In this document: in pieces, positions 1-64,000 of the stretch
Position numbering within the stretch: the stretch's first letter is position 1
Layout of the letters: each line of letters starts with the position of its first letter
Assembly: GCA_045863235.1 (NCBI GenBank)
Contig: BTUM01000045.1
Location: 1-64,000, forward strand
DNA length: 64,000 nt
From: Candidatus Xenobia bacterium
Lineage (GTDB): Bacteria > Vulcanimicrobiota > Xenobia > Xenobiales > QWHO01
Direction: 5' to 3'
Made by a program: the position numbers and the translations under genes
The notes under the pieces: generated by a model
What the model was told of the DNA's origin: nothing
The model's input: only the letters and a program-made list of their open reading frames with translations
The model's database searches: none

Positions 1-204
1 GTGAGCGTTGCGCCGGGCTGAAGGCCCGGAAGCGTTTGAAGCCAACTCAGCTCTCACCTGAGTTAACGCAGCACGATCACCCTCCAGGCCAGCTCTTCCA
101 GTCGATCGAACTCGCTGTCAAGGCTCTCCCGACTTCCGTGGGAGAGGCTTCCAGGGCTCGACTCAGGACCGGGGGAAGCATCTCGACCATCGCTACCGCT
201 GGAA

Positions 205-265
205 CGCAGTTCCGGCGCGTTCGTCAGATTGTGCTAGCTCGAAACCAAAGTAGCGAGCACATTAG
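205..265 (-). repeat. Partial copy of a MITE/REP-like element (CTAATGTGCTCGC...TGACGAACGCGCCGGAACT)
   Basis: Matches 19803-19860 and 48702-48786; its TAA is the stop codon of 262..3048. Confidence 0.7.
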
Positions 266-3048
266 CGGAGGCACTGAGCCAGCAGCTCAGCCGGGTGCAG
301 GGCTCGCAGGCCAGCCAGGTTCTCGAGCTGCGCCCGGCATGACGCTCCGGCGGCCACGACCACGCCGCCCCGCTCCGCCTCCTGGCGAACGGCTGGAAGC
401 AAACGGCGCTCGGCCAGGGCCACGCTGAGATCGTAGTGCTCTCGCTCGTAGCCGAACGAGCCAGCCATGCCGCAGCAACCCGAATCCACCTCGCTCACCG
501 GGCAACCGGGCAACTGGCCCAACAGCTTGAGGGCCGGGCCGGTGCCCACCAGCGCTTTCTGGTGGCAGTGGCCGTGCAGCAGCACGCTGCGGGGCGCGCG
601 GCGCAAAGGGAGCTCATGCTCGGATACGAACTCCTCGAACGTCTGGGAGGGGACCTCGGGGATGCCCAGGGCCGGGAACTCGTCTCGCAGCGTGAGGATG
701 CAAGAGGGCTCCAGGCCCACGATGGGGGGAAGGCCCTTGAGCTGGCGGGCGGCTTTGGAGGCCAGGTAGCGGGCCCGGCGCACCAGTCCTTTGGAGATGG
801 CCGCCCGTCCGCAGCACACCCGGGGGGCCAGCACCACCTCATAGCCCAGCGCCTCCAGCACCTCCACGGCCGCCCGGTTGACCGACTCGGGGCTGAAACA
901 GTCCAACATCAGGGTGACCTGGCGCGAGCGAGCGGGCGAGCGATGGCGGAAGGGCCGGGAGAACCGCAGAGGGGCACGGCGCGTCTCCACTCCCAGCAGG
1001 CCGGCCAGCGGCCAGAGGGCCCGCGAGGCAAAGTTGGAGACGGGCCAGAGAGCCGTGCCCAGCCGGTGCAACAGGTCGGCGTGGCCGAACAGCCAGGTGC
1101 GCGGGGATACGGGATGGCGCTGGTGCCAGCGACCCAGGAACTCGGTCTTGAGGCGCGCCATATCCACGCTGGAGGGGCACTCGGCCCGGCAGGCCTTGCA
1201 CTCGAGGCACAGGTCCAGGGCTCGATGTAACTCAGGCGAGGTCGGGTGGAGCTCGCCCACCAGGGCCGAGCGCAGCAGGTTGGCCCGTCCCCGGGTGGAG
1301 TGCAGCTCGTCCCTGGTGACCATGTAGGAGGGGCACATCGTGCCGTGATCGAGCTTGCGGCACACTCCGGCCCCGTTGCACCGCTCCACCGCCCGGGCAT
1401 AGCCCTCGGGCCAGTTCAGCACGGGCAGGTCCACGCGACCCGGGGTCTTGCGCAGGTGCTCGGTCAGCTCGCCCACCCCCACGATCTTGCCCGGATTCAT
1501 CAGGCCCCGAGGATCGAAGGCCTGCTTGACCTGACCGAAAAGCGAGTCGATCTCCTCTCCAAACATCTCGCGCATGCGGCCTCCGCGCGACAGGCCGTCG
1601 CCGTGCTCGCCCGAGAACGAGCCGTGGAATTTGCGCACCAGGGCGGCGGTGGCCGCGCTGATGGCGCGCATGCGCTCCAGGTCGCCCGGATCCTGCAGAT
1701 CGAGCAAGGGTCGGATGTGCAGGCAACCCACGCTGGCGTGGGCATAGTAGGCGGCCGTCGTGCCGTGCTCTCGCATCAGCTCCTGCATGGAGCGCACGAA
1801 GCTCAGCAGCGACTCGGGCGGCACGGCGCAGTCCTCCACGAAGGCCACCGGCTTTCGACGCCCCTGCATGCCCATCAGAAGGGGCAGACCGGCCTTGCGG
1901 ATGCGCCAGACGGACTCCTGACCGGCCTGGTCGTAGAAAGCCCGGGAGGCCTTCTTGAGACGGGCGGCGGCGCGCTCGACCCGAGCCGGCAGCTCGGCCG
2001 GCTCACCCTCGAACTCCAGCACCAGCATGGCCTCCGGGTCGCCCTGGATGAAGTGGGCGTGGCGAGCCGTCTCGAGCTGCTGGCGAGCCAGGCGCAGGAG
2101 CATCTGGTCGAGCAGCTCGATAGCCGAGGGCTCCTCCTGGAGCAACACCAGGTTGGCCTCCAGCGCCTCCTCCAGCGAGTCGAACTGGAACACCAGCAGA
2201 GCCCGGGCCGATGGCAGGGGCACCAGGTTGAGGCGCAGCCGGCTGGCCAGGCCCAGCGTGCCCTCCGCACCCACCACCAGGGGGGCCAGCGAGAAACCAG
2301 CCGGACGGCGGGCCAGCGGGGCGGTCTTGCCTTCCCAGGCGGGCAGGTCTTCACCGATGGCCCGGAGGCCCACCAGCATGGCTTCCAGGTTGTAGCCCGA
2401 AACACGCCGCAGCAGGCGGGGGAAGCCGTCTGCGATCGCGCGGGCGTGCTCGCGGACCAGGACGGCGATCTGCTGGTGGAGGGGCTCGTCCGGCACGCAA
2501 GAGTGCTCCTCCAGCTCGCGCTCGGCGCCGTCGGCGGTCAGAAGCGTCAGGCCCAGCACGTGGTCGACGGTCTTGCCGTAGCGCAGCGAGCGGGCTCCCG
2601 AGGAGTTGTTGCCGACCAGCCCACCCAGCCCGGCGTGGTCGGCCGTCTGGGGATCGATGGGGAAGTGCAGACCGTGGGGGGACAAAAAGCGGTTCAGCTG
2701 GCCCAGCACCAGACCGGGCTCGACTTCGATCTGTCTGGCCTGGGGCTCAAAGGCGAGCACGCGGTGGAGGTACTTGGAGCAGTCCACCATCAGGGCCTGG
2801 CCTACCGTCTGGCCGGCCAGGCTGGTGCCGCCGGCCCGGGGCAGGAGCGGCACTCCCCGCTCTCCGGCGATGCGCACCAGGGTTCTCAAGTCGTCCTGGT
2901 CGCGGGGCAGCACCACCCCGAGCGGCTCGATCTCGTACAGGCTGGCATCGGTAGCGTAGAGACGACGGTGGATCCGGTCGAAGCGCACCTCGCCTCGCAG
3001 CCGATGACGCAACTCGCGCTCGAGGTCGATCACCTGGGCAGGTCCCAC
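262..3048 (-). CDS. FAD-binding/Fe-S oxidoreductase (GlcD-GlcF fusion, YdiJ-like 2-hydroxyacid dehydrogenase)
   Basis: AGGTSLAGQ FAD motif, HASVGCLHIRP, SGEHGDG, CNGAGVC, CLECKACRAECP, CCG motifs. Confidence 0.9.
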   Translation of the reverse strand: MGPAQVIDLERELRHRLRGEVRFDRIHRRLYATDASLYEIEPLGVVLPRDQDDLRTLVRIAGERGVPLLPRAGGTSLAGQTVGQALMVDCSKYLHRVLAFEPQARQIEVEPGLVLGQLNRFLSPHGLHFPIDPQTADHAGLGGLVGNNSSGARSLRYGKTVDHVLGLTLLTADGAERELEEHSCVPDEPLHQQIAVLVREHARAIADGFPRLLRRVSGYNLEAMLVGLRAIGEDLPAWEGKTAPLARRPAGFSLAPLVVGAEGTLGLASRLRLNLVPLPSARALLVFQFDSLEEALEANLVLLQEEPSAIELLDQMLLRLARQQLETARHAHFIQGDPEAMLVLEFEGEPAELPARVERAAARLKKASRAFYDQAGQESVWRIRKAGLPLLMGMQGRRKPVAFVEDCAVPPESLLSFVRSMQELMREHGTTAAYYAHASVGCLHIRPLLDLQDPGDLERMRAISAATAALVRKFHGSFSGEHGDGLSRGGRMREMFGEEIDSLFGQVKQAFDPRGLMNPGKIVGVGELTEHLRKTPGRVDLPVLNWPEGYARAVERCNGAGVCRKLDHGTMCPSYMVTRDELHSTRGRANLLRSALVGELHPTSPELHRALDLCLECKACRAECPSSVDMARLKTEFLGRWHQRHPVSPRTWLFGHADLLHRLGTALWPVSNFASRALWPLAGLLGVETRRAPLRFSRPFRHRSPARSRQVTLMLDCFSPESVNRAAVEVLEALGYEVVLAPRVCCGRAAISKGLVRRARYLASKAARQLKGLPPIVGLEPSCILTLRDEFPALGIPEVPSQTFEEFVSEHELPLRRAPRSVLLHGHCHQKALVGTGPALKLLGQLPGCPVSEVDSGCCGMAGSFGYEREHYDLSVALAERRLLPAVRQEAERGGVVVAAGASCRAQLENLAGLRALHPAELLAQCLR

Positions 3049-3145
3049 ATCACCTCAAGAAGGTGCGTCCTTCGACCTGCCAGTCCTTCTGGAAGGCGGT
3101 GCCACATTTTGGGCTCCTTTCAGGGCTTGCGCCTAGAGTCGTCAG

Positions 3146-6100
3146 GTGCAGATCCGTCCCGCAGGTACTCCAGTCCGATGGCCGGTGGCTGCGGCCAGCA
3201 TCGACAGCGCGGCCAGCCTGGCTCCCCCGCTGGCGCTGGCCCAGCAGCTGGCCGAGCGCGGGGCCAACTTCGAGGTGCTGGGGCGCAACTGGCTGTTTCA
3301 GAAGAGCTGGAAGTCGGCCGGACCCGAGAAGGTCGCCCAGGAGCTGCAAAAAGACGAGCCCCAGGTGCGCGTGCGGGTGGCGGGCGAGGAGTGGATCCCG
3401 CTCGAGAGCGCCGAGCGTCTGGGCCAGTTCCACGCTTTCCACGCCGGCGCGCTGGCTCAGCTGGGCGACAGCGCGCTGGGGCAGGCGCTGGCTGCCACCC
3501 ACGCGCCGGGGGCGGCTTATCTGGCTTATCTGGCCTTGAGCCAGGGGCCCGCGCCGGAGCGGGAAGGCGCGCTCTTTACGGCGTTCGAGCAGGGCAAGCT
3601 GGAGGCCGGCAAGCTGGCCCGTCCCGAACTGGCCGAGAGCCTGAAAGAGCTTGCCGAGCAGGGCTACAGCCTGTCCAGCGGGACGCCCCTGGCCACCTAT
3701 CTCTCGGTCGAGAAGCTGGCCCCCGAGGCCCCGGTGGAGATCTCCCGCCAGGGTCTGCGACTGACCAGCCTGCCGGTCGGCCAGCTCAAAAGCCCTCCTT
3801 GGAACGAGCTGGAGCAGCTCAAAGCAGAGGCCGAGCGGCTGCGCAAGCTGGCGGGGGAACAGACCAGGCAGGCCTGGGAGCTGGTGCGCCAGGATGGAAG
3901 CTCGCGCCCCCTGTCCGAGCGCGTGGAGCTGGCCGGCCAGTTGCTGGGGCCGGAGCTGGGCACGCTCTACCCGGCGGTGCTGCGCAACACGCCGCCCGAG
4001 CATCCCCTGCAGCCCACGCTGAAGGAGCTGCAGGGCCTGACCCGCTGGCTGGCTCCTGGGCAGGCGGTGGAGGCCCTGGAGCTGGGGCGAAAGCAGGGCT
4101 ACGACCAGGAGCACTGGCGCCAGGCGGTGGCCGACACCCGCGATCTGGACCTGGCCCGGCGGGCCCTGGCGGCGGTGGAGGGCAAGGACTATGCCGCGCG
4201 CCAGGCGGCATTCCAGCAGCTGGCGGGGATATCGGCCGCCTGGGCGGTGGAGGCGGCTGAGGAGCTGGGGGCGGAGCTGGGAGCCCGGGGGCCGGAGCTC
4301 GCCAGGCTGGCCCGTGAGGGGGAGCCGGCTCTGGAAGCCTGGCGCTTCTGCAAGGCCCAGAAGCTGGCCTTCGAGCCCGAGCGCCTGCAATCATCGCGCG
4401 AGCTTCTGCAGCGGGCGGGGTTGGATCCCTCGGGATGGACCGGGCTCTATGCCTCCATGCCTTCCGGGCCGCAGGGCCAGGACCTGATGGCGCTGGCGAG
4501 TGCGCTCGAGCCCTTCAAGCCAACGCTCGAAGCTCTGAAGACGATCGTGACGCTGGAAGCGGAGGGCTATCCCGAGGTGGAAGCCCTGGCGGCCAGGTTC
4601 CAGAACGCCGACCAGGCGGTGACCGCCTGGAGCGAGCTGCTTTCGCGCGACCGGGCCCGACCCGACTACGCCGAGCGCCGTCAGACGCTGGAACAGCTGT
4701 CCGAGCAGAAGGAGTGGGCCAAGGCCCGAGCCGCCTACGCCGAGCTGGCCTCGCCCGGGGACACCTCGGCCTGGACCGAGCGATTGCAGCGCTGGCAGCT
4801 GGCCGAGGAGACCTGGCCGGCCGAGCCGGTGGGCGGCTATCGCTCGCTGCGCGAGGCCAACCTGGATGAGGCCCAGATGCAGGCCTTCAAGCAGTTGTCG
4901 GCTCAGCTGGCTCTCCAGAAGAAGGGCGACTGGGAGCTCTCGGGCGAGCGCTGGGTGAACAAGCTTTACATCGGGGCGACTCCCGAGAACAGCCTTCAGC
5001 TTCCGGCCCTGTCGCTGGCCCACCTGACCGGATGCCGGGTCTCGTTCACGCGGCAGCACGACCTGCGCACAGAGAAAAATCGTGCCATCCTGGAGGCCAG
5101 CACGGACGGCAAGAGCTGGACCGAGCTGACCAGCTTCGCGGGACCGCGGGGTGGGCCCACGCAAGAGAGCGTGGACCTGTCGGCCTATGACGGCAAGGAG
5201 CTGCACCTTCGCTTCGCGGTCAAGCCGGAGCACTGGGACCAGAACGGACCGGGCGAGGCGCTGGCCATCTCGAACCTGAGGATCACCGGCCAGAGCCTGG
5301 GCGAGACGGTGGAAGTGGCCACTCAGCAAGAGCTGGCCAGCCCCACGCAGCTGCTGCGCGAGCCGTCCCGGCTGCCCGCGCTGGCTCGCCTGGCCAGCCA
5401 GGTGGGAGGGACTCGAGCCGCGCTGCAGCTGGGAGCAGTGGCTCCAGAGAAGGATTGGGGCGCCCTGGGCGAGCTGGCCTCGCGGACCGGGGTCAGCGCC
5501 GCGGAGCAGCTCTGGCCGCGCCTGGAAGGGCCGCAGCAGGCCCGGGAACTGGCCCTGGTGGCCCACCTGTCGGCCCCCCAGACGCCCCTGGAGACCCTGA
5601 TCAAGCGCACCCGACAGCTCTCCTCGCTGAAGCTGTCCCCGGCCGGACTCCAGGCTCTGGGGCAGCTGGCCTCCGAGCAGCCCGAATGGAAGACCGTGGG
5701 AGCCTGGGACGCAAGCGATCAAGGCTGGACCAACCGGCTCTACATCGGGGCTTCCACTCAAAACGAGCTGCTCAGCCCCCCGCTCTCGCTGGCCCAGCTG
5801 CGCTCCCCGCAGCTGAAGCTCGAGGAGCGCCACGACCTGCGAATGGACGGCAACCTGGCCGTGATCGAGGTGGCCGAGGAGGGCCCGACTCCCCAATGGA
5901 CCAGCCTGCTCGAGCTGAAGGGCGCCTCGTCGCAGCACCAGGGCGTGCAGGTCGACCTGTCGCGCTATGCGGGCAAGACGGTGCGGCTTCGCTTTGCGGT
6001 CAAGCCGAAGGCCTGGAACGAGGACGGGCCCGGGGAGGCGCTCTCGATCCGCAACCTGGAGCTCTCGGGCGAGACGGCCTGGGGGCGGGTGAGCACCCCC

Positions 6101-8089
6101 CTGGGCAACGCCGGCGAGCTGTGGGACCAGGCCCTGGCAGGCCTGTCCAACCTGCCCGAGGAGAAGCGCGACGAGGCGCTGCAGGCCCTGGGCCAGCTGA
6201 GCGCCGGCCCGGGCAATTCCCGCCAGGCCCTGGAGCTGTGGCCGCTCTTGCTGGGTCGGCCGGAGCGATTCTCCGAGCGAGCGGAAGCTCTGAGCGAGCT
6301 GGCGGGCCGGATGGGAGCGGCGGCCGCTGCCAGCGCCTGGCCACTGCTCGATGAGGGGAGCGGAGCCGAGCTCAGCCGGGTGCGCTGGCTGGACATCGCC
6401 GCCCGCACCGCTCCCCCCGGGGCCAGCCTGGCCGACCTGGAGCCGGTCTACCGCAACCTGTGCCAGAACCCCCTGGACGAGCGGGCCACCGCCGCCCTGG
6501 ACAGCCTGCTGGCCAACCGTCCCGCCTGGAGCCATGAGGGGGTCTGGGAGACCCGCCAGGATGAGCAGCGCGGCAAGGTGTGGAGCAACCGGCTGTTCAT
6601 CGGAGCCTCTCCCCAGAACTGGCTGACCTCGCCGCCCATCCGGCTGACCGACATGGAGTCCGCCCGACTGCTCTTCTCCGCCAAACACGATCTGCGCGTG
6701 GTCAAAAACACGGCCGACATGGAGATCTCCTCGGACTCGGGCAAGACCTGGACCTCGTTGACCCGGTTCGAGGGCGCCGAGCCCACCGAATGGGCCGACC
6801 AGGAGGTGGACCTGGCGGCTTACCTGGGGCAGACCGTCCAGCTGCGCCTGAAGGTATCCCCCCAGCATTGGGACGAGCGTGGCCCCGGCAACGCCTTCGA
6901 GCTGGCCGGGCTGAAGGTGGTGGGCCGGAGCCAGGCATCGGCCCCCCAGCAAACGGTGTTCGAAGAGACCCGGGACGCGAGCCTGGTGGCCCGGGCGCTG
7001 GAGGCGGCCGGGGGCAGCTCGGATTCGATGGTGGCCCTGGGCGAGCTGGGAACGAAGCTCGGTGACAGCGTCCAGGCCCTGAAGCTGTGGCCCGACCTGG
7101 CCCCCGAGCTGGGACGGCCGGACTTCGCGCAGCGCCAGGAGGCGCTGATCGCGCTGGCCGGAAGCTGCGGGGTGGAGCAGGCTGCCGCGGCCTGGCCTCT
7201 GGTCTCCTCCCAGGGTCCGGCCGACATGGCCCATCGAAGCCGCCTGTTCACGCTGGCCAGCCGGCTTGCCGAGACCTGCGGCCTGAAGGCGGCGGACCTC
7301 TACCTGCAGATGGCCCGGATCGATCTGGAAGCCCTGGAGGCAGCCGAGAAGCTGGCCCGGAGCCAGCCGGAATGGACGGCGGTGGGCAGCTGGAGCCGCC
7401 AGGGGTCAGCCTGGATCGACCGCCTCTTCATCGGGGCTCCCCTGGAGCAGCACCTGACCACGCCGCCCCTGCCCCTGGCCGGCCTGCGAGACGTGCGGGT
7501 CGAGTTCTCGGAGAAGCACGACCTGCGGGTGGACAAGAATCTGGCCGAGCTGGAGATCAGCGTGGATGGACAGAGCTACACCAGCCTGGAGCAGTTCCCT
7601 GGCCTGAGCGCGGACTGGAACCCGCGGTCGGTGGACCTGTCCGCCTTCAGCGGGCGCACCGTGCAACTGCGCTTTGCGGTGAAACCGCAGCAATGGACCA
7701 ACGACGGGCCCGGGGAGGCGTTGGGCATTCGGGACCTTCGTCTCAAGGCCGTGCGCGAGGGGAGCGAGGTGTCGCTGGACCTCGAGAGCCTGCAGCGTTC
7801 GGCGGTGGAGATGCTGGCGGCGGCCTCGAGCGAGGGCCTGACGATCCTGGGTCAGCTGGGCCCGGATCAGGCCTGGCGGGTGCTGGGCAGCCTGGGGCAA
7901 GCCCGGGCGCTGGGCCTGCTGGAAGGCCGCGATCTGAGCCACTGCCTGACCCGGGTGCTGCAGTCGATGATCGTGGGCGAGAGCCTGGACCGGGCCCTGG
8001 AAGGGCTGCTGGAGGGCGACGGCCAGTCGCTGGCCGAGCACGAGGATGCGGTGATCGTGGGCGGGGTGCGAGTTGGAAAGCGGCGATAG
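3146..8089 (+). CDS. 1647-aa protein with four repeated beta-sandwich (jelly-roll-like) domains separated by helical linkers
   Basis: Four copies of L(Y/F)IGA..HDLR..N.A..E..VDLS.Y.G..LRF.VKP..W..GPG; ends VIVGGVRVGKRR; no Sec signal. Confidence 0.8.
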   Translation: MQIRPAGTPVRWPVAAASIDSAASLAPPLALAQQLAERGANFEVLGRNWLFQKSWKSAGPEKVAQELQKDEPQVRVRVAGEEWIPLESAERLGQFHAFHAGALAQLGDSALGQALAATHAPGAAYLAYLALSQGPAPEREGALFTAFEQGKLEAGKLARPELAESLKELAEQGYSLSSGTPLATYLSVEKLAPEAPVEISRQGLRLTSLPVGQLKSPPWNELEQLKAEAERLRKLAGEQTRQAWELVRQDGSSRPLSERVELAGQLLGPELGTLYPAVLRNTPPEHPLQPTLKELQGLTRWLAPGQAVEALELGRKQGYDQEHWRQAVADTRDLDLARRALAAVEGKDYAARQAAFQQLAGISAAWAVEAAEELGAELGARGPELARLAREGEPALEAWRFCKAQKLAFEPERLQSSRELLQRAGLDPSGWTGLYASMPSGPQGQDLMALASALEPFKPTLEALKTIVTLEAEGYPEVEALAARFQNADQAVTAWSELLSRDRARPDYAERRQTLEQLSEQKEWAKARAAYAELASPGDTSAWTERLQRWQLAEETWPAEPVGGYRSLREANLDEAQMQAFKQLSAQLALQKKGDWELSGERWVNKLYIGATPENSLQLPALSLAHLTGCRVSFTRQHDLRTEKNRAILEASTDGKSWTELTSFAGPRGGPTQESVDLSAYDGKELHLRFAVKPEHWDQNGPGEALAISNLRITGQSLGETVEVATQQELASPTQLLREPSRLPALARLASQVGGTRAALQLGAVAPEKDWGALGELASRTGVSAAEQLWPRLEGPQQARELALVAHLSAPQTPLETLIKRTRQLSSLKLSPAGLQALGQLASEQPEWKTVGAWDASDQGWTNRLYIGASTQNELLSPPLSLAQLRSPQLKLEERHDLRMDGNLAVIEVAEEGPTPQWTSLLELKGASSQHQGVQVDLSRYAGKTVRLRFAVKPKAWNEDGPGEALSIRNLELSGETAWGRVSTPLGNAGELWDQALAGLSNLPEEKRDEALQALGQLSAGPGNSRQALELWPLLLGRPERFSERAEALSELAGRMGAAAAASAWPLLDEGSGAELSRVRWLDIAARTAPPGASLADLEPVYRNLCQNPLDERATAALDSLLANRPAWSHEGVWETRQDEQRGKVWSNRLFIGASPQNWLTSPPIRLTDMESARLLFSAKHDLRVVKNTADMEISSDSGKTWTSLTRFEGAEPTEWADQEVDLAAYLGQTVQLRLKVSPQHWDERGPGNAFELAGLKVVGRSQASAPQQTVFEETRDASLVARALEAAGGSSDSMVALGELGTKLGDSVQALKLWPDLAPELGRPDFAQRQEALIALAGSCGVEQAAAAWPLVSSQGPADMAHRSRLFTLASRLAETCGLKAADLYLQMARIDLEALEAAEKLARSQPEWTAVGSWSRQGSAWIDRLFIGAPLEQHLTTPPLPLAGLRDVRVEFSEKHDLRVDKNLAELEISVDGQSYTSLEQFPGLSADWNPRSVDLSAFSGRTVQLRFAVKPQQWTNDGPGEALGIRDLRLKAVREGSEVSLDLESLQRSAVEMLAAASSEGLTILGQLGPDQAWRVLGSLGQARALGLLEGRDLSHCLTRVLQSMIVGESLDRALEGLLEGDGQSLAEHEDAVIVGGVRVGKRR

Positions 8090-8144
8090 CGTCCGAGGTC
8101 AGGTCCTAGGGCTGCGCCCGGGTCATCATAGGAACGGCGTTGCG

Positions 8145-9032
8145 TTAGTCCTTTTTCCGCTTGTAGAGGGCTGAAAGGATGTCCGAGGGCTTGATGGCCT
8201 GCTCCTCGCGGTTGAGCCACTCCTGCAGCAGCTTGAGATGCTCTCCCAGAGCGCGCACGTCCGAAAAGCGCTTGCGTGGCTCGGGGTCGAGACAGATGGC
8301 CAGCAGCTCTTCCATCCTCTGGCTGACATCCTCGCGCAGGCTGCGCACAGGGGGAACCTGGAAGCGGAACTTCTCCATGGCCGAGCGGGTCAAGCACCAG
8401 TAGAGGGTGGCTCCCAGCGCGTAGATGTCGCCCCGGGGGTCGGCCGCTCCCCCTTTGTACTGCTCGGGGGGAGAGAAGCCCGGGGTGACCATGGAGAAGC
8501 TGCGCTTCTGCTGGGTGGGAACATAGTGCCGGGCCAGCCCGAAGTCGATGACGGCCAGACTGCCATCATACTTGACAATGGCGTTGGAAGGCTTGAGGTC
8601 GCCCAGAGTGATGGGGAAGGGCTTCTGCTCGTGGAGGTAGGTGAGCACGTTGCACAGGTCCACGCCCCAGCGCACCACCTGAGCTTCGGCCACCTCCTCC
8701 CCGGTCAGCACGGTCTCCTCGAGCGTCTTGCCGGGCAGCCACTCCAGGGCCAGATAGTAGCAAGGGCCCTCGGCGAAGAACTCGACCACCCGGGGCAGGC
8801 CCCGGTGCTTGAGAGTCATCAGGAAGGCGGCTTCCTGGAGGAAGCTGGTGTTGAGAGCGCGGTACTCGTCGGGGGTAAAGGTATCGGTTCGTATCTGCTT
8901 GAGGGCCACCAGGTTGCCCTTCCACTGCAGGTCGCGGGCCAGGTAAACGCAGGCGAAGCTACCCTTCCCCAGCGAGGAAAGAACCTTGTAGCGGTCTTTC
9001 AAGACCATTCCGTTGACCAGGTCGCGCCCCAT
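8145..9032 (-). CDS. Hanks-type Ser/Thr protein kinase
   Basis: GKGSFACV, VALK, GDLKPSN, DFG, GFSPPEQY, DIYALG. Confidence 0.92.
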   Translation of the reverse strand: MGRDLVNGMVLKDRYKVLSSLGKGSFACVYLARDLQWKGNLVALKQIRTDTFTPDEYRALNTSFLQEAAFLMTLKHRGLPRVVEFFAEGPCYYLALEWLPGKTLEETVLTGEEVAEAQVVRWGVDLCNVLTYLHEQKPFPITLGDLKPSNAIVKYDGSLAVIDFGLARHYVPTQQKRSFSMVTPGFSPPEQYKGGAADPRGDIYALGATLYWCLTRSAMEKFRFQVPPVRSLREDVSQRMEELLAICLDPEPRKRFSDVRALGEHLKLLQEWLNREEQAIKPSDILSALYKRKKD

Positions 9033-9056
9033 CAGCGCAACCTTCTAAGGGCCAGA

Positions 9057-9440
9057 TCAGTCTTCCTGGGGGAAGCAGGCGCTGGCCATCGCTCCGAAGG
9101 CCGCCACGGGAATGGTCAGCAGGTAGCCCAGCATGCTGACGGGGTCGGTGCTGCCCCCGCAGAGCACGATCGAAGCGAGCAACGAGAGGCAACCCACCGC
9201 CATCCCGTGGCGCACCAGGTCGCGCCTGGCCAGGCGGGCGGCCACGAAGCCACCGACGCCGGTCAGAGCCAGGCCGCAGATCAGGCAGAACAGGTCGAGC
9301 AGCATCGGGTGCTGGATGCGCTCGGCCAGACACACCGAGGAGCTGCCCGGATCGTAGAGCACGATGAGGAGGGCCAGGACGAAGAGGTGGGTGGCGCCGA
9401 TGTCGGCCAGAAATCCGATGGTGACAGCTCGGTAGTTCAT
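9057..9440 (-). CDS. Small integral membrane protein
   Basis: About four hydrophobic segments; co-oriented 24 bp upstream of the kinase. Confidence 0.65.
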   Translation of the reverse strand: MNYRAVTIGFLADIGATHLFVLALLIVLYDPGSSSVCLAERIQHPMLLDLFCLICGLALTGVGGFVAARLARRDLVRHGMAVGCLSLLASIVLCGGSTDPVSMLGYLLTIPVAAFGAMASACFPQED

Positions 9441-9478
9441 ACGGGAGTAATTGGCGGCCGGAGCCGCTCCTCCTTCGC

Positions 9479-9688
9479 TCAGACTCGGGGAAATCGGCCG
9501 AAGTGAGGCAGCACTTCCTGGCTGACCTGGGACCAGGCCTGGCGCAGGTCCTGGTTGGCCGCGCTGGTCTCGGAGGCCAGCGTCACTCCCCCGCCGTGAA
9601 CCAAGGAGGACTGCTCCAGGGCCACCCTCGCTTGCCAGTCGCCGAAGGTCATGTTGGTGTTCACGGGGCCGAAGGAGTGGATCTGCAT
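9479..9688 (-). CDS. Small hypothetical protein starting MQIHSFG
   Basis: 69-aa ORF in otherwise empty space, AT-richer upstream region, MQI start shared with 3146 and 30285. Confidence 0.5.
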   Translation of the reverse strand: MQIHSFGPVNTNMTFGDWQARVALEQSSLVHGGGVTLASETSAANQDLRQAWSQVSQEVLPHFGRFPRV

Positions 9689-10021
9689 CGTCTGTCAGTT
9701 ATAAACCTGGAGGATAAACTGAGAGTGAATTCCGGGCCCAGGCTTGTTACAATTTTGTAAAAGCGCACGCCCAACGCAGACCGCGGACTGATGCACCAGC
9801 GAGTCCCTCACCGACCCGAGAGAGGCCCTCCAATCCGGCAATGATGAGGTCGGATGGCTGCCCCGTGTGAAATGGACGCCAGACAGGCCCCGTCTCCAGG
9901 GCTCCGGACAACGTGCTGGACCGGCCATCTGGTTCGGGATCGACCTGGAGCAGTTCGGTACTCTGCCGGCTGCCCTATCGGGCGGCCGAAAACCAGGCTT
10001 CGACCGTGACGTCCCGTCTCC

Positions 10022-10456
10022 TCAAGGTCGCTCGATCAGGCCCTGGTAGCTGTCGTACCGAGGGAACTCGGCCGGGGTGTTGGCTTGGGAATGATTCATC
10101 CCACCGCAGCGGACCGTAAAGGCCTCGGGCTGCTCGGCCCTCTGGTAGGTCGGCGAATAGGTATCCTTCTGAGCCGCAGGGCAATTGGGCAGGATCTTGA
10201 GGTAGTTGGGCGTGAGAGCTCCGAGGGAATGAGGATACGGCGAGAGCTTGTCCATGCCGCGCGGGCCGCCCAGCACAACGTTGTCGGTGGAATACATTTC
10301 CAGCGCGGTGGCCAGATTCTTCAAATTGGACTTGCAGGCGGTCAACTGACCCTGCGCTTTAGCTTTGACGAATCAAGGCACGAAGATGGCCGCCAGGATC
10401 GCCATGATGAAGACAACGATCATGAGCTCGACGATCGTAAACCCACGTCTCGACAT
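10022..10456 (-). pseudogene. Type IV pilin/GspG-like prepilin interrupted by an in-frame TGA at codon 28
   Basis: SD AAGGAGGT; MSRRG/FTIVELMIVVFIMAILAAIFVP*FVKAKAQGQLTACKSNLKNLATALEMY; TGA at 10373-10375 is in frame with 10022..10345. Confidence 0.8.
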
Positions 10457-10460
10457 GCGC

Positions 10461-10817
10461 TCACCTCCTTCCCACCATTCTCCCTCGATAGACGAACAAG
10501 AACACCAGGCAGTTCAATCGAAACACAATCTCGGCCAGTGCCAGCCAGTCGATGGCCGCCGGGAAGGCGCCCAGAAAGGCTCCCGTCTTGATCAGAAGGC
10601 TCTGCAGGGTGATGCCCAACAAAAAGGCATAACCGAAGGTCTTGTCGAGCTCCAGCCCCACGATGGCCAGGACGGCCATCAGGGTTTTCAAGCTGAGGCC
10701 CAGCGCCAAACGCTTGTCGGGGCTGGCCAGGCTCTCGCGAATGGACTGGATGTCGCCGGGCAGAGCCAGCACGAAGAACACGACGCTGCCAGCTATCAGG
10801 ATGCGGCGCCAGATCAA
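10461..10817 (-). CDS. Membrane protein, probable paralogue of 10814..11230
   Basis: Hydrophobic; KTFGYAFLL and EIVFRL; overlaps neighbour by 4 bp. Confidence 0.65.
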   Translation of the reverse strand: MIWRRILIAGSVVFFVLALPGDIQSIRESLASPDKRLALGLSLKTLMAVLAIVGLELDKTFGYAFLLGITLQSLLIKTGAFLGAFPAAIDWLALAEIVFRLNCLVFLFVYRGRMVGRR

Positions 10818-11230
10818 CGCTCACGCCGCAGGTAGTCGACCACCACGGCCAGCGCCAACAGGCGAAAGACCAGGTCGGCCCCCGAGTGGAAGGCCATCAT
10901 GGTGGGGTCGCCCGGACTCAAGGTGGTCAACGGCTGAATAAAGAGCGCGCGGCGCACCAGGCCCAGCCCCACGCTCAGCAACAAGACCACATAACCCCAG
11001 CGCTTGTTGAGGATGAGACCGAGCAGTCCCACCAGCAAGAGAGCATTCCGCACGACCGTGGCCGCCAGCAGCCAGCTCTGCTGGGTCTGGGCCTGACCAA
11101 ACCAGTTGACATCCTGAGCGATGTCGCTGCACAGAACAAGCGCGCCCACCCCGATGAGAGCCCACCGAATCACTCGGGGGAGTTCTCCGAACATGGCCGG
11201 AAATCCCGCCAGGGCTTGACCCGCCGGCAT
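10814..11230 (-). CDS. Membrane protein (start may be 36 bp downstream)
   Basis: About four TM segments; KRWGYVVLL and DLVFRL. Confidence 0.65.
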   Translation of the reverse strand: MPAGQALAGFPAMFGELPRVIRWALIGVGALVLCSDIAQDVNWFGQAQTQQSWLLAATVVRNALLLVGLLGLILNKRWGYVVLLLSVGLGLVRRALFIQPLTTLSPGDPTMMAFHSGADLVFRLLALAVVVDYLRRER

Positions 11231-11347
11231 TCCAGCATGCCGATGCCGAGCATTCCAACGCCCGCAGACAGGTGAGCCCGGCTATCTGCGGGCGGGCTTC
11301 TCAGGTGCGCGACACGCAAGCCCCGGCGCAGGAGATCAGGACGAAGC

Positions 11348-13969
11348 TCAGAGCCTGACCCCCCGCAGCCGCAAGGCGTTGGCGATGACCGAGACCGAGG
11401 AGAGGCTCATGGCCGCGCTGGCGAACATCGGGCTGAGCAGCCAACCCGTGAAGGGGTAGAGCAGACCGGCCGCCAGGGGCACCCCCAGCACGTTGTAGAG
11501 GAAGGCAAAGGCCAGGTTCTGGCGGATGTTGGTCAGGGTGGCCCGGCTCAAGCGTCGGGCCCTCACGAGGCCCTGCAGGTCGCCCTGGAGCAGGGTGACG
11601 TCGGCCGACTCGATGGCCACGTCGGTGCCCGTGCCCATGGCCACCCCGACCTCGGCCTGGGCCAGCGCGGGAGCATCATTGATCCCATCCCCTACCATGG
11701 CCACCACCCGCCCCTCGGCCTGCAGACGCTCGACGGCGGCCCCCTTCTGGGTGGGCAACACCTCGGCCACCACCTCGTTCATGCCCAGTTGGCGGGCCAC
11801 GGCTTCAGCCGCCACCCGATGGTCCCCGGTGAGCATGACCAGTCGCAGGCCCTCGGCGGCCAGGACGCCCAGGGCTTCGCGGGTGCCCGGCTTGATCGGG
11901 TCGGAAACGCCCAGCAGGCCGGCGGGCTGACCGTCGACCCCCACCAGGATGACGGTCTGGCCCTGCTCGAGCAGGCTGCGTCCGCGCTCGAGCAGGGCGG
12001 CCGGGTCCAGACCCTCCTGCTTGAGCAGGGCGGCGTTGCCCAGCACCAGCGAGCGTCCCTGCACGACCCCCACCAGGCCAAGGCCTGGCTGGTAGTCGAA
12101 GGAATCGGGAGTGACCAGCGGCAGCCCGCGTTCACGGGCTCCTGCGACGATGGCGGCGGCCACCGGGTGCTCGCTCCCCTGCTCGAGCGAAGCGGCCAGC
12201 CGCAAGACCTCCTCGTCCACTCCCACCTCGGTCAGGGTCGGACGGCCCAGGGTGAGCGTGCCGGTCTTGTCCAGCACGATCGTGTCCACCAGGGCCATCT
12301 GCTCCAGGGCCCGGGCATCCTTGACCAGCACGCCGGCCTGGGCCCCCCGCCCGGTGGCTACCATGATCGACATCGGGGTGGCCAGGCCCAGCGCGCAGGG
12401 ACAGGCGATCATCAGCACGGCCACGGCCGTTACCAGCCCCATGGCGGGCTGGTGCTGGAGCGTCCAGAGCACCATGGTGAGTACCGCCACCGCCAGCACG
12501 GTGGGCACGAAAACCGCCGAGACCCGGTCGGCCAGCTTCTGGATGGGAGCCCGGCTGCGCTGGGCCTGGCTGACCATGCGCACGATCTGGGATAAGAGCG
12601 TGTCGGCGCCCACCCGGCGGGCCTCCATCACCAGCGCGCCGGTCTGGTTGACGGTGCCCCCGGTCAGGGTATCGCCCGGCGCTTTGGGGGCCGGGACCGG
12701 TTCGCCCGTCAGCATGGACTCGTCCACCGCGCTGCTGCCCTCGAGCACCACCCCGTCCACCGGGATGCGCTCGCCCGGGCGCACGCGCAGACGATCGCCG
12801 GGGGCCACCTGGGCGAGGGGCACTTCGCGTTCTTCGGGGTCGAGCTTGTGGGCTGTGGGGGGGGTAAGGCTGAGCAGGCTGCGGATGGCTTCGCCGGTCT
12901 TCTGCCGAGCTCGCAGCTCGAGCACCTGTCCGAGCTGCACCAGCACGATGATGACAGCCACCGACTCGAAGTATATCGGAGGATGGTGCCCCAGGCTGGC
13001 CGGCAACAACCTGGGAGCCAGCGTGGCCACGGCGCTGTAGACGTAGGTCACGCTGGTGCCCATGGCGATCAGGGTGAACATGTTCAGGTGGCCGCTGACC
13101 AGGCTGGCCGCTCCCCGCTGCAAGAAGGGCCACCCGCCCCAGAGCAGCACGGGAGTGCTGAGCAGGAGCTGCACCAGGGGCAGAGCGCCGTGGGTGGCCA
13201 TGGCCACAGCCACCAGCGGCAGCGTGAGCACCAGGCAGATGGCGAAGCGGCGCTGCATGTCGCGCAGTTCGGGATTGTCCTCGGTGGGAGCCACCGTGCG
13301 GGGCTCGAGGGCCATGCCGCAGAGGGGGCAGTCGCCCGGCTCGGGGCGCACGATCTCGGGGTGCATGGGGCAGGTCCACTCCACCCCGGCGGCGGGAGGC
13401 TCGGCAGGCTCGAGAGCCATGCCGCACCGCGGGCAGGCGCCTGGCCCTTCGTTGCTGACCTCAGGGCACATGGGGCAGATGTGAAGAGCCTTCTGCAGGG
13501 CCGGAGAGGTTGGCGGGGGAGCCAGGTAGGCCTCGGGATCTCTGGCGAACTTGCTCAAACAGCTCGGGCTGCAGAAATGGTACGTCTTGCCGCCGTGAAC
13601 ATGCGTGCCGGCAGCCTTCTCGGGCTCCACGGTCATGCCGCAGACCGGGTCCTTGAGCCCGAGGTAGGCCGCCGGGTCAGCGGCAAACTTGCTCAGGCAG
13701 CTCGAAGAGCAGAAGTAGTAGGTCTTCCCCGCGTGAACGTGCGTGCCGGCAGCCTTGTCGGGTTGCACGGTCATCCCGCACACCGGGTCTTTGCTGGCTG
13801 ACGAGCAGCATGAGCTCACCGCTGGCTGGCTCAGATACTTCTCTGGCTCGAGCTCGAAGGACGAGCGACAGCCGTCACAACAAAAGTAATAGCTCTGACC
13901 GGCGTGCTCGGCTCGAGGGCGAGCCGGGTCCTCGGTCACCTGCATCTGGCAAACGGGGTCGATGGGCAT
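11348..13969 (-). CDS. copA: Cu(+)/Ag(+) P1B-type ATPase with three YHS domains and two CPM(C/H)P metal-binding domains
   Basis: DPVC.M.V x3, [35 protein letters not shown]; start MPIDPVC at 13969. Confidence 0.92.
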
Positions 13970-13988
13970 ACCCGGCGTCAGCCGCCGC

Positions 13989-14384
13989 TCAGGGCAGGGC
14001 GCCGATCTCGCGCTCGAGCTCGTCCTTTTTGAGCAACCCCACCCAGGTCTTGACCAGCTTTCCCTTCTCGTCGACCGCAAAGGTCACCGGGATGCGGCCC
14101 TCGGCCTGAAGTGCCTGACGCGCCTCTGGATAAGCGTCGAGCTTCTTTCTCTGAGTATCCAGGTCGACGTTCACGAAATTGAACTTGGAGCGATTGGCTG
14201 ACTCGAACTGAGCCAGTTCGGGCTCCATGGCCCGACATGAGGCTCACCAGGTGGCGCCAGCGTGAACAATGGTATATTTGGCTCCGGGAGCCGTCGAGTC
14301 TTCCAGAGCGGATTGACTCTCCTGGCTAGCCTGTTGGCAGGCCACAACCAGGAGGGCGATCAGGGGCAAGAGCCATCTACGCAT
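13989..14384 (-). CDS. Lipoprotein thioredoxin with W-U-A-S-C active site (predicted selenoprotein; TGA at 14244-14246)
   Basis: SD GGAGG, lipobox [19 protein letters not shown] in frame with 13989..14228; FVNVDLD, IPVT. Confidence 0.82.
14204..14235 (-). promoter_or_regulatory. Candidate bacterial SECIS hairpin(s) 3' of the UGA
   Basis: TCGGGC-CATGGA-GCCCGA and CGAACTG-GCT-CAGTTCG within 40 nt of the UGA. Confidence 0.5.
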
Positions 14385-14514
14385 GAAAAGATCCTCCAGT
14401 CCAGGGACACCTTCTGAACCCGGCTTTCGACTCCTACAGGGGAGAGATGCAGGTTGTCGAAACGACGCCTCGGACCTGGGGCCGAGGGCCCCTTGCAAGG
14501 AGGAACCAAAGAAA

Positions 14515-15057
14515 ATGCATTCACCCAACAAACGACCGCTCGTTCCGAGCTGGTTCGCGGCCATGATCCTGGCCTCGCTCGTGCTGACCGTCTTCGGCAC
14601 CATCAGGCAGGTGGGACCCGGCCATGAGACCCAGAACCCCAGAGAGTTGCTCGACGTGCTCTGGATCGACAGCTATCCCGAAGTCACTTCCGACACCTGG
14701 AACGCCTACATCTTCTCCTCGGACAACGTGGGCATCTCGATTCAGGCCGCCTCGGCCTACAAGCTCACCCTCGAGCTCTTCGAGTTCAAGCCCAGCAACA
14801 CCGCTCTGAGCTTCCACTTCCCCCACGACGCTCGCCGCAGCACCTCCAACTATGCCATCGAAAAGATGAAGAAGCCCACCAAGCATTTCGACACCCAGCT
14901 GAGCCTCTCGGCCGATCCCCAGAAGCAGGGCAAGAACAGCGTCTACTTCACCGGCCCCGAGTTCCGCTCGCTGGACACCATGCCGGCCCCGGTTCGCGAA
15001 GCCCTGATGCAGCGCGGAGTGGTTCAGACCGAGAGCGGCCTGCAGCTGTCCCGTTGA
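14515..15057 (+). CDS. Hypothetical membrane-anchored protein
   Basis: SD AAGGAGG, N-terminal TM helix, overlaps next gene. Confidence 0.75.
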   Translation: MHSPNKRPLVPSWFAAMILASLVLTVFGTIRQVGPGHETQNPRELLDVLWIDSYPEVTSDTWNAYIFSSDNVGISIQAASAYKLTLELFEFKPSNTALSFHFPHDARRSTSNYAIEKMKKPTKHFDTQLSLSADPQKQGKNSVYFTGPEFRSLDTMPAPVREALMQRGVVQTESGLQLSR

Positions 15058-15530
15058 AGATCGGCGTCCTGGCCGACAGCCACGACCATCTCGACAACCT
15101 GAGAGCCGTGATGGCCCGCTTCAAAGAGGCGGGCGTGAAGACGGTCATCCACGCGGGCGACTTCGTGGCCCCCTTCACCCTGCCCGTGCTCGGTGAGGCC
15201 GGGTGCCCCGTCATCGGGGTGTTCGGCAACAACGACGGCGAGCGCGTGGGGCTCTCGCGCGGCTTTGCCCGCCTGGGCGAGTTGCACGAGCGGCCCCACG
15301 AGCTGGTCTTGAACGGTCGGCGCCTCCTGGTCTTGCATGAGCCGGTGGCGTTGCCCGAGCTGGCCTCGTCCTTCGACCTGGTCATCTACGGGCATACCCA
15401 CCGGGTGGACGTCGGGCAGAACCTGCTCAATCCCGGTGAGGTCTGTGGTTGGGTCACGGGCAAGTCGACCGCGGCCCTGGTCGATCTGCCCGAGAAGGGC
15501 GATCCCAGAATCCAGATCCTCGAGCTCTGA
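15054..15530 (+). CDS. YfcE/MJ0936-family metallophosphoesterase
   Basis: DSH, HAGD, GNND, GHTH, NPG motifs. Confidence 0.92.
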   Translation: MKIGVLADSHDHLDNLRAVMARFKEAGVKTVIHAGDFVAPFTLPVLGEAGCPVIGVFGNNDGERVGLSRGFARLGELHERPHELVLNGRRLLVLHEPVALPELASSFDLVIYGHTHRVDVGQNLLNPGEVCGWVTGKSTAALVDLPEKGDPRIQILEL

Positions 15531-15597
15531 CCGCCCGTTAACAGGTCGGTTGCCTTTTGTTCATCACTTAGCCCCGAACAGGGGCTATTTTTTTGCC

Positions 15598-17082
15598 GTG
15601 GTCATCACTGCGATACCGACCCTGACCCCCCCGCCTCTGCGGTTCAACCTGCCGACCCGCTCGCAAGGCGATGAGCCTGGCGATACTTTCCAGCCTGGTC
15701 TCGAGCAGGCCACCGGCATCCTCACGGGGGGCCCGCGCGGGCCGGTCCCCACGTCTCAAGTCTCGCTGCTGAGCTACCAGGCCTCCGAGAAGCACCAGCT
15801 CGAGGAGCACTACCGATTGCCCGATGGGCGCACGGTTCTCAGCTTCTCATCCTTCGACACCTCGCGCAACCGTGAGGACGACCCGAACGGCTACTCCATC
15901 GCCTTCGACAGCGCCGGCAAGGAGCTTTGGAAGTTCTCTCCCGAGGGGGGCCAGGAGATCGAGTCGCACCTGTTCTTGTCCAACGGCACCACCTACATCC
16001 ACACGCGCGGACAGGGCGCCTGGCCCACCGACATGGTGGTCAGCCTGGACGCTGAGGGCAAGGAGCGCTGGCGGTTCGAAACCGGGTCGCGCGAGCGGAT
16101 CGACAGCATTCAGGCCGACCCGCAGGGCAACCTGTTCGTCAAGGTCGATCAAGACGTGCTCAAACTCGACCCGAATGGCAAGAAGCTCTGGAAGAAGCAC
16201 CTGCCCATCCACTCCGACGAGTACTTCCACGTGCAGACGCCCGATCACGGGCAGCTATTTGCCTCGGACGACTTCTCCAACACGTTCAAGACGCCTCACT
16301 TTGCGCTGGTGAGCGCCAGCGGCAAGGTCAAGGAAGTGGACCTGCCCGACATGGGCTCTTTCCCCCTGGTGGCAGGCGACCGGCTGTTCTACGGTGGGGC
16401 TCGGGGCGAGGCCAGGGGCATCGATCTCAAAACCTTGAAAGCCTGGGAAGTGCAGACCGACTCGGCCGTGGGCGGGCTGTACACGCCTTACGCCGGGCCG
16501 GATGGACGCATCTACTTCACCGGACGCCGAGACGACAAGCTCTATTGCCTCAGCCCCGACGGTAAGATGCTGTGGCAGCGCAACATCGAGGACGAAGCGC
16601 CCGGGAGCCACATGAACGAGGGGTTCCTGCCGGCCGCCGATGGCTCGGTCTACTACGCCCACGAAGACGGCGAGAGCATTCAACAGATCAAGCCGGACGG
16701 CACCCTGGGCCAGAAAGTCCGCGTCAGCGGGGGCTTCGAGAGCTTCCAGCCCGGCCCCGACGGGATGCTCTACAGCGTGGACCGCGACGCTGTGGTGCGC
16801 CGCCACAATCTCCAGGACGGCACGACCTTCGAGCTCAGGCTGCAACTGGCCGAAAGCATTCGCTGGGAGATCGACGCCGTGGAGCCGGGCGGGGTGGTGA
16901 CCTTGACCGACAAGCTTTCGGGAACGTTGCACAAGCTGCGCGTGGACCCGTCCGACGAAGTGAAGCGGCAGCTCGAGGAGGCCAGGAACGCCCCTGCCAG
17001 CCAGGGCAGCCCCGGCATCAAGGAAGGCGACGGCTGGGTGATCATCGGCAACGTGCGCGTGAAACGGCGGGGCTCTGATTGA
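15598..17082 (+). CDS. PQQ-like beta-propeller repeat protein
   Basis: Repeated D..GK..W blades; ends WVIIGNVRVKRRGSD; GTG start inferred. Confidence 0.8.
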   Translation: MVITAIPTLTPPPLRFNLPTRSQGDEPGDTFQPGLEQATGILTGGPRGPVPTSQVSLLSYQASEKHQLEEHYRLPDGRTVLSFSSFDTSRNREDDPNGYSIAFDSAGKELWKFSPEGGQEIESHLFLSNGTTYIHTRGQGAWPTDMVVSLDAEGKERWRFETGSRERIDSIQADPQGNLFVKVDQDVLKLDPNGKKLWKKHLPIHSDEYFHVQTPDHGQLFASDDFSNTFKTPHFALVSASGKVKEVDLPDMGSFPLVAGDRLFYGGARGEARGIDLKTLKAWEVQTDSAVGGLYTPYAGPDGRIYFTGRRDDKLYCLSPDGKMLWQRNIEDEAPGSHMNEGFLPAADGSVYYAHEDGESIQQIKPDGTLGQKVRVSGGFESFQPGPDGMLYSVDRDAVVRRHNLQDGTTFELRLQLAESIRWEIDAVEPGGVVTLTDKLSGTLHKLRVDPSDEVKRQLEEARNAPASQGSPGIKEGDGWVIIGNVRVKRRGSD

Positions 17083-17116
17083 CAACGGCCCGGGCAGGTG
17101 CTTATGCTGGTGACAC

Positions 17117-17470
17117 GTGCGTGGACTCTCCCTGTTGGAGATGGTGGTCGCTCTGGGCCTGTTGGCCCTGGTTCTGCCTTTTCTGCTGAATCTGGTGCCC
17201 TCCAGCGCTCTGGCCCTCAAGCGGGCTGAGGACGTGGACGCGGCCAGCGCCTACGCTACCCGACTGCTGGAGGAAGCGCGCGCCACTCCGCCCTCGCGCC
17301 TGGGCGTCGACCTGGATAGCTTCGTCACTCTCAACAATACCCGCTTTCGAGTGGTGCGAGAGGTCTACGCGGTTGACAACTACCCCGCCCTGCGCGACGT
17401 GGTGGTGGCCATCTCGGGTCCGGCCCGTCTGCAGCCGATCCGCATGGCCACGCGGCTTGGCAGCGAATAA
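17117..17470 (+). CDS. Prepilin-type (type IV minor pilin/pseudopilin) protein
   Basis: RG/LSLLE followed by a hydrophobic helix. Confidence 0.75.
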   Translation: MRGLSLLEMVVALGLLALVLPFLLNLVPSSALALKRAEDVDAASAYATRLLEEARATPPSRLGVDLDSFVTLNNTRFRVVREVYAVDNYPALRDVVVAISGPARLQPIRMATRLGSE

Positions 17471-17568
17471 ACTTTCGTTTTCTGCAAAGTAGGAATCTCC
17501 CATATCCGGCTGACCCTTCCTGGAGGTATACTGTTGGAGATCCCACCTTTGGAACGGGGAGGACCTGC

Positions 17569-18009
17569 ATGGCCGAAAATCGCGACTACCAGAAGTTGAA
17601 CAAAGACATGCACAGCATGCTGGCGGGCACCGCCAAGCCGAAGTCGAGCTCGGGCCCCAAGACGACCACGGTCACCATCGAGGTTTCCGAGATGCCCAAG
17701 AAGATCCCCGCCGGCTCGCTGGTGGAGATCGAGAAAGTTTCCGCCGCCGACCTCAAGTTCGGCGACATCGTCTACATGAAACGTCGCGACCGGGCCGTGT
17801 TGTGTCGCTATGTCGGGACCAAGGGGGATCAACTCGAGGTCACTCAGCAGACCGAGTCAGGGACACAGAGCATTCCAGCCTCGGCGCTGCTTGGCAGAGT
17901 GATCCGGGCCAGTTTCCAGGGCAAGACCCGCGAATTCAACAAGGATCTGACCATGTCACGCGTGATGCTGCGGGCCAAGGTCTCGGTCGACAAGCTCACG
18001 GGCAGATAG
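17569..18009 (+). CDS. Hypothetical protein, possibly S24/S26 peptidase-like fold lacking catalytic residues
   Basis: SD GGAGG; LKFGDIVY and LLGRVI segments. Confidence 0.6.
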   Translation: MAENRDYQKLNKDMHSMLAGTAKPKSSSGPKTTTVTIEVSEMPKKIPAGSLVEIEKVSAADLKFGDIVYMKRRDRAVLCRYVGTKGDQLEVTQQTESGTQSIPASALLGRVIRASFQGKTREFNKDLTMSRVMLRAKVSVDKLTGR

Positions 18010-18050
18010 CCTGTTGACAGGCCGGGGCCCGCGGGAGAGAATCGGGCCTG

Positions 18051-19226
18051 ATGAAGATGTCCTCACTGCAGATCCTGGCAATCGCCGCGCCCACTGCGGG
18101 GGCGGCCGTCTTTGAAGTGGGTCTCATGCTGTGGGGAGGCAAACCGGTCACCTGGCCTGAGGTCATGGGCCGGGTCGTCGTGATGGCCGTGGCCTCGGTG
18201 GCCTTCTCCGCGGTCATGTTCTCGCTCATCGAGCGCATGAACGCAGCCATCCGCTCTGAACGCAAGCGTCTGGAAGCCATGTTCGAGAGCTCCTCGGAAG
18301 CGGTGCTGCTGGTCAACCATGAGCTCCAGGTCACGGCTCTCAATCCGGCCGCCGAGGCCATGCTGGGGTATCCGGCCCGGCCCCGCGAGCTGAAGCTGTG
18401 CCGCCTGTGCGTACCGCCCGAAGGTTCCTCGTGCCGAGATGGCTGTCCGCTGGACCTGTCTCGACCTCGCCCGTTCTTTGAGTCGGTGGTGCGGCACAAA
18501 GGGGGAAGCCTGCTGCCGGTGGCGGTCAGCACCTCGACCCTGCCCGCCGGAGAGGACGGGCAGGCCGAGTCCATGCTCACGCTGGTGGACATTTCGCGCC
18601 ATCGCGAGAAAGAGCATGCACGCCTGTCGCGCCTCTTGACCCAGAAGACGATGGAGGCTCAGGAAGAAGAGCGTCGCCGACTGGCCCGCGAGTTGCACGA
18701 CGGGGTGGCACAGGAACTGTATGGCCTGAAGCTGGCCGCTCGCATGGGCACGCCCGTGGAAGATAAGATCTCCGAGATTATGGACGGGGTGGGCCGCCTG
18801 GCCAAGAGCCTGTGGCCTCCGGTGCTGGAAAAGCTCGGTCTGGTGCAGGCTTTGAGAGCCCATCTCGACTCCCTGGGACAGGCTGACCTGGTGCTGGAGG
18901 CTCGGGAGAGCTTTCCGCGCCTGCCCATGGCCGTGGAGGCCACCCTCTACCGCATCGCCCAGGAGGCGGTGGGCAACGCCCTGCGTCACGGCAGCCCGGG
19001 CCGGCTGAAGGTGCGCCTGACGGAGGGAGCCGACGAGGTGCGCATGGAAATCGAGGATGATGGGAGGGGCTTTGACCCCGCCCGCCTGACGGTGGAAGGA
19101 TTGGGACTGGTGGGGATGCGCGAGCGGGCCGAAGGCCTGGGGGGAACCCTGGCGGTTCGCTCCGAGCCCGGACGCGGAACACAGGTGACCGTGCTGGTCC
19201 CACGGGAGGTCAAGGCGCATGTCTAG
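18051..19226 (+). CDS. Sensor histidine kinase (2 TM, Cys-rich PAS, HisKA_3), NreB-like
   Basis: ERRRLARELHD, QEAVGNALRH, EDDGRGF, GLGLVGMRER; CRLC-x7-C-x3-C in PAS. Confidence 0.9.
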   Translation: MKMSSLQILAIAAPTAGAAVFEVGLMLWGGKPVTWPEVMGRVVVMAVASVAFSAVMFSLIERMNAAIRSERKRLEAMFESSSEAVLLVNHELQVTALNPAAEAMLGYPARPRELKLCRLCVPPEGSSCRDGCPLDLSRPRPFFESVVRHKGGSLLPVAVSTSTLPAGEDGQAESMLTLVDISRHREKEHARLSRLLTQKTMEAQEEERRRLARELHDGVAQELYGLKLAARMGTPVEDKISEIMDGVGRLAKSLWPPVLEKLGLVQALRAHLDSLGQADLVLEARESFPRLPMAVEATLYRIAQEAVGNALRHGSPGRLKVRLTEGADEVRMEIEDDGRGFDPARLTVEGLGLVGMRERAEGLGGTLAVRSEPGRGTQVTVLVPREVKAHV

Positions 19227-19806
19227 TCGTTCGATCCGGGTCCTGATCGCCGACGACCACGCGGTCGTGCGGGCCGGCCTGCGCATGCTGCTCGAGTCAG
19301 GCGGCATTCAGGTGGTGGCTGAAGCCGCTGAAGGGGGCGAGGCGGTTCGGTTGGCCGAGGAGCATCGCCCCGACGTGGTCTTGCTGGATCTCACCATGCC
19401 CCCGGGGCAGGACGGCATCTGGGCGGCCGAGCAGTTATCCAGGCGGCTGCCTCAGGCCCGGCTGCTGGTCCTGACCATGCATGACGATCAGGCGGTCAGA
19501 CAGCGGGTGCTGCAGGCCGGAGCCCATGGCTACGTGCTCAAGCAGGCTCCCGACGCCGACCTGGTGGGGGCCATCCGCTCGCTGTGCGGGGCCGCTACCC
19601 CGGTCAACCCGCTGACCGAGCGCGAGAATGAGATTCTCCAGCTGATCGCCCAGGGCTACGGCAACAAAGAGATCGGCAATCTTCTGCAGATCAGCGTGAA
19701 GACGGTGGAGACCCACAAGGCCCACGGCATGCAGAAGCTGGGCCTGCAGTCACGGGCCGATCTGGTGCGTTACGCTCTCAAGGCCGGGTTACTGCGGCCA
19801 AGCTAA
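19219..19806 (+). CDS. NarL/LuxR-family response regulator
   Basis: IADDH, LLDLTMP, LTERE, GNKEIG, SVKTVETH. Confidence 0.93.
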   Translation: MSSRSIRVLIADDHAVVRAGLRMLLESGGIQVVAEAAEGGEAVRLAEEHRPDVVLLDLTMPPGQDGIWAAEQLSRRLPQARLLVLTMHDDQAVRQRVLQAGAHGYVLKQAPDADLVGAIRSLCGAATPVNPLTERENEILQLIAQGYGNKEIGNLLQISVKTVETHKAHGMQKLGLQSRADLVRYALKAGLLRPS

Positions 19807-19860
19807 TGTGCTCGCAGTTGGTTGAGCACATGAGCAGTCTGACGAACGCGCCGGACTGCG
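19803..19860 (+). repeat. Partial copy of the MITE/REP-like element
   Basis: CTAATGTGCTCGCAGTTGGTT...TGACGAACGCGCCGGACT; supplies the TAA of the response regulator. Confidence 0.7.
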
Positions 19861-19968
19861 TTGTGGGGCGGATGATCGGGTGCACATTCGAGTTCATCAA
19901 GAATCTTCCATCAACAAGAATGCCGGACGAATCTCTCCGTCCGGCATCCTGGGTCAGCCGAGGGCGAA

Positions 19969-20640
19969 CTAGAACGCGCCGGCTGCCGCGAAGGCGAAGG
20001 TGCCATTGCCCTGCTGGTGGGCGAACTGGCCGTGGTGATGGTGACCCTGGTGACCCTGCATGCCGCCACCCTGCAGGATGCGCATGATCAGCCCAACCAC
20101 CGCTGCCAGCGGGTTCTGGGGCGGGCCACCGAACGGGCCGCCACCGAAGGGTCCGCCACCGAACGGGCCGCCGCCGAAGGGGCCCTGTTGACCGAACTGA
20201 CCCATCGGGTTACCCAGCAACGTGTTGCCCGGGTTGCGCATCTGGGAGCCCAACGCCAGGCCCATGCCCATTCCCAGGCCGGCCGCAAAGGCCGGGTTCT
20301 GCTGGCCACCGAAGTTGCCGGCAAAGGGCTGGGCGCCGAACTGGTTGCCGAACATCGGGTTCTGGCCGAACATCGGGTTCTGGCCGAAGAGGGGGTTCTG
20401 ACCGAAGGGCTGGGCGAAACCGCCCATCGGATTCTGCATCTGGTTCGCCATCGCGCCCATCATGAAGCCCATCCCGAAGAGCTGCTGGGCCGGGTTGGCC
20501 TGCTGCTGCTGACAGCCGCAGCCACCGCGGGCCTGAGCCCCGGCGCTGAGAGCGATCGCCAGTGCGAAGGCGATTGCGGTGGTCGAGTTGCCGTTGTCGG
20601 ATTGCTGGTGGTTTGCTGCTTTTGCGCGTACGCCGCCCAT
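19969..20640 (-). CDS. 223-aa low-complexity Gly/Gln/Asn/Phe/Met-rich protein with FG repeats
   Basis: SD GGAGG before ATG at 20640; FGQNP and GPFGG repeats; His-rich patch. Confidence 0.75.
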   Translation of the reverse strand: MGGVRAKAANHQQSDNGNSTTAIAFALAIALSAGAQARGGCGCQQQQANPAQQLFGMGFMMGAMANQMQNPMGGFAQPFGQNPLFGQNPMFGQNPMFGNQFGAQPFAGNFGGQQNPAFAAGLGMGMGLALGSQMRNPGNTLLGNPMGQFGQQGPFGGGPFGGGPFGGGPFGGPPQNPLAAVVGLIMRILQGGGMQGHQGHHHHGQFAHQQGNGTFAFAAAGAF

Positions 20641-20754
20641 GCTGGTGTCCTCCAAAGTAAGGTGATTTGGTCCTATTCTACCTCCTGGACTGCAAGTTGG
20701 AAAGGGACCGAAAGTAAAAGTCTCATTTCCAATCTGTGAACAGGTTATGAACAA

Positions 20755-22005
20755 ATGACAGGGAGGGGCTTTCTGACCCCCGAAAGACCCGGCACCGTGC
20801 AGCGCGACCCCTTCAAAGCTCTCCTCCCCCAGCTCCGCACCCACCCTTACCCCGTCTTCCACACCATGCGCAAGCTCGACCCGGTTCATTACAGCCCGGG
20901 CTGGGAGGCATGGTTCTTGACCCGCTACGAGGACGTCGAGCGTGTGTTGCGCGAGCCCCACTTCTCGGTGGGCCGGGTATCGGACTTTTCCCAGCGCTTG
21001 AGCGAGCCTTACGATATGAGCCGCATCGAGGCCCACCTCTCGGGCTGGCTGCTCTTTACCGATCCTCCCGCCCACGGGAGGCTGCGCTCGCTGATCAGCA
21101 AGGCCTTTACGCCGCGAACGCTGCAGCGCTTCGAGCAGGCCGTGCGGTCGCGCATCGCCATGCTGCTCGATCGACTGACCCCTGAGCAACCCGTTGACCT
21201 CATGACCGCTCTGGCCAGCCCTCTGCCCGTCATGACCATCGCCGACATCCTGGGCGGACGCCCCCAGGATAGCCAGCGATTCGAGAACTGGAGCCACCGG
21301 CTGGCCACCTTCCTGGGCTCGGACGAGCTGACCGCCGAGCTGGCCAGCCAGGCCGAGCTCAGCCTTGGGGCTCTGGAAAGCTACTTCCGCGAGCTGATCG
21401 CCGAGCGCCGTCAGGAGCCCACCGACGACCTCATCTCCAGCCTGCTCTCGGCGAAGAGCGATCAGCAAGAGCAGCTCGAGGAGGGCGAGGTCATCTCCAT
21501 GGCCATCCTGCTCTTTGCCGCCGGCCACGATACCACCACCAACCTGATCGGAAACGGTCTGCTGGCGGTGCTTTCCAATCCTCTCGAGAAGCGCAAGCTG
21601 GTCGAGAAGCGGGTTGCTCCCGAGGTGGCCGTGGAGGAGATCCTGCGCTACGACAGCCCTTCGCAGATCGCCAGCCGCTCGGTGCTGGAAGAGGTCGAGC
21701 TGGGCGGCAAGCGCCTCTTGCCCGGGCAACTGGTCAACCTCTGCCTGGGGGCCGCTAACCGGGACCCCAGCGTGTTCCCCCAGCCCGACCGCTTCGACCT
21801 GGAGCGCCCCAACCTGACCCGTCACCTGGCCTTCGGAAAGGGGATCCATACCTGCGTGGGAGCCCACCTGGCCCGCCTGGAGGCCCGCCTGGTGCTGGAA
21901 TCCGTGCTGGAGCGCTGGCCGGCGACTCAGCTGGCGGGACAGCCCGAGCGCTATCCAACACTGGGCTTCCGGCGACTGCGCTCGCTGCCGGTCAAGCTGG
22001 CATGA
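20755..22005 (+). CDS. Cytochrome P450 (alternative GTG start at 20797)
   Basis: DPPAH, AGHDTT, EEILR, AANRDP, HLAFGKGIHTCVG. Confidence 0.95.
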   Translation: MTGRGFLTPERPGTVQRDPFKALLPQLRTHPYPVFHTMRKLDPVHYSPGWEAWFLTRYEDVERVLREPHFSVGRVSDFSQRLSEPYDMSRIEAHLSGWLLFTDPPAHGRLRSLISKAFTPRTLQRFEQAVRSRIAMLLDRLTPEQPVDLMTALASPLPVMTIADILGGRPQDSQRFENWSHRLATFLGSDELTAELASQAELSLGALESYFRELIAERRQEPTDDLISSLLSAKSDQQEQLEEGEVISMAILLFAAGHDTTTNLIGNGLLAVLSNPLEKRKLVEKRVAPEVAVEEILRYDSPSQIASRSVLEEVELGGKRLLPGQLVNLCLGAANRDPSVFPQPDRFDLERPNLTRHLAFGKGIHTCVGAHLARLEARLVLESVLERWPATQLAGQPERYPTLGFRRLRSLPVKLA

Positions 22006-22478
22006 TCCGGCTGGCCCGCCCGAGCGACGCGGCCTTCATCCGCGAGCTGGCTTGCCTGTCCATCCTCAGCAGCCTGCCGGCCAATCGCCAGGCCGATCCC
22101 GAGGTCGCCCGCCAGTTCGTGCTGCGTTCTTATGCCGACCTGGAGCAGACGCTGGCCTCGGACCGCAACCTGCTGGTGCTGGTGGAGGAAGAGCCGAAAA
22201 GCCGCGAGCTAACCGGCTACCTGATGCTCGAGTTGGACCAGATCGAGCCTTCCACCGGAGAGAAGCAGGCCTTCATGGTGGACATCGCCGTGCTGCCCGA
22301 CCGCCGTGGCCGATTCGCCACCGCCCGGCTCATCAAGAAGGCCAGCGCCCTGTGCCGGGCCCGGGGGCTCAAGTATCTGGTCGGGATGGTCTCGGCCAGT
22401 AACACCGTGGCTCGCGGTCTGGCCCGGTGCCTGGGCTTCCAGGAGGAGCGGGTGCAGATCGTTCGGCGCCTGGATTGA
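22002..22478 (+). CDS. GNAT-family acetyltransferase
   Basis: IRLA start, DIAVLPDRRGR, N..A..L...LGF; ATGA coupling to the P450. Confidence 0.82.
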   Translation: MIRLARPSDAAFIRELACLSILSSLPANRQADPEVARQFVLRSYADLEQTLASDRNLLVLVEEEPKSRELTGYLMLELDQIEPSTGEKQAFMVDIAVLPDRRGRFATARLIKKASALCRARGLKYLVGMVSASNTVARGLARCLGFQEERVQIVRRLD

Positions 22479-22540
22479 CTTTCGGAGGGAGTGTTCCAGT
22501 CCAGGGCGAATCACCCGTTCTGACTTCTTGAGGGGGTTCG

Positions 22541-23248
22541 ATGGCCAGAGATAGCGCACAAGCGCGATTTCGCAGACTGCACCGGTGGATCGCTCTCACG
22601 GCTATGTATGAAGAGCTGATCGTCCGGATCGCCCAGGAAGTCCACAAGAGTTACAAGAAAAACCAGATTTTCGACGACTCGCTGCTCGACCTGTGCCGCA
22701 GCATGGATGACCTGTTCGACCACGCCCAGCGCTACCAGAAAGAGCTAGAGGCCGACCTCGGGTCCAACCGCTGGGTCGGCTTCGTGGGGCGTCTGTTCAT
22801 CATGCGCAACGTCAGCCGCTACAAGCGCCTGGTGGCCGAGCAGGCTCAGGAGCTGGGCATCCGGGCCATGAACACGGAAGCTCGTGGCTTCACCGACAGC
22901 AAGAAGGTCATCGCGCTCTGCAAGCGGGCCCGGCGTTGTCGCGAGTCAGCCGACACGGCCTGGGAAGCCATCGTGAAGGCTTACAATCAAGCCTCCGGCG
23001 AGAAGGTGTCCGCCCTCGAGGCGCTCCTGGGGAAGGCCGACAAGCTGTCTCAAAGGCTGCTGACCAATCGCCGCTTGCGAGGTCTCTTAGGCAGCTTCGT
23101 CAGCTACAAGGACGAGGACCGCGACTCCAACCTCGATGAGTCGGAGCGCCTGCCGATCTACGAACAGGAAGAAACGGCCACGGTGCGCATGCCCGCGATC
23201 AAGCGAGAAACCTCCAGCACCTGGCTGGGAGAGCAGCCTCCCGAATAG
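22541..23248 (+). CDS. Hypothetical alpha-helical protein
   Basis: Purine-rich SD-like sequence, coding-like codon pattern. Confidence 0.65.
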   Translation: MARDSAQARFRRLHRWIALTAMYEELIVRIAQEVHKSYKKNQIFDDSLLDLCRSMDDLFDHAQRYQKELEADLGSNRWVGFVGRLFIMRNVSRYKRLVAEQAQELGIRAMNTEARGFTDSKKVIALCKRARRCRESADTAWEAIVKAYNQASGEKVSALEALLGKADKLSQRLLTNRRLRGLLGSFVSYKDEDRDSNLDESERLPIYEQEETATVRMPAIKRETSSTWLGEQPPE

Positions 23249-23261
23249 CTTCTGGCAGGGG

Positions 23262-24644
23262 CTAGCGGGTCGTTTCCAGGTTCTTCATCGCCTCCTGGGA
23301 GGCCACCATCTCGTGCTCGGCCCGCTCCAACGCGCCCCGTCCGCCTTTGCGCTCGAGCAGGTCGCGCATGGCCTCGGCTGCCCGGGTCAGATGGGCCACA
23401 GTGTCCTCGAGCAATTTGGCGCGCTCGGCCGACTCTCGGGAAGTAGCCATCTGGCTCCGGGTACGGCTGATGGTCTGCTCGAGCGCCTTGATGGCCTCGT
23501 CGAGATCCTCCTTGCCGGCCTGGCCCTCCAGGAACTGGTCCCCCAGTTGCAGCAGACCGGACAACATCCCGGGCAGGCCGCGGCCCACCCCTCCACCGCC
23601 GCCACCGGCCAGCCCTTCATGCTGGACCAGGTCGAGCACCTCGTCCTCAGACTGCAGCACAGCCACGAACATGGAGAGATTCTCGGTGGCGCTGCGAAGG
23701 ACTTCGCGCTCGGCCACCAGTTCCTCGGGGTCGGGCCGGGCAGGCATGTTCCAGAGCCGCTCGAGCGATTCGCGCACTTCGCGAGAAGCGTCGGCCACGC
23801 TGTCCTGGGTCTCCTCGGGGAAGCGAAAGCGGGTCAGCCAGAGGGCTTGCTCGACCGCTTCACGGAAGAACTCATGGCTGATCTGCCCGGTCAGCAGCCG
23901 GTCGCAGGCCGCCAGGACCAGGTTCACCGGCGGGTAAGGAGTGCGCCCCACCGACAGATCGCGCTCGAACTGCATCCCCAGCCCTTCCGCGACGACATCC
24001 GAGGACTCCACCAGGGTGGCGCGCAACGACTTGTAGAGCTCGGGATCGCCCTGACCCGATTCCAGGGCTGCGCGCAGCGAGCCACATTGCTCCTCGATGG
24101 TGCGCAAAGCCGCCTGAGCTTTCTCCTGCATGGTCGGCTCATCGATGCCCCCGACCTGCTCGCCCACCTCCTCCAGGAAGCCACCGAGCAATTCGAGCAG
24201 GGCCAGCGTGTGGCGCTTGTCCGTCTCCCGTTCGGCCATGACGTCAAGGTGGGCCACCAGCCGATTCAGGAAAGGGTGCACGGCCGGACCGTGAGTGCAG
24301 GCATACACGTAACGTTCGCGATAGTCGCGCACCGTCGCCAGGGCATTGCGGGCCCGTTGCAGGGCCTCCCCCGCTCCCTCGACCTGGCCGGCCGAGGCCC
24401 GGCTCTGGAGCTCTTCCAGGGCCACCAGGTAATCGTCCATGGTCTGGCAGACTTGCTCGCGCTCATCAGCTGTCAGCTCAGGACTGCCATCGGAATCCCT
24501 CAAGAATTGCTCGCGCCCTTCGCGGGCAGCCTGGACCAGTTGCTCGAGCAAGGTGGTCAACTCGGTGGCCGGGGCCTCCCTGGCGATGACCCGATCAGCC
24601 AGTTGCAGTGTGCGATCGCTGAGTGGAAGTTCTTCTTCGGACAT
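23262..24644 (-). CDS. Hypothetical acidic alpha-helical protein
   Basis: 460 aa, E/L/A/R-rich helical bundles. Confidence 0.7.
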   Translation of the reverse strand: MSEEELPLSDRTLQLADRVIAREAPATELTTLLEQLVQAAREGREQFLRDSDGSPELTADEREQVCQTMDDYLVALEELQSRASAGQVEGAGEALQRARNALATVRDYRERYVYACTHGPAVHPFLNRLVAHLDVMAERETDKRHTLALLELLGGFLEEVGEQVGGIDEPTMQEKAQAALRTIEEQCGSLRAALESGQGDPELYKSLRATLVESSDVVAEGLGMQFERDLSVGRTPYPPVNLVLAACDRLLTGQISHEFFREAVEQALWLTRFRFPEETQDSVADASREVRESLERLWNMPARPDPEELVAEREVLRSATENLSMFVAVLQSEDEVLDLVQHEGLAGGGGGGVGRGLPGMLSGLLQLGDQFLEGQAGKEDLDEAIKALEQTISRTRSQMATSRESAERAKLLEDTVAHLTRAAEAMRDLLERKGGRGALERAEHEMVASQEAMKNLETTR

Positions 24645-24681
24645 GGCCAGACGGTTCGCGCCTGCACCCGCCCGGCTCCTG

Positions 24682-25785
24682 TCAGGGGGAGGGGGTCATG
24701 GCCGAACGGGCCATCACCAGGGCCGCCAGGGCCATCGGGGTGGCCACCAGCGGCTCATCCTCGGTCATCCGTCCCTGCTCGTTGCGCCAGTATCCTTTCG
24801 GATGTTGCCGGCGCAAGAGCTCTTCGCACAACGGGCGGGCCCAATCGCCCTCGGCTGGCGGGCCGGACTCGACCAGGGCGTGGGCTGTCGTCCAACAGTA
24901 GTAGAAGTAGAGAGCCTCGCGCATCTCTTCTTGCTCCGGCGGAAAGTCCCCCGAGTTTTTCAGGGGATCGTAATGCTCGAGCACCCAGCCACGGGCGGCC
25001 CGGACCCTCGGGTCATCGCCGGCCAGTCCGCAGCGCAAGAGAGCCCGCAAGCCGTCAGCGGTCATGCTGCCATAGCTGCGTTTGTCTCCGGCCTTGTTCT
25101 GGCGCAGGTTGGTGGGCGAGAAGAAGAATCCTCCGTCGCCAGGGTAGTTCTGGCAGCGCTGCACGAAGACCAGGGCTTTCTTCACTGCCGGGTCGTCGGG
25201 CGGGGCCCCGGCCAGGCGCAGGGCCCCCAGCGCGAAGAGGGTGACGGACAGGTTGGCGCTGCGGCTGGGGTCGATCTTGCTCCCCGGCGGGCGCCGGTAG
25301 GGCTCTTTGGACTCTCCCCAGCCACCGTAGCTCAAGTCCTCGGGCTTCCAGCCCAGCTGCTCGGTCAGCTGATGGCCTCGAAGGTAGGTGATGATGGCGT
25401 CGCGGACCTCCCGGTGGGCGCTCTCTCGGCTCAAGTCGATGGCCGCCATCGACAGGCTGTAGACCGGGAACGTCATCTTGCTCTGGCGAGGGGGCAGACG
25501 CGAGGCTAAGAACTCCATTCCCCGGGCGCCCGCGGCCTGGCCTTCTGGGCCCGAGGGACCGTAAAGCAGCGCCTTGATGACCAGCGGGCTGAGCGACTCC
25601 CCATCCGTGTAGCCCGGGTAGAGCTTGGAGCGCCAGGCCCCATCCTCTTCCTGTCGGCCCAGCAGGTAGGCGTAGCCGCTGGAGATGGCGGCGTCCACCC
25701 GGACCACCAGCGGATCGTCGGGAGTTCGCGAGCAGGCCACCAGCAGCCCCGTCCAGAGCAGCCCGATCACGATCAACCCTCGCAT
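24682..25785 (-). CDS. Prenyltransferase/squalene-cyclase QW-repeat lipoprotein
   Basis: Lipobox LLVAC; RQEEDGAW, CQNYPGDGGF, RQHPKGYW. Confidence 0.78.
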   Translation of the reverse strand: MRGLIVIGLLWTGLLVACSRTPDDPLVVRVDAAISSGYAYLLGRQEEDGAWRSKLYPGYTDGESLSPLVIKALLYGPSGPEGQAAGARGMEFLASRLPPRQSKMTFPVYSLSMAAIDLSRESAHREVRDAIITYLRGHQLTEQLGWKPEDLSYGGWGESKEPYRRPPGSKIDPSRSANLSVTLFALGALRLAGAPPDDPAVKKALVFVQRCQNYPGDGGFFFSPTNLRQNKAGDKRSYGSMTADGLRALLRCGLAGDDPRVRAARGWVLEHYDPLKNSGDFPPEQEEMREALYFYYCWTTAHALVESGPPAEGDWARPLCEELLRRQHPKGYWRNEQGRMTEDEPLVATPMALAALVMARSAMTPSP

Positions 25786-25923
25786 CGCGAAGGCGATTCG
25801 CTGTTTCCTGGTTGACGATCCTCCGGAGTGAGTGGCCGGTGGCAGAATTCTTTGCTAAAATGTTACAACGGCCAGGAGACTTGGGGAGAGCGGGGTTGCA
25901 TGATCGAGGAGCCGGGTTAAGCT

Positions 25924-27357
25924 ATGGAGCGGGGAAGTTTGAGCGGATGGCCTGAAGAGGCACCGGAGCCGGTTTCCGTTCCCAAGCCAGACCTGAAAGC
26001 CTGGGGGGATGAGCCTGCCCCTGAGAAGGCACCCGAGCCCGAGGCGCCCATCAAGGCTTTCTGGGAGACGGTACCAGATCTGAAGGCTCCCGAGCCCGCC
26101 AAAGTCTCGAAGGCGGTCTGGGAGCCGCTGCCGCCGCAGAGCATCGAATCCCGCAAGACCAAGGTCTGGGAGCAGTCTACGAAATCAGAGAAGGTCGGCA
26201 CGGCCACTCCCCGCAAGCCTTTGATGGCGGCCGCCCCACCCCCGCGAACCCTGCCCGAGCCATCCCCCGCCTCCAGGAAGAAGTTCAGTCTTCAGGACTC
26301 CTACAAAGCCCTGGACCGCTGGATGACCCGGGCCAACTCGCACGACATCGCCATCGCCCTGCAGCAGCTGTCGGTCATGATGAAGGCCGGCATCAACCCC
26401 ACCCGCACGTTGATGGTGCTGGCCGAGCAGAGCACCAACAAGGCCGTCCGCATGGCGTTCGAGGACGTCACCCACCAGGTTCTGGAAAAAGGCTGGAGCC
26501 TGTCCGACGCCATGTCCCGCCACCCCCGCGTTTTCCCCGCGGAGGTGCAGCTGCTGGCCCGGGCCGGCGAGGAGACCGGCGACCTGGCCGACCGCCTGCA
26601 GCGCGCCTCGGACATGCTCGAGCGAAAGCACATGCTGATCTGCCGGGTGCGCGAATCGCTGACCAGCCCCATGATTACCAGCCTGGCCTGCCTGCTGGTC
26701 CTGTTCGGCATCACCAAATTCGTGCTGCCTCGCTTTCTGGGCCTCTACGACCAGATGGACGCCAAGCTGCCGCTCATCTCCAAGATTGTGGTGGGGCTGG
26801 TGGCCACCCTCAACAGCCCGGCTTTCCTGGTCAGCCTGGGCCTGGTGCTGGCCTTCGTACTGTGGCGCTGGAACTGGCTGCAACAGAAGGGGTTCGACCT
26901 GGTGACCAGCTTGCCCATCACGCGCAACCTGGTGGGCAGCCTGCTGGCGGTGCAGTTCGTGGACATCCTGGCCACCATGAACCGGGACGGAATCCCTCTG
27001 CAACGGGGCCTGCAGCTGATGAAGGCCACGTCCCCCTATGACCAGTACAGCGACCAGCTCGACCGCATGTCCCGCCAGTTCGAGATCGAGGGCAGCCTGG
27101 CCGAGGCCGTCTCGATCGTGCCCTACTTTCCGCGAGTGGTCAACTCCATGCTGATGGTGGGCGAGGAAACCGGCGAGCTGGACGGCCTGCTTTCGGCCGC
27201 CCGCCGGCTGCTCGAGCAGCAGAACGAGATCGTGCTGACCCAGCTGGTCACGGTCATCGAGCCGGCGGTCATCGGACTGATGGGAGTGGCCATGGGAATT
27301 CTGTGCGTGGGGATGTTCTTGCCCATCTACGGCCTGTTGGAGAAGCTGGCTGGATGA
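25924..27357 (+). CDS. pilC: PilC/GspF platform protein with Pro/Trp-rich N-terminal extension
   Basis: QLSVMMKAGI, LSDAM..HP.VF, AGEETGDL, VGEETGEL, IEP, MFLPIY. Confidence 0.88.
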   Translation: MERGSLSGWPEEAPEPVSVPKPDLKAWGDEPAPEKAPEPEAPIKAFWETVPDLKAPEPAKVSKAVWEPLPPQSIESRKTKVWEQSTKSEKVGTATPRKPLMAAAPPPRTLPEPSPASRKKFSLQDSYKALDRWMTRANSHDIAIALQQLSVMMKAGINPTRTLMVLAEQSTNKAVRMAFEDVTHQVLEKGWSLSDAMSRHPRVFPAEVQLLARAGEETGDLADRLQRASDMLERKHMLICRVRESLTSPMITSLACLLVLFGITKFVLPRFLGLYDQMDAKLPLISKIVVGLVATLNSPAFLVSLGLVLAFVLWRWNWLQQKGFDLVTSLPITRNLVGSLLAVQFVDILATMNRDGIPLQRGLQLMKATSPYDQYSDQLDRMSRQFEIEGSLAEAVSIVPYFPRVVNSMLMVGEETGELDGLLSAARRLLEQQNEIVLTQLVTVIEPAVIGLMGVAMGILCVGMFLPIYGLLEKLAG

Positions 27358-27785
27358 GGACGATGCGCTCCAGGGGCGTGGCCCTGATCACGGCTCTCAT
27401 GTTCATGATGTTCTTGCTGGTGGTCGGACTGACGTTCATCACCCTGATGGAGCAGGACTACCGCTTCGCGGCCCAGCAGGAGCGCGGCCAGCAGGCTTAC
27501 TTCCTGGCCCAGGCCGGCATCGACTTCTACCGCGCTCGGGCCTCCTTCTTCACGGTGGACACGCCGGTGGAGCTGGGCGTGCCCGCCGGCAACACTCAGA
27601 ATCTCTTTGAAGTGGTGCTTCAGGCCGACGGGACGATCCGTTCGCGAGGCATCATCAAGGATGCCTATGGGGCCGTCAAAGCCGATCGCACCATCGTGGT
27701 CCCGCAGGGGAACTTCCAGCGGGCCTACGACGCGGGCAGCTCGGCCCCGACTCCAACTCCCTCGGGGACGCCTCCGACCTCATGA
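27354..27785 (+). CDS. PilX/GspK-like minor pilin
   Basis: RG/VALIT without E5, QAYFLAQAG; ATGA coupling to pilC. Confidence 0.78.
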   Translation: MRTMRSRGVALITALMFMMFLLVVGLTFITLMEQDYRFAAQQERGQQAYFLAQAGIDFYRARASFFTVDTPVELGVPAGNTQNLFEVVLQADGTIRSRGIIKDAYGAVKADRTIVVPQGNFQRAYDAGSSAPTPTPSGTPPTS

Positions 27786-28348
27786 GGCAAGCTCGGCGCG
27801 GCATGAACTTGATCGAGGTGATGGTCTGCGGGGCCATCCTGGGCCTGTTCATGACCATCGTCTGCCACGCCCTGGTGGTGGCCTACCGCACCTACACCCT
27901 GACCGCCAAGAAATCCACCGACTATCGACTGGCCACCGTGGCCGTGGATCGGCTCACGCGCGAGTTGCGCGCCTCGGATCGGGTCTACAGCCCCGACCCG
28001 GCCGCCACACCGTGGTCCACCTTCGGCACCTACACCCCCGAAGCGGGGGTCAACCCTCCTCTTATCTTCCGCACCTACGACGCCACCGGCGAGCGCGTCC
28101 TCGGCTACCGCTGGGATAAGTCCGCCCGCACGGTGCAACGACTGTTGTATGACCCGACCTTCGACCCGGCCAATACGGCCACCCACAACGTGTTGGAGAC
28201 CAAGAAGGTGACCTTCGAGGTGGACAACTTTGCCATTCAGCGCATGGATCCGGCGCTGACGAGCGGAGTTCCGTTTCTTCTTGTCGAAATGAAGCTCAGC
28301 TCGGTTTTGAGTCCTATCCTGACGGAAGTGCGGGTGAAGAGCCTGTGA
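27782..28348 (+). CDS. Prepilin-type minor pilin (PilW/GspJ-like)
   Basis: RRG/MNLIE hydrophobic helix, LTRELR. Confidence 0.8.
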   Translation: MRQARRGMNLIEVMVCGAILGLFMTIVCHALVVAYRTYTLTAKKSTDYRLATVAVDRLTRELRASDRVYSPDPAATPWSTFGTYTPEAGVNPPLIFRTYDATGERVLGYRWDKSARTVQRLLYDPTFDPANTATHNVLETKKVTFEVDNFAIQRMDPALTSGVPFLLVEMKLSSVLSPILTEVRVKSL

Positions 28349-29586
28349 GACGAAGACCAAGGGGCCTCAGTTTTCTCGAGCTTCTGGTAGCGATGAGCAT
28401 CACGTTCCTGGCCATCAGCTTCCTGATGGGCCTGTTCGTGAACGCAGCCCGCAACAATGATCGCTCCCAGACCTACTCCACAGCCGCCTTCCTGGCGCAG
28501 GGCCGCATGGAGGTCCTGGCCGCCACCCCCATCGACCAGCTGGTAACGGGCAACGACACGTTCGCCGGGCAGTTCTCCAGCTACGTCTACGACGTGGACG
28601 TGCAGGATGCGGGGGACTACGACGGCGACGGAGTCGACGACGGCGACCTCAAGGTGGTCACGTTGAGAGTGACTGCCCCCGGCGGCAAGGCCGTCGCCTC
28701 GCTGGTGGCCCTGCGGACCATGCCGATTCCGTTCTTCAATTCCAGTTGCCACGGCTCGGACCCCAACCTGACCTTCATGGGGTCGGCCAAGCCCAACAAA
28801 CGCTTTCCTCGCGGCTGGGACTACACGGACGGGCTTGACCCGGTCAGTATCTGGTTCTACAACCTGACTCAAAGCCAGCGCACGATGCCCAATGGGGGGC
28901 GTCCCGGCGCCGTGGCTGCCACGCCCGACCTGACCAAGCTCTACGCCGTCGACTACGTCAACCGGGGCGTTCGCTTCATCGACAGCGCCATGACGACCTG
29001 GTCGCCGACCTTGCTGCGCCCCGCCGGCCTGGGATATCCCACCGGAATCGCCACCTCTCAGAACGGCGACGTGGTCTGGCTGGCCGATGAGACCAACCGC
29101 TGCCTGTGGCGTTATGACACCGGCACCGGCACCTGGAGCAACCAGATCAAGCCAACCAACCCCGGCGATACCCTCGGCCGCCTGCGCGGCGTGACCTGCT
29201 CGGCCGACGGCTCCACCGTCTACGTGGCCGACCTGGATTATGACTGCGTCAGGCAATATAGCGGGGGGGCCTGGAACCCGACCCCCCTCAAGAACCCGGA
29301 CGGGTCGCTTGACAACGTCCAGGGGGTGGCCGTTACCCGGGACGGATCCAAACTCTATGTGCTGGACCAGAACGGCCTGCAGTTCTGCGACCCCGCCACG
29401 GCCGCGACCACCTGGAGGGACCTCAGCCTGGACTCCAAGCTCGAGGAAGATATCCCTCAGGGCCTGTCCGTCAGCGACGACGGCAACACCGTCTGGGCCG
29501 TGGCCGCGAACGGGCTCCTGTTCCGCTGTGACCTGAGCTCGTACACGGTGGACGGTTGCTGGTACTGGGAGGAGCTCGGGCCCTGA
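28345..29586 (+). CDS. Minor pilin (PilV/GspI-like) fused to an NHL-like beta-propeller
   Basis: RG/LSFLE; repeated G(I/V)A....G..(V/L)YV.D blades; DYDGDGVDD. Confidence 0.82.
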   Translation: MRRRPRGLSFLELLVAMSITFLAISFLMGLFVNAARNNDRSQTYSTAAFLAQGRMEVLAATPIDQLVTGNDTFAGQFSSYVYDVDVQDAGDYDGDGVDDGDLKVVTLRVTAPGGKAVASLVALRTMPIPFFNSSCHGSDPNLTFMGSAKPNKRFPRGWDYTDGLDPVSIWFYNLTQSQRTMPNGGRPGAVAATPDLTKLYAVDYVNRGVRFIDSAMTTWSPTLLRPAGLGYPTGIATSQNGDVVWLADETNRCLWRYDTGTGTWSNQIKPTNPGDTLGRLRGVTCSADGSTVYVADLDYDCVRQYSGGAWNPTPLKNPDGSLDNVQGVAVTRDGSKLYVLDQNGLQFCDPATAATTWRDLSLDSKLEEDIPQGLSVSDDGNTVWAVAANGLLFRCDLSSYTVDGCWYWEELGP

Positions 29587-29609
29587 TCGGAGCGACCCCG
29601 AACCAGGCG

Positions 29610-29645
29610 CATCCCCGGTCGAGCGGGCCGGGGATGTTTCTTTTC
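29610..29645 (+). terminator. Rho-independent terminator
   Basis: CATCCCCGG/CCGGGGATG stem followed by TTTCTTTT between convergent genes. Confidence 0.7.
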
Positions 29646-30285
29646 AGTCGGCCGAGTGGCGGGCCACCGGGTGCCAGTAGTAGTAGTCGCCCACCTGCTC
29701 CTCGCGTACCCGCTCGTCGTAGTGGTGGTGATACCCGGTGGTGATGGTGGTCGTGGTCTTGCCCGTCGTGATGGTGGTGGTCTGAGGAATGAAGGTGTGA
29801 CTGTAGCCCTCGAAGTGGTGCTGCACCACCTTGCGAGGCTCCCACTCGGGTGTGACCTGATCGCCGAGCACCCGGCCGGCGCCGATGGCGGCCCCGGTGG
29901 CCATCCCGGCTCCGACGCCCAGCGAGGTGCACAGCACCAACTCTCCGGTGAAGAACCCCGCGGCCAGGCCCAGAGCGCCTCCCACGGCCGCCCCGATGGC
30001 GCTGCCGATCGCGCCTTTGCGCCAGGGCGAGTAAGGGGTCAGGTCCAGTTTCTCGGTCTTGACCATCCAGGTCGGGTTGCCGACCGCGTCCAGCACGGGC
30101 TGAGGTCGCACCACGTCGGTGTCGGGCTCGGAGAGGTCCACGGGAGTGGCGCTGAAGGTGAAGGAAGGGATGCGGCCGATGACCGTGTCGCGGGTCACCG
30201 GACCGGTGTAGCTCACATCCAGCGATTGGGCGCCGGGAGGCACCTGGGGGCGAGGGGGGGCCTGGATCACTCCGCCGATCTGCAC
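29644..30285 (-). CDS. Hypothetical protein starting MQI, with a glycine-zipper hydrophobic hairpin
   Basis: GAIGSAIGAAVGGALGLAAG...GAGMATGAAIGA; Thr-rich hairpin. Confidence 0.72.
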   Translation of the reverse strand: MQIGGVIQAPPRPQVPPGAQSLDVSYTGPVTRDTVIGRIPSFTFSATPVDLSEPDTDVVRPQPVLDAVGNPTWMVKTEKLDLTPYSPWRKGAIGSAIGAAVGGALGLAAGFFTGELVLCTSLGVGAGMATGAAIGAGRVLGDQVTPEWEPRKVVQHHFEGYSHTFIPQTTTITTGKTTTTITTGYHHHYDERVREEQVGDYYYWHPVARHSAD

Positions 30286-30335
30286 CTCTGGAGCCTAACC
30301 GGAGGTGCTGAAACTTTCCTGAAGAACCCGCCGGC

Positions 30336-31880
30336 ATGGACCACCACCTCGAGCCCCTGCACCAGAAGCGCTATCTCGTCGACGGACAGCTCCTGGAGTG
30401 GAGCGGCGAGTGCCAGGAGGTGGTCTCGCCCATCGGTCCGAGCGTCATCGGCAGCTATCCTCTGCTGACCGCGACGGAGTCGACGGCCGCTCTGCAGGCG
30501 GCAGTCAAGGCCTACGACCACGGCCGCGGGCAGTGGCCCACCATGAGCGTGGGCGAGCGCATCGAGCGGCTGGAAGACTTTACTTTCCGCATGAAGGAAC
30601 GGCGCGAGGAGGTCGTGCGCCTCTTGATGTGGGAGATCGGCAAGAACCTGCCCGACTCGCTCAAGGAGTTCGACCGCACCGTGGACTTCATCCGGGCCAC
30701 CATCGACGCTCTGAAGGAGCTCGACCGCGCCTCTTCGCGCTTCGTGCTGGAAGAGGGCATCATGGCCCAGGTGCGGCGGGCCCCGCTGGGGACGGTGCTG
30801 TGCATGGGGCCCTACAACTACCCCCTGAACGAGACTTACGCCACCCTGATCCCGGCCCTGTTGATGGGCAACACGGTCGTCTTCAAGCCCCCCAAGTACG
30901 GGGTGCTGCTGCACGAGCCGCTGCTGGCCGCCTTCCAGGCCTCCTTTCCGCCCGGGGTGGTGAATACCGTCTATGGCGACGGGGCGCGCACCATCGGGCC
31001 CCTGATGGAGTCCGGGATGGTGGACGTGCTGGCCTTCATCGGCTCCACCCGGGTGGCCAACCTGCTCAAGAAACAGCACCCTCATCCCAACCGGCTGCGC
31101 TCGGTGCTGGGGCTGGGGGCCAAGAACCCCGCCATCGTGCTCAAGGACGCCGATCTCGAGCTGACCGTGAAGGAGTGCCTGCTGGGCAGCCTCTCCTTCA
31201 ACGGACAGCGCTGCACCGCCCTCAAGCTCCTCTTCGTGCACCAGGACGTGGTGGAGGAGTTCGTGCAACGCCTCGCGGCTGGCGTGGAGGCCCTCAAGTG
31301 CGGTCTACCCTGGGAGGAGGGGGTGCAGATCACGCCCTTGCCCGAGGGGGGCAAGCCGGCCTACCTGGCCGAGCTGGTTCAGGATGCCCGGAGCAAGGGC
31401 GCCAGGGTGGTCAACTCCGGCGGCGGCACGGCGGAAGGGGCGATGTTTCGCCCGGCGGTCCTTTATCCGGTGGACGCGGGCATGCGCGTCTACCATGAGG
31501 AGCAGTTCGGCCCGGTGGTGCCGGTGGTGAGCTTCCGCGAGTTGGACGAGCCCATCTCCTATATGGTCGAGTCCCACTACGGCCAGCAGATCAGCCTGTT
31601 CGGACAGGACCCCGAGACGATGGCCCGCCTGATCGACCCGCTGGTCAACCAGGTCTGCCGGGTCAACTTGAACTGCCAGTGCCAGCGCGGGCCGGACGTG
31701 CTGCCCTTCACCGGTCGCAAGGACTCAGCCGAGGGCACGCTCTCCATCTCCGACGCCCTGCGCGTCTTCTCGATCCGCACCCTGGTGGCGGCCAAACAGA
31801 CGGCGCAGAGCAAGGCCATGCTCACCAGCATTCTCAGAGGGCGGCACAGCAACTTCCTGTCCACCGACTTTCTGCTCTAA
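30336..31880 (+). CDS. Aldehyde dehydrogenase, GapN-like
   Basis: PYNYP, GNTVVFKP, AFIGS, GLGAKNP, NGQRCTA, EEQFGP. Confidence 0.88.
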   Translation: MDHHLEPLHQKRYLVDGQLLEWSGECQEVVSPIGPSVIGSYPLLTATESTAALQAAVKAYDHGRGQWPTMSVGERIERLEDFTFRMKERREEVVRLLMWEIGKNLPDSLKEFDRTVDFIRATIDALKELDRASSRFVLEEGIMAQVRRAPLGTVLCMGPYNYPLNETYATLIPALLMGNTVVFKPPKYGVLLHEPLLAAFQASFPPGVVNTVYGDGARTIGPLMESGMVDVLAFIGSTRVANLLKKQHPHPNRLRSVLGLGAKNPAIVLKDADLELTVKECLLGSLSFNGQRCTALKLLFVHQDVVEEFVQRLAAGVEALKCGLPWEEGVQITPLPEGGKPAYLAELVQDARSKGARVVNSGGGTAEGAMFRPAVLYPVDAGMRVYHEEQFGPVVPVVSFRELDEPISYMVESHYGQQISLFGQDPETMARLIDPLVNQVCRVNLNCQCQRGPDVLPFTGRKDSAEGTLSISDALRVFSIRTLVAAKQTAQSKAMLTSILRGRHSNFLSTDFLL

Positions 31881-31976
31881 ACTTCGTCGCATTGACCGTG
31901 CCACGTAACGTGCGGTGAGAAACTTGTTTCGAACCGCTTCCAAAGTGTTGTGGCACGGGCGATGCGACGAAGTTCA
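31880..31976. repeat. ~97-bp imperfect palindrome
   Basis: AACTTCGTCGCAT..CCGTGCCAC pairs with GTGGCACGG..ATGCGACGAAGTT. Confidence 0.65.
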
Positions 31977-32174
31977 ACCTGTTGAGAATTCATCGCACAG
32001 TCAATGCGAGGGAGTATAGACCGCCCGTTTCGGGCGTATCCCTGGACTGTTCTGAATAGGGCGCCCGTTTCGGGCGTGTCCGTGGACTGGATGAGCTCGC
32101 CGCCCCGCCGTAGAGGCCCGGGAACGTGGGCGGCCCCGCTGAGCGTCCCCCCCAAAAAAAAGTTTCCATCCTCG

Positions 32175-32202
32175 TGTAACCTGCCCCCCTCCTCCGGTGT
32201 AA
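32175..32202 (+). promoter_or_regulatory. Candidate ECF sigma promoter TGTAAC-N16-GTGTAA
   Basis: AAC-type -35 with 16-bp spacer upstream of an operon encoding an ECF sigma. Confidence 0.55.
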
Positions 32203-32224
32203 CCCGGGTAAGGAGGTAACGAAC

Positions 32225-32707
32225 ATGCTCAGAAAGACCCTGCTGGTGCTGGCCATCCTGGCCCTGCTGCTGGCGATCTACACCGGCGGACCGGTACTGT
32301 GGGTGGCCGTCGCGCTCCTGGCCGGCCTGGTGGCCGTCAACCTGGTGGCCAGCGCTCTCTGGCCCGAACGCATCGAAAAGAGCCGAAAGACCCTGGAGCG
32401 CTTTCCCCTGCGCAGCTTCCTGCTGGGCATCCTGATCGTGCTGCTGGAGATCTTCCTGGTGCTCAGCCTGCCCCTCAAAGGCCTGCTGGCGCTGGCCGCG
32501 GTGGTGGCCAACCTGGTCTTCCTGGCCCAGGGCCTGCCGGCGCTGGCCGAGCGGATCGGGCAGGGGCTCTCGCTCACCGAAAGGCGCGCCAACGCCGCCG
32601 GCACGGCCCTGATCGGGCTGGTCTTCGGACTGCCCGTGCTGGGCTGGCTGGCGGGAGCCTGCCTGGGCCTGTCGGCTCTGGGCGCCCCCCTGGCGGGCGA
32701 GCGATGA
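32225..32707 (+). CDS. Membrane protein, probable paralogue of 36098..36568
   Basis: SD AAGGAGGT; hydrophobic; GLPVLGWL. Confidence 0.75.
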   Translation: MLRKTLLVLAILALLLAIYTGGPVLWVAVALLAGLVAVNLVASALWPERIEKSRKTLERFPLRSFLLGILIVLLEIFLVLSLPLKGLLALAAVVANLVFLAQGLPALAERIGQGLSLTERRANAAGTALIGLVFGLPVLGWLAGACLGLSALGAPLAGER

Positions 32708-33966
32708 TGCGCCTGCACGCCTACCTGTGGCGGGCGGCCGGTTTCGGAGCCACCCCCTCGCAGCTGAGCCGCAGTCTGCGCCAGGGCTACGAAGCCAGCG
32801 TGCGCGAGCTGGTGCGCTACGCTCCTGAGACCCCTCCCCCGCCGCGCCTGACCACCCTGCCCCCGGGCTTCACCCTGACATTGGCCCAGGTGGCCGTGCT
32901 GATCACCTGGTGGCTCAACCAGATGGTGCACACCCGGAGCCCGCTCCAGGAGAAGATGACCCTGTTCTGGCACGGCTACTTCACCACCGCCGTGGTGCCC
33001 GTGATCTTCCCCGCCTTCCTGGCCAACCAGAACGACTTCCTGCGCAGGAACGCCACCGGCCGCTTCTCGGACCTGTTGCTGGGCATCTCCCGGGACCCGG
33101 CCATGCTGATCTACCTCGACGGCCACACCAACAAGCGCGAGCACCCCAACGAGAACTATGCCCGCGAGCTCCTGGAGCTGTTCACCCTGGGCGAGGGCCA
33201 CTACAACGAAGCCGACGTCAAATCCGCCGCCCGGGCCTTCACCGGCTGGGGCATCGACTGGGGCCGAGGCACGTTCCGCTTCAGCCCCGAGCACCACGAC
33301 GACGGTCCCAAGCGCTTTCTGGCCCACACCGGCCAGCTGGGGGGCGAAGAGGTCGTGAAGATCCTGGCCCGCCATCCCCGCACCGCCCGCTACCTGGTGG
33401 ACCGCCTGTTCCGCTTCTTCACCGGCGTGAGCACGCCGCCCCGTGAGGTGGAGCGCCTGGCGGGAGTCTATGAGCAGCACCACGGGGTGCTGGCTCCGGT
33501 GCTGGAGGCTCTCTTCCTGGGCCAGGCCTTCCGGGCCACGGCCGAGCCCCGCCAGGCGTACAAGAGTCCGGTTGAGCTCACGGTCGGGGCCCTGCGCTCT
33601 CTCAACGGCCAGTTTCGCAACGGGCCGGGCTGGCAGTGGCTGGAAAGACTGGTGGCCATGGGCCAGCTGCCCTGGCTGCCTCCCAGCGTGGCCGGGTGGG
33701 CCGAGGGACGGTCCTGGCTCAACACCGGCACCCTGCTCGACCGGGTCAACTTCGCCCGCCAGTTGGCCCGGGCCCATGAGCCCCAGGTGGCCAGCCTGGT
33801 GGCAGGGGCCACTCCCGATCAGGCCCTCGAGCGCTTGCTGGCCGCCGCCGGACTGCCCGACGTCACCGGCACCACCCGAGCCCACCTGGCGCGCGCCTGC
33901 CGCCAGAAAGGCCCGGCTGAGACGCTGGCCCTCATCCTGGCCAGCCCCGACTATCAAGTGAGGTGA
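32704..33966 (+). CDS. DUF1800 family protein
   Basis: EKMTLFWH, PAMLIYLD, NENYARELLELFTLG, ARAFTGW, KSP. Confidence 0.9.
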   Translation: MMRLHAYLWRAAGFGATPSQLSRSLRQGYEASVRELVRYAPETPPPPRLTTLPPGFTLTLAQVAVLITWWLNQMVHTRSPLQEKMTLFWHGYFTTAVVPVIFPAFLANQNDFLRRNATGRFSDLLLGISRDPAMLIYLDGHTNKREHPNENYARELLELFTLGEGHYNEADVKSAARAFTGWGIDWGRGTFRFSPEHHDDGPKRFLAHTGQLGGEEVVKILARHPRTARYLVDRLFRFFTGVSTPPREVERLAGVYEQHHGVLAPVLEALFLGQAFRATAEPRQAYKSPVELTVGALRSLNGQFRNGPGWQWLERLVAMGQLPWLPPSVAGWAEGRSWLNTGTLLDRVNFARQLARAHEPQVASLVAGATPDQALERLLAAAGLPDVTGTTRAHLARACRQKGPAETLALILASPDYQVR

Positions 33967-33973
33967 GCTGCCC

Positions 33974-35068
33974 ATGAAGCGACGCGACTTTCTCAAAGCA
34001 ACCCTGGCGATGGCGGGCGTGATGATGCTGCCCGAGATCCCGCTGGCGGCCACGCCCCGCAAGCTGGTGCTGGTGCATCTGTTCGGTGGCAACGACGGGC
34101 TCAACACCGTGATCTCGGACAATGCGCTCTATCGCAAGCTGCGTCCCCGGCTGGCCCTCAAGAGCGACCAGGTGCTGCCGCTCAAGTCCGGTCTGGGCCT
34201 GCACCGCGCCCTGGAGCCCCTGATGCCGCACTGGCAGGCGGGCCAACTGGCCCTGGTCAACGGGGTGGGCTATCCCGAGCCCAACCGCTCCCACTTCACC
34301 TCCTCGGACATCTGGCACACCGCCGTGGTGCGCGGCACGGCTCGCTACGGCTGGCTGGGACGTTTCCTGGACAACAGCGGAGCCGGCTCGGTCAACGTCG
34401 GCCCGACCCTGACCCGGGCCCTTTACGCCCAGAGCGCCCAGCCTCTCTGCCTCAAGACCCCGGACCAGTTCCGCCTGGAGGCCAATCAAGCCGAGCTGTC
34501 GGCTATGTACCGAGACTTCGGCGGCCACCTGGGCAGCACGTTCGCAAGCCTGGAGAAGGCGGTGGACCACTGTCACTCCTGCCCCGGCGAGTCGGTCGCT
34601 ACCGGCGACTTCGGCAAGTCACTCGACGTCATCTTGCGCCTGCTGCCGCAGGGACAGGTTTTCTGCACCGCCCTGAGCGGCTTTGACACCCACTCCAACC
34701 AGAGCAAGCGCCACGCCGAGGTGCTGAGCGAGCTGGCCGGCGGCCTGGCCGCCTTCATGGCCGCCCTCAAGCGGCGCGGGCAGGACCGCGACGTGCTGGT
34801 GGCGGTTTACTCGGAGTTTGGGCGCCGGGTGGAGGAGAATGCCAGCGGCGGCACCGATCATGGCACCGCCGGACCGCTCTTCGTGCTGGGTCCCGGGGTG
34901 AAAGGCGGTCTCTATGGCGAAGTGCCCTCCCTGAGCAACCTGAAGGAAGGGGATCTGGTGCACACGGTCGACTTTCGAGCCGTCTACTCCACGCTGCTGA
35001 GCCGCTGGCTGCAGGCGGACGCGAGCGCCGTGCTGGGAGGCCACTTCCCGGCTCTGCCCTTCCTGTGA
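33974..35068 (+). CDS. DUF1501 family protein with Tat signal
   Basis: RRDFLK, GGNDGLN, NRSHF, FDTH, SEFGRR, GTDHG. Confidence 0.9.
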   Translation: MKRRDFLKATLAMAGVMMLPEIPLAATPRKLVLVHLFGGNDGLNTVISDNALYRKLRPRLALKSDQVLPLKSGLGLHRALEPLMPHWQAGQLALVNGVGYPEPNRSHFTSSDIWHTAVVRGTARYGWLGRFLDNSGAGSVNVGPTLTRALYAQSAQPLCLKTPDQFRLEANQAELSAMYRDFGGHLGSTFASLEKAVDHCHSCPGESVATGDFGKSLDVILRLLPQGQVFCTALSGFDTHSNQSKRHAEVLSELAGGLAAFMAALKRRGQDRDVLVAVYSEFGRRVEENASGGTDHGTAGPLFVLGPGVKGGLYGEVPSLSNLKEGDLVHTVDFRAVYSTLLSRWLQADASAVLGGHFPALPFL

Positions 35069-35610
35069 GCCCTGCCCACCAGCCAGACGAGCGCGCCCTG
35101 GTGCTGGCCGCCCAACGGGGCGACCAGTCGGCCCTGGAGGAGATCGTGCGCCTGCACCAGGCCAGCCTGTGGCGCCTGGGCAACCGGTTGCTGGGCTCGC
35201 CCAGCGAGGCTCAAGACCTGGTGCAGGAGACCTTCGTGGCCGCTTTGCGCGGATTGGAGCGTTTCCAGGCGGGGCGTCCACTGCGTCCCTGGCTGGTCAC
35301 CATCGCCACCCGGCTGGGGCTCAATATGCTGCGCACGCGGCGCAGACACCCCTCAGAGCCGCTGCAAGAGGAGCTGCCCGACCCGGCCAGCGGTCCGGCC
35401 GGGGAGGTCGAGCGTCGCCTGGAGCTGGAGCGATTGATGGCGGCTGTGAGCACGCTGGAAGCGGTACCGCGGGCCATCGTGGTGCTGCACTACTGCGAGG
35501 AGATGGCCTGCGCCGAGATCGGCGCCGTGCTGGAGATGACCGAGTCAGCCGTGAAGGTGGCCCTGTTCCGGGCCCGCGAACGACTCAGGACCAGGTTGGG
35601 AGGATCGTGA
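35065..35610 (+). CDS. ECF RNA polymerase sigma factor
   Basis: AQDLVQETF, WLVTIA, EIGAVL...AVKVALFRAR. Confidence 0.9.
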   Translation: MSPAHQPDERALVLAAQRGDQSALEEIVRLHQASLWRLGNRLLGSPSEAQDLVQETFVAALRGLERFQAGRPLRPWLVTIATRLGLNMLRTRRRHPSEPLQEELPDPASGPAGEVERRLELERLMAAVSTLEAVPRAIVVLHYCEEMACAEIGAVLEMTESAVKVALFRARERLRTRLGGS

Positions 35611-36098
35611 TGAGCTGCGAATCGGTGCGCGAATGCCTGCAAGAGCACCTGGAGGGGACCCGGCATCCCCTCGAGCTGGCCGGGCGCTTGCCCGACTGGG
35701 CCCAGCGCCACCTGGAAGGCTGTCCGGCCTGCCGGGAGGCCAGCTGGCAGCTGGTCTCGCTGGAGTGCTCCCTGCGCCGGATGAGCGAGACGCCGCCGAT
35801 GCCGCTCGACCTGACCGCCAGCGTGATGGCCGCCCTGCAGCGCCCCGAGCCGACCGCCCCGGCCAGCCGCGAGCGCATCTGGATGCGGGCCGCCGCCGTT
35901 CTGCTGGTGAGCCTCTGTCTGGTTGCCAGCGTTTACGTGCCCATGCCGCCCCTGCAAGCGGGCTGGCAACTGGTCTCGGGCTGGTCGCTGCCGCGCCTGG
36001 ACCTGCCTGGCCTGAATGAGACTCTGGCGCTGACCGGGGCGGCGGTCTGCCTGCTGGGCGCCACCGCCCTCAACTGGCGCTGGAGCGGAGCCCACTGA
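35610..36098 (+). CDS. Zinc-finger (zf-HC2) membrane anti-sigma factor
   Basis: MSCE...HLEGCPAC plus C-terminal TM helices; coupled to the sigma gene. Confidence 0.82.
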   Translation: MSCESVRECLQEHLEGTRHPLELAGRLPDWAQRHLEGCPACREASWQLVSLECSLRRMSETPPMPLDLTASVMAALQRPEPTAPASRERIWMRAAAVLLVSLCLVASVYVPMPPLQAGWQLVSGWSLPRLDLPGLNETLALTGAAVCLLGATALNWRWSGAH

Positions 36099-36568
36099 TG
36101 CAAGTCCTGGTGTACGCCCTCTGTTTTGGCCTGGGAGCCCTGGGAGTGGCCTCGCTGGGGCTCCTGGGCTGGGTGCTGTGGCCTGTTCGAGCCCGAGCCG
36201 CCCGCGAGCGGATCGAGATGGCTCGAGGTCGCTGCCTGGTCATCGGCCTGCTGCACCTCTTCGCGCTCCTCTTCTTGATGGCCGTGGCCGACAAGCGCGG
36301 AGGGGGAGCCGGCCTTTTGGTGGCGGCCTTCCTGGTCTGGGTGGCCTGGAAGCTGCTCTCCGCGCTGCCCGGGGTGCTCAGCTGGCTGGGCGAGTCGCTT
36401 GGCTCACTGGCCGACCGGCCCCAGCTGGATACCGCCCGGGCCACCGCCTGGGGAGCCTTCCTGCTGGCCGGGGTGGGGCTGGTGCCCTGGCTGGGGTGGG
36501 CTCTGCTGGTCGCCTGCCTGGCCGCCGCCTGCGGCTGCGGGGTGCTGGGCGGATGGAAAAGAAAATGA
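36098..36568 (+). CDS. Membrane protein
   Basis: Hydrophobic; GLVPWLGWAL; TGATG coupling. Confidence 0.72.
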   Translation: MQVLVYALCFGLGALGVASLGLLGWVLWPVRARAARERIEMARGRCLVIGLLHLFALLFLMAVADKRGGGAGLLVAAFLVWVAWKLLSALPGVLSWLGESLGSLADRPQLDTARATAWGAFLLAGVGLVPWLGWALLVACLAAACGCGVLGGWKRK

Positions 36569-36776
36569 CCCTGGCGAACCAGGGCCGGGAGCCGCGCGGC
36601 CGACATCTCGTGCTGCCGTGAGAAATTTGTCACACCGTCCGACTCCCGGCCTGGCAGGCGCGGGAGCCACGAAGAGAGCTCCTTTCTGACGATTGGGGCC
36701 GGACGAGCTGTGCTCTGTTCCGGGCAATAGGAGACCAGGGCTTTGGTCGAGCGGTGGTGCTCCGTGACGAGGGAAA

Positions 36777-37289
36777 CTAGGTGCGAGGGGCGCTGAGCGA
36801 GTTGAGGGCGCGAATCAGCCGTTCTTGCACTTCCTGAGCTCCGTGGGTGAGCATGAAGTCGAGCAGCGCCTCGCGATCCTCCACCAGCAGGCGCAGACCG
36901 GGCAGCGCCTGACAGGTGCCCCAGCTTTCCACCCGGGGCTTCTCGGGCTCGGGCGGACGCCGCGTGTTGGCCGCCTCGATGATCTGCTCGAGCTCTTCCG
37001 GGCTCCGCCCGTCCAGCCGCTTCTGGATGGCCGGCAGGGGGAGGTATTCCGCCTGCAGCGCCTTGATGGCCAGCAACTGGTTGAGGTGGCGCCGGGTGTA
37101 GCGGGCAGTGCCGCTGACATAGTGAGGCTTGTCGAGCAAGCCCAGGCTGGTGTAGTAGCGAATGGTGCGCGAGCTGGGCACCGGCGAGACCCGGCCCCCG
37201 GGGTTAGGCAGGTTCCACTGAGCCAGCACGCTTTCGGCCTGCTCGCTCAGCTCCTCCAGGGTCCAGTCGCCCGCCTCCGGGTTCTTCAC
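36777..37289 (-). CDS. MerR-family HTH regulator (GTG start inferred, probably leaderless)
   Basis: WTLEEL, RTIRYYTSLGLL, ARY...HL.QL..IK.LQ. Confidence 0.8.
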   Translation of the reverse strand: MKNPEAGDWTLEELSEQAESVLAQWNLPNPGGRVSPVPSSRTIRYYTSLGLLDKPHYVSGTARYTRRHLNQLLAIKALQAEYLPLPAIQKRLDGRSPEELEQIIEAANTRRPPEPEKPRVESWGTCQALPGLRLLVEDREALLDFMLTHGAQEVQERLIRALNSLSAPRT

Positions 37290-37295
37290 TTCCCC

Positions 37296-37360
37296 AGTGT
37301 AGCTGTTAGACAGTTCAACTGTCCAGCCTCCAAAGAGCTCTGCCTGACAGTTCAACTGCT
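37296..37360 (-). promoter_or_regulatory. Promoter TGGACA-N18-TACACT with operators GACAGTTCAACTG (37309-37323, 37346-37360)
   Basis: Palindrome GACAGTT-C-AACTGTC, repeated; -10 ends 6 nt before the GTG. Confidence 0.6.
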
Positions 37361-37429
37361 CGCACCCACTTCGATCACGTTGCAGTGGTACCAGAGAACG
37401 ACAAGTCCGCACAACATCAGGGTCAGCAT
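37352..37429 (-). CDS. 25-aa hydrophobic microprotein MLTLMLCGLVVLWYHCNVIEVGASS
   Basis: SD AAGGAGG; TGATG coupling to the upstream ORF. Confidence 0.5.
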   Translation of the reverse strand: MLTLMLCGLVVLWYHCNVIEVGASS

Positions 37430-37578
37430 CACTTATCCTCCTTTGGCTCGGTTTCATTTCGGGGTGGACAGGCCAGCATCACTGGCAGAAACGGAGGCGG
37501 GTCGATCGGGGGGGGCGGCTTGCGCCGCAAGGTGGACTCTTCGATGATCGGGGGTTGCCAGTTGGTATTCTCTCTCAC
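37429..37578 (-). CDS. 49-aa proline-rich microprotein MRENTNWQPPIIEESTLRRKPPPPIDPPPFLPVMLACPPRNETEPKEDK
   Basis: SD AAGGAGGT 5 nt before GTG, just downstream of a near-consensus promoter. Confidence 0.55.
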   Translation of the reverse strand: MRENTNWQPPIIEESTLRRKPPPPIDPPPFLPVMLACPPRNETEPKEDK

Positions 37579-37617
37579 CTGCCACCTCCTTCGGACTTGT
37601 TCACGGGCCCTGGACTC

Positions 37618-37646
37618 ATCTTACAGTTTAACAGTCTAACTGTCAA
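37618..37646 (-). promoter_or_regulatory. Sigma70-type promoter TTGACA-N17-TAAGAT overlapped by ACAGT-N3-ACTGT
   Basis: Minus strand reads TTGACAGTTAGACTGTTAAACTGTAAGAT. Confidence 0.7.
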
Positions 37647-37917
37647 TATGTCAGAGAGAGTTTTCCCACAATTCTCCTCCTGGAGGCCTCAAACGAGCCC
37701 TGACAGTTATCCAGCCGAACTGAAAAATTGAGCCCGATTCTCCTTTCGAAGACGCGGAGAGCTCTTAACATGCAGTTTACATTCCAAGCAGGGTCTACTG
37801 AACGGGTCTAGAATAGGCGGAAGTTTTTTCATGGGGGTTAGCCTGGCCGGCGGCGGAATCCGGCCTGAAGAGAGAGATTTCCCGGCGCAAGAGCGCCGGA
37901 ATGCAGAAAGAGTGAGG

Positions 37918-40470
37918 ATGAAAACCGTGTTACGGAAACTGACCGGCCTCGGGCGCTACGCGATGTTCGTAGCCCTGATGACCTTGATCCAGCTGCCCGC
38001 CTGGGCCAGCGAAACCGACATTAAAGTCCCTGGGGAGCTCAAGACCCAGACCTTCGAAAGCCTGGGCGGCATGAGCGGCCAGCTGCTGCTGATGATCGGC
38101 ATCGGCGTGTGCCTGATCGGAATGGCCTTCTCGCTGATGCAGGCCAAGGCCATCAAAGAGATGCAGGTGCATCAGTCGATGGCCGAGATGTCCGAGCTGA
38201 TCTACGCCACCTGCCGCGCCTATCTGACCCAGCAGGGCCGCTTCCTGGTCATCCTGGAAGTGATGATCGGCATCTGCATCATCTACTACTTCGGCTTCCT
38301 GCGCCATCTTGGCGCGGGACAGGTGGCCGTGATCTTGTTCTCCTCGGTGGTCGGCATCCTGGGCTCCTACGCGGTGGCCTGGTTCGGCATCCGGATCAAC
38401 ACCTGGGCCAACTCGCGCACCGCTTTCGGCTCGCTCAAGGGCAAGCCGTTCCCCTGCTACGCCATCCCGCTCCAGGCGGGCATGAGCATCGGCCTGATGC
38501 TGATCTGCGTCGAGCTTCTGGTGATGCTCGTCATCTTGCTCTTCATCCCGGGTGAGTGGGCCGGCCCCTGCTTCATCGGCTTTGCCATCGGCGAGTCGCT
38601 GGGCGCCTCGGCGCTCAGAATCTGCGGCGGTATCTTCACCAAGATCGCCGACATCGGCGCCGACCTGATGAAAATCGTGTTCAACATCAAGGAAGATGAC
38701 GCCCGCAACCCGGGCGTCATCGCCGACTGTACCGGCGACAACGCCGGCGACTCGGTGGGCCCCACTGCCGACGGTTTCGAGACCTACGGCGTCACCGGCG
38801 TGGCCCTCATCGTCTTCATCACCCTGGCGGTGGGCAGCATCCCCCTCCAGGCCACTTTGCTGGTGTGGATCTTCGTGATGCGCGTGCTGATGGTCATCAC
38901 CTCGATGGCCTCCTACACGATCAACGACGTGATGGCCAAAGGCAAGTACCAGAACGCCGACAAGATGGACTTCGAGGCGCCCCTGACCAACCTGGTGTGG
39001 CTGACCTCGGCCGTCTCCATCGCCGTCACCTTCATCGTCAGCAAGCTGATGCTGGGCAACCTCGCCGTCGACCCCGAGCTGTGGTGGAAGCTCTCCATCA
39101 TCATCTCCTGCGGCACCCTGTCGGCCGCCATCATCCCCGAACTGACCAAGATCTTCACCAGCGCCAAGTCGGCCCACGTGGCCGAGATCGTCGACTCGAG
39201 CAAAGAGGGCGGCGCCTCGCTGACCATCCTGTCGGGCATGGTGGCGGGCAACTTCAGCGCCTTCTGGATGGGCCTGACGATGATGTTCCTGATGGCCATC
39301 GCCTACTTCACCTCGCTCGGTCTCTCCCCCGAGATGATCAAGTTCGCGCCGGTGTTCGCCTTCGGCCTGGTGGCCTTCGGCATGCTGGGCATGGGCCCCG
39401 TGACGATCGCCGTCGACAGCTACGGCCCGGTGACCGACAACGCCCAGTCCATCTACGAGCTTTCGCTCATCGAGACCATTCCTGACGTCGAGAACGAGCT
39501 CCAGAAGGACTACGGCTTCAAGCCCGAGTTCGTCCAGGCCAAGCACTTCCTGGAAGAAAATGACGGCGCCGGCAACACCTTCAAGGCCACTGCCAAGCCG
39601 GTGCTGATCGGCACCGCGGTCGTGGGCGCCACCACGATGATCTTCTCGATCATCCTCCTGCTCACTCAGGGTGGCACCACCGGCATGGAGAAGCTGGCCC
39701 TGGTCGACCCGATGATCTTGCTCGGCCTGATGACGGGCGGCGCGGTCATCTACTGGTTCTGCGGCGCTTCGATGCAGGCCGTGACGACCGGCGCCTATCG
39801 GGCCGTGGAGTACATCAAGGCCAACATCAAGCTGGAGGGCTCCACCAAAGCCTCGGTGGAGGACAGCACCAACGTGGTGCGCATCTGCACCGTCTACGCC
39901 CAGGCGGGCATGTGGAACATCTTCTTTGCGGTGCTCACCCTGACGCTGGCCTTCGCCTTCTTCGACCCCTACTTCTTCGTGGCGTACCTGGTCTCGATCG
40001 CGCTCTTCGGCCTGTATCAAGCCATCTACATGGCCAACGCCGGCGGCTCGTGGGACAACGCCAAGAAGGTGGTGGAAGTCGAGCTGCACGCCAAGAACAC
40101 GCCTTTGCATGAGGCCACCATCGTGGGCGACACCGTGGGTGACCCCTACAAGGATACCTCCTCGGTAGCCCTCAACCCGATCATCAAGTTCACCACGCTG
40201 TTCGGGCTGCTGGCCGTGGAGATCGCCCTGGAGATGACCGCAGGTCCCAAGATGGGCCTGGCCATCTTCTTCCTGGCGGTGGGTCTGTTCTTCGTCTGGC
40301 GCTCGTTCTACGGAATGCGCATCCACGCCGGCGGCTCGGGCGGATTCCGAGGCCAGATGGCCCAGGCCGAGGCCGCTGCCAGAGCGGCTGCTCCTGCCGA
40401 GAAGCCGGCCCCCGCGCCGGCTGTCGAGGAGAAGACCGCCGAGCCGGCCTCCAGCGAGGCAAGCTCCTAA
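37918..40470 (+). CDS. hppA: Membrane-bound pyrophosphatase, predicted K+-independent H+-pump
   Basis: GGIFTKIADIGADL, EDDARNP, DNAGD, DSYGPVTDNA, GNTFKA, GGSWDNAKK, GDTVGDPYKDT. Confidence 0.93.
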   Translation: MKTVLRKLTGLGRYAMFVALMTLIQLPAWASETDIKVPGELKTQTFESLGGMSGQLLLMIGIGVCLIGMAFSLMQAKAIKEMQVHQSMAEMSELIYATCRAYLTQQGRFLVILEVMIGICIIYYFGFLRHLGAGQVAVILFSSVVGILGSYAVAWFGIRINTWANSRTAFGSLKGKPFPCYAIPLQAGMSIGLMLICVELLVMLVILLFIPGEWAGPCFIGFAIGESLGASALRICGGIFTKIADIGADLMKIVFNIKEDDARNPGVIADCTGDNAGDSVGPTADGFETYGVTGVALIVFITLAVGSIPLQATLLVWIFVMRVLMVITSMASYTINDVMAKGKYQNADKMDFEAPLTNLVWLTSAVSIAVTFIVSKLMLGNLAVDPELWWKLSIIISCGTLSAAIIPELTKIFTSAKSAHVAEIVDSSKEGGASLTILSGMVAGNFSAFWMGLTMMFLMAIAYFTSLGLSPEMIKFAPVFAFGLVAFGMLGMGPVTIAVDSYGPVTDNAQSIYELSLIETIPDVENELQKDYGFKPEFVQAKHFLEENDGAGNTFKATAKPVLIGTAVVGATTMIFSIILLLTQGGTTGMEKLALVDPMILLGLMTGGAVIYWFCGASMQAVTTGAYRAVEYIKANIKLEGSTKASVEDSTNVVRICTVYAQAGMWNIFFAVLTLTLAFAFFDPYFFVAYLVSIALFGLYQAIYMANAGGSWDNAKKVVEVELHAKNTPLHEATIVGDTVGDPYKDTSSVALNPIIKFTTLFGLLAVEIALEMTAGPKMGLAIFFLAVGLFFVWRSFYGMRIHAGGSGGFRGQMAQAEAAARAAAPAEKPAPAPAVEEKTAEPASSEASS

Positions 40471-40509
40471 CCACGGGCACCGCGTTGAGCGGTCACCCGC
40501 CGACCACAG

Positions 40510-40533
40510 AACCCCTGGCGCTCGCCAGGGGTT
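40510..40533 (+). terminator. Terminator-like hairpin after hppA
   Basis: AACCCCTGGCG/CGCCAGGGGTT inverted repeat. Confidence 0.6.
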
Positions 40534-40560
40534 CTCCCACGAAATGAGGTCTTGCATCAC

Positions 40561-41754
40561 GTGAAAAAACCGCTAACCTTCCTGCTGCTGGCTCACTACT
40601 TCAAGGGCGCGCGCCTGATGGACGAGCTGCACCGCCTGGGCTGTAAGGTGGTGCTGCTGGCCGAGGAGTCGGTGCGCCACAAGCCGTGGCCCGACATTCT
40701 GGACGAGCGCTTTTTCATGCCCGACCTGGAGAACGTGACGGCCGTGACCCGGGCGGTGAGCTACCTGGCCCGCAGCCGCAGCTTCGACGGCCTGATCGCC
40801 CTGGACGACTACTCGGTGCAACTGGCCGCCACCCTGCGCGAGCACCTGCGCATCAGCGGCATGGGCGAGACCACGGCCCGCTACTTCCGGGACAAGCTGG
40901 CCATGCGCATGCAGGCGCGCGAGGTGGGCATCAACGAGCCCGAGTTCGTGCACGTGCTCAATCACCACCAGATCCACGAGTTTACCCGGCGAGTCGATCC
41001 GCCCTGGGTGCTCAAGCCGCGCTCCGAGGCCGGCTCGGTCAAGATCAAGAAGTGCCACTCGGAGCTCGAGGTCTGGCAGGCGGTCAGCGAGTTGGGCGAC
41101 GACCACTCCTACTACCTGCTCGAGCAATACGTTCCCGGCCAGGTACTGCACGTGGATTCCATCGTCTACGGCGGCCGCATGCTCTTCGCCCAGCCCCACC
41201 GCTACTGGCGCCCGCCCTTTGACGTGTGGAACAAGGGAGGGGTGTTCCTCTCCCAATCGATGAGCGATCAGGACCCGGTGCTCCACGAGGTGCGCGAGAT
41301 GAACGAGCGAGTCGTCCTGGGCCTGGGCCTGGAGCGAGGCGTCACCCACTCCGAGTTCATCCACGGCCACGATGGACGGCTCTACTTCCTGGAAATGGCT
41401 GCCCGGGTCTGCGGCGCCCACCTGGACATCGAGGTCGAGGCCGCTACCGGCGTCGATTTGTGGCGCGAGTGGGCTCGTCTCGAGACGGCCTACCTGCGCG
41501 GCGAGCCCTACCGGGTGCCCGCTCAGCGCAAGGACCACGCCGGCCTGTTGCTGTGTCTGTCCCGCCAGCAAGCCCCCGACCTGAGCGTCTTCAGTGCGGG
41601 CGAGGTGGTCTGGCGGTTGTCGGAAGACTTTCACGCCGGGCTGGTGCTGGCCTCCCACAGCCACGAGGACGTGACCCGGCTGATGCAAAGCTACCAGGAG
41701 CGGCTCAGCAACGAGGTTCTGGCGGTGGCGCCACCGACCGACAAGCCGATGTAA
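40561..41754 (+). CDS. ATP-grasp domain protein (L-amino acid ligase-like)
   Basis: FRDKLAMR, VLKP, LLEQYV, THSEF, FLEMAAR. Confidence 0.85.
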   Translation: MKKPLTFLLLAHYFKGARLMDELHRLGCKVVLLAEESVRHKPWPDILDERFFMPDLENVTAVTRAVSYLARSRSFDGLIALDDYSVQLAATLREHLRISGMGETTARYFRDKLAMRMQAREVGINEPEFVHVLNHHQIHEFTRRVDPPWVLKPRSEAGSVKIKKCHSELEVWQAVSELGDDHSYYLLEQYVPGQVLHVDSIVYGGRMLFAQPHRYWRPPFDVWNKGGVFLSQSMSDQDPVLHEVREMNERVVLGLGLERGVTHSEFIHGHDGRLYFLEMAARVCGAHLDIEVEAATGVDLWREWARLETAYLRGEPYRVPAQRKDHAGLLLCLSRQQAPDLSVFSAGEVVWRLSEDFHAGLVLASHSHEDVTRLMQSYQERLSNEVLAVAPPTDKPM

Positions 41755-41777
41755 GGCGCGCGTTGCACACCTCAGGA

Positions 41778-42248
41778 ATGAGCGCGGCGTCTACACCCCC
41801 AATTCTCAGCCGGTCAACGCGCGGGAGTGTAGCCTTGTCTCGGCTCCTCATTTCGGCCTCCCTGGTCGCTGCGCTCTGCCTGATGGCGTTCTCGCCGGTC
41901 CGTGCCGAGGTGCGGCGCTACCGGGTGCAACTCGAAATCATGCGCCAGGGCAGCGAGCTGCTCGACCAGCGTGCCTTCTGGGTCCAAGAGCAGGTCCCCC
42001 GGCCCCTCGAGTTGGCGGGCCTGCCGGCGGCCACCAGCGTCACCCTGAGCGTGACCCGCGAGGTGGGCAGCGCCAACCTGATCGTCTACTTCCACGTGGT
42101 GGGGCCATCCACGGCGGCCTACCAGGAGCTGACCAGCCCTCGCCTGGTGCTCGGGCCCGACAGCCAACCCCCGGCTTTCTGCTTCGCGCTGCAGGGCCAG
42201 GTCTACCGGATCAGCGTGACCTCTTTGAAAGTCCAAGTTCTCGAATGA
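41778..42248 (+). CDS. Hypothetical exported protein
   Basis: Signal-peptide-like LISASLVAALCLMAFSPVRA; start uncertain. Confidence 0.5.
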   Translation: MSAASTPPILSRSTRGSVALSRLLISASLVAALCLMAFSPVRAEVRRYRVQLEIMRQGSELLDQRAFWVQEQVPRPLELAGLPAATSVTLSVTREVGSANLIVYFHVVGPSTAAYQELTSPRLVLGPDSQPPAFCFALQGQVYRISVTSLKVQVLE

Positions 42249-42615
42249 GCCTGCGCCACCAGCTCAAAGGCGCGGGGCGTGGCCTCGCGGCGCCGACGAT
42301 GCGCCCGATCCAGCTCGAAACCCAGTCCTCCCAGTCCATCCAGCTGGCCCGTCCCTCGCCGTCCGGCCCGAACAGCTCGGCCCGGCCATCGGCCCAGACC
42401 TCGCTCGATTGCTCGCCCTGGGCCGTCAGGTGGCGGGCCGTGCCCAGCAGTCCGGGGCTCAGCTCGAGCACCCAGCCTGTCCAGTCGCCCCGATGGCGCT
42501 GTCCGAAGCGGCGCAACCGGCCATCTCGGTAGAATTCGGCCGCCAGACCTCGGGCGGCGTAGTTGACGGGCAAGAAGGACGCGTCGATGCGCGCAGCTGA
42601 GCCGAAGGAATCCAT
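42211..42615 (-). CDS. Hypothetical Trp-rich protein
   Basis: SD GGAGG before the ATG. Confidence 0.55.
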   Translation of the reverse strand: MDSFGSAARIDASFLPVNYAARGLAAEFYRDGRLRRFGQRHRGDWTGWVLELSPGLLGTARHLTAQGEQSSEVWADGRAELFGPDGEGRASWMDWEDWVSSWIGRIVGAARPRPAPLSWWRRLIRELGLSKRSR

Positions 42616-42723
42616 TTTGCCTCCGCGATCAGAATCCCCTCGTCCAGACTACCAGCTCGGGGGTTGGAAGATCTGTAAGCGAGATCACGAAGGACGCGCA
42701 CCTCGGCGCGAGAATCTGTTCAG

Positions 42724-43059
42724 GTGAGAAGAAACGCTGCAATGACCCTGCTGGCCCTGCTGCTGCTGAGCGGGCCGGCCCTGGCTGAATCGAGCTACAA
42801 GCTCATCTGGTTTCGAACCGACTGGTGTCCCTGGAGCGCCAAGATGAAGCCCTCGGTGGAGAAGTTCACGGCTGAGCACCGGGTCGAGAGCGTGCAGGTT
42901 AACATCGATCAGACCGACAGCGCGGCTTACAGGCAGTACAGCAAGTACAACCCCAAGTCTGCCGTCCCTTTTCTGGTGCTGCTGGACTCCAAAGGCAAGG
43001 TCGTGCGCAGTTGGGACTGCTACGTGACGCTGGAGGACCTCGAGTCGGCGCTGCGCTGA
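42724..43059 (+). CDS. Exported thioredoxin-fold protein with CxxS site
   Basis: Signal peptide, DWCPWS, VNID, VPFLVLLD. Confidence 0.8.
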   Translation: MRRNAAMTLLALLLLSGPALAESSYKLIWFRTDWCPWSAKMKPSVEKFTAEHRVESVQVNIDQTDSAAYRQYSKYNPKSAVPFLVLLDSKGKVVRSWDCYVTLEDLESALR

Positions 43060-43088
43060 TGTGAGCCGCGCGGCGCCTTACCAGCTCA

Positions 43089-43292
43089 CTAACCCCAGAG
43101 GTGTCCCTGGGAGCACTCGTGAGGCCCCAGGTGGGGGTGCAGCAGGATGCAGCTGCGCTCGCAGCAACAGGCTTGCGGGCAGGTCTCGATGCCCAGCAGC
43201 AAGCTGAGGCTTTCCAGTTCGGCGCTGCGATCCTCTCCCAGCATCGCCCGGGCCAACCCCATGGCCTGACGTCCATCCAACAATTGCGGCAT
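43089..43292 (-). CDS. 67-aa Cys/His-rich protein
   Basis: Upstream AAGGAGG/GGAGGT; CPQACCCERSC..HPH..HEC..GH. Confidence 0.55.
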   Translation of the reverse strand: MPQLLDGRQAMGLARAMLGEDRSAELESLSLLLGIETCPQACCCERSCILLHPHLGPHECSQGHLWG

Positions 43293-43412
43293 GCTCTGCG
43301 TACCTCCGCCTCCTTTCTATTCCTTTTTCCTGGCCGGTTTGTAACCAGTTTGTTGCCGCGCCGCCTTTTCCGGTAGGAGAGCCCGGCCCTGGCTTTGAAT
43401 CATCCCCGGCTT

Positions 43413-46400
43413 ATGTCTTCCGTAACCGACCTCCGCGAGCAGGCCCGTGAGCGCATCCGCCGCCTGTTCGATTATCTGCTCGCCGTCCAACGGCTGAACA
43501 CCCCACCCTGTCTCGATCTCGAGGAGTATCCCTTCCAGCTGCGCCTGGGCGAGCTTCCCGAGCATCCGGCCGTCGAGCTCGGGCCCCTGCCCCTCGACCC
43601 GCGCGAGGAGGCGGAAGACTTCCTGCTGCGCGTGCGCCGTCCCAAGGACGTGCCCTGCCCGCCGCTTCCCGAGGCTCTCGAGGGCTGGGTCAAGCCGGGC
43701 TGGGATCGACTGGACGGAACCGTAACGACTTTCGTGCGCAAGAAGAAGGGCGGCTCCATGGTGCCCTTCGAGGCCGACGAAGCCCGTCCGGAAGCCCTCC
43801 AGGCCTGGCTCAAGAGCCGTAAGGACTGGGAGAAACCGGCCCTGGCCGCCAACGACGTCAACGACCTGTTCGACCGGTTGCTGGAGGTGTGGGGGCGGCT
43901 CGAGCGCGAGTCCGAGACAGTCGAACTGGTGGTCGGTCTCGGCGTGGTGCGCGTCAAGGACGACCAGGGGGTGGCGGACCATCCCCTGGTGTTGCAGAAG
44001 CTCACCCTGGAGTTCGAGGCCGAGCGGGCCGAGTTCACCTTCCGCGAGACCGACCGCGAGCCCGGTCTTTACAGCGCCCTCATGCAGCGCTTCGAGTTCA
44101 CCCCGGACGTATCCCAAGAGTGCCGCCAGATTCTGGGCAACACCGAGGACACCGACCCGCTGGGCAGCCTGCTCGACCGGCTGTGGCCCGGGGTCCGAGT
44201 CACCGCCAAACTGGCAGATCTGGGCCCGGCCAAAGCGAAGGTGCAGCTTTCCCGCGAGCCGGTGCTCTACCTGGGAAGCCGCTCGCTGGGCTTCTCCTCG
44301 GCCATCGAGGCCTTCCTCGAAGCCCTGCCCGGGCTGGAGGTCCTGCCTCCGGCGCTGGTGCGCGTGGTCGGCTTTGACATCGACCTGGAGGGAGACATCG
44401 TCGAGTCCAGGGGCCCATCCACCAGGGTCGATCCGCTCAGCAACGTCGATCCGCTCTACACCATGCCCGCCAATCCCGAGCAAGAGCGTGTTGCGGGCCG
44501 CCTGGCGGCCCACGGCACAGTGCTGGTGCAGGGGCCGCCCGGTACCGGCAAGACCCATACCATCGCCAACCTGGTGGGCCACCTGCTGGCCGAGGGCAAG
44601 AGTCTGCTGGTGACCAGCCACCGGACCAAGGCTTTGCGCGTGGTGCGCGAGATGATCAGCCCCCAGGTGCGGCCTCTTTGCGTCAGCGTGCTCGACAACG
44701 AAAGCGAGAGCCACGAACAGCTCGAGGAAGCCGTCAAGGGCATGGTCAATTTGTTCTCCTCCAGCGACGCCGAAGAGCTCGAGCGCCTGGCCAACACCTA
44801 CGGTGAGCGCCGGATGGACATCAAGAGCCGGCTGGCGGCCGCCGAGCAGCGATTGGTGGAGGCCCGGACGGCCGAATACGAGCCCATCCCCCGACTGGAC
44901 GGCGAGAGCATTCATCCCACCCGAGCCGCTCAGGAGATCGCCGAGGGCCGGGGCCTGCACGACTGGATCCAGGGTCCCGTCCCGCCCGGGGGCTCGCTGC
45001 CCCTCAGCCCCGACGAGATCACCGAACTTTATGCCCTCAACAGCCTGATCACCCCTCAGGACGAGCACGACCTGCAGGGGCGCCTGGCGCCCCTGGAGGA
45101 GGTTCCCTCCGAGCGCCGCTTCAGCTCCGACCTGGAGAGGCGCAAGTTGCTGCAAGAGAAGTCCGAGCGCTTCGAAGCGGGCCTCTGGTCCGGCTCGGAC
45201 CAGGACCTGGAGGGCCTCAGGCGCCTGCGCGAGGCGATTCAGGCTGCGCTGGGCCCGCTGGCGGATGCCGACGTGCTGCAGCGAGAGGTCATCCGGGCCG
45301 GCCTGGCCGGGGGCGAGCATCGCCAATCGTGGCAGGACCTGGTGGACGTCATCAAGACGGCTCGCACGGAGATTGGCGCGCTCGAGCGCCAGGTGCTGGC
45401 GGTGGGGCCCACCCTGCAATCGGACATGCCCCTGGCCGCGCAGGCGACCGCTTGCGCCGAGATCGTGGCCCACCTGCGGGCCGGTAAGTCCATCACCGGC
45501 ATCGAGCTGTTCACCAAGGGCAACTGGAAGAAGCTGCTGGCCGGCATTCGAGTGGGAGGCGGAGCCCCCAAGACGGCCGACGACATGGAGGCCGTGGGAG
45601 CCCTCATCGCCATGGCCCAGAAGCGCGAGCAGCTCAAGGCCCGCTGGGATCGCCAGGTGGGCCGCTGGCTCTCCATGAGCGAGGGCACCGCCAGCGTGCC
45701 CACCGCCGCCGAGCTGGGGGAGCGCCCCGAGGATACCTGCGCCCAACACGTGGCCCGAGTCCTCAAGAGCCTCAACTGGACCGAGACCTGGGCCGAGTGC
45801 AAGAAGGCCATGGCCGAGACGGGGCTGCGCTGGGAGATCGTGGAAGAGCGCGTGCCCCCCAACTCGGCCCCTCAGGGCGACATCCTGCGCCTGCGGGACA
45901 CGCTCAAGGACCACCTCGAGCCGGTGGTCGAGGCGCGCACCGCCTGGGTCGAGTGCCGCCTGCTCGACAAGCAGCGCGAGGACCTGCTCACGCTGCTCGA
46001 CGTGCCCGAGCAAGAGGACCACGGCAAGGTGGTGGCCCGCCTGCGCGAGGCGGTGCAGGCCAAAGACCCCGAGCGCTACGGCGAGGCCTGGAACCGGCTG
46101 GTGGTGCTGCACCAACAGAAGGCCCACAAGCTGCGCCGCGACGCCTACCTCGAGCGCCTCAAGCAGAAGGCTCCGGGCTGGGCCGAGGCGGTCTTCGAGC
46201 GGACCCCGCCCCACAACCAGCCAAAGCCTCCCGGCGACCCCGAGGTGGCCTGGCAGCACCGACAGTGGGCTCAGTTGCTCGACAGCTTCGCCGAGCAGAA
46301 CCTCGACGATCTCCAGCAGGAGATCATGCGGCTGCGCCAGCAACTGCAGGACGCCACCGCCAGCTTCGTGGAGAACCTGACCTGGTCGGCCCAGTTGCGC

Positions 46401-48575
46401 CGCACTGGCATCCGCCAACAGCAATCTCTGATCGGCTGGCTCGACCTGATGCGCAAGATCGGCAGCGGCAAGGGAAAACGAGCGCCGCTTCTCAAGGCCA
46501 AGGCGCGCGAGCGCCTGGCCGAGTGTCGCGAGTCGGTTCCGGTCTGGATCATGCCCATCGCGCGCGTAGCCGAGAGCTACAAGCCGGGTGAGACCTTGTT
46601 TGACGTGGTCATCTTGGACGAGGCCAGCCAGTCCGACCTGACCAGCCTGATCGCCTTCGCTCTCGGGCGCGAGGTGCTGGTGGTCGGGGACCACGAGCAG
46701 GTCAGCCCCGAGCAGGTTGGCCAGTCGGCCCAGGCCATCGAGTCCTTGATCGACCGCTATCTCAAGGACGTCCCCAACAGCGAGCTGTTCGACGGCAAGA
46801 CCTCAGTCTACGACCTGGCGCGGCGCTCTTTTGGCGGCACCATCCGCTTGCTGGAGCACTTCCGCTCGGTGCCCGAGATCATCGCCTTCTCCAACGCCAT
46901 GTGCTATCAGGGCGAGGTGCAGCCCCTGCGCGAGCGCTCGGGCGTCAGGGTGGCTCCCGCCACGGTGGCTCACCGGGTGCATGTGACCGAGGCGTCCAAG
47001 CGGGTCAACCATGAGGAGGCGCTGGAGGTGGCCTCGCTGCTGGCTGCTTGCTGCGAGCAGCCGGAGTATGCCGGGGCCTCGATGGGCGTGATCAGCATGG
47101 TGGGCGAGGAGCAGGCTCTGGCCATCGACCGCCTGCTCACCCGGCACCTCAGCCTGACCGAATACGGCAAGCGCCGGGTGGTCTGCGGCACCCCCGCCCA
47201 GTTCCAGGGCGACGAACGCGACGTGGTCTTTCTTTCGCTGGTGGACACAGCCCCGGACGGCCCTCTGGCCCTGCGCACCCAGGAGATGTTCGTCAAGCGC
47301 TACAACGTGGCCGCCAGCCGGGCCCGCAACCAGATGTGGGTGGTCTACTCGATGGACCCCGACACCGACCTCAAGGAAGGGGATCTTCGCCTCAAGCTGA
47401 TCCGGCACGCCCAGAACCCGTACGTGCTGACCGAGAAGCAGGCCGAGCAGGCGGCCGAGCCCGAGTTCGAGTTCCGCTTCCAGGAAACGGTCTACAAGCA
47501 CCTCACCGACCAGGGCTACCGGGTGCTGGTGCACCATGCCGTGGGTACCTACAAGCTCGACCTGGTGGTCGAGGGGCGTGGCGGCCGGGTGGCGGTGCAG
47601 TGCGACGGCGAGCGCGACTACCCGCCCGGCAAGCTCTCGCAGCACATCTACCGCGAGACCGTGCTCGAGCGGGTGGGCTGGCGCTTCGTGCGCCTGCGCG
47701 CCAGCTCGTTCTACCGCCACCAGAAAGCCTCCCTGGAAACGCTGGTGGAGCGTCTCAAGACACTGGGGGTGGAGCCCTTCGATTCCGAGGAGGAAGCCCG
47801 CCGGCTGCAGGCTGAGCAGGGGATCGACCTCTACGAGCGCGTGGTGGCCCGAGCTGCGGCCCTTCGCCGCAAGTGGAGCGGGGCCGAGGACGAGGAGGCG
47901 GCCGCCGATGGGGAGGGGGAAACGGTGGTGGCCGGTCCGGTCATCGAGGCCCGGGTGGTGGAGGATACCGAGGAGCCCCCGGTGGCTGCTCTGGAGACCG
48001 AGACGCCGGTGGTCGAGGTGGAGGCTGCTGCTCCGGTCGTCGAGGAGTCGGCGGTCGAGGTGGAGGCTGCTGCCCCGGTGGCCGAGGAGTCGGCGGTCGA
48101 AGTGGAGGCTGCTCCGGGGGCCGAGGAGGCGGAGGTGGCCGCCCCGGTGGCCGAGGAGTCGGCGGTCGAGACGGAGGCTGCTCCGGGGGCCGAGGAGTCG
48201 GCGGTCGAAGTGGAGGCTGCTGCTCCTGTGGTCGAGACGGAGGCTGCTCCGGTGCCCGAGGAGGCCGTGGTCGAGGCCCAGGCTGCTCCGGTGGTCGAGG
48301 AGGCGGAGGTGGAGGTGGAGCCGGTGACGGCTGTGCCTGCTGGCGAGCCCATCGCCGGGGAAACTCCCGCACCAGAGCCCGAGCCGGTGCCAGTGCCGGC
48401 CGGTGAGGCCGAGCCCGAGCGACCCGGCAAGATCAAGTTCGGCGCCTCCCGACTGCTCGAAAAGAAGATGGGCGGCGAGGCCGAGGTTGCCGGTCAGGAG
48501 CCCGAGAAGCCCCGCACGAAAAGCTGGCGCGACTTGAGAAAGCGGCTCAAGAGTGACTCGGAGGAACCGGAATAG
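43413..48575 (+). CDS. SF1 (DNA2/UPF1-like) helicase with C-terminal Vsr/REase-like nuclease and acidic tail
   Basis: QGPPGTGKT, DEASQ, VGDHEQ, LEHFRS, FQGDERD, NVAASRAR; then KLDLVV..AVQCDG..LERVGW. Confidence 0.88.
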   Translation: MSSVTDLREQARERIRRLFDYLLAVQRLNTPPCLDLEEYPFQLRLGELPEHPAVELGPLPLDPREEAEDFLLRVRRPKDVPCPPLPEALEGWVKPGWDRLDGTVTTFVRKKKGGSMVPFEADEARPEALQAWLKSRKDWEKPALAANDVNDLFDRLLEVWGRLERESETVELVVGLGVVRVKDDQGVADHPLVLQKLTLEFEAERAEFTFRETDREPGLYSALMQRFEFTPDVSQECRQILGNTEDTDPLGSLLDRLWPGVRVTAKLADLGPAKAKVQLSREPVLYLGSRSLGFSSAIEAFLEALPGLEVLPPALVRVVGFDIDLEGDIVESRGPSTRVDPLSNVDPLYTMPANPEQERVAGRLAAHGTVLVQGPPGTGKTHTIANLVGHLLAEGKSLLVTSHRTKALRVVREMISPQVRPLCVSVLDNESESHEQLEEAVKGMVNLFSSSDAEELERLANTYGERRMDIKSRLAAAEQRLVEARTAEYEPIPRLDGESIHPTRAAQEIAEGRGLHDWIQGPVPPGGSLPLSPDEITELYALNSLITPQDEHDLQGRLAPLEEVPSERRFSSDLERRKLLQEKSERFEAGLWSGSDQDLEGLRRLREAIQAALGPLADADVLQREVIRAGLAGGEHRQSWQDLVDVIKTARTEIGALERQVLAVGPTLQSDMPLAAQATACAEIVAHLRAGKSITGIELFTKGNWKKLLAGIRVGGGAPKTADDMEAVGALIAMAQKREQLKARWDRQVGRWLSMSEGTASVPTAAELGERPEDTCAQHVARVLKSLNWTETWAECKKAMAETGLRWEIVEERVPPNSAPQGDILRLRDTLKDHLEPVVEARTAWVECRLLDKQREDLLTLLDVPEQEDHGKVVARLREAVQAKDPERYGEAWNRLVVLHQQKAHKLRRDAYLERLKQKAPGWAEAVFERTPPHNQPKPPGDPEVAWQHRQWAQLLDSFAEQNLDDLQQEIMRLRQQLQDATASFVENLTWSAQLRRTGIRQQQSLIGWLDLMRKIGSGKGKRAPLLKAKARERLAECRESVPVWIMPIARVAESYKPGETLFDVVILDEASQSDLTSLIAFALGREVLVVGDHEQVSPEQVGQSAQAIESLIDRYLKDVPNSELFDGKTSVYDLARRSFGGTIRLLEHFRSVPEIIAFSNAMCYQGEVQPLRERSGVRVAPATVAHRVHVTEASKRVNHEEALEVASLLAACCEQPEYAGASMGVISMVGEEQALAIDRLLTRHLSLTEYGKRRVVCGTPAQFQGDERDVVFLSLVDTAPDGPLALRTQEMFVKRYNVAASRARNQMWVVYSMDPDTDLKEGDLRLKLIRHAQNPYVLTEKQAEQAAEPEFEFRFQETVYKHLTDQGYRVLVHHAVGTYKLDLVVEGRGGRVAVQCDGERDYPPGKLSQHIYRETVLERVGWRFVRLRASSFYRHQKASLETLVERLKTLGVEPFDSEEEARRLQAEQGIDLYERVVARAAALRRKWSGAEDEEAAADGEGETVVAGPVIEARVVEDTEEPPVAALETETPVVEVEAAAPVVEESAVEVEAAAPVAEESAVEVEAAPGAEEAEVAAPVAEESAVETEAAPGAEESAVEVEAAAPVVETEAAPVPEEAVVEAQAAPVVEEAEVEVEPVTAVPAGEPIAGETPAPEPEPVPVPAGEAEPERPGKIKFGASRLLEKKMGGEAEVAGQEPEKPRTKSWRDLRKRLKSDSEEPE
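47980..48330 (+). repeat. Intragenic imperfect repeats encoding EESAVE(V/T)EAAP
   Basis: GAGGAGTCGGCGGTCGA occurs four times. Confidence 0.75.
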
Positions 48576-48701
48576 GTCTGGGAGGATACGAAGTTCAGAG
48601 CCAAGCGCAGAAGTCGGGCATGTGACTTGCAGCGAAGAACTCGTTCTGCCCCAAGATGAAGGGCCCGACTCCTGCGCGCAGCGATCATCAGGATAAGAGT
48701 T

Positions 48702-48786
48702 CTAATGTGCTCGCACTTTGGTTTTGCACATCAGCATGACGAACTCGCCGGAACTAAAGTGCAAAACCAAAGGCCCTGCACATTAG
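48702..48786. mobile_element. 85-bp palindromic MITE/REP-like element, complete copy
   Basis: Terminal IR CTAATGTGC/GCACATTAG; internal IR CTTTGGTTTTGCAC/GTGCAAAACCAAAG. Confidence 0.6.
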
Positions 48787-48846
48787 CAGCGCAGCCGGAC
48801 CGCCAATGACACGGTTCTCCGGCTGGGCGACGCCCAACAGGTTGGG

Positions 48847-49302
48847 CTAGAACTCGTCTTTGCCAAACTTTTTCTCGTACATGTCAGCGGCCTGGGCCAC
48901 ACAGAACACGCTGGCCTCGAACTCCCCCGGGTCGAGCGTATCGAGCAGATGGTCGACACTGGCCACGACGATGCTCTCTTTCTCGGTCTCGATGATGCCG
49001 AAACGGGCAAAGTGGAGCGCTTCATTGAGGCGCAGGAGCTCGATGGCCTGATTCTTGGAAACACCCGCGAAAAAGCCCTTCTTGACGATCAGGCAAGGGG
49101 AATAGATGGTCACGATCTTGTGCTCGTCGCTTCGGGTCGTGTCTCGTATGTAGACGGCCTGTTTGCGATCGCCCTCCAAGCCGATGCCGATGAAGTAGCG
49201 CATGGCCTCTTCGTCCATGTGCCCCTTGAGCCCGGCCAGAGTCGCGATCTCGGCGACCTTCTCCAGGATCTCCATGGTTTGCTTGACAGACATCGTGTTC
49301 AC
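48847..49302 (-). CDS. YbjN/type III secretion chaperone-fold-like protein
   Basis: 151 aa, R.Q.VYI, LLRLNE...FARFG, A..AD.YEK. Confidence 0.6.
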   Translation of the reverse strand: MNTMSVKQTMEILEKVAEIATLAGLKGHMDEEAMRYFIGIGLEGDRKQAVYIRDTTRSDEHKIVTIYSPCLIVKKGFFAGVSKNQAIELLRLNEALHFARFGIIETEKESIVVASVDHLLDTLDPGEFEASVFCVAQAADMYEKKFGKDEF

Positions 49303-49310
49303 CGTCCTCC

Positions 49311-50588
49311 TCAGGAAGTCTCCAGGACCAGATCCACAGCCTCCGGCCGCAAGCCGAGCGCGGCCCCGAGTTCGTGCAGGTGACGACGCTCGAGGTCATT
49401 CAAGGGCCCGTCGGAGAGGGCAGCCGCCTTCAGGCCGTGCACGATTCGATGCAGCTCAGCCGAAGAGAGCTTGGTCTTCCGATTGCGGCGCGCCTCGGCG
49501 AAACGCTCCAGACTGTAGGGGGCGTTGTTCCCGCACTCGTTCAGCACCTGGGTGAGCGCCATTCCGACCGGCAGGTTCTGGGTGAGGTGCTCGAGCTCGG
49601 ACCCGTTAGGGGGCCCGTCCGCCAGCACCACATAGAGACCTCCCCAGAACTGAAAACGAGCCAGCACCGGATCGGCCAGTCCGGCCGTGCCGGCCGCCCG
49701 CGGTCCCGCGGTGTCCTCCATGATCCCGAGCAGCCGGGCGATTTCAGCCTCTCCAGCGGCCGATCCGCGCTCGCGCCAGTAGACCTCCATCGCCTTCATG
49801 CGCAGCGGTGGAAACGGATGCTCTAACTGCCAGAACTCCCGGCCGCCGTGTTCCATGACCTCGTCGGCCAGGCTGCTCCACTGCTCGGCGAACTCGTAGG
49901 GGTCGACCTGAACCCCCGGCAAGGGCAGTCCGGCCAGGGTCTTGAAGAGAGCATTCGCACCCACTAACAGCGAGTTACAAAATAGAAGGCCGGCCCGGTC
50001 AGCGGAGATCTCGCAGGCTCGCTGCCAGGAGTGAAGCAGGCGGCACTGCTCGGACGAGAGGTTTCCGAGCTTCAGGACGGTTGCAGCGCTCAGATCGACA
50101 TGCCCGAAGACGACGTGTCCCATTTCGTGCCCGATCACGAAACCGAGCTCGGGCGTAGTGAGAGTGGACAGCGCACCCGAGCTCAGTCCGATGACCCGAT
50201 GGCGAGACAGGTCGGCGATGAACGCATTGACGTCCGATGAGCCAAAAACGTAGGCTTCGACCGGCTTTTCGTCCAAGAAGTGCTCGGAAACACGCGCCAC
50301 GAGGTCGGCCAGCTCGGGAATGAAGCTTGGCTGCACTCGCACCGCGCTGCTGAGAAGCTGAGAGCGCAACAGGCTACGGCTGCGCAAGACCTCGATTCGC
50401 TGAAACTGATTGCGAAGCTCGGCATCCGCCTGGATCCGCTCAAGCAGCTCCAGGTCTCCCGAGTAGCGGGCTTCCTGGATGGGAAGGTTCGGCACTGCTC
50501 GTTGTTCGGTGGTCCGGAATGGATTACCTACTCGATGTCCGGGTGGAGTCGAGCAAGTCAGACTTTGCGTCATCCTTGCGCTCAACAC
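49311..50588 (-). CDS. M48 zinc metallopeptidase with C-terminal TerB-like repeats (start uncertain)
   Basis: NAF, GHEMGH, EISADRAG, HP...LR; LADG..ELE and LSDG.LND.ER. Confidence 0.8.
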   Translation of the reverse strand: MLSARMTQSLTCSTPPGHRVGNPFRTTEQRAVPNLPIQEARYSGDLELLERIQADAELRNQFQRIEVLRSRSLLRSQLLSSAVRVQPSFIPELADLVARVSEHFLDEKPVEAYVFGSSDVNAFIADLSRHRVIGLSSGALSTLTTPELGFVIGHEMGHVVFGHVDLSAATVLKLGNLSSEQCRLLHSWQRACEISADRAGLLFCNSLLVGANALFKTLAGLPLPGVQVDPYEFAEQWSSLADEVMEHGGREFWQLEHPFPPLRMKAMEVYWRERGSAAGEAEIARLLGIMEDTAGPRAAGTAGLADPVLARFQFWGGLYVVLADGPPNGSELEHLTQNLPVGMALTQVLNECGNNAPYSLERFAEARRNRKTKLSSAELHRIVHGLKAAALSDGPLNDLERRHLHELGAALGLRPEAVDLVLETS

Positions 50589-50644
50589 GCAGAGGTCGGA
50601 TGACCCAGGTCATTTCCAGGCCAGCCAGACTGCCCTAGGCTGAC

Positions 50645-53600
50645 GTGGAGATGGCTCAACAACGCGTTCGACTGGCCTACCACGCCGGCGCCTGGACGGA
50701 GGGCGAGCTGCGCGTCAAGGTGCGTTCCCTGTCCGAGCCGGACCGGCCGGTGCCGCTGGCCACCCGCATCACGGCCACCCCCGACGTGCTCGACTTCGCC
50801 CTGGGCAAGGAGCAGGAGGAAGTGACCGCCCGGGTGAGCGTCAAGGCCGGTGCGACCCTTCCCTCCGATGATCGAGTGCAGGTCAAGGTGGTGGCCGACC
50901 CGGGCACGGAAGCGGCCTATGCCGCCCTCCAGGTAGCCGGGATGATGCCCGGGGTGCCCCTGCCCCGGCCCTTCAAGACCATGACAGCGGACGTGGAGGT
51001 GCTGGTCTTTCCCTACGAGGTGGAGTACACCGCCACCATGCCCGATCAGAGCCAGAGAGTAGGACTGGAGTTCCCGGTGGATCAGGACGGAGCCTCAGAG
51101 GTTCGAGTGCGCGCCCGGGTGTTCCGGGTGAATGCCGACGGGCAACGACAGGGTGAGGTCACCCCCGTGACCGGTCAACTCCAGGGGACGCCCTCGGCGA
51201 AGGGGCTGAGCCTCTCGGTGTCCCAGGAGGGCGGCTTCGGCCTGCTGGTCAAGTCCACCGAGCTAAATGTGGGCCCTGCTCCGCCCCCCCTGAAGGCGGT
51301 CTTCAAGCTGCATGTCCCCAGCGGGCGGATCTTCACCCAGCACCTGACCTTCCAGCCCCGTCCGCTCCAGGCCCAGCTCAGCTGCGACCCGGCCAGCGTG
51401 AAGGTGACCGAAGTTCACACGCTGGAAGGGGGCAACTCCAAGCTCTTGCTGAAGGTGATGACGGCCGAGGGCAGGGGAGTCAAGGCGGCTTACAAGCTCG
51501 AGGCTCCTCTGGGCAGCTTCGCTCCCTCCTCAGGCCAGACGGACGAATCGGGCGAGGCAAGACCTCTCTATCATCCGCCCGCTCCCGCCGCGGCCGCCGC
51601 GAGCCAGGGCGCCTGGCCCCGCACCATCACGCTCAAAGCCCTGGTCGGCCCCAGGCTGGTGGAGGCGGCCCACTGCGATCTGACCCTGACCTTCCAGCGT
51701 CGCCTGAAGATCGTGGTGGAGAAAGTCGGCTTCGCCCGTCTGGAGAAAGAGCTGGAGCTGCCCGGTCCCGGATCCTGCCGCCTGAGCCTGGTGGCCACTG
51801 CTCGCGACGAGCAGGTGGCGGTGGCCCACGCCTCGGTCAGCGGGTCGGGTTTTCCCGCCACGACCACCGACGCCGAGGGGAAGTGCAGCCTGGAGCTGGG
51901 CGGCTCCGGCTCACACGACCTGGGCAAGCTGACCCTGGCCCTGGAAGAGGGCATGGCCTCGCTTCAAAAACGCGTGGTGGACGGTCTGAGAGAGGGGGCC
52001 GGAAGCCAGCCTCCCGGCGACTACACCGACGCCCAGAGCAAGCTGACCGAGCTGGTGGAGAAGGATCTGGTGAAACGCCTGGCCCGGGAGGAGGCGACCA
52101 CCTTCGAGGTCACGCGCCAGGTCATGCTGGCGCTGGCGGGCAGCATCAAGGTGATGAACATGGCCCGCAGCTGCTTCCTGCGCCGGTTCGGGCGGCTGGA
52201 GACCAGCCTGCGCTCCACCCTGGAGGCCATCCTGACGGCCATCTGGGAGTGCTGGGCGGGAGACGTCTTCACCGGGCTGCTTACCCGCTTGGCGAAAGGG
52301 ATGGCCGGCGCCGCCAGCGCAATTGCCCGGGCCCTGGGAAGCCTCCGGCCGGTGCGCTGGGCGGTCTCCGGAGTCGTGAAGTCGGTGAACGCCATGCGAA
52401 CCACCTTCGTCAACTTCTACATGCGCTTCCACAACAAGGTCTCGCGGCTGTTCAACGAAGCCAACGTGCCCTCCGACATGCGGCGGCGACTGGCCACCGA
52501 CCCGGCCCAGGGACCCATTCCGCTCACTCCCGGAGCCATCGTCAACCAGGTCAAGGAGAGTCTCGACGATGCGCTCAAGGTTCTCAAGGGCAAGGTCGAT
52601 TCGCTGCGGCAAGCGCTCCAGGGCGCTCAGGCCGACCTGGCCACCAACCAGGCGGCCATCCGCGAAGTCCAGGAGCTGATCGCCCGCCAGGGGGGGACGC
52701 CGGGAATGGACATGGGCGACCTTCCCGCGCGTCTGGCTCAGCTTCAGGCCCAGGCCGGACCGATCGAGCGGCGGTTGGCCCGGGCCACCGGGCAGCTCCA
52801 GAAGGCCGAGTTGGAGCTGGTGGATACCGAGGCTCGCAACAAGACGATCATGGTCCTGGCCAACGAGCTGGATACGCTGGTCGAGCTGGGCTGCGGCCTG
52901 CTCAACGTGGCCTTCAACATCATGGTGGCCTCGCTGCTGGCCATGATCGCCCTGCTCTTGACCATGGTCACGCGAGGCCTGCGGCGAGCTGGGGCCCGCA
53001 CGGTGGTGCTGGAGCGGCTGGCCAAGCTGCTCGAGGACATGGTCGGCAACCTGCTGACCCAGGAAGGCACCGAACGGGGGAGCAAGTCGGGCCAGGGCGC
53101 CGTCCAGAAGCTGCGCAACCAGCTGCTGGCCACCCAGCGGAACATGGCCGGACCGGTCCTGGCCGGCACCTACGAGGTCTACAAGGACTGGCCCGAGGTC
53201 GACACGGAACGGTTCCGCAAGGCCGTGCGCTACTACTACGAGGAGGTTGAGCGCAACGAGCTGCTCACTCAACAGAGCGAGGTCTGGAACGACTTCACGG
53301 CCGACATGGTCGAGTGGCTGGAATGGCTGGTGCTCTGGTTCAGCCGCCTGGGGCTCCTGCTGGCCAGCCTGGTAGCCCTGTTCGGCTCGGCGGGCACGGC
53401 CGCCCCCGCGGTGTGGGTGTTCAATGTCGAGGCAAACGCGGCCATCGAGAGCTTCCACAAGTGGTACAAAGGCTTGAAGGCCATGGGCTCGGGCATGAGC
53501 TCGATGGCCGTCCTGGCGGTCACGGTGGGGGTGGTGCTGCCGGCCTATGTGGAGTTCTCGGTGGAGCTTCTCGGCCAGTCGGACCTGCGCGACAGGGCTG

Positions 53601-53665
53601 CCGTGCCACTCAGCCTGCCGGCCCACCTGCTCGATCCCAATGCCTTTGATGCGAGGACGATGTGA
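50645..53665 (+). CDS. 1006-aa protein: shared N-domain, Ig-like region, coiled coil, hydrophobic helices
   Basis: N-terminus aligns with 55839..57443; coiled coil around aa 640-740; several hydrophobic helices. Confidence 0.75.
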   Translation: MEMAQQRVRLAYHAGAWTEGELRVKVRSLSEPDRPVPLATRITATPDVLDFALGKEQEEVTARVSVKAGATLPSDDRVQVKVVADPGTEAAYAALQVAGMMPGVPLPRPFKTMTADVEVLVFPYEVEYTATMPDQSQRVGLEFPVDQDGASEVRVRARVFRVNADGQRQGEVTPVTGQLQGTPSAKGLSLSVSQEGGFGLLVKSTELNVGPAPPPLKAVFKLHVPSGRIFTQHLTFQPRPLQAQLSCDPASVKVTEVHTLEGGNSKLLLKVMTAEGRGVKAAYKLEAPLGSFAPSSGQTDESGEARPLYHPPAPAAAAASQGAWPRTITLKALVGPRLVEAAHCDLTLTFQRRLKIVVEKVGFARLEKELELPGPGSCRLSLVATARDEQVAVAHASVSGSGFPATTTDAEGKCSLELGGSGSHDLGKLTLALEEGMASLQKRVVDGLREGAGSQPPGDYTDAQSKLTELVEKDLVKRLAREEATTFEVTRQVMLALAGSIKVMNMARSCFLRRFGRLETSLRSTLEAILTAIWECWAGDVFTGLLTRLAKGMAGAASAIARALGSLRPVRWAVSGVVKSVNAMRTTFVNFYMRFHNKVSRLFNEANVPSDMRRRLATDPAQGPIPLTPGAIVNQVKESLDDALKVLKGKVDSLRQALQGAQADLATNQAAIREVQELIARQGGTPGMDMGDLPARLAQLQAQAGPIERRLARATGQLQKAELELVDTEARNKTIMVLANELDTLVELGCGLLNVAFNIMVASLLAMIALLLTMVTRGLRRAGARTVVLERLAKLLEDMVGNLLTQEGTERGSKSGQGAVQKLRNQLLATQRNMAGPVLAGTYEVYKDWPEVDTERFRKAVRYYYEEVERNELLTQQSEVWNDFTADMVEWLEWLVLWFSRLGLLLASLVALFGSAGTAAPAVWVFNVEANAAIESFHKWYKGLKAMGSGMSSMAVLAVTVGVVLPAYVEFSVELLGQSDLRDRAAVPLSLPAHLLDPNAFDARTM

Positions 53666-54432
53666 GCGCGGAACGAGGGAGCCTGCAACCGGTGGTGGCC
53701 GAGGGCCTGTCGCGGGCGCTGGAGGCTTCCTGTAGCGGCGCTCTCGGTCAGGTTCGAGCCGGGCTCGGGGGGGCGCTGGGCGCGCTCCAGGGCCTGCGCC
53801 TGCAAGCCGAGCAGCTCACCGGCTCGGTCTCGTGGGATGACTCGGAGGAGAGCCCCTGGTGGGCCACTCGCTCGGGTGAGCTGACCTGCGTCGGGGGGCC
53901 GGGGGACTTCTCCCTCACCCTGACTCCCCAGGCGATCTCGGTGGGCGAGATGCTGGTGGCAGGGACTCCCGAGGGAGAGTTGCTGGTCGGCCACGGGGAG
54001 GAGAGCTGGGTGGTCCGGGCGGACGGCACCGTCGTGGCAGCCGAAGCGGTGGAGCAGGCGCTCGAGCGCTCCGGCGATCAGCTCGAGCAGGGCCTGGAGA
54101 AGCTCGGCCAGTGGTCGGGGGCGCGGGCCTCCGCCCCGGTTCCGGCCCCAGGCGTCGAGTCGGGCTCGTGGTTGACCGAGTTGCTGGGGGATCTCGCGCC
54201 GGCAGCTACGCTGGCCACCCTGGGGGCTCCCCTGGCCCGGGTGGCACCACCCCTCACCGAGGCTCACCAGGAGCGTTGCCCGGAATGCTCGGCCACCCTT
54301 CCGCCCGAGGCCCGATTCTGCCCGGGCTGCGGCCATCGGGTTCTGGTTCATTCGGATGCCTGTCCGAACTGTCACGCGCCGGCCCCGCTCGATGCCCGAT
54401 TCTGCGCCCACTGCGGTCAACGACTCGGCTGA
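53662..54432 (+). CDS. Protein with C-terminal double zinc ribbon
   Basis: CPEC..ARFCPGCG and CPNC..ARFCAHCG; GTGA coupling. Confidence 0.75.
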   Translation: MSAERGSLQPVVAEGLSRALEASCSGALGQVRAGLGGALGALQGLRLQAEQLTGSVSWDDSEESPWWATRSGELTCVGGPGDFSLTLTPQAISVGEMLVAGTPEGELLVGHGEESWVVRADGTVVAAEAVEQALERSGDQLEQGLEKLGQWSGARASAPVPAPGVESGSWLTELLGDLAPAATLATLGAPLARVAPPLTEAHQERCPECSATLPPEARFCPGCGHRVLVHSDACPNCHAPAPLDARFCAHCGQRLG

Positions 54433-54517
54433 CGGTCTTCGTCCCCTCTCGCCCTCCCTGGCACGGAACCGACCATGGCAATCTTGCCTCGTCGGCCGGC
54501 AGGGAAGCCCGACTCGG

Positions 54518-55795
54518 CTATTCGAGGGTCGTCTCGGTCCTCGTTGTGGTGACGATCGGGATGGTGGGGCCGGAGGGGAGGTGAAGCTCCTCGTGGGCCT
54601 CGATATCGCTCTGACGGCAAACCCCCGTGTCGACCTCCACCAGAAGGCTCAAGCTCTGCCTTCCCCTCGAGACCAGAGGGCCGGCGTCGCCGGCGGTCAT
54701 CAGCTCGGAGGTGGTCTCGACCCGCAGTCGAGCAAGTCCCTGCTCGAGCGAGTCGAAGCGGCCCTGGCCCCGGACGGTCCGCTTTCCCTCCAGGTCCCGC
54801 GAGGAGCCGGGCAGGGTGCAATCGCTCTCCAGCTCTACCGTCCAGGTGTCGCCCGGGCGCACGGGCGATTCCGGGAACACCGGGGGGGAGGGAGGGACCG
54901 GGCTTTCCTGGCCTACAATCAACGCTTGCTCGCCGCGGGGCGTGCACAAGAACTCCAGGCGGGCGCCCTGGAAGACCTCTTCCTCACTGGCGTCCGAGCT
55001 TTCGAGCACTTCGACCTGCTTGACCAGCCCTCGGGGGTGAGCCAGGATCTCCTCGCGTGTGGTCATCCGGCTCTCGCGACGGTGCTTCTCGCCCGACTCC
55101 GGATCGCTGGCCTCCACCACGGTTTGTATGTGAGACAACCAGCGCGAGCCAACCGCCGGCCGAAAGCGCAAACTCACCGCATCAGAAGCGCTCCCGGTGG
55201 GAGCGGCGACGGTCAGGTCAGCCGCGCGAGCCAGCGTCCACAACGAGAGAGGACGGGTCTGAGGCAGCGCGTTGGGAACCTCGCCCACGGTCCACACCAC
55301 CAGGAGGGAGTTGGAGTCGAAAGAGCCCGAGCCGATCACGAGCCAGCCGGGGACCAGCAAGAAGTTGCCCGCCTCGGCGGGCACAGGCAAGACCTCGGGA
55401 CCCTGTTTGGCGAAGAGTCGTTGACGCCTGGCCTCCTGGGGGTCGTGAAGCTCAAAGGGCGCCGCTCCCTCCAGCACCAGGATGCCCACCAGAGCGGCCG
55501 CGTCCTGGCTTGAGGCTGAACGGACGGTTCCGCGCGCGTAGCCCTCCACCCAAAGTTGGGTGATCTCGAATGGTCGCTCCGAGGCACCCGATACCCCCAG
55601 TGCCTGCAGACCCTCCAGGGTGACTCGGGCCAGGGAGCCCAGCAGGGGTTCGAGCTCGGGCGGCTGGGAGGGAGCGGTCTCCGAAGAGAAGGTCGGCTCC
55701 GGTTCCCGGGAACGCACGCTGCTGGCCAGGTTCTCGGGGAGCGGAGTCAGGCTGCCCGCATAGAGAGGAGAGCCGTGAAAATTGAGAATGGGCAT
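54518..55795 (-). CDS. Hypothetical protein with beta-rich C-terminal domain
   Basis: 425-aa ORF 43 bp downstream of 55839..57443; PVRPGDTW. Confidence 0.55.
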   Translation of the reverse strand: MPILNFHGSPLYAGSLTPLPENLASSVRSREPEPTFSSETAPSQPPELEPLLGSLARVTLEGLQALGVSGASERPFEITQLWVEGYARGTVRSASSQDAAALVGILVLEGAAPFELHDPQEARRQRLFAKQGPEVLPVPAEAGNFLLVPGWLVIGSGSFDSNSLLVVWTVGEVPNALPQTRPLSLWTLARAADLTVAAPTGSASDAVSLRFRPAVGSRWLSHIQTVVEASDPESGEKHRRESRMTTREEILAHPRGLVKQVEVLESSDASEEEVFQGARLEFLCTPRGEQALIVGQESPVPPSPPVFPESPVRPGDTWTVELESDCTLPGSSRDLEGKRTVRGQGRFDSLEQGLARLRVETTSELMTAGDAGPLVSRGRQSLSLLVEVDTGVCRQSDIEAHEELHLPSGPTIPIVTTTRTETTLE

Positions 55796-55838
55796 GGCGA
55801 CCAGGCATGATTCCCTGTCCGCGGCCGCTGGCCTGCCT

Positions 55839-57443
55839 TCAGGCGTCGGTCGGGGTGCCGGGTAATCCGATGGGGAACTGGACAGTCGGAGGCGGTGGAG
55901 GAGGAGGCTTTTCCCAGTCCTGCGGCTCGATGTCGGGACCCTCGGCCGTGGCCCCGGTCAGCGCGCCCTGGAAGTGGCCGGGCCCGTGGATAGAGAGCGG
56001 AGAGCCGTTCTGAGTCCCGTGGGGGTCGAGCACAATCCGCGCAAAGGGGCGTCGTTTCAAGTCCAGACAGGCCATGTTGTGCTCGGTGTTGTGAGTGGCC
56101 AGAGCCATCCCGATACCCACCACGCCCCCCCCGATCAGGCCATAGGGTCCCGCCGCGGCGCCGTATTTGGCCATCAAGGCCATTCGGGTCAACAGGGCCA
56201 CGGCCAGGCTTCCCCCTCCAAATACGCCCACCTGTCGCCCCGGGCCGGGCTTCCAAGCGTAATGATTGACCGTAAAGGCCGAAGGCCTGCCGCTGGCCCT
56301 CTGGGTCTTGATCAACGATCGCTCCGCCTGCATCGACATGTCCACGCAACCGCGCACTTTGTTGCTCTCCGTGCCGAACCAGTTCAGGGCGTTGCGGACC
56401 CCTCCGGGGGCGGTATCCCAGACCTTGGGGTGGGCCTGGATGTAGGCGGCGATATCCTGCTCGTAGCCCAGCAGAAGACGATTGAGCTCTCTCAACTCGC
56501 TGGGGCACAACTTGCCGAGCTCCTGACCCAGTGCAGCATCCTGTCCGACCTGACCGGTGAGCCGGGAAAGGTAGTCGTACTTGCTGCCCTTCTTCCCGAT
56601 CCATCCCAGAAAGCTCCCCACCGGTTGCTCCTGCACAGCCTTGAGGGTGAACTCCATCCAGACTTTCCCCCGGGCCGGCATGGCAGCCTGCAATCGAAGC
56701 TTGAGGAGGGGTTTGGCCTCCTGGTCTTTCCGGCTGGCCGGAGGCGGAAACGGCCTGACCGACTTGAGAGGAATGCTGTAGACCGTGCCGGCCTCCTCGG
56801 TAGAAGGAGTACCGAGCGTGAAAAAGTCGGAAGCATCCACGAGCTTCACCGACCACTGGGCGTTGTCGAGGGGTGAGCCCTGGTCATAACCTGAGCTGTC
56901 GACCCGGTAGACCATGGCTTTCACGACGACCTGCGCGAGTCCATCCGAGACCTGCTCTACGGTATCGCCCTTGGAGATCCGCTGAGGGCTGGTTGGATCT
57001 TCGGGCTCTTCTCCAGGCATATCCGCCTGGACGAACAGGAAGTAGGGCACGAGCTCGACATCGACGTCCTTGACGAGCTTCTCGAAGGGTTTGGGCATGG
57101 AAAACCCGGGTACCCCCGGCATGGCCGCAAGGGCGGCTCCCAGGCCCGGCGCCGGATCTGCCTCGACATGGATGCTCACACGGTCGTCATCAGGCAGAGT
57201 GGACCCATCGCGCACGGCCACGCTGGCGATGACCTGGTTGTCCGGACCCTCCTCGGGGGTGATCTCCAGGCAATCGGGCACCACGCGAAAAGTGGTGATA
57301 ATGGGCATCTTCTTCGTCGGCTCGGCTTTGGAGCGAACCTCGAGCTCGAGGCGCCCTTTGGTCCAGCCCTCCGGATCGAGGAACCCCAGCACGATCTTCT
57401 CATTCTTGGCCACGCAACCATGATTCGGCAGGGCTGTCGGCAT
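55839..57443 (-). CDS. Shared N-domain protein with putative Cys-His-Asp C-terminal domain (start may be GTG 57413)
   Basis: Aligns with the 50645 N-terminus; GCVDMS, EHNMA, VLDPH. Confidence 0.72.
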   Translation of the reverse strand: MPTALPNHGCVAKNEKIVLGFLDPEGWTKGRLELEVRSKAEPTKKMPIITTFRVVPDCLEITPEEGPDNQVIASVAVRDGSTLPDDDRVSIHVEADPAPGLGAALAAMPGVPGFSMPKPFEKLVKDVDVELVPYFLFVQADMPGEEPEDPTSPQRISKGDTVEQVSDGLAQVVVKAMVYRVDSSGYDQGSPLDNAQWSVKLVDASDFFTLGTPSTEEAGTVYSIPLKSVRPFPPPASRKDQEAKPLLKLRLQAAMPARGKVWMEFTLKAVQEQPVGSFLGWIGKKGSKYDYLSRLTGQVGQDAALGQELGKLCPSELRELNRLLLGYEQDIAAYIQAHPKVWDTAPGGVRNALNWFGTESNKVRGCVDMSMQAERSLIKTQRASGRPSAFTVNHYAWKPGPGRQVGVFGGGSLAVALLTRMALMAKYGAAAGPYGLIGGGVVGIGMALATHNTEHNMACLDLKRRPFARIVLDPHGTQNGSPLSIHGPGHFQGALTGATAEGPDIEPQDWEKPPPPPPPTVQFPIGLPGTPTDA

Positions 57444-57505
57444 CCTTCCAGCCTACCTGACCGGGATCATTTGCACGCAAGCCGGGCTCGTGATGTCATG
57501 AGAAG

Positions 57506-59329
57506 GTGAACTGTCCATCCTGTCATCAGGGCGTAACGGCGGCCAACCGCTTCTGTCCTCACTGCGGCGCGGCGCTCTCCTTGCTGTGCCGAAAGTGCGG
57601 TGCACCGCAGGCCCAGGGGGCTCGATTCTGCCGAGAGTGTGGCACGACCCTGGAGGAGGAGGCGCCCCCACCACCACCGCCTCCGCCTGTCGTTGCCCCG
57701 GTGCACTGCCCCGGGTGCGGCGCCGAGGAACCCCCCGGAGCCCGCTTCTGTAAGGCCTGCGGGACCCAGCTGGGGGTTCCCGCTGCCGTTCCCACGCCCC
57801 CGACCTCGATCAACTGCCCCGCCTGTGGCGCCGAGGAACCTCCCGGAGCCCGCTTCTGTAAGGCCTGCGGGGCTCCGCTGGGGGCAACTCCCCCGCCCGG
57901 CGAGACTCCCGCCGTTGCCTCGATCCACTGCCCCGCTTGTGGTGCCCCGGAGCCCCCGGGCGCACGCTTCTGCAAAGCCTGCGGCGCTTCTCTGGAGGCC
58001 CCCACGGTCGCCCCCCCGGCCCCGCCCATACCCCTGGAATCTCCGACCTGCCCCAAATGCGGCGCCCAGGAGCCCCCGGGAGCCCAGTTCTGCAAAGCCT
58101 GCGGCACCCCCCTGACGGGCGAGCCTGGCCCATCCACGCTCCCAATCGATGAGAGCGAGCCGCTGGCCTGCTCGGACTATGTCCAGGAGGTGGTGGCCCG
58201 GACGGCAGCCGGAGCCGGCACGGTACGCGCCGGGGGAGCCCTGATCGGCAACCTGCAGAGAGCCCGTCAGGACCCCTCGCTCCTGCTCCAGACGGTGTCG
58301 ACGGGAAAGCTGGGCCAGCTGACCCGCGGGCGACTGAACCTGGCGGAAGTGCTGGCCGTCCTCCTCAGCTTGATGCTCCTGGTCGGCTTCTACGCCTTCG
58401 GCCTCTACAAGTTCGGCTGGCAGGCCATGATCCAGTCGGGGACTCCCCTCTTCATGGGCTATCTGGTGGCCCTGGTGGTAGGGCTGGCCACCCTGCGAGG
58501 CCCGCTCGACCGCCTGCTGGCGCCGGTCTTCCAGCTTCTGACCAGAATCCCACCCAAGACCCGGTTCGTTCTGGGTCTGGTGGCTCCGGCGCTCTGGTGC
58601 ATCTATGACAGCGCCGACGTGGGCAACGGGTTCTGGCACGCCGGCAAAACCGTGACCATCGCCACCATGCTGGGACACGTGCTGCTGCGCTCGGTGGACT
58701 ACAAGCCACCCGCGGGCGCCCCGGCGCCCCCTCCCGTGCCCGCTTCGCTGGTCGTCCTGGGGCTGGTCTTTGCACTTCGCTCGCTGGGCTGGGCTGACGA
58801 CTGCAGCTCGCCGGAAGACGCCATGGATACCTCCTGGATCGGTCCTCCCATCAAGGGCCTGGTTTCCACCATCATCAGCGCTGCCGTCAACGGACAGACG
58901 GTCATGACGAAGATCCTCAAGCCACCTGGAGACAAGCCGGCCGATCCCAAGGAAAAGCCCCCCTTCTATCGGCTGAACCTCAATACCCAGAACCGTCGCA
59001 CCGATCTCGAGCTGGACGGAGAGGGACTCTGGGTCTATGCCTGGGTGCAGGTCGTGAACCCACCTCCCGGTTTCGACGCCGCTGCGGCCACCGATTCCAT
59101 CGCCTTCTCGGCCGACGACAGCCTGAGCCTGTCGGCTCCTCAGGCCGCGGGCGGGCGCAAAGCCGTCTACGTCAAGGGCGTCACACCGCCCGGCGGCGAA
59201 GCGGCCACCAGCGGAACCCTGGCAGCCTCCGTCATCCTGGCCGGGCAACCCGTGAGAGCTTCGGTGAGCTTCCAACTCGCAGCGGGATACGAGCTCGTGG
59301 TCAACGCCAGCTCGGAGTGGTCCGGGTAA
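57506..59329 (+). CDS. Membrane protein with six N-terminal zinc ribbons
   Basis: CPxCGAxEPPGA(R/Q)FCKACG x4 plus two more ribbons; about five TM helices; beta-rich C-domain. Confidence 0.8.
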   Translation: MNCPSCHQGVTAANRFCPHCGAALSLLCRKCGAPQAQGARFCRECGTTLEEEAPPPPPPPPVVAPVHCPGCGAEEPPGARFCKACGTQLGVPAAVPTPPTSINCPACGAEEPPGARFCKACGAPLGATPPPGETPAVASIHCPACGAPEPPGARFCKACGASLEAPTVAPPAPPIPLESPTCPKCGAQEPPGAQFCKACGTPLTGEPGPSTLPIDESEPLACSDYVQEVVARTAAGAGTVRAGGALIGNLQRARQDPSLLLQTVSTGKLGQLTRGRLNLAEVLAVLLSLMLLVGFYAFGLYKFGWQAMIQSGTPLFMGYLVALVVGLATLRGPLDRLLAPVFQLLTRIPPKTRFVLGLVAPALWCIYDSADVGNGFWHAGKTVTIATMLGHVLLRSVDYKPPAGAPAPPPVPASLVVLGLVFALRSLGWADDCSSPEDAMDTSWIGPPIKGLVSTIISAAVNGQTVMTKILKPPGDKPADPKEKPPFYRLNLNTQNRRTDLELDGEGLWVYAWVQVVNPPPGFDAAAATDSIAFSADDSLSLSAPQAAGGRKAVYVKGVTPPGGEAATSGTLAASVILAGQPVRASVSFQLAAGYELVVNASSEWSG

Positions 59330-59333
59330 GTCG

Positions 59334-60245
59334 TCAGTCCGCGGCCTGGATGAGCAGGTCGGCCACGGCCGCTGCGATGGGCTGGCCGGTGCGGTCCTCA
59401 TACCAGGCGAACGCGGGGGAAGGGTTGACCTCGAAACAGTAGGCCTTGCCTTCCGGGGTGAGGCGCAGGTCGATGCCGGCCAGCACCAGTCCCAACGAGG
59501 CCGCCACGTTTCGGCAGGCCACGGCCAGCTCTTCGGGAAGCTCGCAGGGCTCGAGCTCGGCGGCCTTGTCGTAGCGGTAGTCGCTCTCGCTGGCCAGGAT
59601 GCGGGTGGGAAACACGTGCTCGTCCACCACGTGCACCCGCACATCCACGCCCTCAATCCGTTCCTGAATCTGGATGGGACAGTTCTTGAGGGTGTCCAGC
59701 CGGTCGAGATCCTCTTCCTTCATGACCTGAACGATGGAGCGGACGTAGCTGATGGATTTGTAGATGGCCTGGCCGTTCACGAAGTCGTAGAAATCGCGGG
59801 CCGTCTCGGGCAGGTTGGTCACCATGGTCTTGGGGATGGCCAGCCCCAGCTCCTCCACCAGGGCGATCTGGTGGGGCTTGGAGGCGTTGCTGCCGGAGGC
59901 CACCGGGCGATTGATCACCAGCCCCGGATGACAGTTCAGCCAGCCGTGAAAGGCGCTCTGACACTCGTAGTTGACGAAGGCCACCTCGTCGGGCGAGTAC
60001 TCCTTGTAGACCTCGAAGTTGGAAAAGCCCACCCGGTGGTAGACGGCCCGCACATCGGCCAGCTCGAGCGGTTCGCCCTCGGGGAAGAAGAAGGCTCCCT
60101 CGCGCTCGGGCAGCTTCAGCTCGAAGCGAACGGTGTTGGGGACCTCCTCGCTGTTGAGGCGCACGAAGGGGTGCGAGCGCGCCTGGAGGGCGGCCCCCAC
60201 CGAGCGCATCATGGGATCGCTGAGGGGTCCGAAGAGGAGAATCAC
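59334..60245 (-). CDS. RimK/graspetide-synthetase-like ATP-grasp ligase, intact motifs
   Basis: NASKPHQ, IPKTMVTN, IYKS, QERIEGVDVRVHVV, DYRY, GIDLR, FEVNP; GTGA-coupled start at 60245. Confidence 0.88.
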   Translation of the reverse strand: MILLFGPLSDPMMRSVGAALQARSHPFVRLNSEEVPNTVRFELKLPEREGAFFFPEGEPLELADVRAVYHRVGFSNFEVYKEYSPDEVAFVNYECQSAFHGWLNCHPGLVINRPVASGSNASKPHQIALVEELGLAIPKTMVTNLPETARDFYDFVNGQAIYKSISYVRSIVQVMKEEDLDRLDTLKNCPIQIQERIEGVDVRVHVVDEHVFPTRILASESDYRYDKAAELEPCELPEELAVACRNVAASLGLVLAGIDLRLTPEGKAYCFEVNPSPAFAWYEDRTGQPIAAAVADLLIQAAD

Positions 60246-61117
60246 GAGACTGGCTCCTGCTCGAGCAGGGCACAGGCCGCCTCCAGGACGTGAGGCTGGC
60301 CCAGGGCCTCGGGCGAGAGAAACGTGCGCAAACCGGTCACGATCCACTGCGACCCCAGCTGCCTGAGGGAGAATTCGGCCAGTTGCAGGGACAGAAAACG
60401 GCACACCAGGGTCACGCCCTCCAGAACCTCAGGGGGCGGCGGGGTTCCCTCGGGCAGTTGGAAGAACAGCCCGCCCACGACGGCCAGACGGCAGGCCCAG
60501 CCTTCCGGCATCTCCTCGTAGTGCACCGGACAGAGGGTCAGCCGGTGGAGGTTATCCAGGTCCTCGGGGGAGACCTCGCGGAAGACCGGAGCAGTGCCTG
60601 CCACGGGCTTACAGATCACCCGGCCAGCCAGGCTCTCGTAGAACTCGCGGGCCGACTCGGGGCGACTGGTCACCAGGGTCCTCGGCACCGCCAGGCCGCA
60701 CTCGCAGAGCAGGTTCAACTCGGCCCAGCGGGAGGTGAGGTAGTCGCGACGCACCACGTGGTTGGCCACCAGGCAGTGACGAGAGAGCTGGTGAAACATG
60801 GAGATCAGACAGGCCCAGCTCTCGGTCTGCAGATACTGGGCGTCCTGGGCGGAGAACTCGGTGAGCCCGGCCGGTGAAATGACGAATCCGTCCAGGGCCA
60901 CGCTGCACAGGTCGGTCAGGGAGAGCTCTTCCTGGCCGAGCAGCAGGGCCCCGTGCAGGCCCCGCCCCACCTTGAGGTAGATCCCCACCGAGAACGGAAA
61001 GTTCTCCTGCAAAATGAACAGGCTGCGGCGGCGGCCTCGCCGGGTCAGGCCCTGGTGCAGCAAGCCCAGGGAAGGGTTGTCAGCGCTGCCGTAAAGCAAC
61101 ACCGTCGGGTCAGCCAC
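60242..61117 (-). CDS. Degenerate ATP-grasp paralogue (probable pseudo-enzyme)
   Basis: VPRTLVTS, ICKP, CPVHYEE are retained; DVR, DYR and EVN motifs are lost. Confidence 0.75.
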   Translation of the reverse strand: MADPTVLLYGSADNPSLGLLHQGLTRRGRRRSLFILQENFPFSVGIYLKVGRGLHGALLLGQEELSLTDLCSVALDGFVISPAGLTEFSAQDAQYLQTESWACLISMFHQLSRHCLVANHVVRRDYLTSRWAELNLLCECGLAVPRTLVTSRPESAREFYESLAGRVICKPVAGTAPVFREVSPEDLDNLHRLTLCPVHYEEMPEGWACRLAVVGGLFFQLPEGTPPPPEVLEGVTLVCRFLSLQLAEFSLRQLGSQWIVTGLRTFLSPEALGQPHVLEAACALLEQEPVS

Positions 61118-61185
61118 CGAGTTTCACCCCATGCATCCTCTGGCAGGGTGCGCGAGGGCCTGGCCCAAAACCTGCGTCCGTCCCG

Positions 61186-62586
61186 TCAGACGAAGAAGCG
61201 GCTCGACGGGGCCGCCGTGGCCAGGCGCGAGTCCAGCGGAAGAACTTCAAGGTCTTTCTCGAGCAAGGATTTCTCCAGCACGGCGACCTTCTCGAAGAAT
61301 TTCTCGGAGGGCTGCTTCTCCAGGCCCAGCTTTTCAGGAGCAAACTTCTCGATCTGCTTCTCCTGGCCGAGTTTCTCGGGAGCGAACTTCTCGATCTGCT
61401 TCTCCTGACCGAGTTTCTCGGGAGCGAACTTCTCGATCTGCTTCTCCTGACCGAGTTTCTCGGGGGCGAACTTCTCGTTCTGCTTCTCGAAGCCCAGCTT
61501 CTCGCCCGGTTCCTTCTCGAAGCCCAGCTTCTCGGGCTGCTTCTCCGGACCGAGCTTCTCGGGAGCGAATTTCTCCAGCTGCTTCTCGGCGGGACCCTTC
61601 TCGATGCTCTGCTTCTCGACCGGGCCCTTTTCGGGGGCAAATTTCTCGATCTGCTTGTCGCCCTGCTTCTCGAGCCCCAGCTTCTCAAACGGGTCCTTGT
61701 CGGCGCGGAACTTCTCGATCTCCTTCTCGGCCGGTCCCTTCTCGAGGCTCTGTTTCTCGAACGCGCCCTTCTCCGGGGCAAACTTCTCGAAGGGGAACTT
61801 CTCGTTGCCCTGCTTTTCGTAGGGCCCCTTCTCGACGTTCTGCTTTTCGACCGGGCCCTTCTCGGGGGCAAACTTCTCGACCGGAACCTTCTCGCTACCC
61901 TGCTTTTCGACCGGGCCCTTCTCGACGTTCTGCTTCTCGACCGGACCTTTCTCGGGGGCGAACTTCTCGACCGGAACCTTCTCGCCGCCCTGCTTTTCGT
62001 AGGGCCCCTTCTCTACGTTCTGCTTCTCGACCGGGCCCTTGTCCGCCTGAATCTTCTCGAGCTCTTTCTCGCCCAGCTTCTCGGCCGCGCCCTTCTCGCC
62101 TTGCTTCTCGTAGCCGCTCTTGTCGGCCTGAATCTTCTCCAGCTCTTTCTCCTGGCCGAGCTTCTCACGGCCCTTCTCGCCCTGTTTCTCGTCGCCGAGC
62201 TTCTCGCGAGTCAGCTTCTCACCTGGATTCTTGTCCTCACGGAACTTCTCCAGCTCCTTCTCCTGGGTACGCTTGTCGGCTTCCTTCTCGGCATACTTCT
62301 CGCGCGAGCGCTTCTCGAGCTCGCCCTTCTCGCCAAAGCTCTTCTCGGGGGCCAGCTTCTCGTGGACGCCCTTTTCGTCCGTGCCCTTCTCGCGGGCGTA
62401 CTTCTCGTTGCTCTTCTCGGCCAGGAGTTTCTCGGGGTCGTACTTGCGCAAGCTCAAGTCGATCTGGTCCTGAGCCGGGGGAGCCTGACCGGGTCCTGAA
62501 ACCGGTGGCGCGGTCAGGGAACGCAGGGGGGCCTGAGGACCTCCGACGGCGGGACGAAACTCGGGACGAATGAAGAGGTCAGCCAT
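61186..62586 (-). CDS. EK-repeat protein, putative ATP-grasp substrate/precursor
   Basis: ~50-aa leader (MADLFIRPEFRPAVG...), 83 [E/D]K-x2-4 units by manual count, short tail. Confidence 0.85.
   Translation of the reverse strand: MADLFIRPEFRPAVGGPQAPLRSLTAPPVSGPGQAPPAQDQIDLSLRKYDPEKLLAEKSNEKYAREKGTDEKGVHEKLAPEKSFGEKGELEKRSREKYAEKEADKRTQEKELEKFREDKNPGEKLTREKLGDEKQGEKGREKLGQEKELEKIQADKSGYEKQGEKGAAEKLGEKELEKIQADKGPVEKQNVEKGPYEKQGGEKVPVEKFAPEKGPVEKQNVEKGPVEKQGSEKVPVEKFAPEKGPVEKQNVEKGPYEKQGNEKFPFEKFAPEKGAFEKQSLEKGPAEKEIEKFRADKDPFEKLGLEKQGDKQIEKFAPEKGPVEKQSIEKGPAEKQLEKFAPEKLGPEKQPEKLGFEKEPGEKLGFEKQNEKFAPEKLGQEKQIEKFAPEKLGQEKQIEKFAPEKLGQEKQIEKFAPEKLGLEKQPSEKFFEKVAVLEKSLLEKDLEVLPLDSRLATAAPSSRFFV
61345..62040 (-). 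repeat. Nested intragenic tandem repeats: 42 bp x ~3 (61345-61476) and 90 bp x ~2.7 (61801-62040)
   Basis: Encode EKFAPEKLGQEKQI and EKGPVEKQNVEKGPxEKQGxEKVPVEKFAP. Confidence 0.85.
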
Positions 62587-62620
62587 GAAAGACACCCGGT
62601 CCTTGTTGCAGACTTTATCC

Positions 62621-62649
62621 ATTATCCCGACCGGAGCCAGGACTGTCTA
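62621..62649 (-). promoter_or_regulatory. Candidate sigma70 promoter TAGACA-N17-GATAAT for the EK/ATP-grasp operon
   Basis: 5/6 matches to both consensus hexamers; favours the ATG at 62586 over 62622. Confidence 0.55.
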
Positions 62650-62700
62650 GACCTGGAGCAACGCGCGATCGCTTTCTCCGCTGCGCTTGGCTCCAGGTCT
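62649..62700 (-). terminator. Hairpin after the GDPD gene
   Basis: 11-bp IR AGACCTGGAGC/GCTCCAGGTCT. Confidence 0.5.
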
Positions 62701-64000
62701 CAGCCAAACAGCCCTTTGAAGAACTTTCCGATCCCCTTGCCGATGCCGGAGAAGAAGCTGCCGATCCCCTTGCCGATGCCCGTGATCACCTGGCCGGCCC
62801 CCTTGAGCAGCCCCGAGCCGATCTGTCCCAGACCTTTGCCGATGTTGCCTTTGAAGATGTTGCTCACGCCCGAGCCGATGCCGTTAGCGGCCGTCTTGAG
62901 CCCCTGCCAGGTGCCGGTCACGGCCTGATCCACCCCCTTGACCAGGCCGTCCACGATGGGCTTGCCCAGGTTGTCAGCCACGAAGTTCATGGCTGTTCCG
63001 GCCCAGCCCAGGGGGTTGAAATCGCCGATGCGCACGTACTTGCCCAGGAAGTTGAGGGCCGTCCCCGGGGCACGCAGGGCGTGGTTGAGACCCGAGCCGA
63101 GCAGGTTGGCAGCCAGCGAGTGGGTGGGATTCTGCTCATAGCCGTAGTTCTTGCGCACCTCGGCCACGGTCAACTCGTCGATGCGCTTGCCGCGGGCGTC
63201 CGAGCCGATGTCGGGGAAGATGGGGCGCCAGTCGTTGGAGGCCTCCAGCCCCAGGTTGCGGGCCATGGAAACGGTAACATTGTTGGGATTGTTGTCATGG
63301 AACACAACAATTCCGTCCTTCGCCGAGGCGATGTCGATCTCGATGGCGTCGGAGGATTTGAAGCCCGCCTCCATGGCCGGCAGGGTGTTCTCGGGGTAAT
63401 TCTTGGAGTTGGGGCCGCCCCGGTGGGCGATCACCTCGGGGCGACGCGGATCCTGTCCGGCCTTACCATAGCCCATCTGGTCCAGGGTGCGGTTCATGGC
63501 CGCCGGGTCGTCGGTCAGCACTCCATTGGCCCCAGCCTGGACCACCTGGCGAATCTTGTCCTGATCGTTGAGCGTCCAGGCGATCACCTTCTTACCCTGG
63601 TGAGGGCTGCCCGGGCGGTCGATCTCCTGGCGGGCCTTGCGCACCTCCTCCACCAGGTCGCCGAAGTTGTTGGAGGTGAGCGGGTTCTTGGGATCGCCGA
63701 TGGAGACGTAGCGGTTGTCCCCGCTCCCGGTCAGGGGGCTGCGCTCGGCGGCGGAGGGGTTGCGGTCGTTGAGATGCTCGTTGTCCAGGGTGAAGTTGCG
63801 GAAGTCCTTGAGGTTGGGATCTTTGGCGAACTCCTGCTTGATGGCGTCGAGGTTGGACTGCTCTTTGTTCATGATGACCACGCGGTCCTTGAGGTCGGGG
63901 TATTGCTTGAACAGCTCGGACAACTGGCTGCCCAGGCGCCGGGCCACGTTCGGGTCGTCAGAGGTTTTGGTGTCCAGGTAGATCTTTTTGTCAGGATACC
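62700..64000 (-). CDS. Glycerophosphodiester phosphodiesterase-like protein with amphipathic Gly-rich tail, 5'-partial
   Basis: Frame open to the window edge; IYLDTK, AWTLND, GVLTDDP, then AHRGG, PENT, IEIDI, VFHD. Confidence 0.8.
   Translation of the reverse strand, partial: YPDKKIYLDTKTSDDPNVARRLGSQLSELFKQYPDLKDRVVIMNKEQSNLDAIKQEFAKDPNLKDFRNFTLDNEHLNDRNPSAAERSPLTGSGDNRYVSIGDPKNPLTSNNFGDLVEEVRKARQEIDRPGSPHQGKKVIAWTLNDQDKIRQVVQAGANGVLTDDPAAMNRTLDQMGYGKAGQDPRRPEVIAHRGGPNSKNYPENTLPAMEAGFKSSDAIEIDIASAKDGIVVFHDNNPNNVTVSMARNLGLEASNDWRPIFPDIGSDARGKRIDELTVAEVRKNYGYEQNPTHSLAANLLGSGLNHALRAPGTALNFLGKYVRIGDFNPLGWAGTAMNFVADNLGKPIVDGLVKGVDQAVTGTWQGLKTAANGIGSGVSNIFKGNIGKGLGQIGSGLLKGAGQVITGIGKGIGSFFSGIGKGIGKFFKGLFG

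Follow-up and report, generated by a model that had tools for sequence, protein, structure and literature searches.

The 64,000-nucleotide stretch of DNA analysed here (the window) carries on its reverse strand a three-gene cassette that is best explained overall, and with reasonable confidence, as a graspetide-type protein-stapling system, in which a giant Lys/Glu repeat protein is predicted to become a ladder of Lys-Glu rings. The host is a soil or sludge bacterium (Xenobia-type) of Eremiobacterota, a little-known phylum represented almost entirely by metagenomes. The type of chemistry and the relatives of the enzyme are already known, and what appears to be new is an N-terminal leader, a giant stand-alone repeat and a protease-free form. 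The genes form a self-contained unit in the order precursor, gene A, gene B, with the following features.

62621..62649, reverse strand: promoter-like site TAGACA-17-GATAAT, sigma-70-like, 10/12 matches, consensus match only
61186..62586, reverse strand: precursor (substrate) gene, 466 codons plus TGA, 52.6 kDa, pI 5.9, start set by homologues
62551..62586, reverse strand: N-terminal motif MADLFIRPEFRP, residues 1-12, putative docking role
62446..62550, reverse strand: variable Pro/Gly/Ala-rich leader linker, residues 13-47, only length and composition notably conserved
61246..62445, reverse strand: repeat array (K-x2-3-[E/D])n, residues K48 to E447, 83 possible Lys-acid pairs
61189..61245, reverse strand: C-terminal tail VLPLDSRLATAAPSSRFFV, conserved [S/T]-x-R-F-F end, from precursor comparison
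61118..61185, reverse strand: 68-bp intergenic spacer, precursor gene to gene A
60242..61117, reverse strand: gene A, 291 aa, predicted catalytically dead ATP-grasp paralogue (hhalign, predicted structure, lost catalytic columns)
59334..60245, reverse strand: gene B, 303 aa, predicted intact graspetide-type ATP-grasp ligase (TIGR04187 and PsnB similarity, invariant catalytic residues)

The original prediction described an EK-repeat gene followed by two ATP-grasp-fold genes, and this arrangement is present, together with the 68 bp between the precursor stop and the GTG start of gene A (61117) and the GTGA coupling of the two downstream genes, which overlap at 60245..60242. The candidate promoter corresponds to the one sigma-70-like site detected in 59000..63000 (0.2 expected from shuffles), a match to consensus only. 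The precursor reading frame first reported (61186..62622) also exists, but its start was probably misplaced by 36 nt; the ATG at 62586 (MADLFI...) is likelier because homologues from the same genus have no upstream ATG and the -10 hexamer overlaps that codon. The neighbours of the cassette in the window encode, according to domain search, a GDPD-domain protein and a zinc-ribbon membrane protein.

The precursor and genes A and B very probably constitute a substrate-enzyme cassette. In related genomes, an EK gene of the leader/tail type adjoins the A+B pair in 17 of 21 distinct cassettes, which span five families of the phylum and otherwise have unrelated neighbours; the remaining four comprise one with another EK-repeat protein, two cut by contig ends and one that has decayed. 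An EK gene also lies beside the pair in all 11 metagenome loci, although these loci and the MAGs are not independent evidence. The survey of homologue neighbourhoods for EK-rich reading frames, proposed earlier as a means of refutation, thus left the linkage standing. Across the whole 8.4-Mb genome, EK-dense reading frames number three among 52,419, all within its two cassettes. The notion that the EK-repeat protein is an unmodified, charged, low-complexity chance neighbour of an ATP-grasp pair acting elsewhere is hardly credible in the face of this linkage, the confinement of EK-dense reading frames to the cassettes and a docking motif common to sister-clade substrates, even though the precursor matches only low-complexity profiles (Extensin_1, HC2, histone H1-like), all below cut-off.

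Comparison of 18 loci revealed no shared gene besides the trio and, as had been anticipated, no conserved protease or transporter beside the cassette that could correspond to the leader-removal and export functions of RiPP clusters. The lack of a conserved leader protease or exporter indicates that the system is not a classical secreted RiPP. RNA-library contigs from two studies also carry the precursor gene; they are no more than a hint of expression, as such contigs cannot prove transcription.

Gene B is, by its sequence, an intact graspetide-type ATP-grasp macrocyclase of the PsnB/TIGR04187 kind. Among NCBIfam models it matches TIGR04187 (169.6 bits, E 9e-50; below the curated cut-off of 350), MvdC (113.6 bits, 1e-32) and MvdD (106.3 bits, 2e-30), the latter two also below their equivalog cut-offs, as against 46.2 bits for rimK_fam (E 3.5e-12; cut-off 143.4) and 24.4 bits for the S6-glutamate ligase model PRK10446. 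Its best solved relative is PsnB (7drm; 99.5 bits, E 1.8e-27), followed by AMdnB, MdnC and CdnC, versus 33.9 bits for RimK structures (E about 2e-07; 1.8e-07). The suggestion that the distal ligase is of graspetide rather than RimK type is borne out by these scores. All 15 orthologues compared retain R203, D222-Y223-R224, D259, E272 and N274; mapping onto PsnB equates R203 with Arg213 and D222-Y223-R224 with the DFR loop, while D259, E272 and N274 are presumably the Mg-binding triad, as in ATP-grasp enzymes in general.

RimK is the poly-glutamate ligase of ribosomal protein S6, which adds free Glu at the C-terminus and has no leader-docking substrate. Gene B shares with it the ATP-grasp fold, a protein substrate and a public name: orthologues are annotated as 'RimK family alpha-L-glutamate ligase', 'glutathione synthase' or 'alpha-L-glutamate ligase', and the Pfam RimK domain is detected in gene B (E 7.3e-09). 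If these names were taken at face value, gene B would add amino acids such as Glu or make a small molecule, with the EK protein at most a scaffold. Such a role is very improbable, given the much weaker similarity to RimK, the invariant Arg and D(F/Y)R loop of the PsnB type, and the leader-type docking motif conserved on the adjacent protein.

Gene A has no match in Pfam and only weak N-terminal matches in NCBIfam, but hhalign aligns it with the gene B family over its full length (probability 100, E 1.3e-38). It is confidently modelled as a full-length graspetide-macrocyclase fold (pLDDT 89.1), for which the top Foldseek matches are MdnC, PsnB, AMdnB, CdnC and PruB (TM about 0.75). Of 42 A-type sequences, 40 have lost the DYR loop by deletion; substitutions affect Q192, Q194, D201, H205, D259 and N274, and the position of E272 holds Gly, or Asp in 11. 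With these changes, gene A lacks the residues that bind Mg and ATP, the Arg that recognises Glu and the D(F/Y)R loop. The expectation of two ATP-grasp genes therefore holds with respect to both folds but not to two catalytic ligases, and since gene A appears catalytically dead, the cassette does not resemble the MvdC/MvdD pair of two ligases. Sequence and analogy suggest that gene A rather serves as a non-catalytic partner of gene B.

Both ends of the precursor are conserved. The motif [L/P]FI-x3-[F/L]R[P/T] is found at the N-terminus of 19/19 precursors, with M1, D3, L4, F5, I6, R11 and P12 invariant in 11 leaders, and [S/T]xR[F/M][F/L] lies inside the final seven residues of all 19, with P460, R463 and F464 of the tail (ending ...SSRFFV) invariant in the precursor alignment. 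Against three loci of the same genus, synonymous and nonsynonymous changes stand at 11:0, 5:0 and 11:1 over the first 24 codons and at 10:0, 8:0 and 15:6 over the final 45; leader and tail are both under purifying selection. As in graspetide systems, a precursor with a conserved recognition sequence (19/19) is encoded beside the ligase (17/21 cassettes).

Between these ends, the sequence of the 466-aa substrate is that of a disordered protein, and its AlphaFold2 model (8-row alignment) shows no confident fold (pLDDT 43.9, pTM 0.17). The longer reading frame 61186..62622 contains 84 [E/D]K dipeptides, of which one is at residue 2 and 83 are in the core. In the 466-aa form, the 83 units compare with a mean of 18.3 (sd 3.4, maximum 29) in 2000 composition-preserving shuffles, and they are spaced by five residues in 61 cases, four in 20 and six in one, in agreement with the number and spacing initially described. 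The core was also correctly said to be poor in Ser and Thr (12 and 4, respectively, versus 81 Lys in 409 residues). The ratio of Lys to acid is close to 1:1 across 393 residues, 83 of the 84 Lys can be matched with an acid of their own at +3 or +4, and Pro is present in 29 of 82 spacers. The composition is thus that of a graspetide core with Lys as donor and Glu/Asp as acceptor at fixed spacing. The array DNA includes tandem repeats of 42 bp x4.2 (61312..61488), 90 bp x3.4 (61736..62045) and 81 bp x2 (62038..62197). E-K adjacency is the most invariant feature of the repeats, which the ring model explains solely as a side effect of units placed in tandem.

The bonds formed are likely to be Lys-Glu/Asp amides, and a local topology, from i to i+3/i+4, is tentatively predicted for them. 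The array reads as a series of (K-x2-3-E/D) units, which the published enzymes MyxF and CorB close into Lys-Glu/Asp lactams, and its spacers of two and three residues imply that one enzyme would have to close two ring sizes. Intramolecular amides of other connectivity, either Glu(i)-Lys(i+1) 12-membered rings or bonds to the Lys of the next unit giving overlapping rings, are unlikely but would suit the best-conserved trait of the cores compared, Lys directly after an acid (898/952), and the variable spacer length of two or three. The array limits argue otherwise: in the window it begins with K-Y-D-P-E and finishes with K-D-L-E, and among the 19 arrays, an opening Lys without a preceding acid stands 3-4 residues ahead of the first acid in 14 (absent in five), while a closing acid follows the last Lys by 3-4 residues in 17 (absent in two), which fits units running from Lys to a downstream acid. 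In 765 of 935 cases, Lys is followed by its next acid at a distance of three or four residues, and in variants such as L-S-D-I-K the adjacency is lost while K-x2-3-acid persists. Furthermore, MyxF (PMC12848669) acts on tandem KxxEKxxE from N to C, closing Lys1-Glu4 and Lys5-Glu8 lactams in up to four units.

The same enzymes and substrate might instead join different molecules or distant units through Lys-Glu isopeptides, yielding a cross-linked polymer or gel as a structural material. The near 1:1 ratio of Lys to acid, the precursor without a predicted fold and the lack of a conserved exporter or protease would all be compatible with a network, as would the contact between Arg101 of the neighbouring PsnB subunit and a core Glu (bioRxiv 10.1101/2021.03.09.434688). 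Nevertheless, a random network offers no obvious reason for fixed +3/+4 spacing or for the K...E phase at both array ends, and the graspetide ligases described in the accessible literature all link residues within one peptide; cross-linking is somewhat less plausible still than the alternative connectivities.

In the preferred model of local rings, the docking motif would occupy the ligase's hydrophobic leader pocket, in the way that PsnB binds LFIEDL. Gene B, probably with gene A as a permanently asymmetric dimer, would use ATP to phosphorylate each Glu/Asp side-chain carboxylate, which the epsilon-amine of the adjacent Lys would attack to form an isopeptide (macrolactam) bond. Movement of the enzyme along the chain would leave a ladder of small rings of the type Lys(i)-Glu(i+3/i+4), about 83 at most, with a predicted loss of 18 Da per ring, about 1.5 kDa in all, and masking of the Lys residues. 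The fullest version of this model is speculative: a 52-kDa product with practically all Lys residues joined to neighbouring Glu, in about 80 successive isopeptide rings (over ten times the number in any described graspetide), by a hard-wired live/dead ATP-grasp heterodimer, which grips both end motifs (N-terminal LFI-x3-FRP and C-terminal RFF) and threads the chain processively. The outcome would be a protease-proof, covalently laddered biopolymer, new in kind, rather than a secreted peptide.

The system has precedents, as the enzyme clade and its K/E-rich substrates already feature, uncharacterised, in published surveys and tandem KxxE and KxxxD lactams have been published. In two ligase trees (83 and 82 sequences), the clade of the window's enzyme falls outside a 59-row clade of loci with a C-terminal motif (99 SH-aLRT; 99/98 in the more careful tree, in which the branch that has the Eremiobacterota enzymes to one side reaches only 31/31 support), and its nearest relatives among those sampled are these C-terminal-motif enzymes of branch 8/group 32 (38-43% identity). 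They likewise pair an active ligase with an inactive ATP-grasp paralogue, and their substrates are K/E-rich with an FI-x3-[D/E]LRP motif (PMC8939145; Carter et al. 2026, supplement 2) resembling the N-terminal motif of the window's precursor. However, their motif follows the K/E zone at the C-terminus, often on proteins of 500-1000 aa, whereas in the window the giant repeat stands alone and carries an RFF tail; a graspetide leader is reported to stay functional when shifted to the opposite peptide end. S8 subtilase domains occur in four of eight tested substrate proteins of the sister clade and were found in that clade only; the peptidase association of branch 8/group 32 is thus absent here, with no peptidase in or beside the Eremiobacterota cassettes. 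Makarova et al. 2022 (PMC8939145) report branch 8 without a precursor and describe its partner as truncated, unlike gene A with its modelled full-length fold. The literature examined contains no characterised member of either clade, and string search of the published dataset did not retrieve the N-terminal-leader, giant, protease-free form.

Three further described systems are also among the closest. The Corallotide system (CorA/CorB/CorC/CorD, graspetide group 15; Carter et al. 2026, PMC13097080) shares a TIGR04187-type ligase and an unusually large precursor with repeated Lys-x3-Asp units that yield Lys-acid isopeptides. CorB forms five such bonds on a precursor of about 22 kDa, requires a partner protein and renders the modified Lys trypsin-resistant (PMC13097080). 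On the other hand, it has five units versus about 83, Lys-x3-Asp rather than mostly Glu at x2 or x3, a Lys-hydroxylating 2OG oxygenase plus a beta-lactamase-like protein in place of the predicted dead ATP-grasp, and, as described, a distribution restricted to Corallococcus. In myxomiditide (KxxE)n, tandem units likewise create the E-K junction and consecutive Lys(i)-Glu(i+3) lactams, and the MyxD2 ATP-grasp is inactive alone, requiring partner ATP-grasps (PMC12848669); it differs in being a small microviridin-class peptide of two natural (up to four engineered) units with a PFFxRFx leader, four ligases all catalytic in context and a secreted protease inhibitor as product. Plesiocin (PsnA2/PsnB, group 2; bioRxiv 10.1101/2021.03.09.434688) shares repeated cores, the acid-recognising Arg and D(F/W)R loop, and a leader, LFIEDL, resembling LFIRPEF in the window, but contains Thr-Glu esters instead of Lys amides and four cores. 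PsnB is an asymmetric dimer with one loaded subunit (bioRxiv 10.1101/2021.03.09.434688), yet a homodimer of active subunits.

The product is most likely far larger than described graspetide-type products, as the predicted chain of small rings. If confirmed, it would be the largest known ribosomally made poly-macrocycle, formed by a single graspetide ligase capable of some 80 turnovers per chain, and the cassette would provide a natural case of a pseudoenzyme twin aiding a RiPP-type ligase. Public names would be corrected for orthologues currently annotated as RimK, glutathione synthase or hypothetical protein, and serial i to i+3/i+4 lactam stapling of a genetically encoded repeat may prove a useful tool. 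The model would also help to account for the substrates of the orphan 'branch 8' ligases of many phyla, for which the published survey found no precursor, and would provide a concrete, testable trait for Eremiobacterota.

The precursor gene, gene A and gene B form three co-oriented minus-strand genes in the window, and the proposed three-gene unit, with a 68-bp spacer followed by two GTGA-coupled genes and one promoter-like site upstream, was confirmed. Its features are as follows.

62649..62621, minus strand: promoter-like site TAGACA-17-GATAAT, 5' of the operon (1 found versus 0.2 expected)
61186..62622, minus strand: precursor ORF as first read, a non-repetitive head followed by 83 [E/D]K dipeptides
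68 bp, minus strand: spacer between the precursor gene and gene A
60242..61117, minus strand: gene A, with a GTG start
59334..60245, minus strand: gene B, with a GTGA overlap with gene A

The repeat ORF and its 83 units proved real, but the start originally assigned to it has to be revised. The homologues in the same genus begin with M-[A/S]-D-L-F-I and lack the upstream ATG, which in the window is overlapped by the -10 hexamer of the promoter-like site; the start was therefore moved to the ATG at 62586, most likely giving a predicted protein of 466 residues (52.6 kDa, pI 5.9). The plus-strand ORF antisense to the precursor (61131..62573, 480 aa, Ser/Arg/Pro-rich) was rejected as a gene and is regarded as a mirror artefact of the GAG-AAG-rich repeat codons. 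The convergent downstream gene (57506..59329, plus strand) encodes a 607-aa protein in which Pro-rich linkers join five to six double-zinc-ribbon modules in tandem (DZR, E 9e-41; Zn_Ribbon_1; DUF7577), with a hydrophobic part and then a non-repetitive part towards the C-terminus, and is not kept beside other cassettes. The upstream gene (62700..63998, minus strand), which runs off the window, gives split glycerophosphodiester phosphodiesterase (GDPD) matches and ends in a Gly-rich, KG-repeat tail (...GIGKGIGKFFKGLFG); its synteny with the cassette is limited to the three closest genomes.

Gene B matches NCBIfam TIGR04187 at E 9e-50 and 169.6 bits, and the MvdC and MvdD models also score far above those of RimK (46.2 bits), with all graspetide maturase and RimK scores lying below the curated equivalog cut-offs. 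Among proteins of solved structure, B is closest to PsnB (E 1.8e-27), AMdnB, MdnC and CdnC, with RimK reaching an E-value of only about 2e-07. Residues K123, K163, Q192, Q194, D201, R203, H205, D222-Y223-R224, D259, R261, E272 and N274 are invariant in 15 B orthologues, and D259, E272 and N274 are presumably the Mg ligands, as in ATP-grasp enzymes in general. When B was mapped to PsnB by HMMER alignment (chain numbering equals paper numbering plus 20), R203 was aligned with PsnB Arg213 and D222-Y223-R224 with the PsnB D(F/W)R loop. According to the PsnB preprint, Arg213 holds the ring-forming Glu and the D(F/W)R loop is essential (bioRxiv 10.1101/2021.03.09.434688); the PsnB leader pocket reported there (Tyr171/Arg192/Ile193/Leu196) corresponds to Y162/R182/L183/L186 of B. 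A RimK-like reaction, which the original prediction had kept as a glutamylation alternative and which public annotation implies, is a poor fit to both the model scores and the invariant PsnB-type residues. Judged by its sequence, B looks like a working graspetide ligase. Public records give B orthologues differing names: RimK, glutathione synthase or hypothetical protein.

Gene A has no match in Pfam and is matched weakly by NCBIfam maturase models over its N-terminal two-thirds only. Nevertheless, the A and B families align end to end in profile–profile comparison (probability 100, E 1.3e-38), and the AlphaFold2 model of A (pLDDT 89.1, pTM 0.85) matches MdnC, PsnB, AMdnB, CdnC and PruB at a TM-score of about 0.75, ahead of LysX and RimK. 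The catalytic columns were followed in 42 A-type sequences, comprising 14 from loci and 28 representatives that were found by scanning 1.84 billion proteins and that a score gap (179 to 126 bits) sets apart. The DYR loop is deleted in 40 of them, Q192 is changed to His and Q194 to Glu, D201, H205, D259 and N274 are replaced, and the E272 column holds Gly, or Asp in 11 sequences. Conserved residues specific to A include Arg at the K123 column and Glu at the Q194 column (each 41/42), and the hydrophobic leader pocket is largely kept. Full-length homology, a confidently predicted fold and the loss of the catalytic columns therefore make A look like a conserved, folded, catalytically dead twin of B. 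The initial claim of two ATP-grasp genes thus holds for the shared fold, but only B keeps the catalytic residues.

The 83 [E/D]K dipeptides of the 466-aa precursor compare with a mean of 18.3 and a maximum of 29 in 2000 shuffles, and successive units are spaced by 5 residues in 61 cases, by 4 in 20 and by 6 in one. At the DNA level the repeat is hierarchical (42 bp x4.2 with a 93 % match, 90 bp x3.4 and 81 bp x2). Repeat number varies freely between conserved ends, giving precursors of 188 to 561 aa across loci; near-identical loci (L118 and L119) differ by whole repeat units, and one 42-bp unit is exactly skipped in one RNA-library contig. All 19 precursors compared carry the N-terminal motif [L/P]-F-I-x3-[F/L]-R-[P/T] at residues 3–12 and, among their final seven residues, a C-terminal [S/T]-x-R-[F/M]-[F/L]. 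In comparison with three loci of the same genus, synonymous to nonsynonymous changes numbered 11:0, 5:0 and 11:1 over the first 24 codons and 10:0, 8:0 and 15:6 over the last 45; on these counts, both ends are considered to be translated and constrained.

Within the array, an acid precedes 898 of 952 core Lys residues, and the next acid after Lys lies at +3 in 290 and at +4 in 475 of 935 cases (17 precursors, near-copies included). The array opens with a Lys positioned 3–4 residues ahead of the first acid in 14 of 19 precursors (K-Y-D-P-E in the window) and closes with an acid 3–4 residues past the last Lys in 17 of 19 (conserved K-D-L-E). Owing to this phase at the array ends, (K-x2-3-[E/D])n describes the repeat better than 'EK plus spacer' does, and under the former reading 83 of the 84 Lys residues of the window's precursor have an acid of their own available. 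Lys-Glu bonds may instead form between molecules, cross-linking the protein into a polymer, or within the molecule with other connectivities; the constant +3/+4 spacing and the phase at the array ends favour local rings over both.

The fold predicted for the precursor is not confident (pLDDT 43.9, shallow 8-row alignment). A protein search with the leader only (residues 1–62) returned 38 candidates, none at E <= 0.01, and the whole-precursor search, which is unfit for sizing the family, gave three matches, of which two (P0001 and P0003) are family members, one of these named 'hypothetical protein'. The ESM Atlas look-up of the precursor gave no usable match, and the matches to Pfam Extensin_1 and HC2 and to an NCBIfam histone-H1-like model all fell below cut-off and were treated as composition artefacts. 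PADLOC returned no match for any of the three cassette proteins and so gave no indication of a known defence system.

Several precursors depart from the common design. An in-frame stop in one MAG (L022/L036) splits the precursor into 241 and 108 aa, while a near-identical metagenome contig (L115) reads through at this position (350 aa from the start); the stop reflects either a true nonsense allele or a discrepancy between the assemblies. A 412-aa variant (L033/L047, on contig C26 of genome G004) has (T/S)-E-K-D-P-N-E-K repeats followed by a non-repetitive domain of roughly 200 aa, which has no Pfam match, and a tail ending in ...SGRMFA. The precursors of two 2.5-Mb genomes of family f12 (L126 and L127) carry between the K/E repeats and the SSRFF tail a Met-rich hydrophobic stretch (...ELYMLMEMMMMLMMMMM...), which may be a membrane or aggregation segment.

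The EK gene might stand beside the ATP-grasp pair by mere coincidence, a notion that is contradicted by the linkage counts and by a whole-genome control. Of the 21 distinct cassettes counted in related genomes that pair an A-type with a B-type gene, 17 have a gene of the leader/repeat/tail type directly beside the pair, in 16 of these upstream on the same strand and in one downstream and convergent. In one further cassette (L046) the opposite strand encodes an EK-repeat protein of another kind, (x-E-K-G)n, which lacks the leader; two are cut off by a contig edge within gene A or shortly after it, and one locus (L034) is decayed, with B frameshifted and A absent. The EK gene was also present in all 11 metagenome-contig loci found with the A profile, several of which duplicate MAG loci. 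In the control, only three of the 52,419 stop-to-stop ORFs of at least 80 aa in the 8.36-Mb genome were EK-dense: the window's gene and, split between contigs C10 and C108, the two halves of one precursor that belongs to a second, paralogous cassette. The neighbourhood survey thus bears out the predicted linkage of the ligases to EK-rich genes. The earlier remark that neither a transporter nor a protease is part of the cassette also stands, since beyond the three genes no fourth is common to the 18 loci compared. The cassette is real and conserved.

The second cassette of this genome (L025; C108:21500..23830 and C10:3..776) encodes a B protein 54 % identical to that of the window. An assembly break within the repeats divides the precursor gene of this second cassette, leaving its 5' half on C10 and its 3' half on C108. 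At least four more ATP-grasp loci of the graspetide type occur in the genome (C57:1059..2908, an adjacent pair; C84:30540..31115; C53:44044..44931; and C148:8237..9175, which carries an in-frame TGA), and microviridin-like precursors with several cores are listed for Vulcanimicrobiota in the accessible part of a published RODEO table (PMC13097080). Across the phylum, the A profile was detected in 16 of the 401 genomes sampled, distributed over families f1 (4/4), f2 (6/16), f4 (2/3), f5 (1/1) and f12 (2/3), and was not detected in the genomes sampled in f15 (0/297), f20 (0/30) and f3 (0/19). Contigs with near-identical cassettes labelled 'uncultured Burkholderiales', 'Armatimonadetes' and 'Candidatus Nitrosotenuis' are probably mis-binned or mislabelled Eremiobacterota.

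Near-identical sequence was found in public runs labelled as sludge, bioreactor, wastewater and digester metagenomes; the window's stretch, whole or in part, occurs in 18 rows from 14 studies, with half its words or more in 5 rows only, and the DNA row that contains most of it may be the very sample from which the window derives. The precursor gene is present on contigs of three RNA libraries from two studies. In two runs of one study (X7 and X11) the covered bins fall almost only within 61038..62604, which corresponds to the precursor gene, and the contigs of the other study's run (X3) cover the flanks too. These contigs, which show neither strand, ends nor level and come from libraries in which DNA may be present, hint weakly at transcription of the precursor gene, perhaps at a higher level than that of A and B.

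Of the 80 ligase loci from other phyla that are nearest to B (38–50 % identity), nearly all carry an ORF with weak ATP-grasp similarity immediately 5' of the ligase gene, and most encode a K/E-rich protein with FI-x3-[D/E]LRP near the C-terminus, either stand-alone (250–320 aa, in Acidobacteriota) or as the tail of a 500–1000-aa protein; four of eight long proteins tested are S8 subtilases. At two loci from Nitrospira and gammaproteobacterial MAGs (L055 and L091), two successive long substrate genes precede one ligase pair, each ending in a K/E zone and FI-x3-ELRP. This sister clade matches branch 8 of Makarova et al. 2022 and group 32 of Carter et al. 2026. For branch 8, the portion of the text available describes the precursor as not predictable, peptidases as linked and a 'truncated' inactive ATP-grasp as typical, with a precursor search covering only proteins <= 150 aa (PMC8939145). 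The group 32 rows available in the RODEO table include K/E-rich precursors ending ...HFIPENLRPDL..., and the accompanying text, in the sections available, remarks only on diverse neighbouring proteases (PMC13097080). The f12 precursor starts with MTTGLFITSELRPDL and ends with ...SSRFF, and by its sequence this family bridges both designs, having the sister-clade motif at the N-terminus together with the SSRFF end. The window's enzymes fall outside the 59-row clade of C-terminal-motif systems (support 99 in a quick tree, 99/98 in a careful tree). Their own clade received an SH-aLRT of 91 in the quick tree, 23 in a second quick tree that left out the long-branch row L097 and 31/31 in the careful tree, where 32 % of the 200 bootstrap trees gave one origin; a single origin of the Eremiobacterota enzymes is thus compatible with the data and weakly supported.

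The enzyme class, the Lys-acid lactam chemistry and apparently also the enzyme clade are already in print. A string search of the RODEO table (PMC13097080 supplement 2), in an incomplete copy with cells > 400 characters cut, revealed no EK precursor with an N-terminal leader. A full-text literature search found no paper joining 'graspetide' with 'Eremiobacterota', and among the matches listed, none of the 'graspetide' papers since 2025 was, by title or abstract, on such a system. No published description was found of a stand-alone, leader-first, 52-kDa substrate of about 83 units, of a full-length but dead ATP-grasp twin as its constant partner, or of such a cassette without any protease or exporter.

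The mechanism proposed for the cassette is inferred from the literature on MyxF, CorB, PsnB and leader relocation. On KxxEKxxE, MyxF forms lactams that link Lys1 to Glu4 and Lys5 to Glu8, proceeding from N to C and on up to four units, and MyxD2, which is encoded in the same cluster, needs partner ATP-grasps for activity (PMC12848669). CorB, a TIGR04187 enzyme, forms five Lys-x3-Asp isopeptides on a 22-kDa precursor, requires a partner protein for full activity and leaves the modified Lys residues trypsin-resistant (PMC13097080). PsnB holds the leader segment LFIEDL via Phe15 (bioRxiv 10.1101/2021.03.09.434688), and a graspetide leader moved to the C-terminus stays functional (PMC13003496). 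Motifs at both ends occur in related subfamilies, at L060 and L076 (PFIPLQQR...NPFFIRP) and in the Streptomyces rows available in the published RODEO table (MIFIHPELRPDL...FIRPII; PMC13097080), and the RFF tail of the present precursors may serve as an additional docking site, perhaps one used by the second subunit. By analogy with these systems, the N-terminal LFI motif would dock the disordered substrate on the ligase, and B, probably with A as a fixed asymmetric dimer, would phosphorylate each Glu/Asp carboxylate. Attack by the Lys 3–4 residues upstream would then turn the precursor into a ladder-like chain with as many as about 83 small macrolactams (-1,495 Da).
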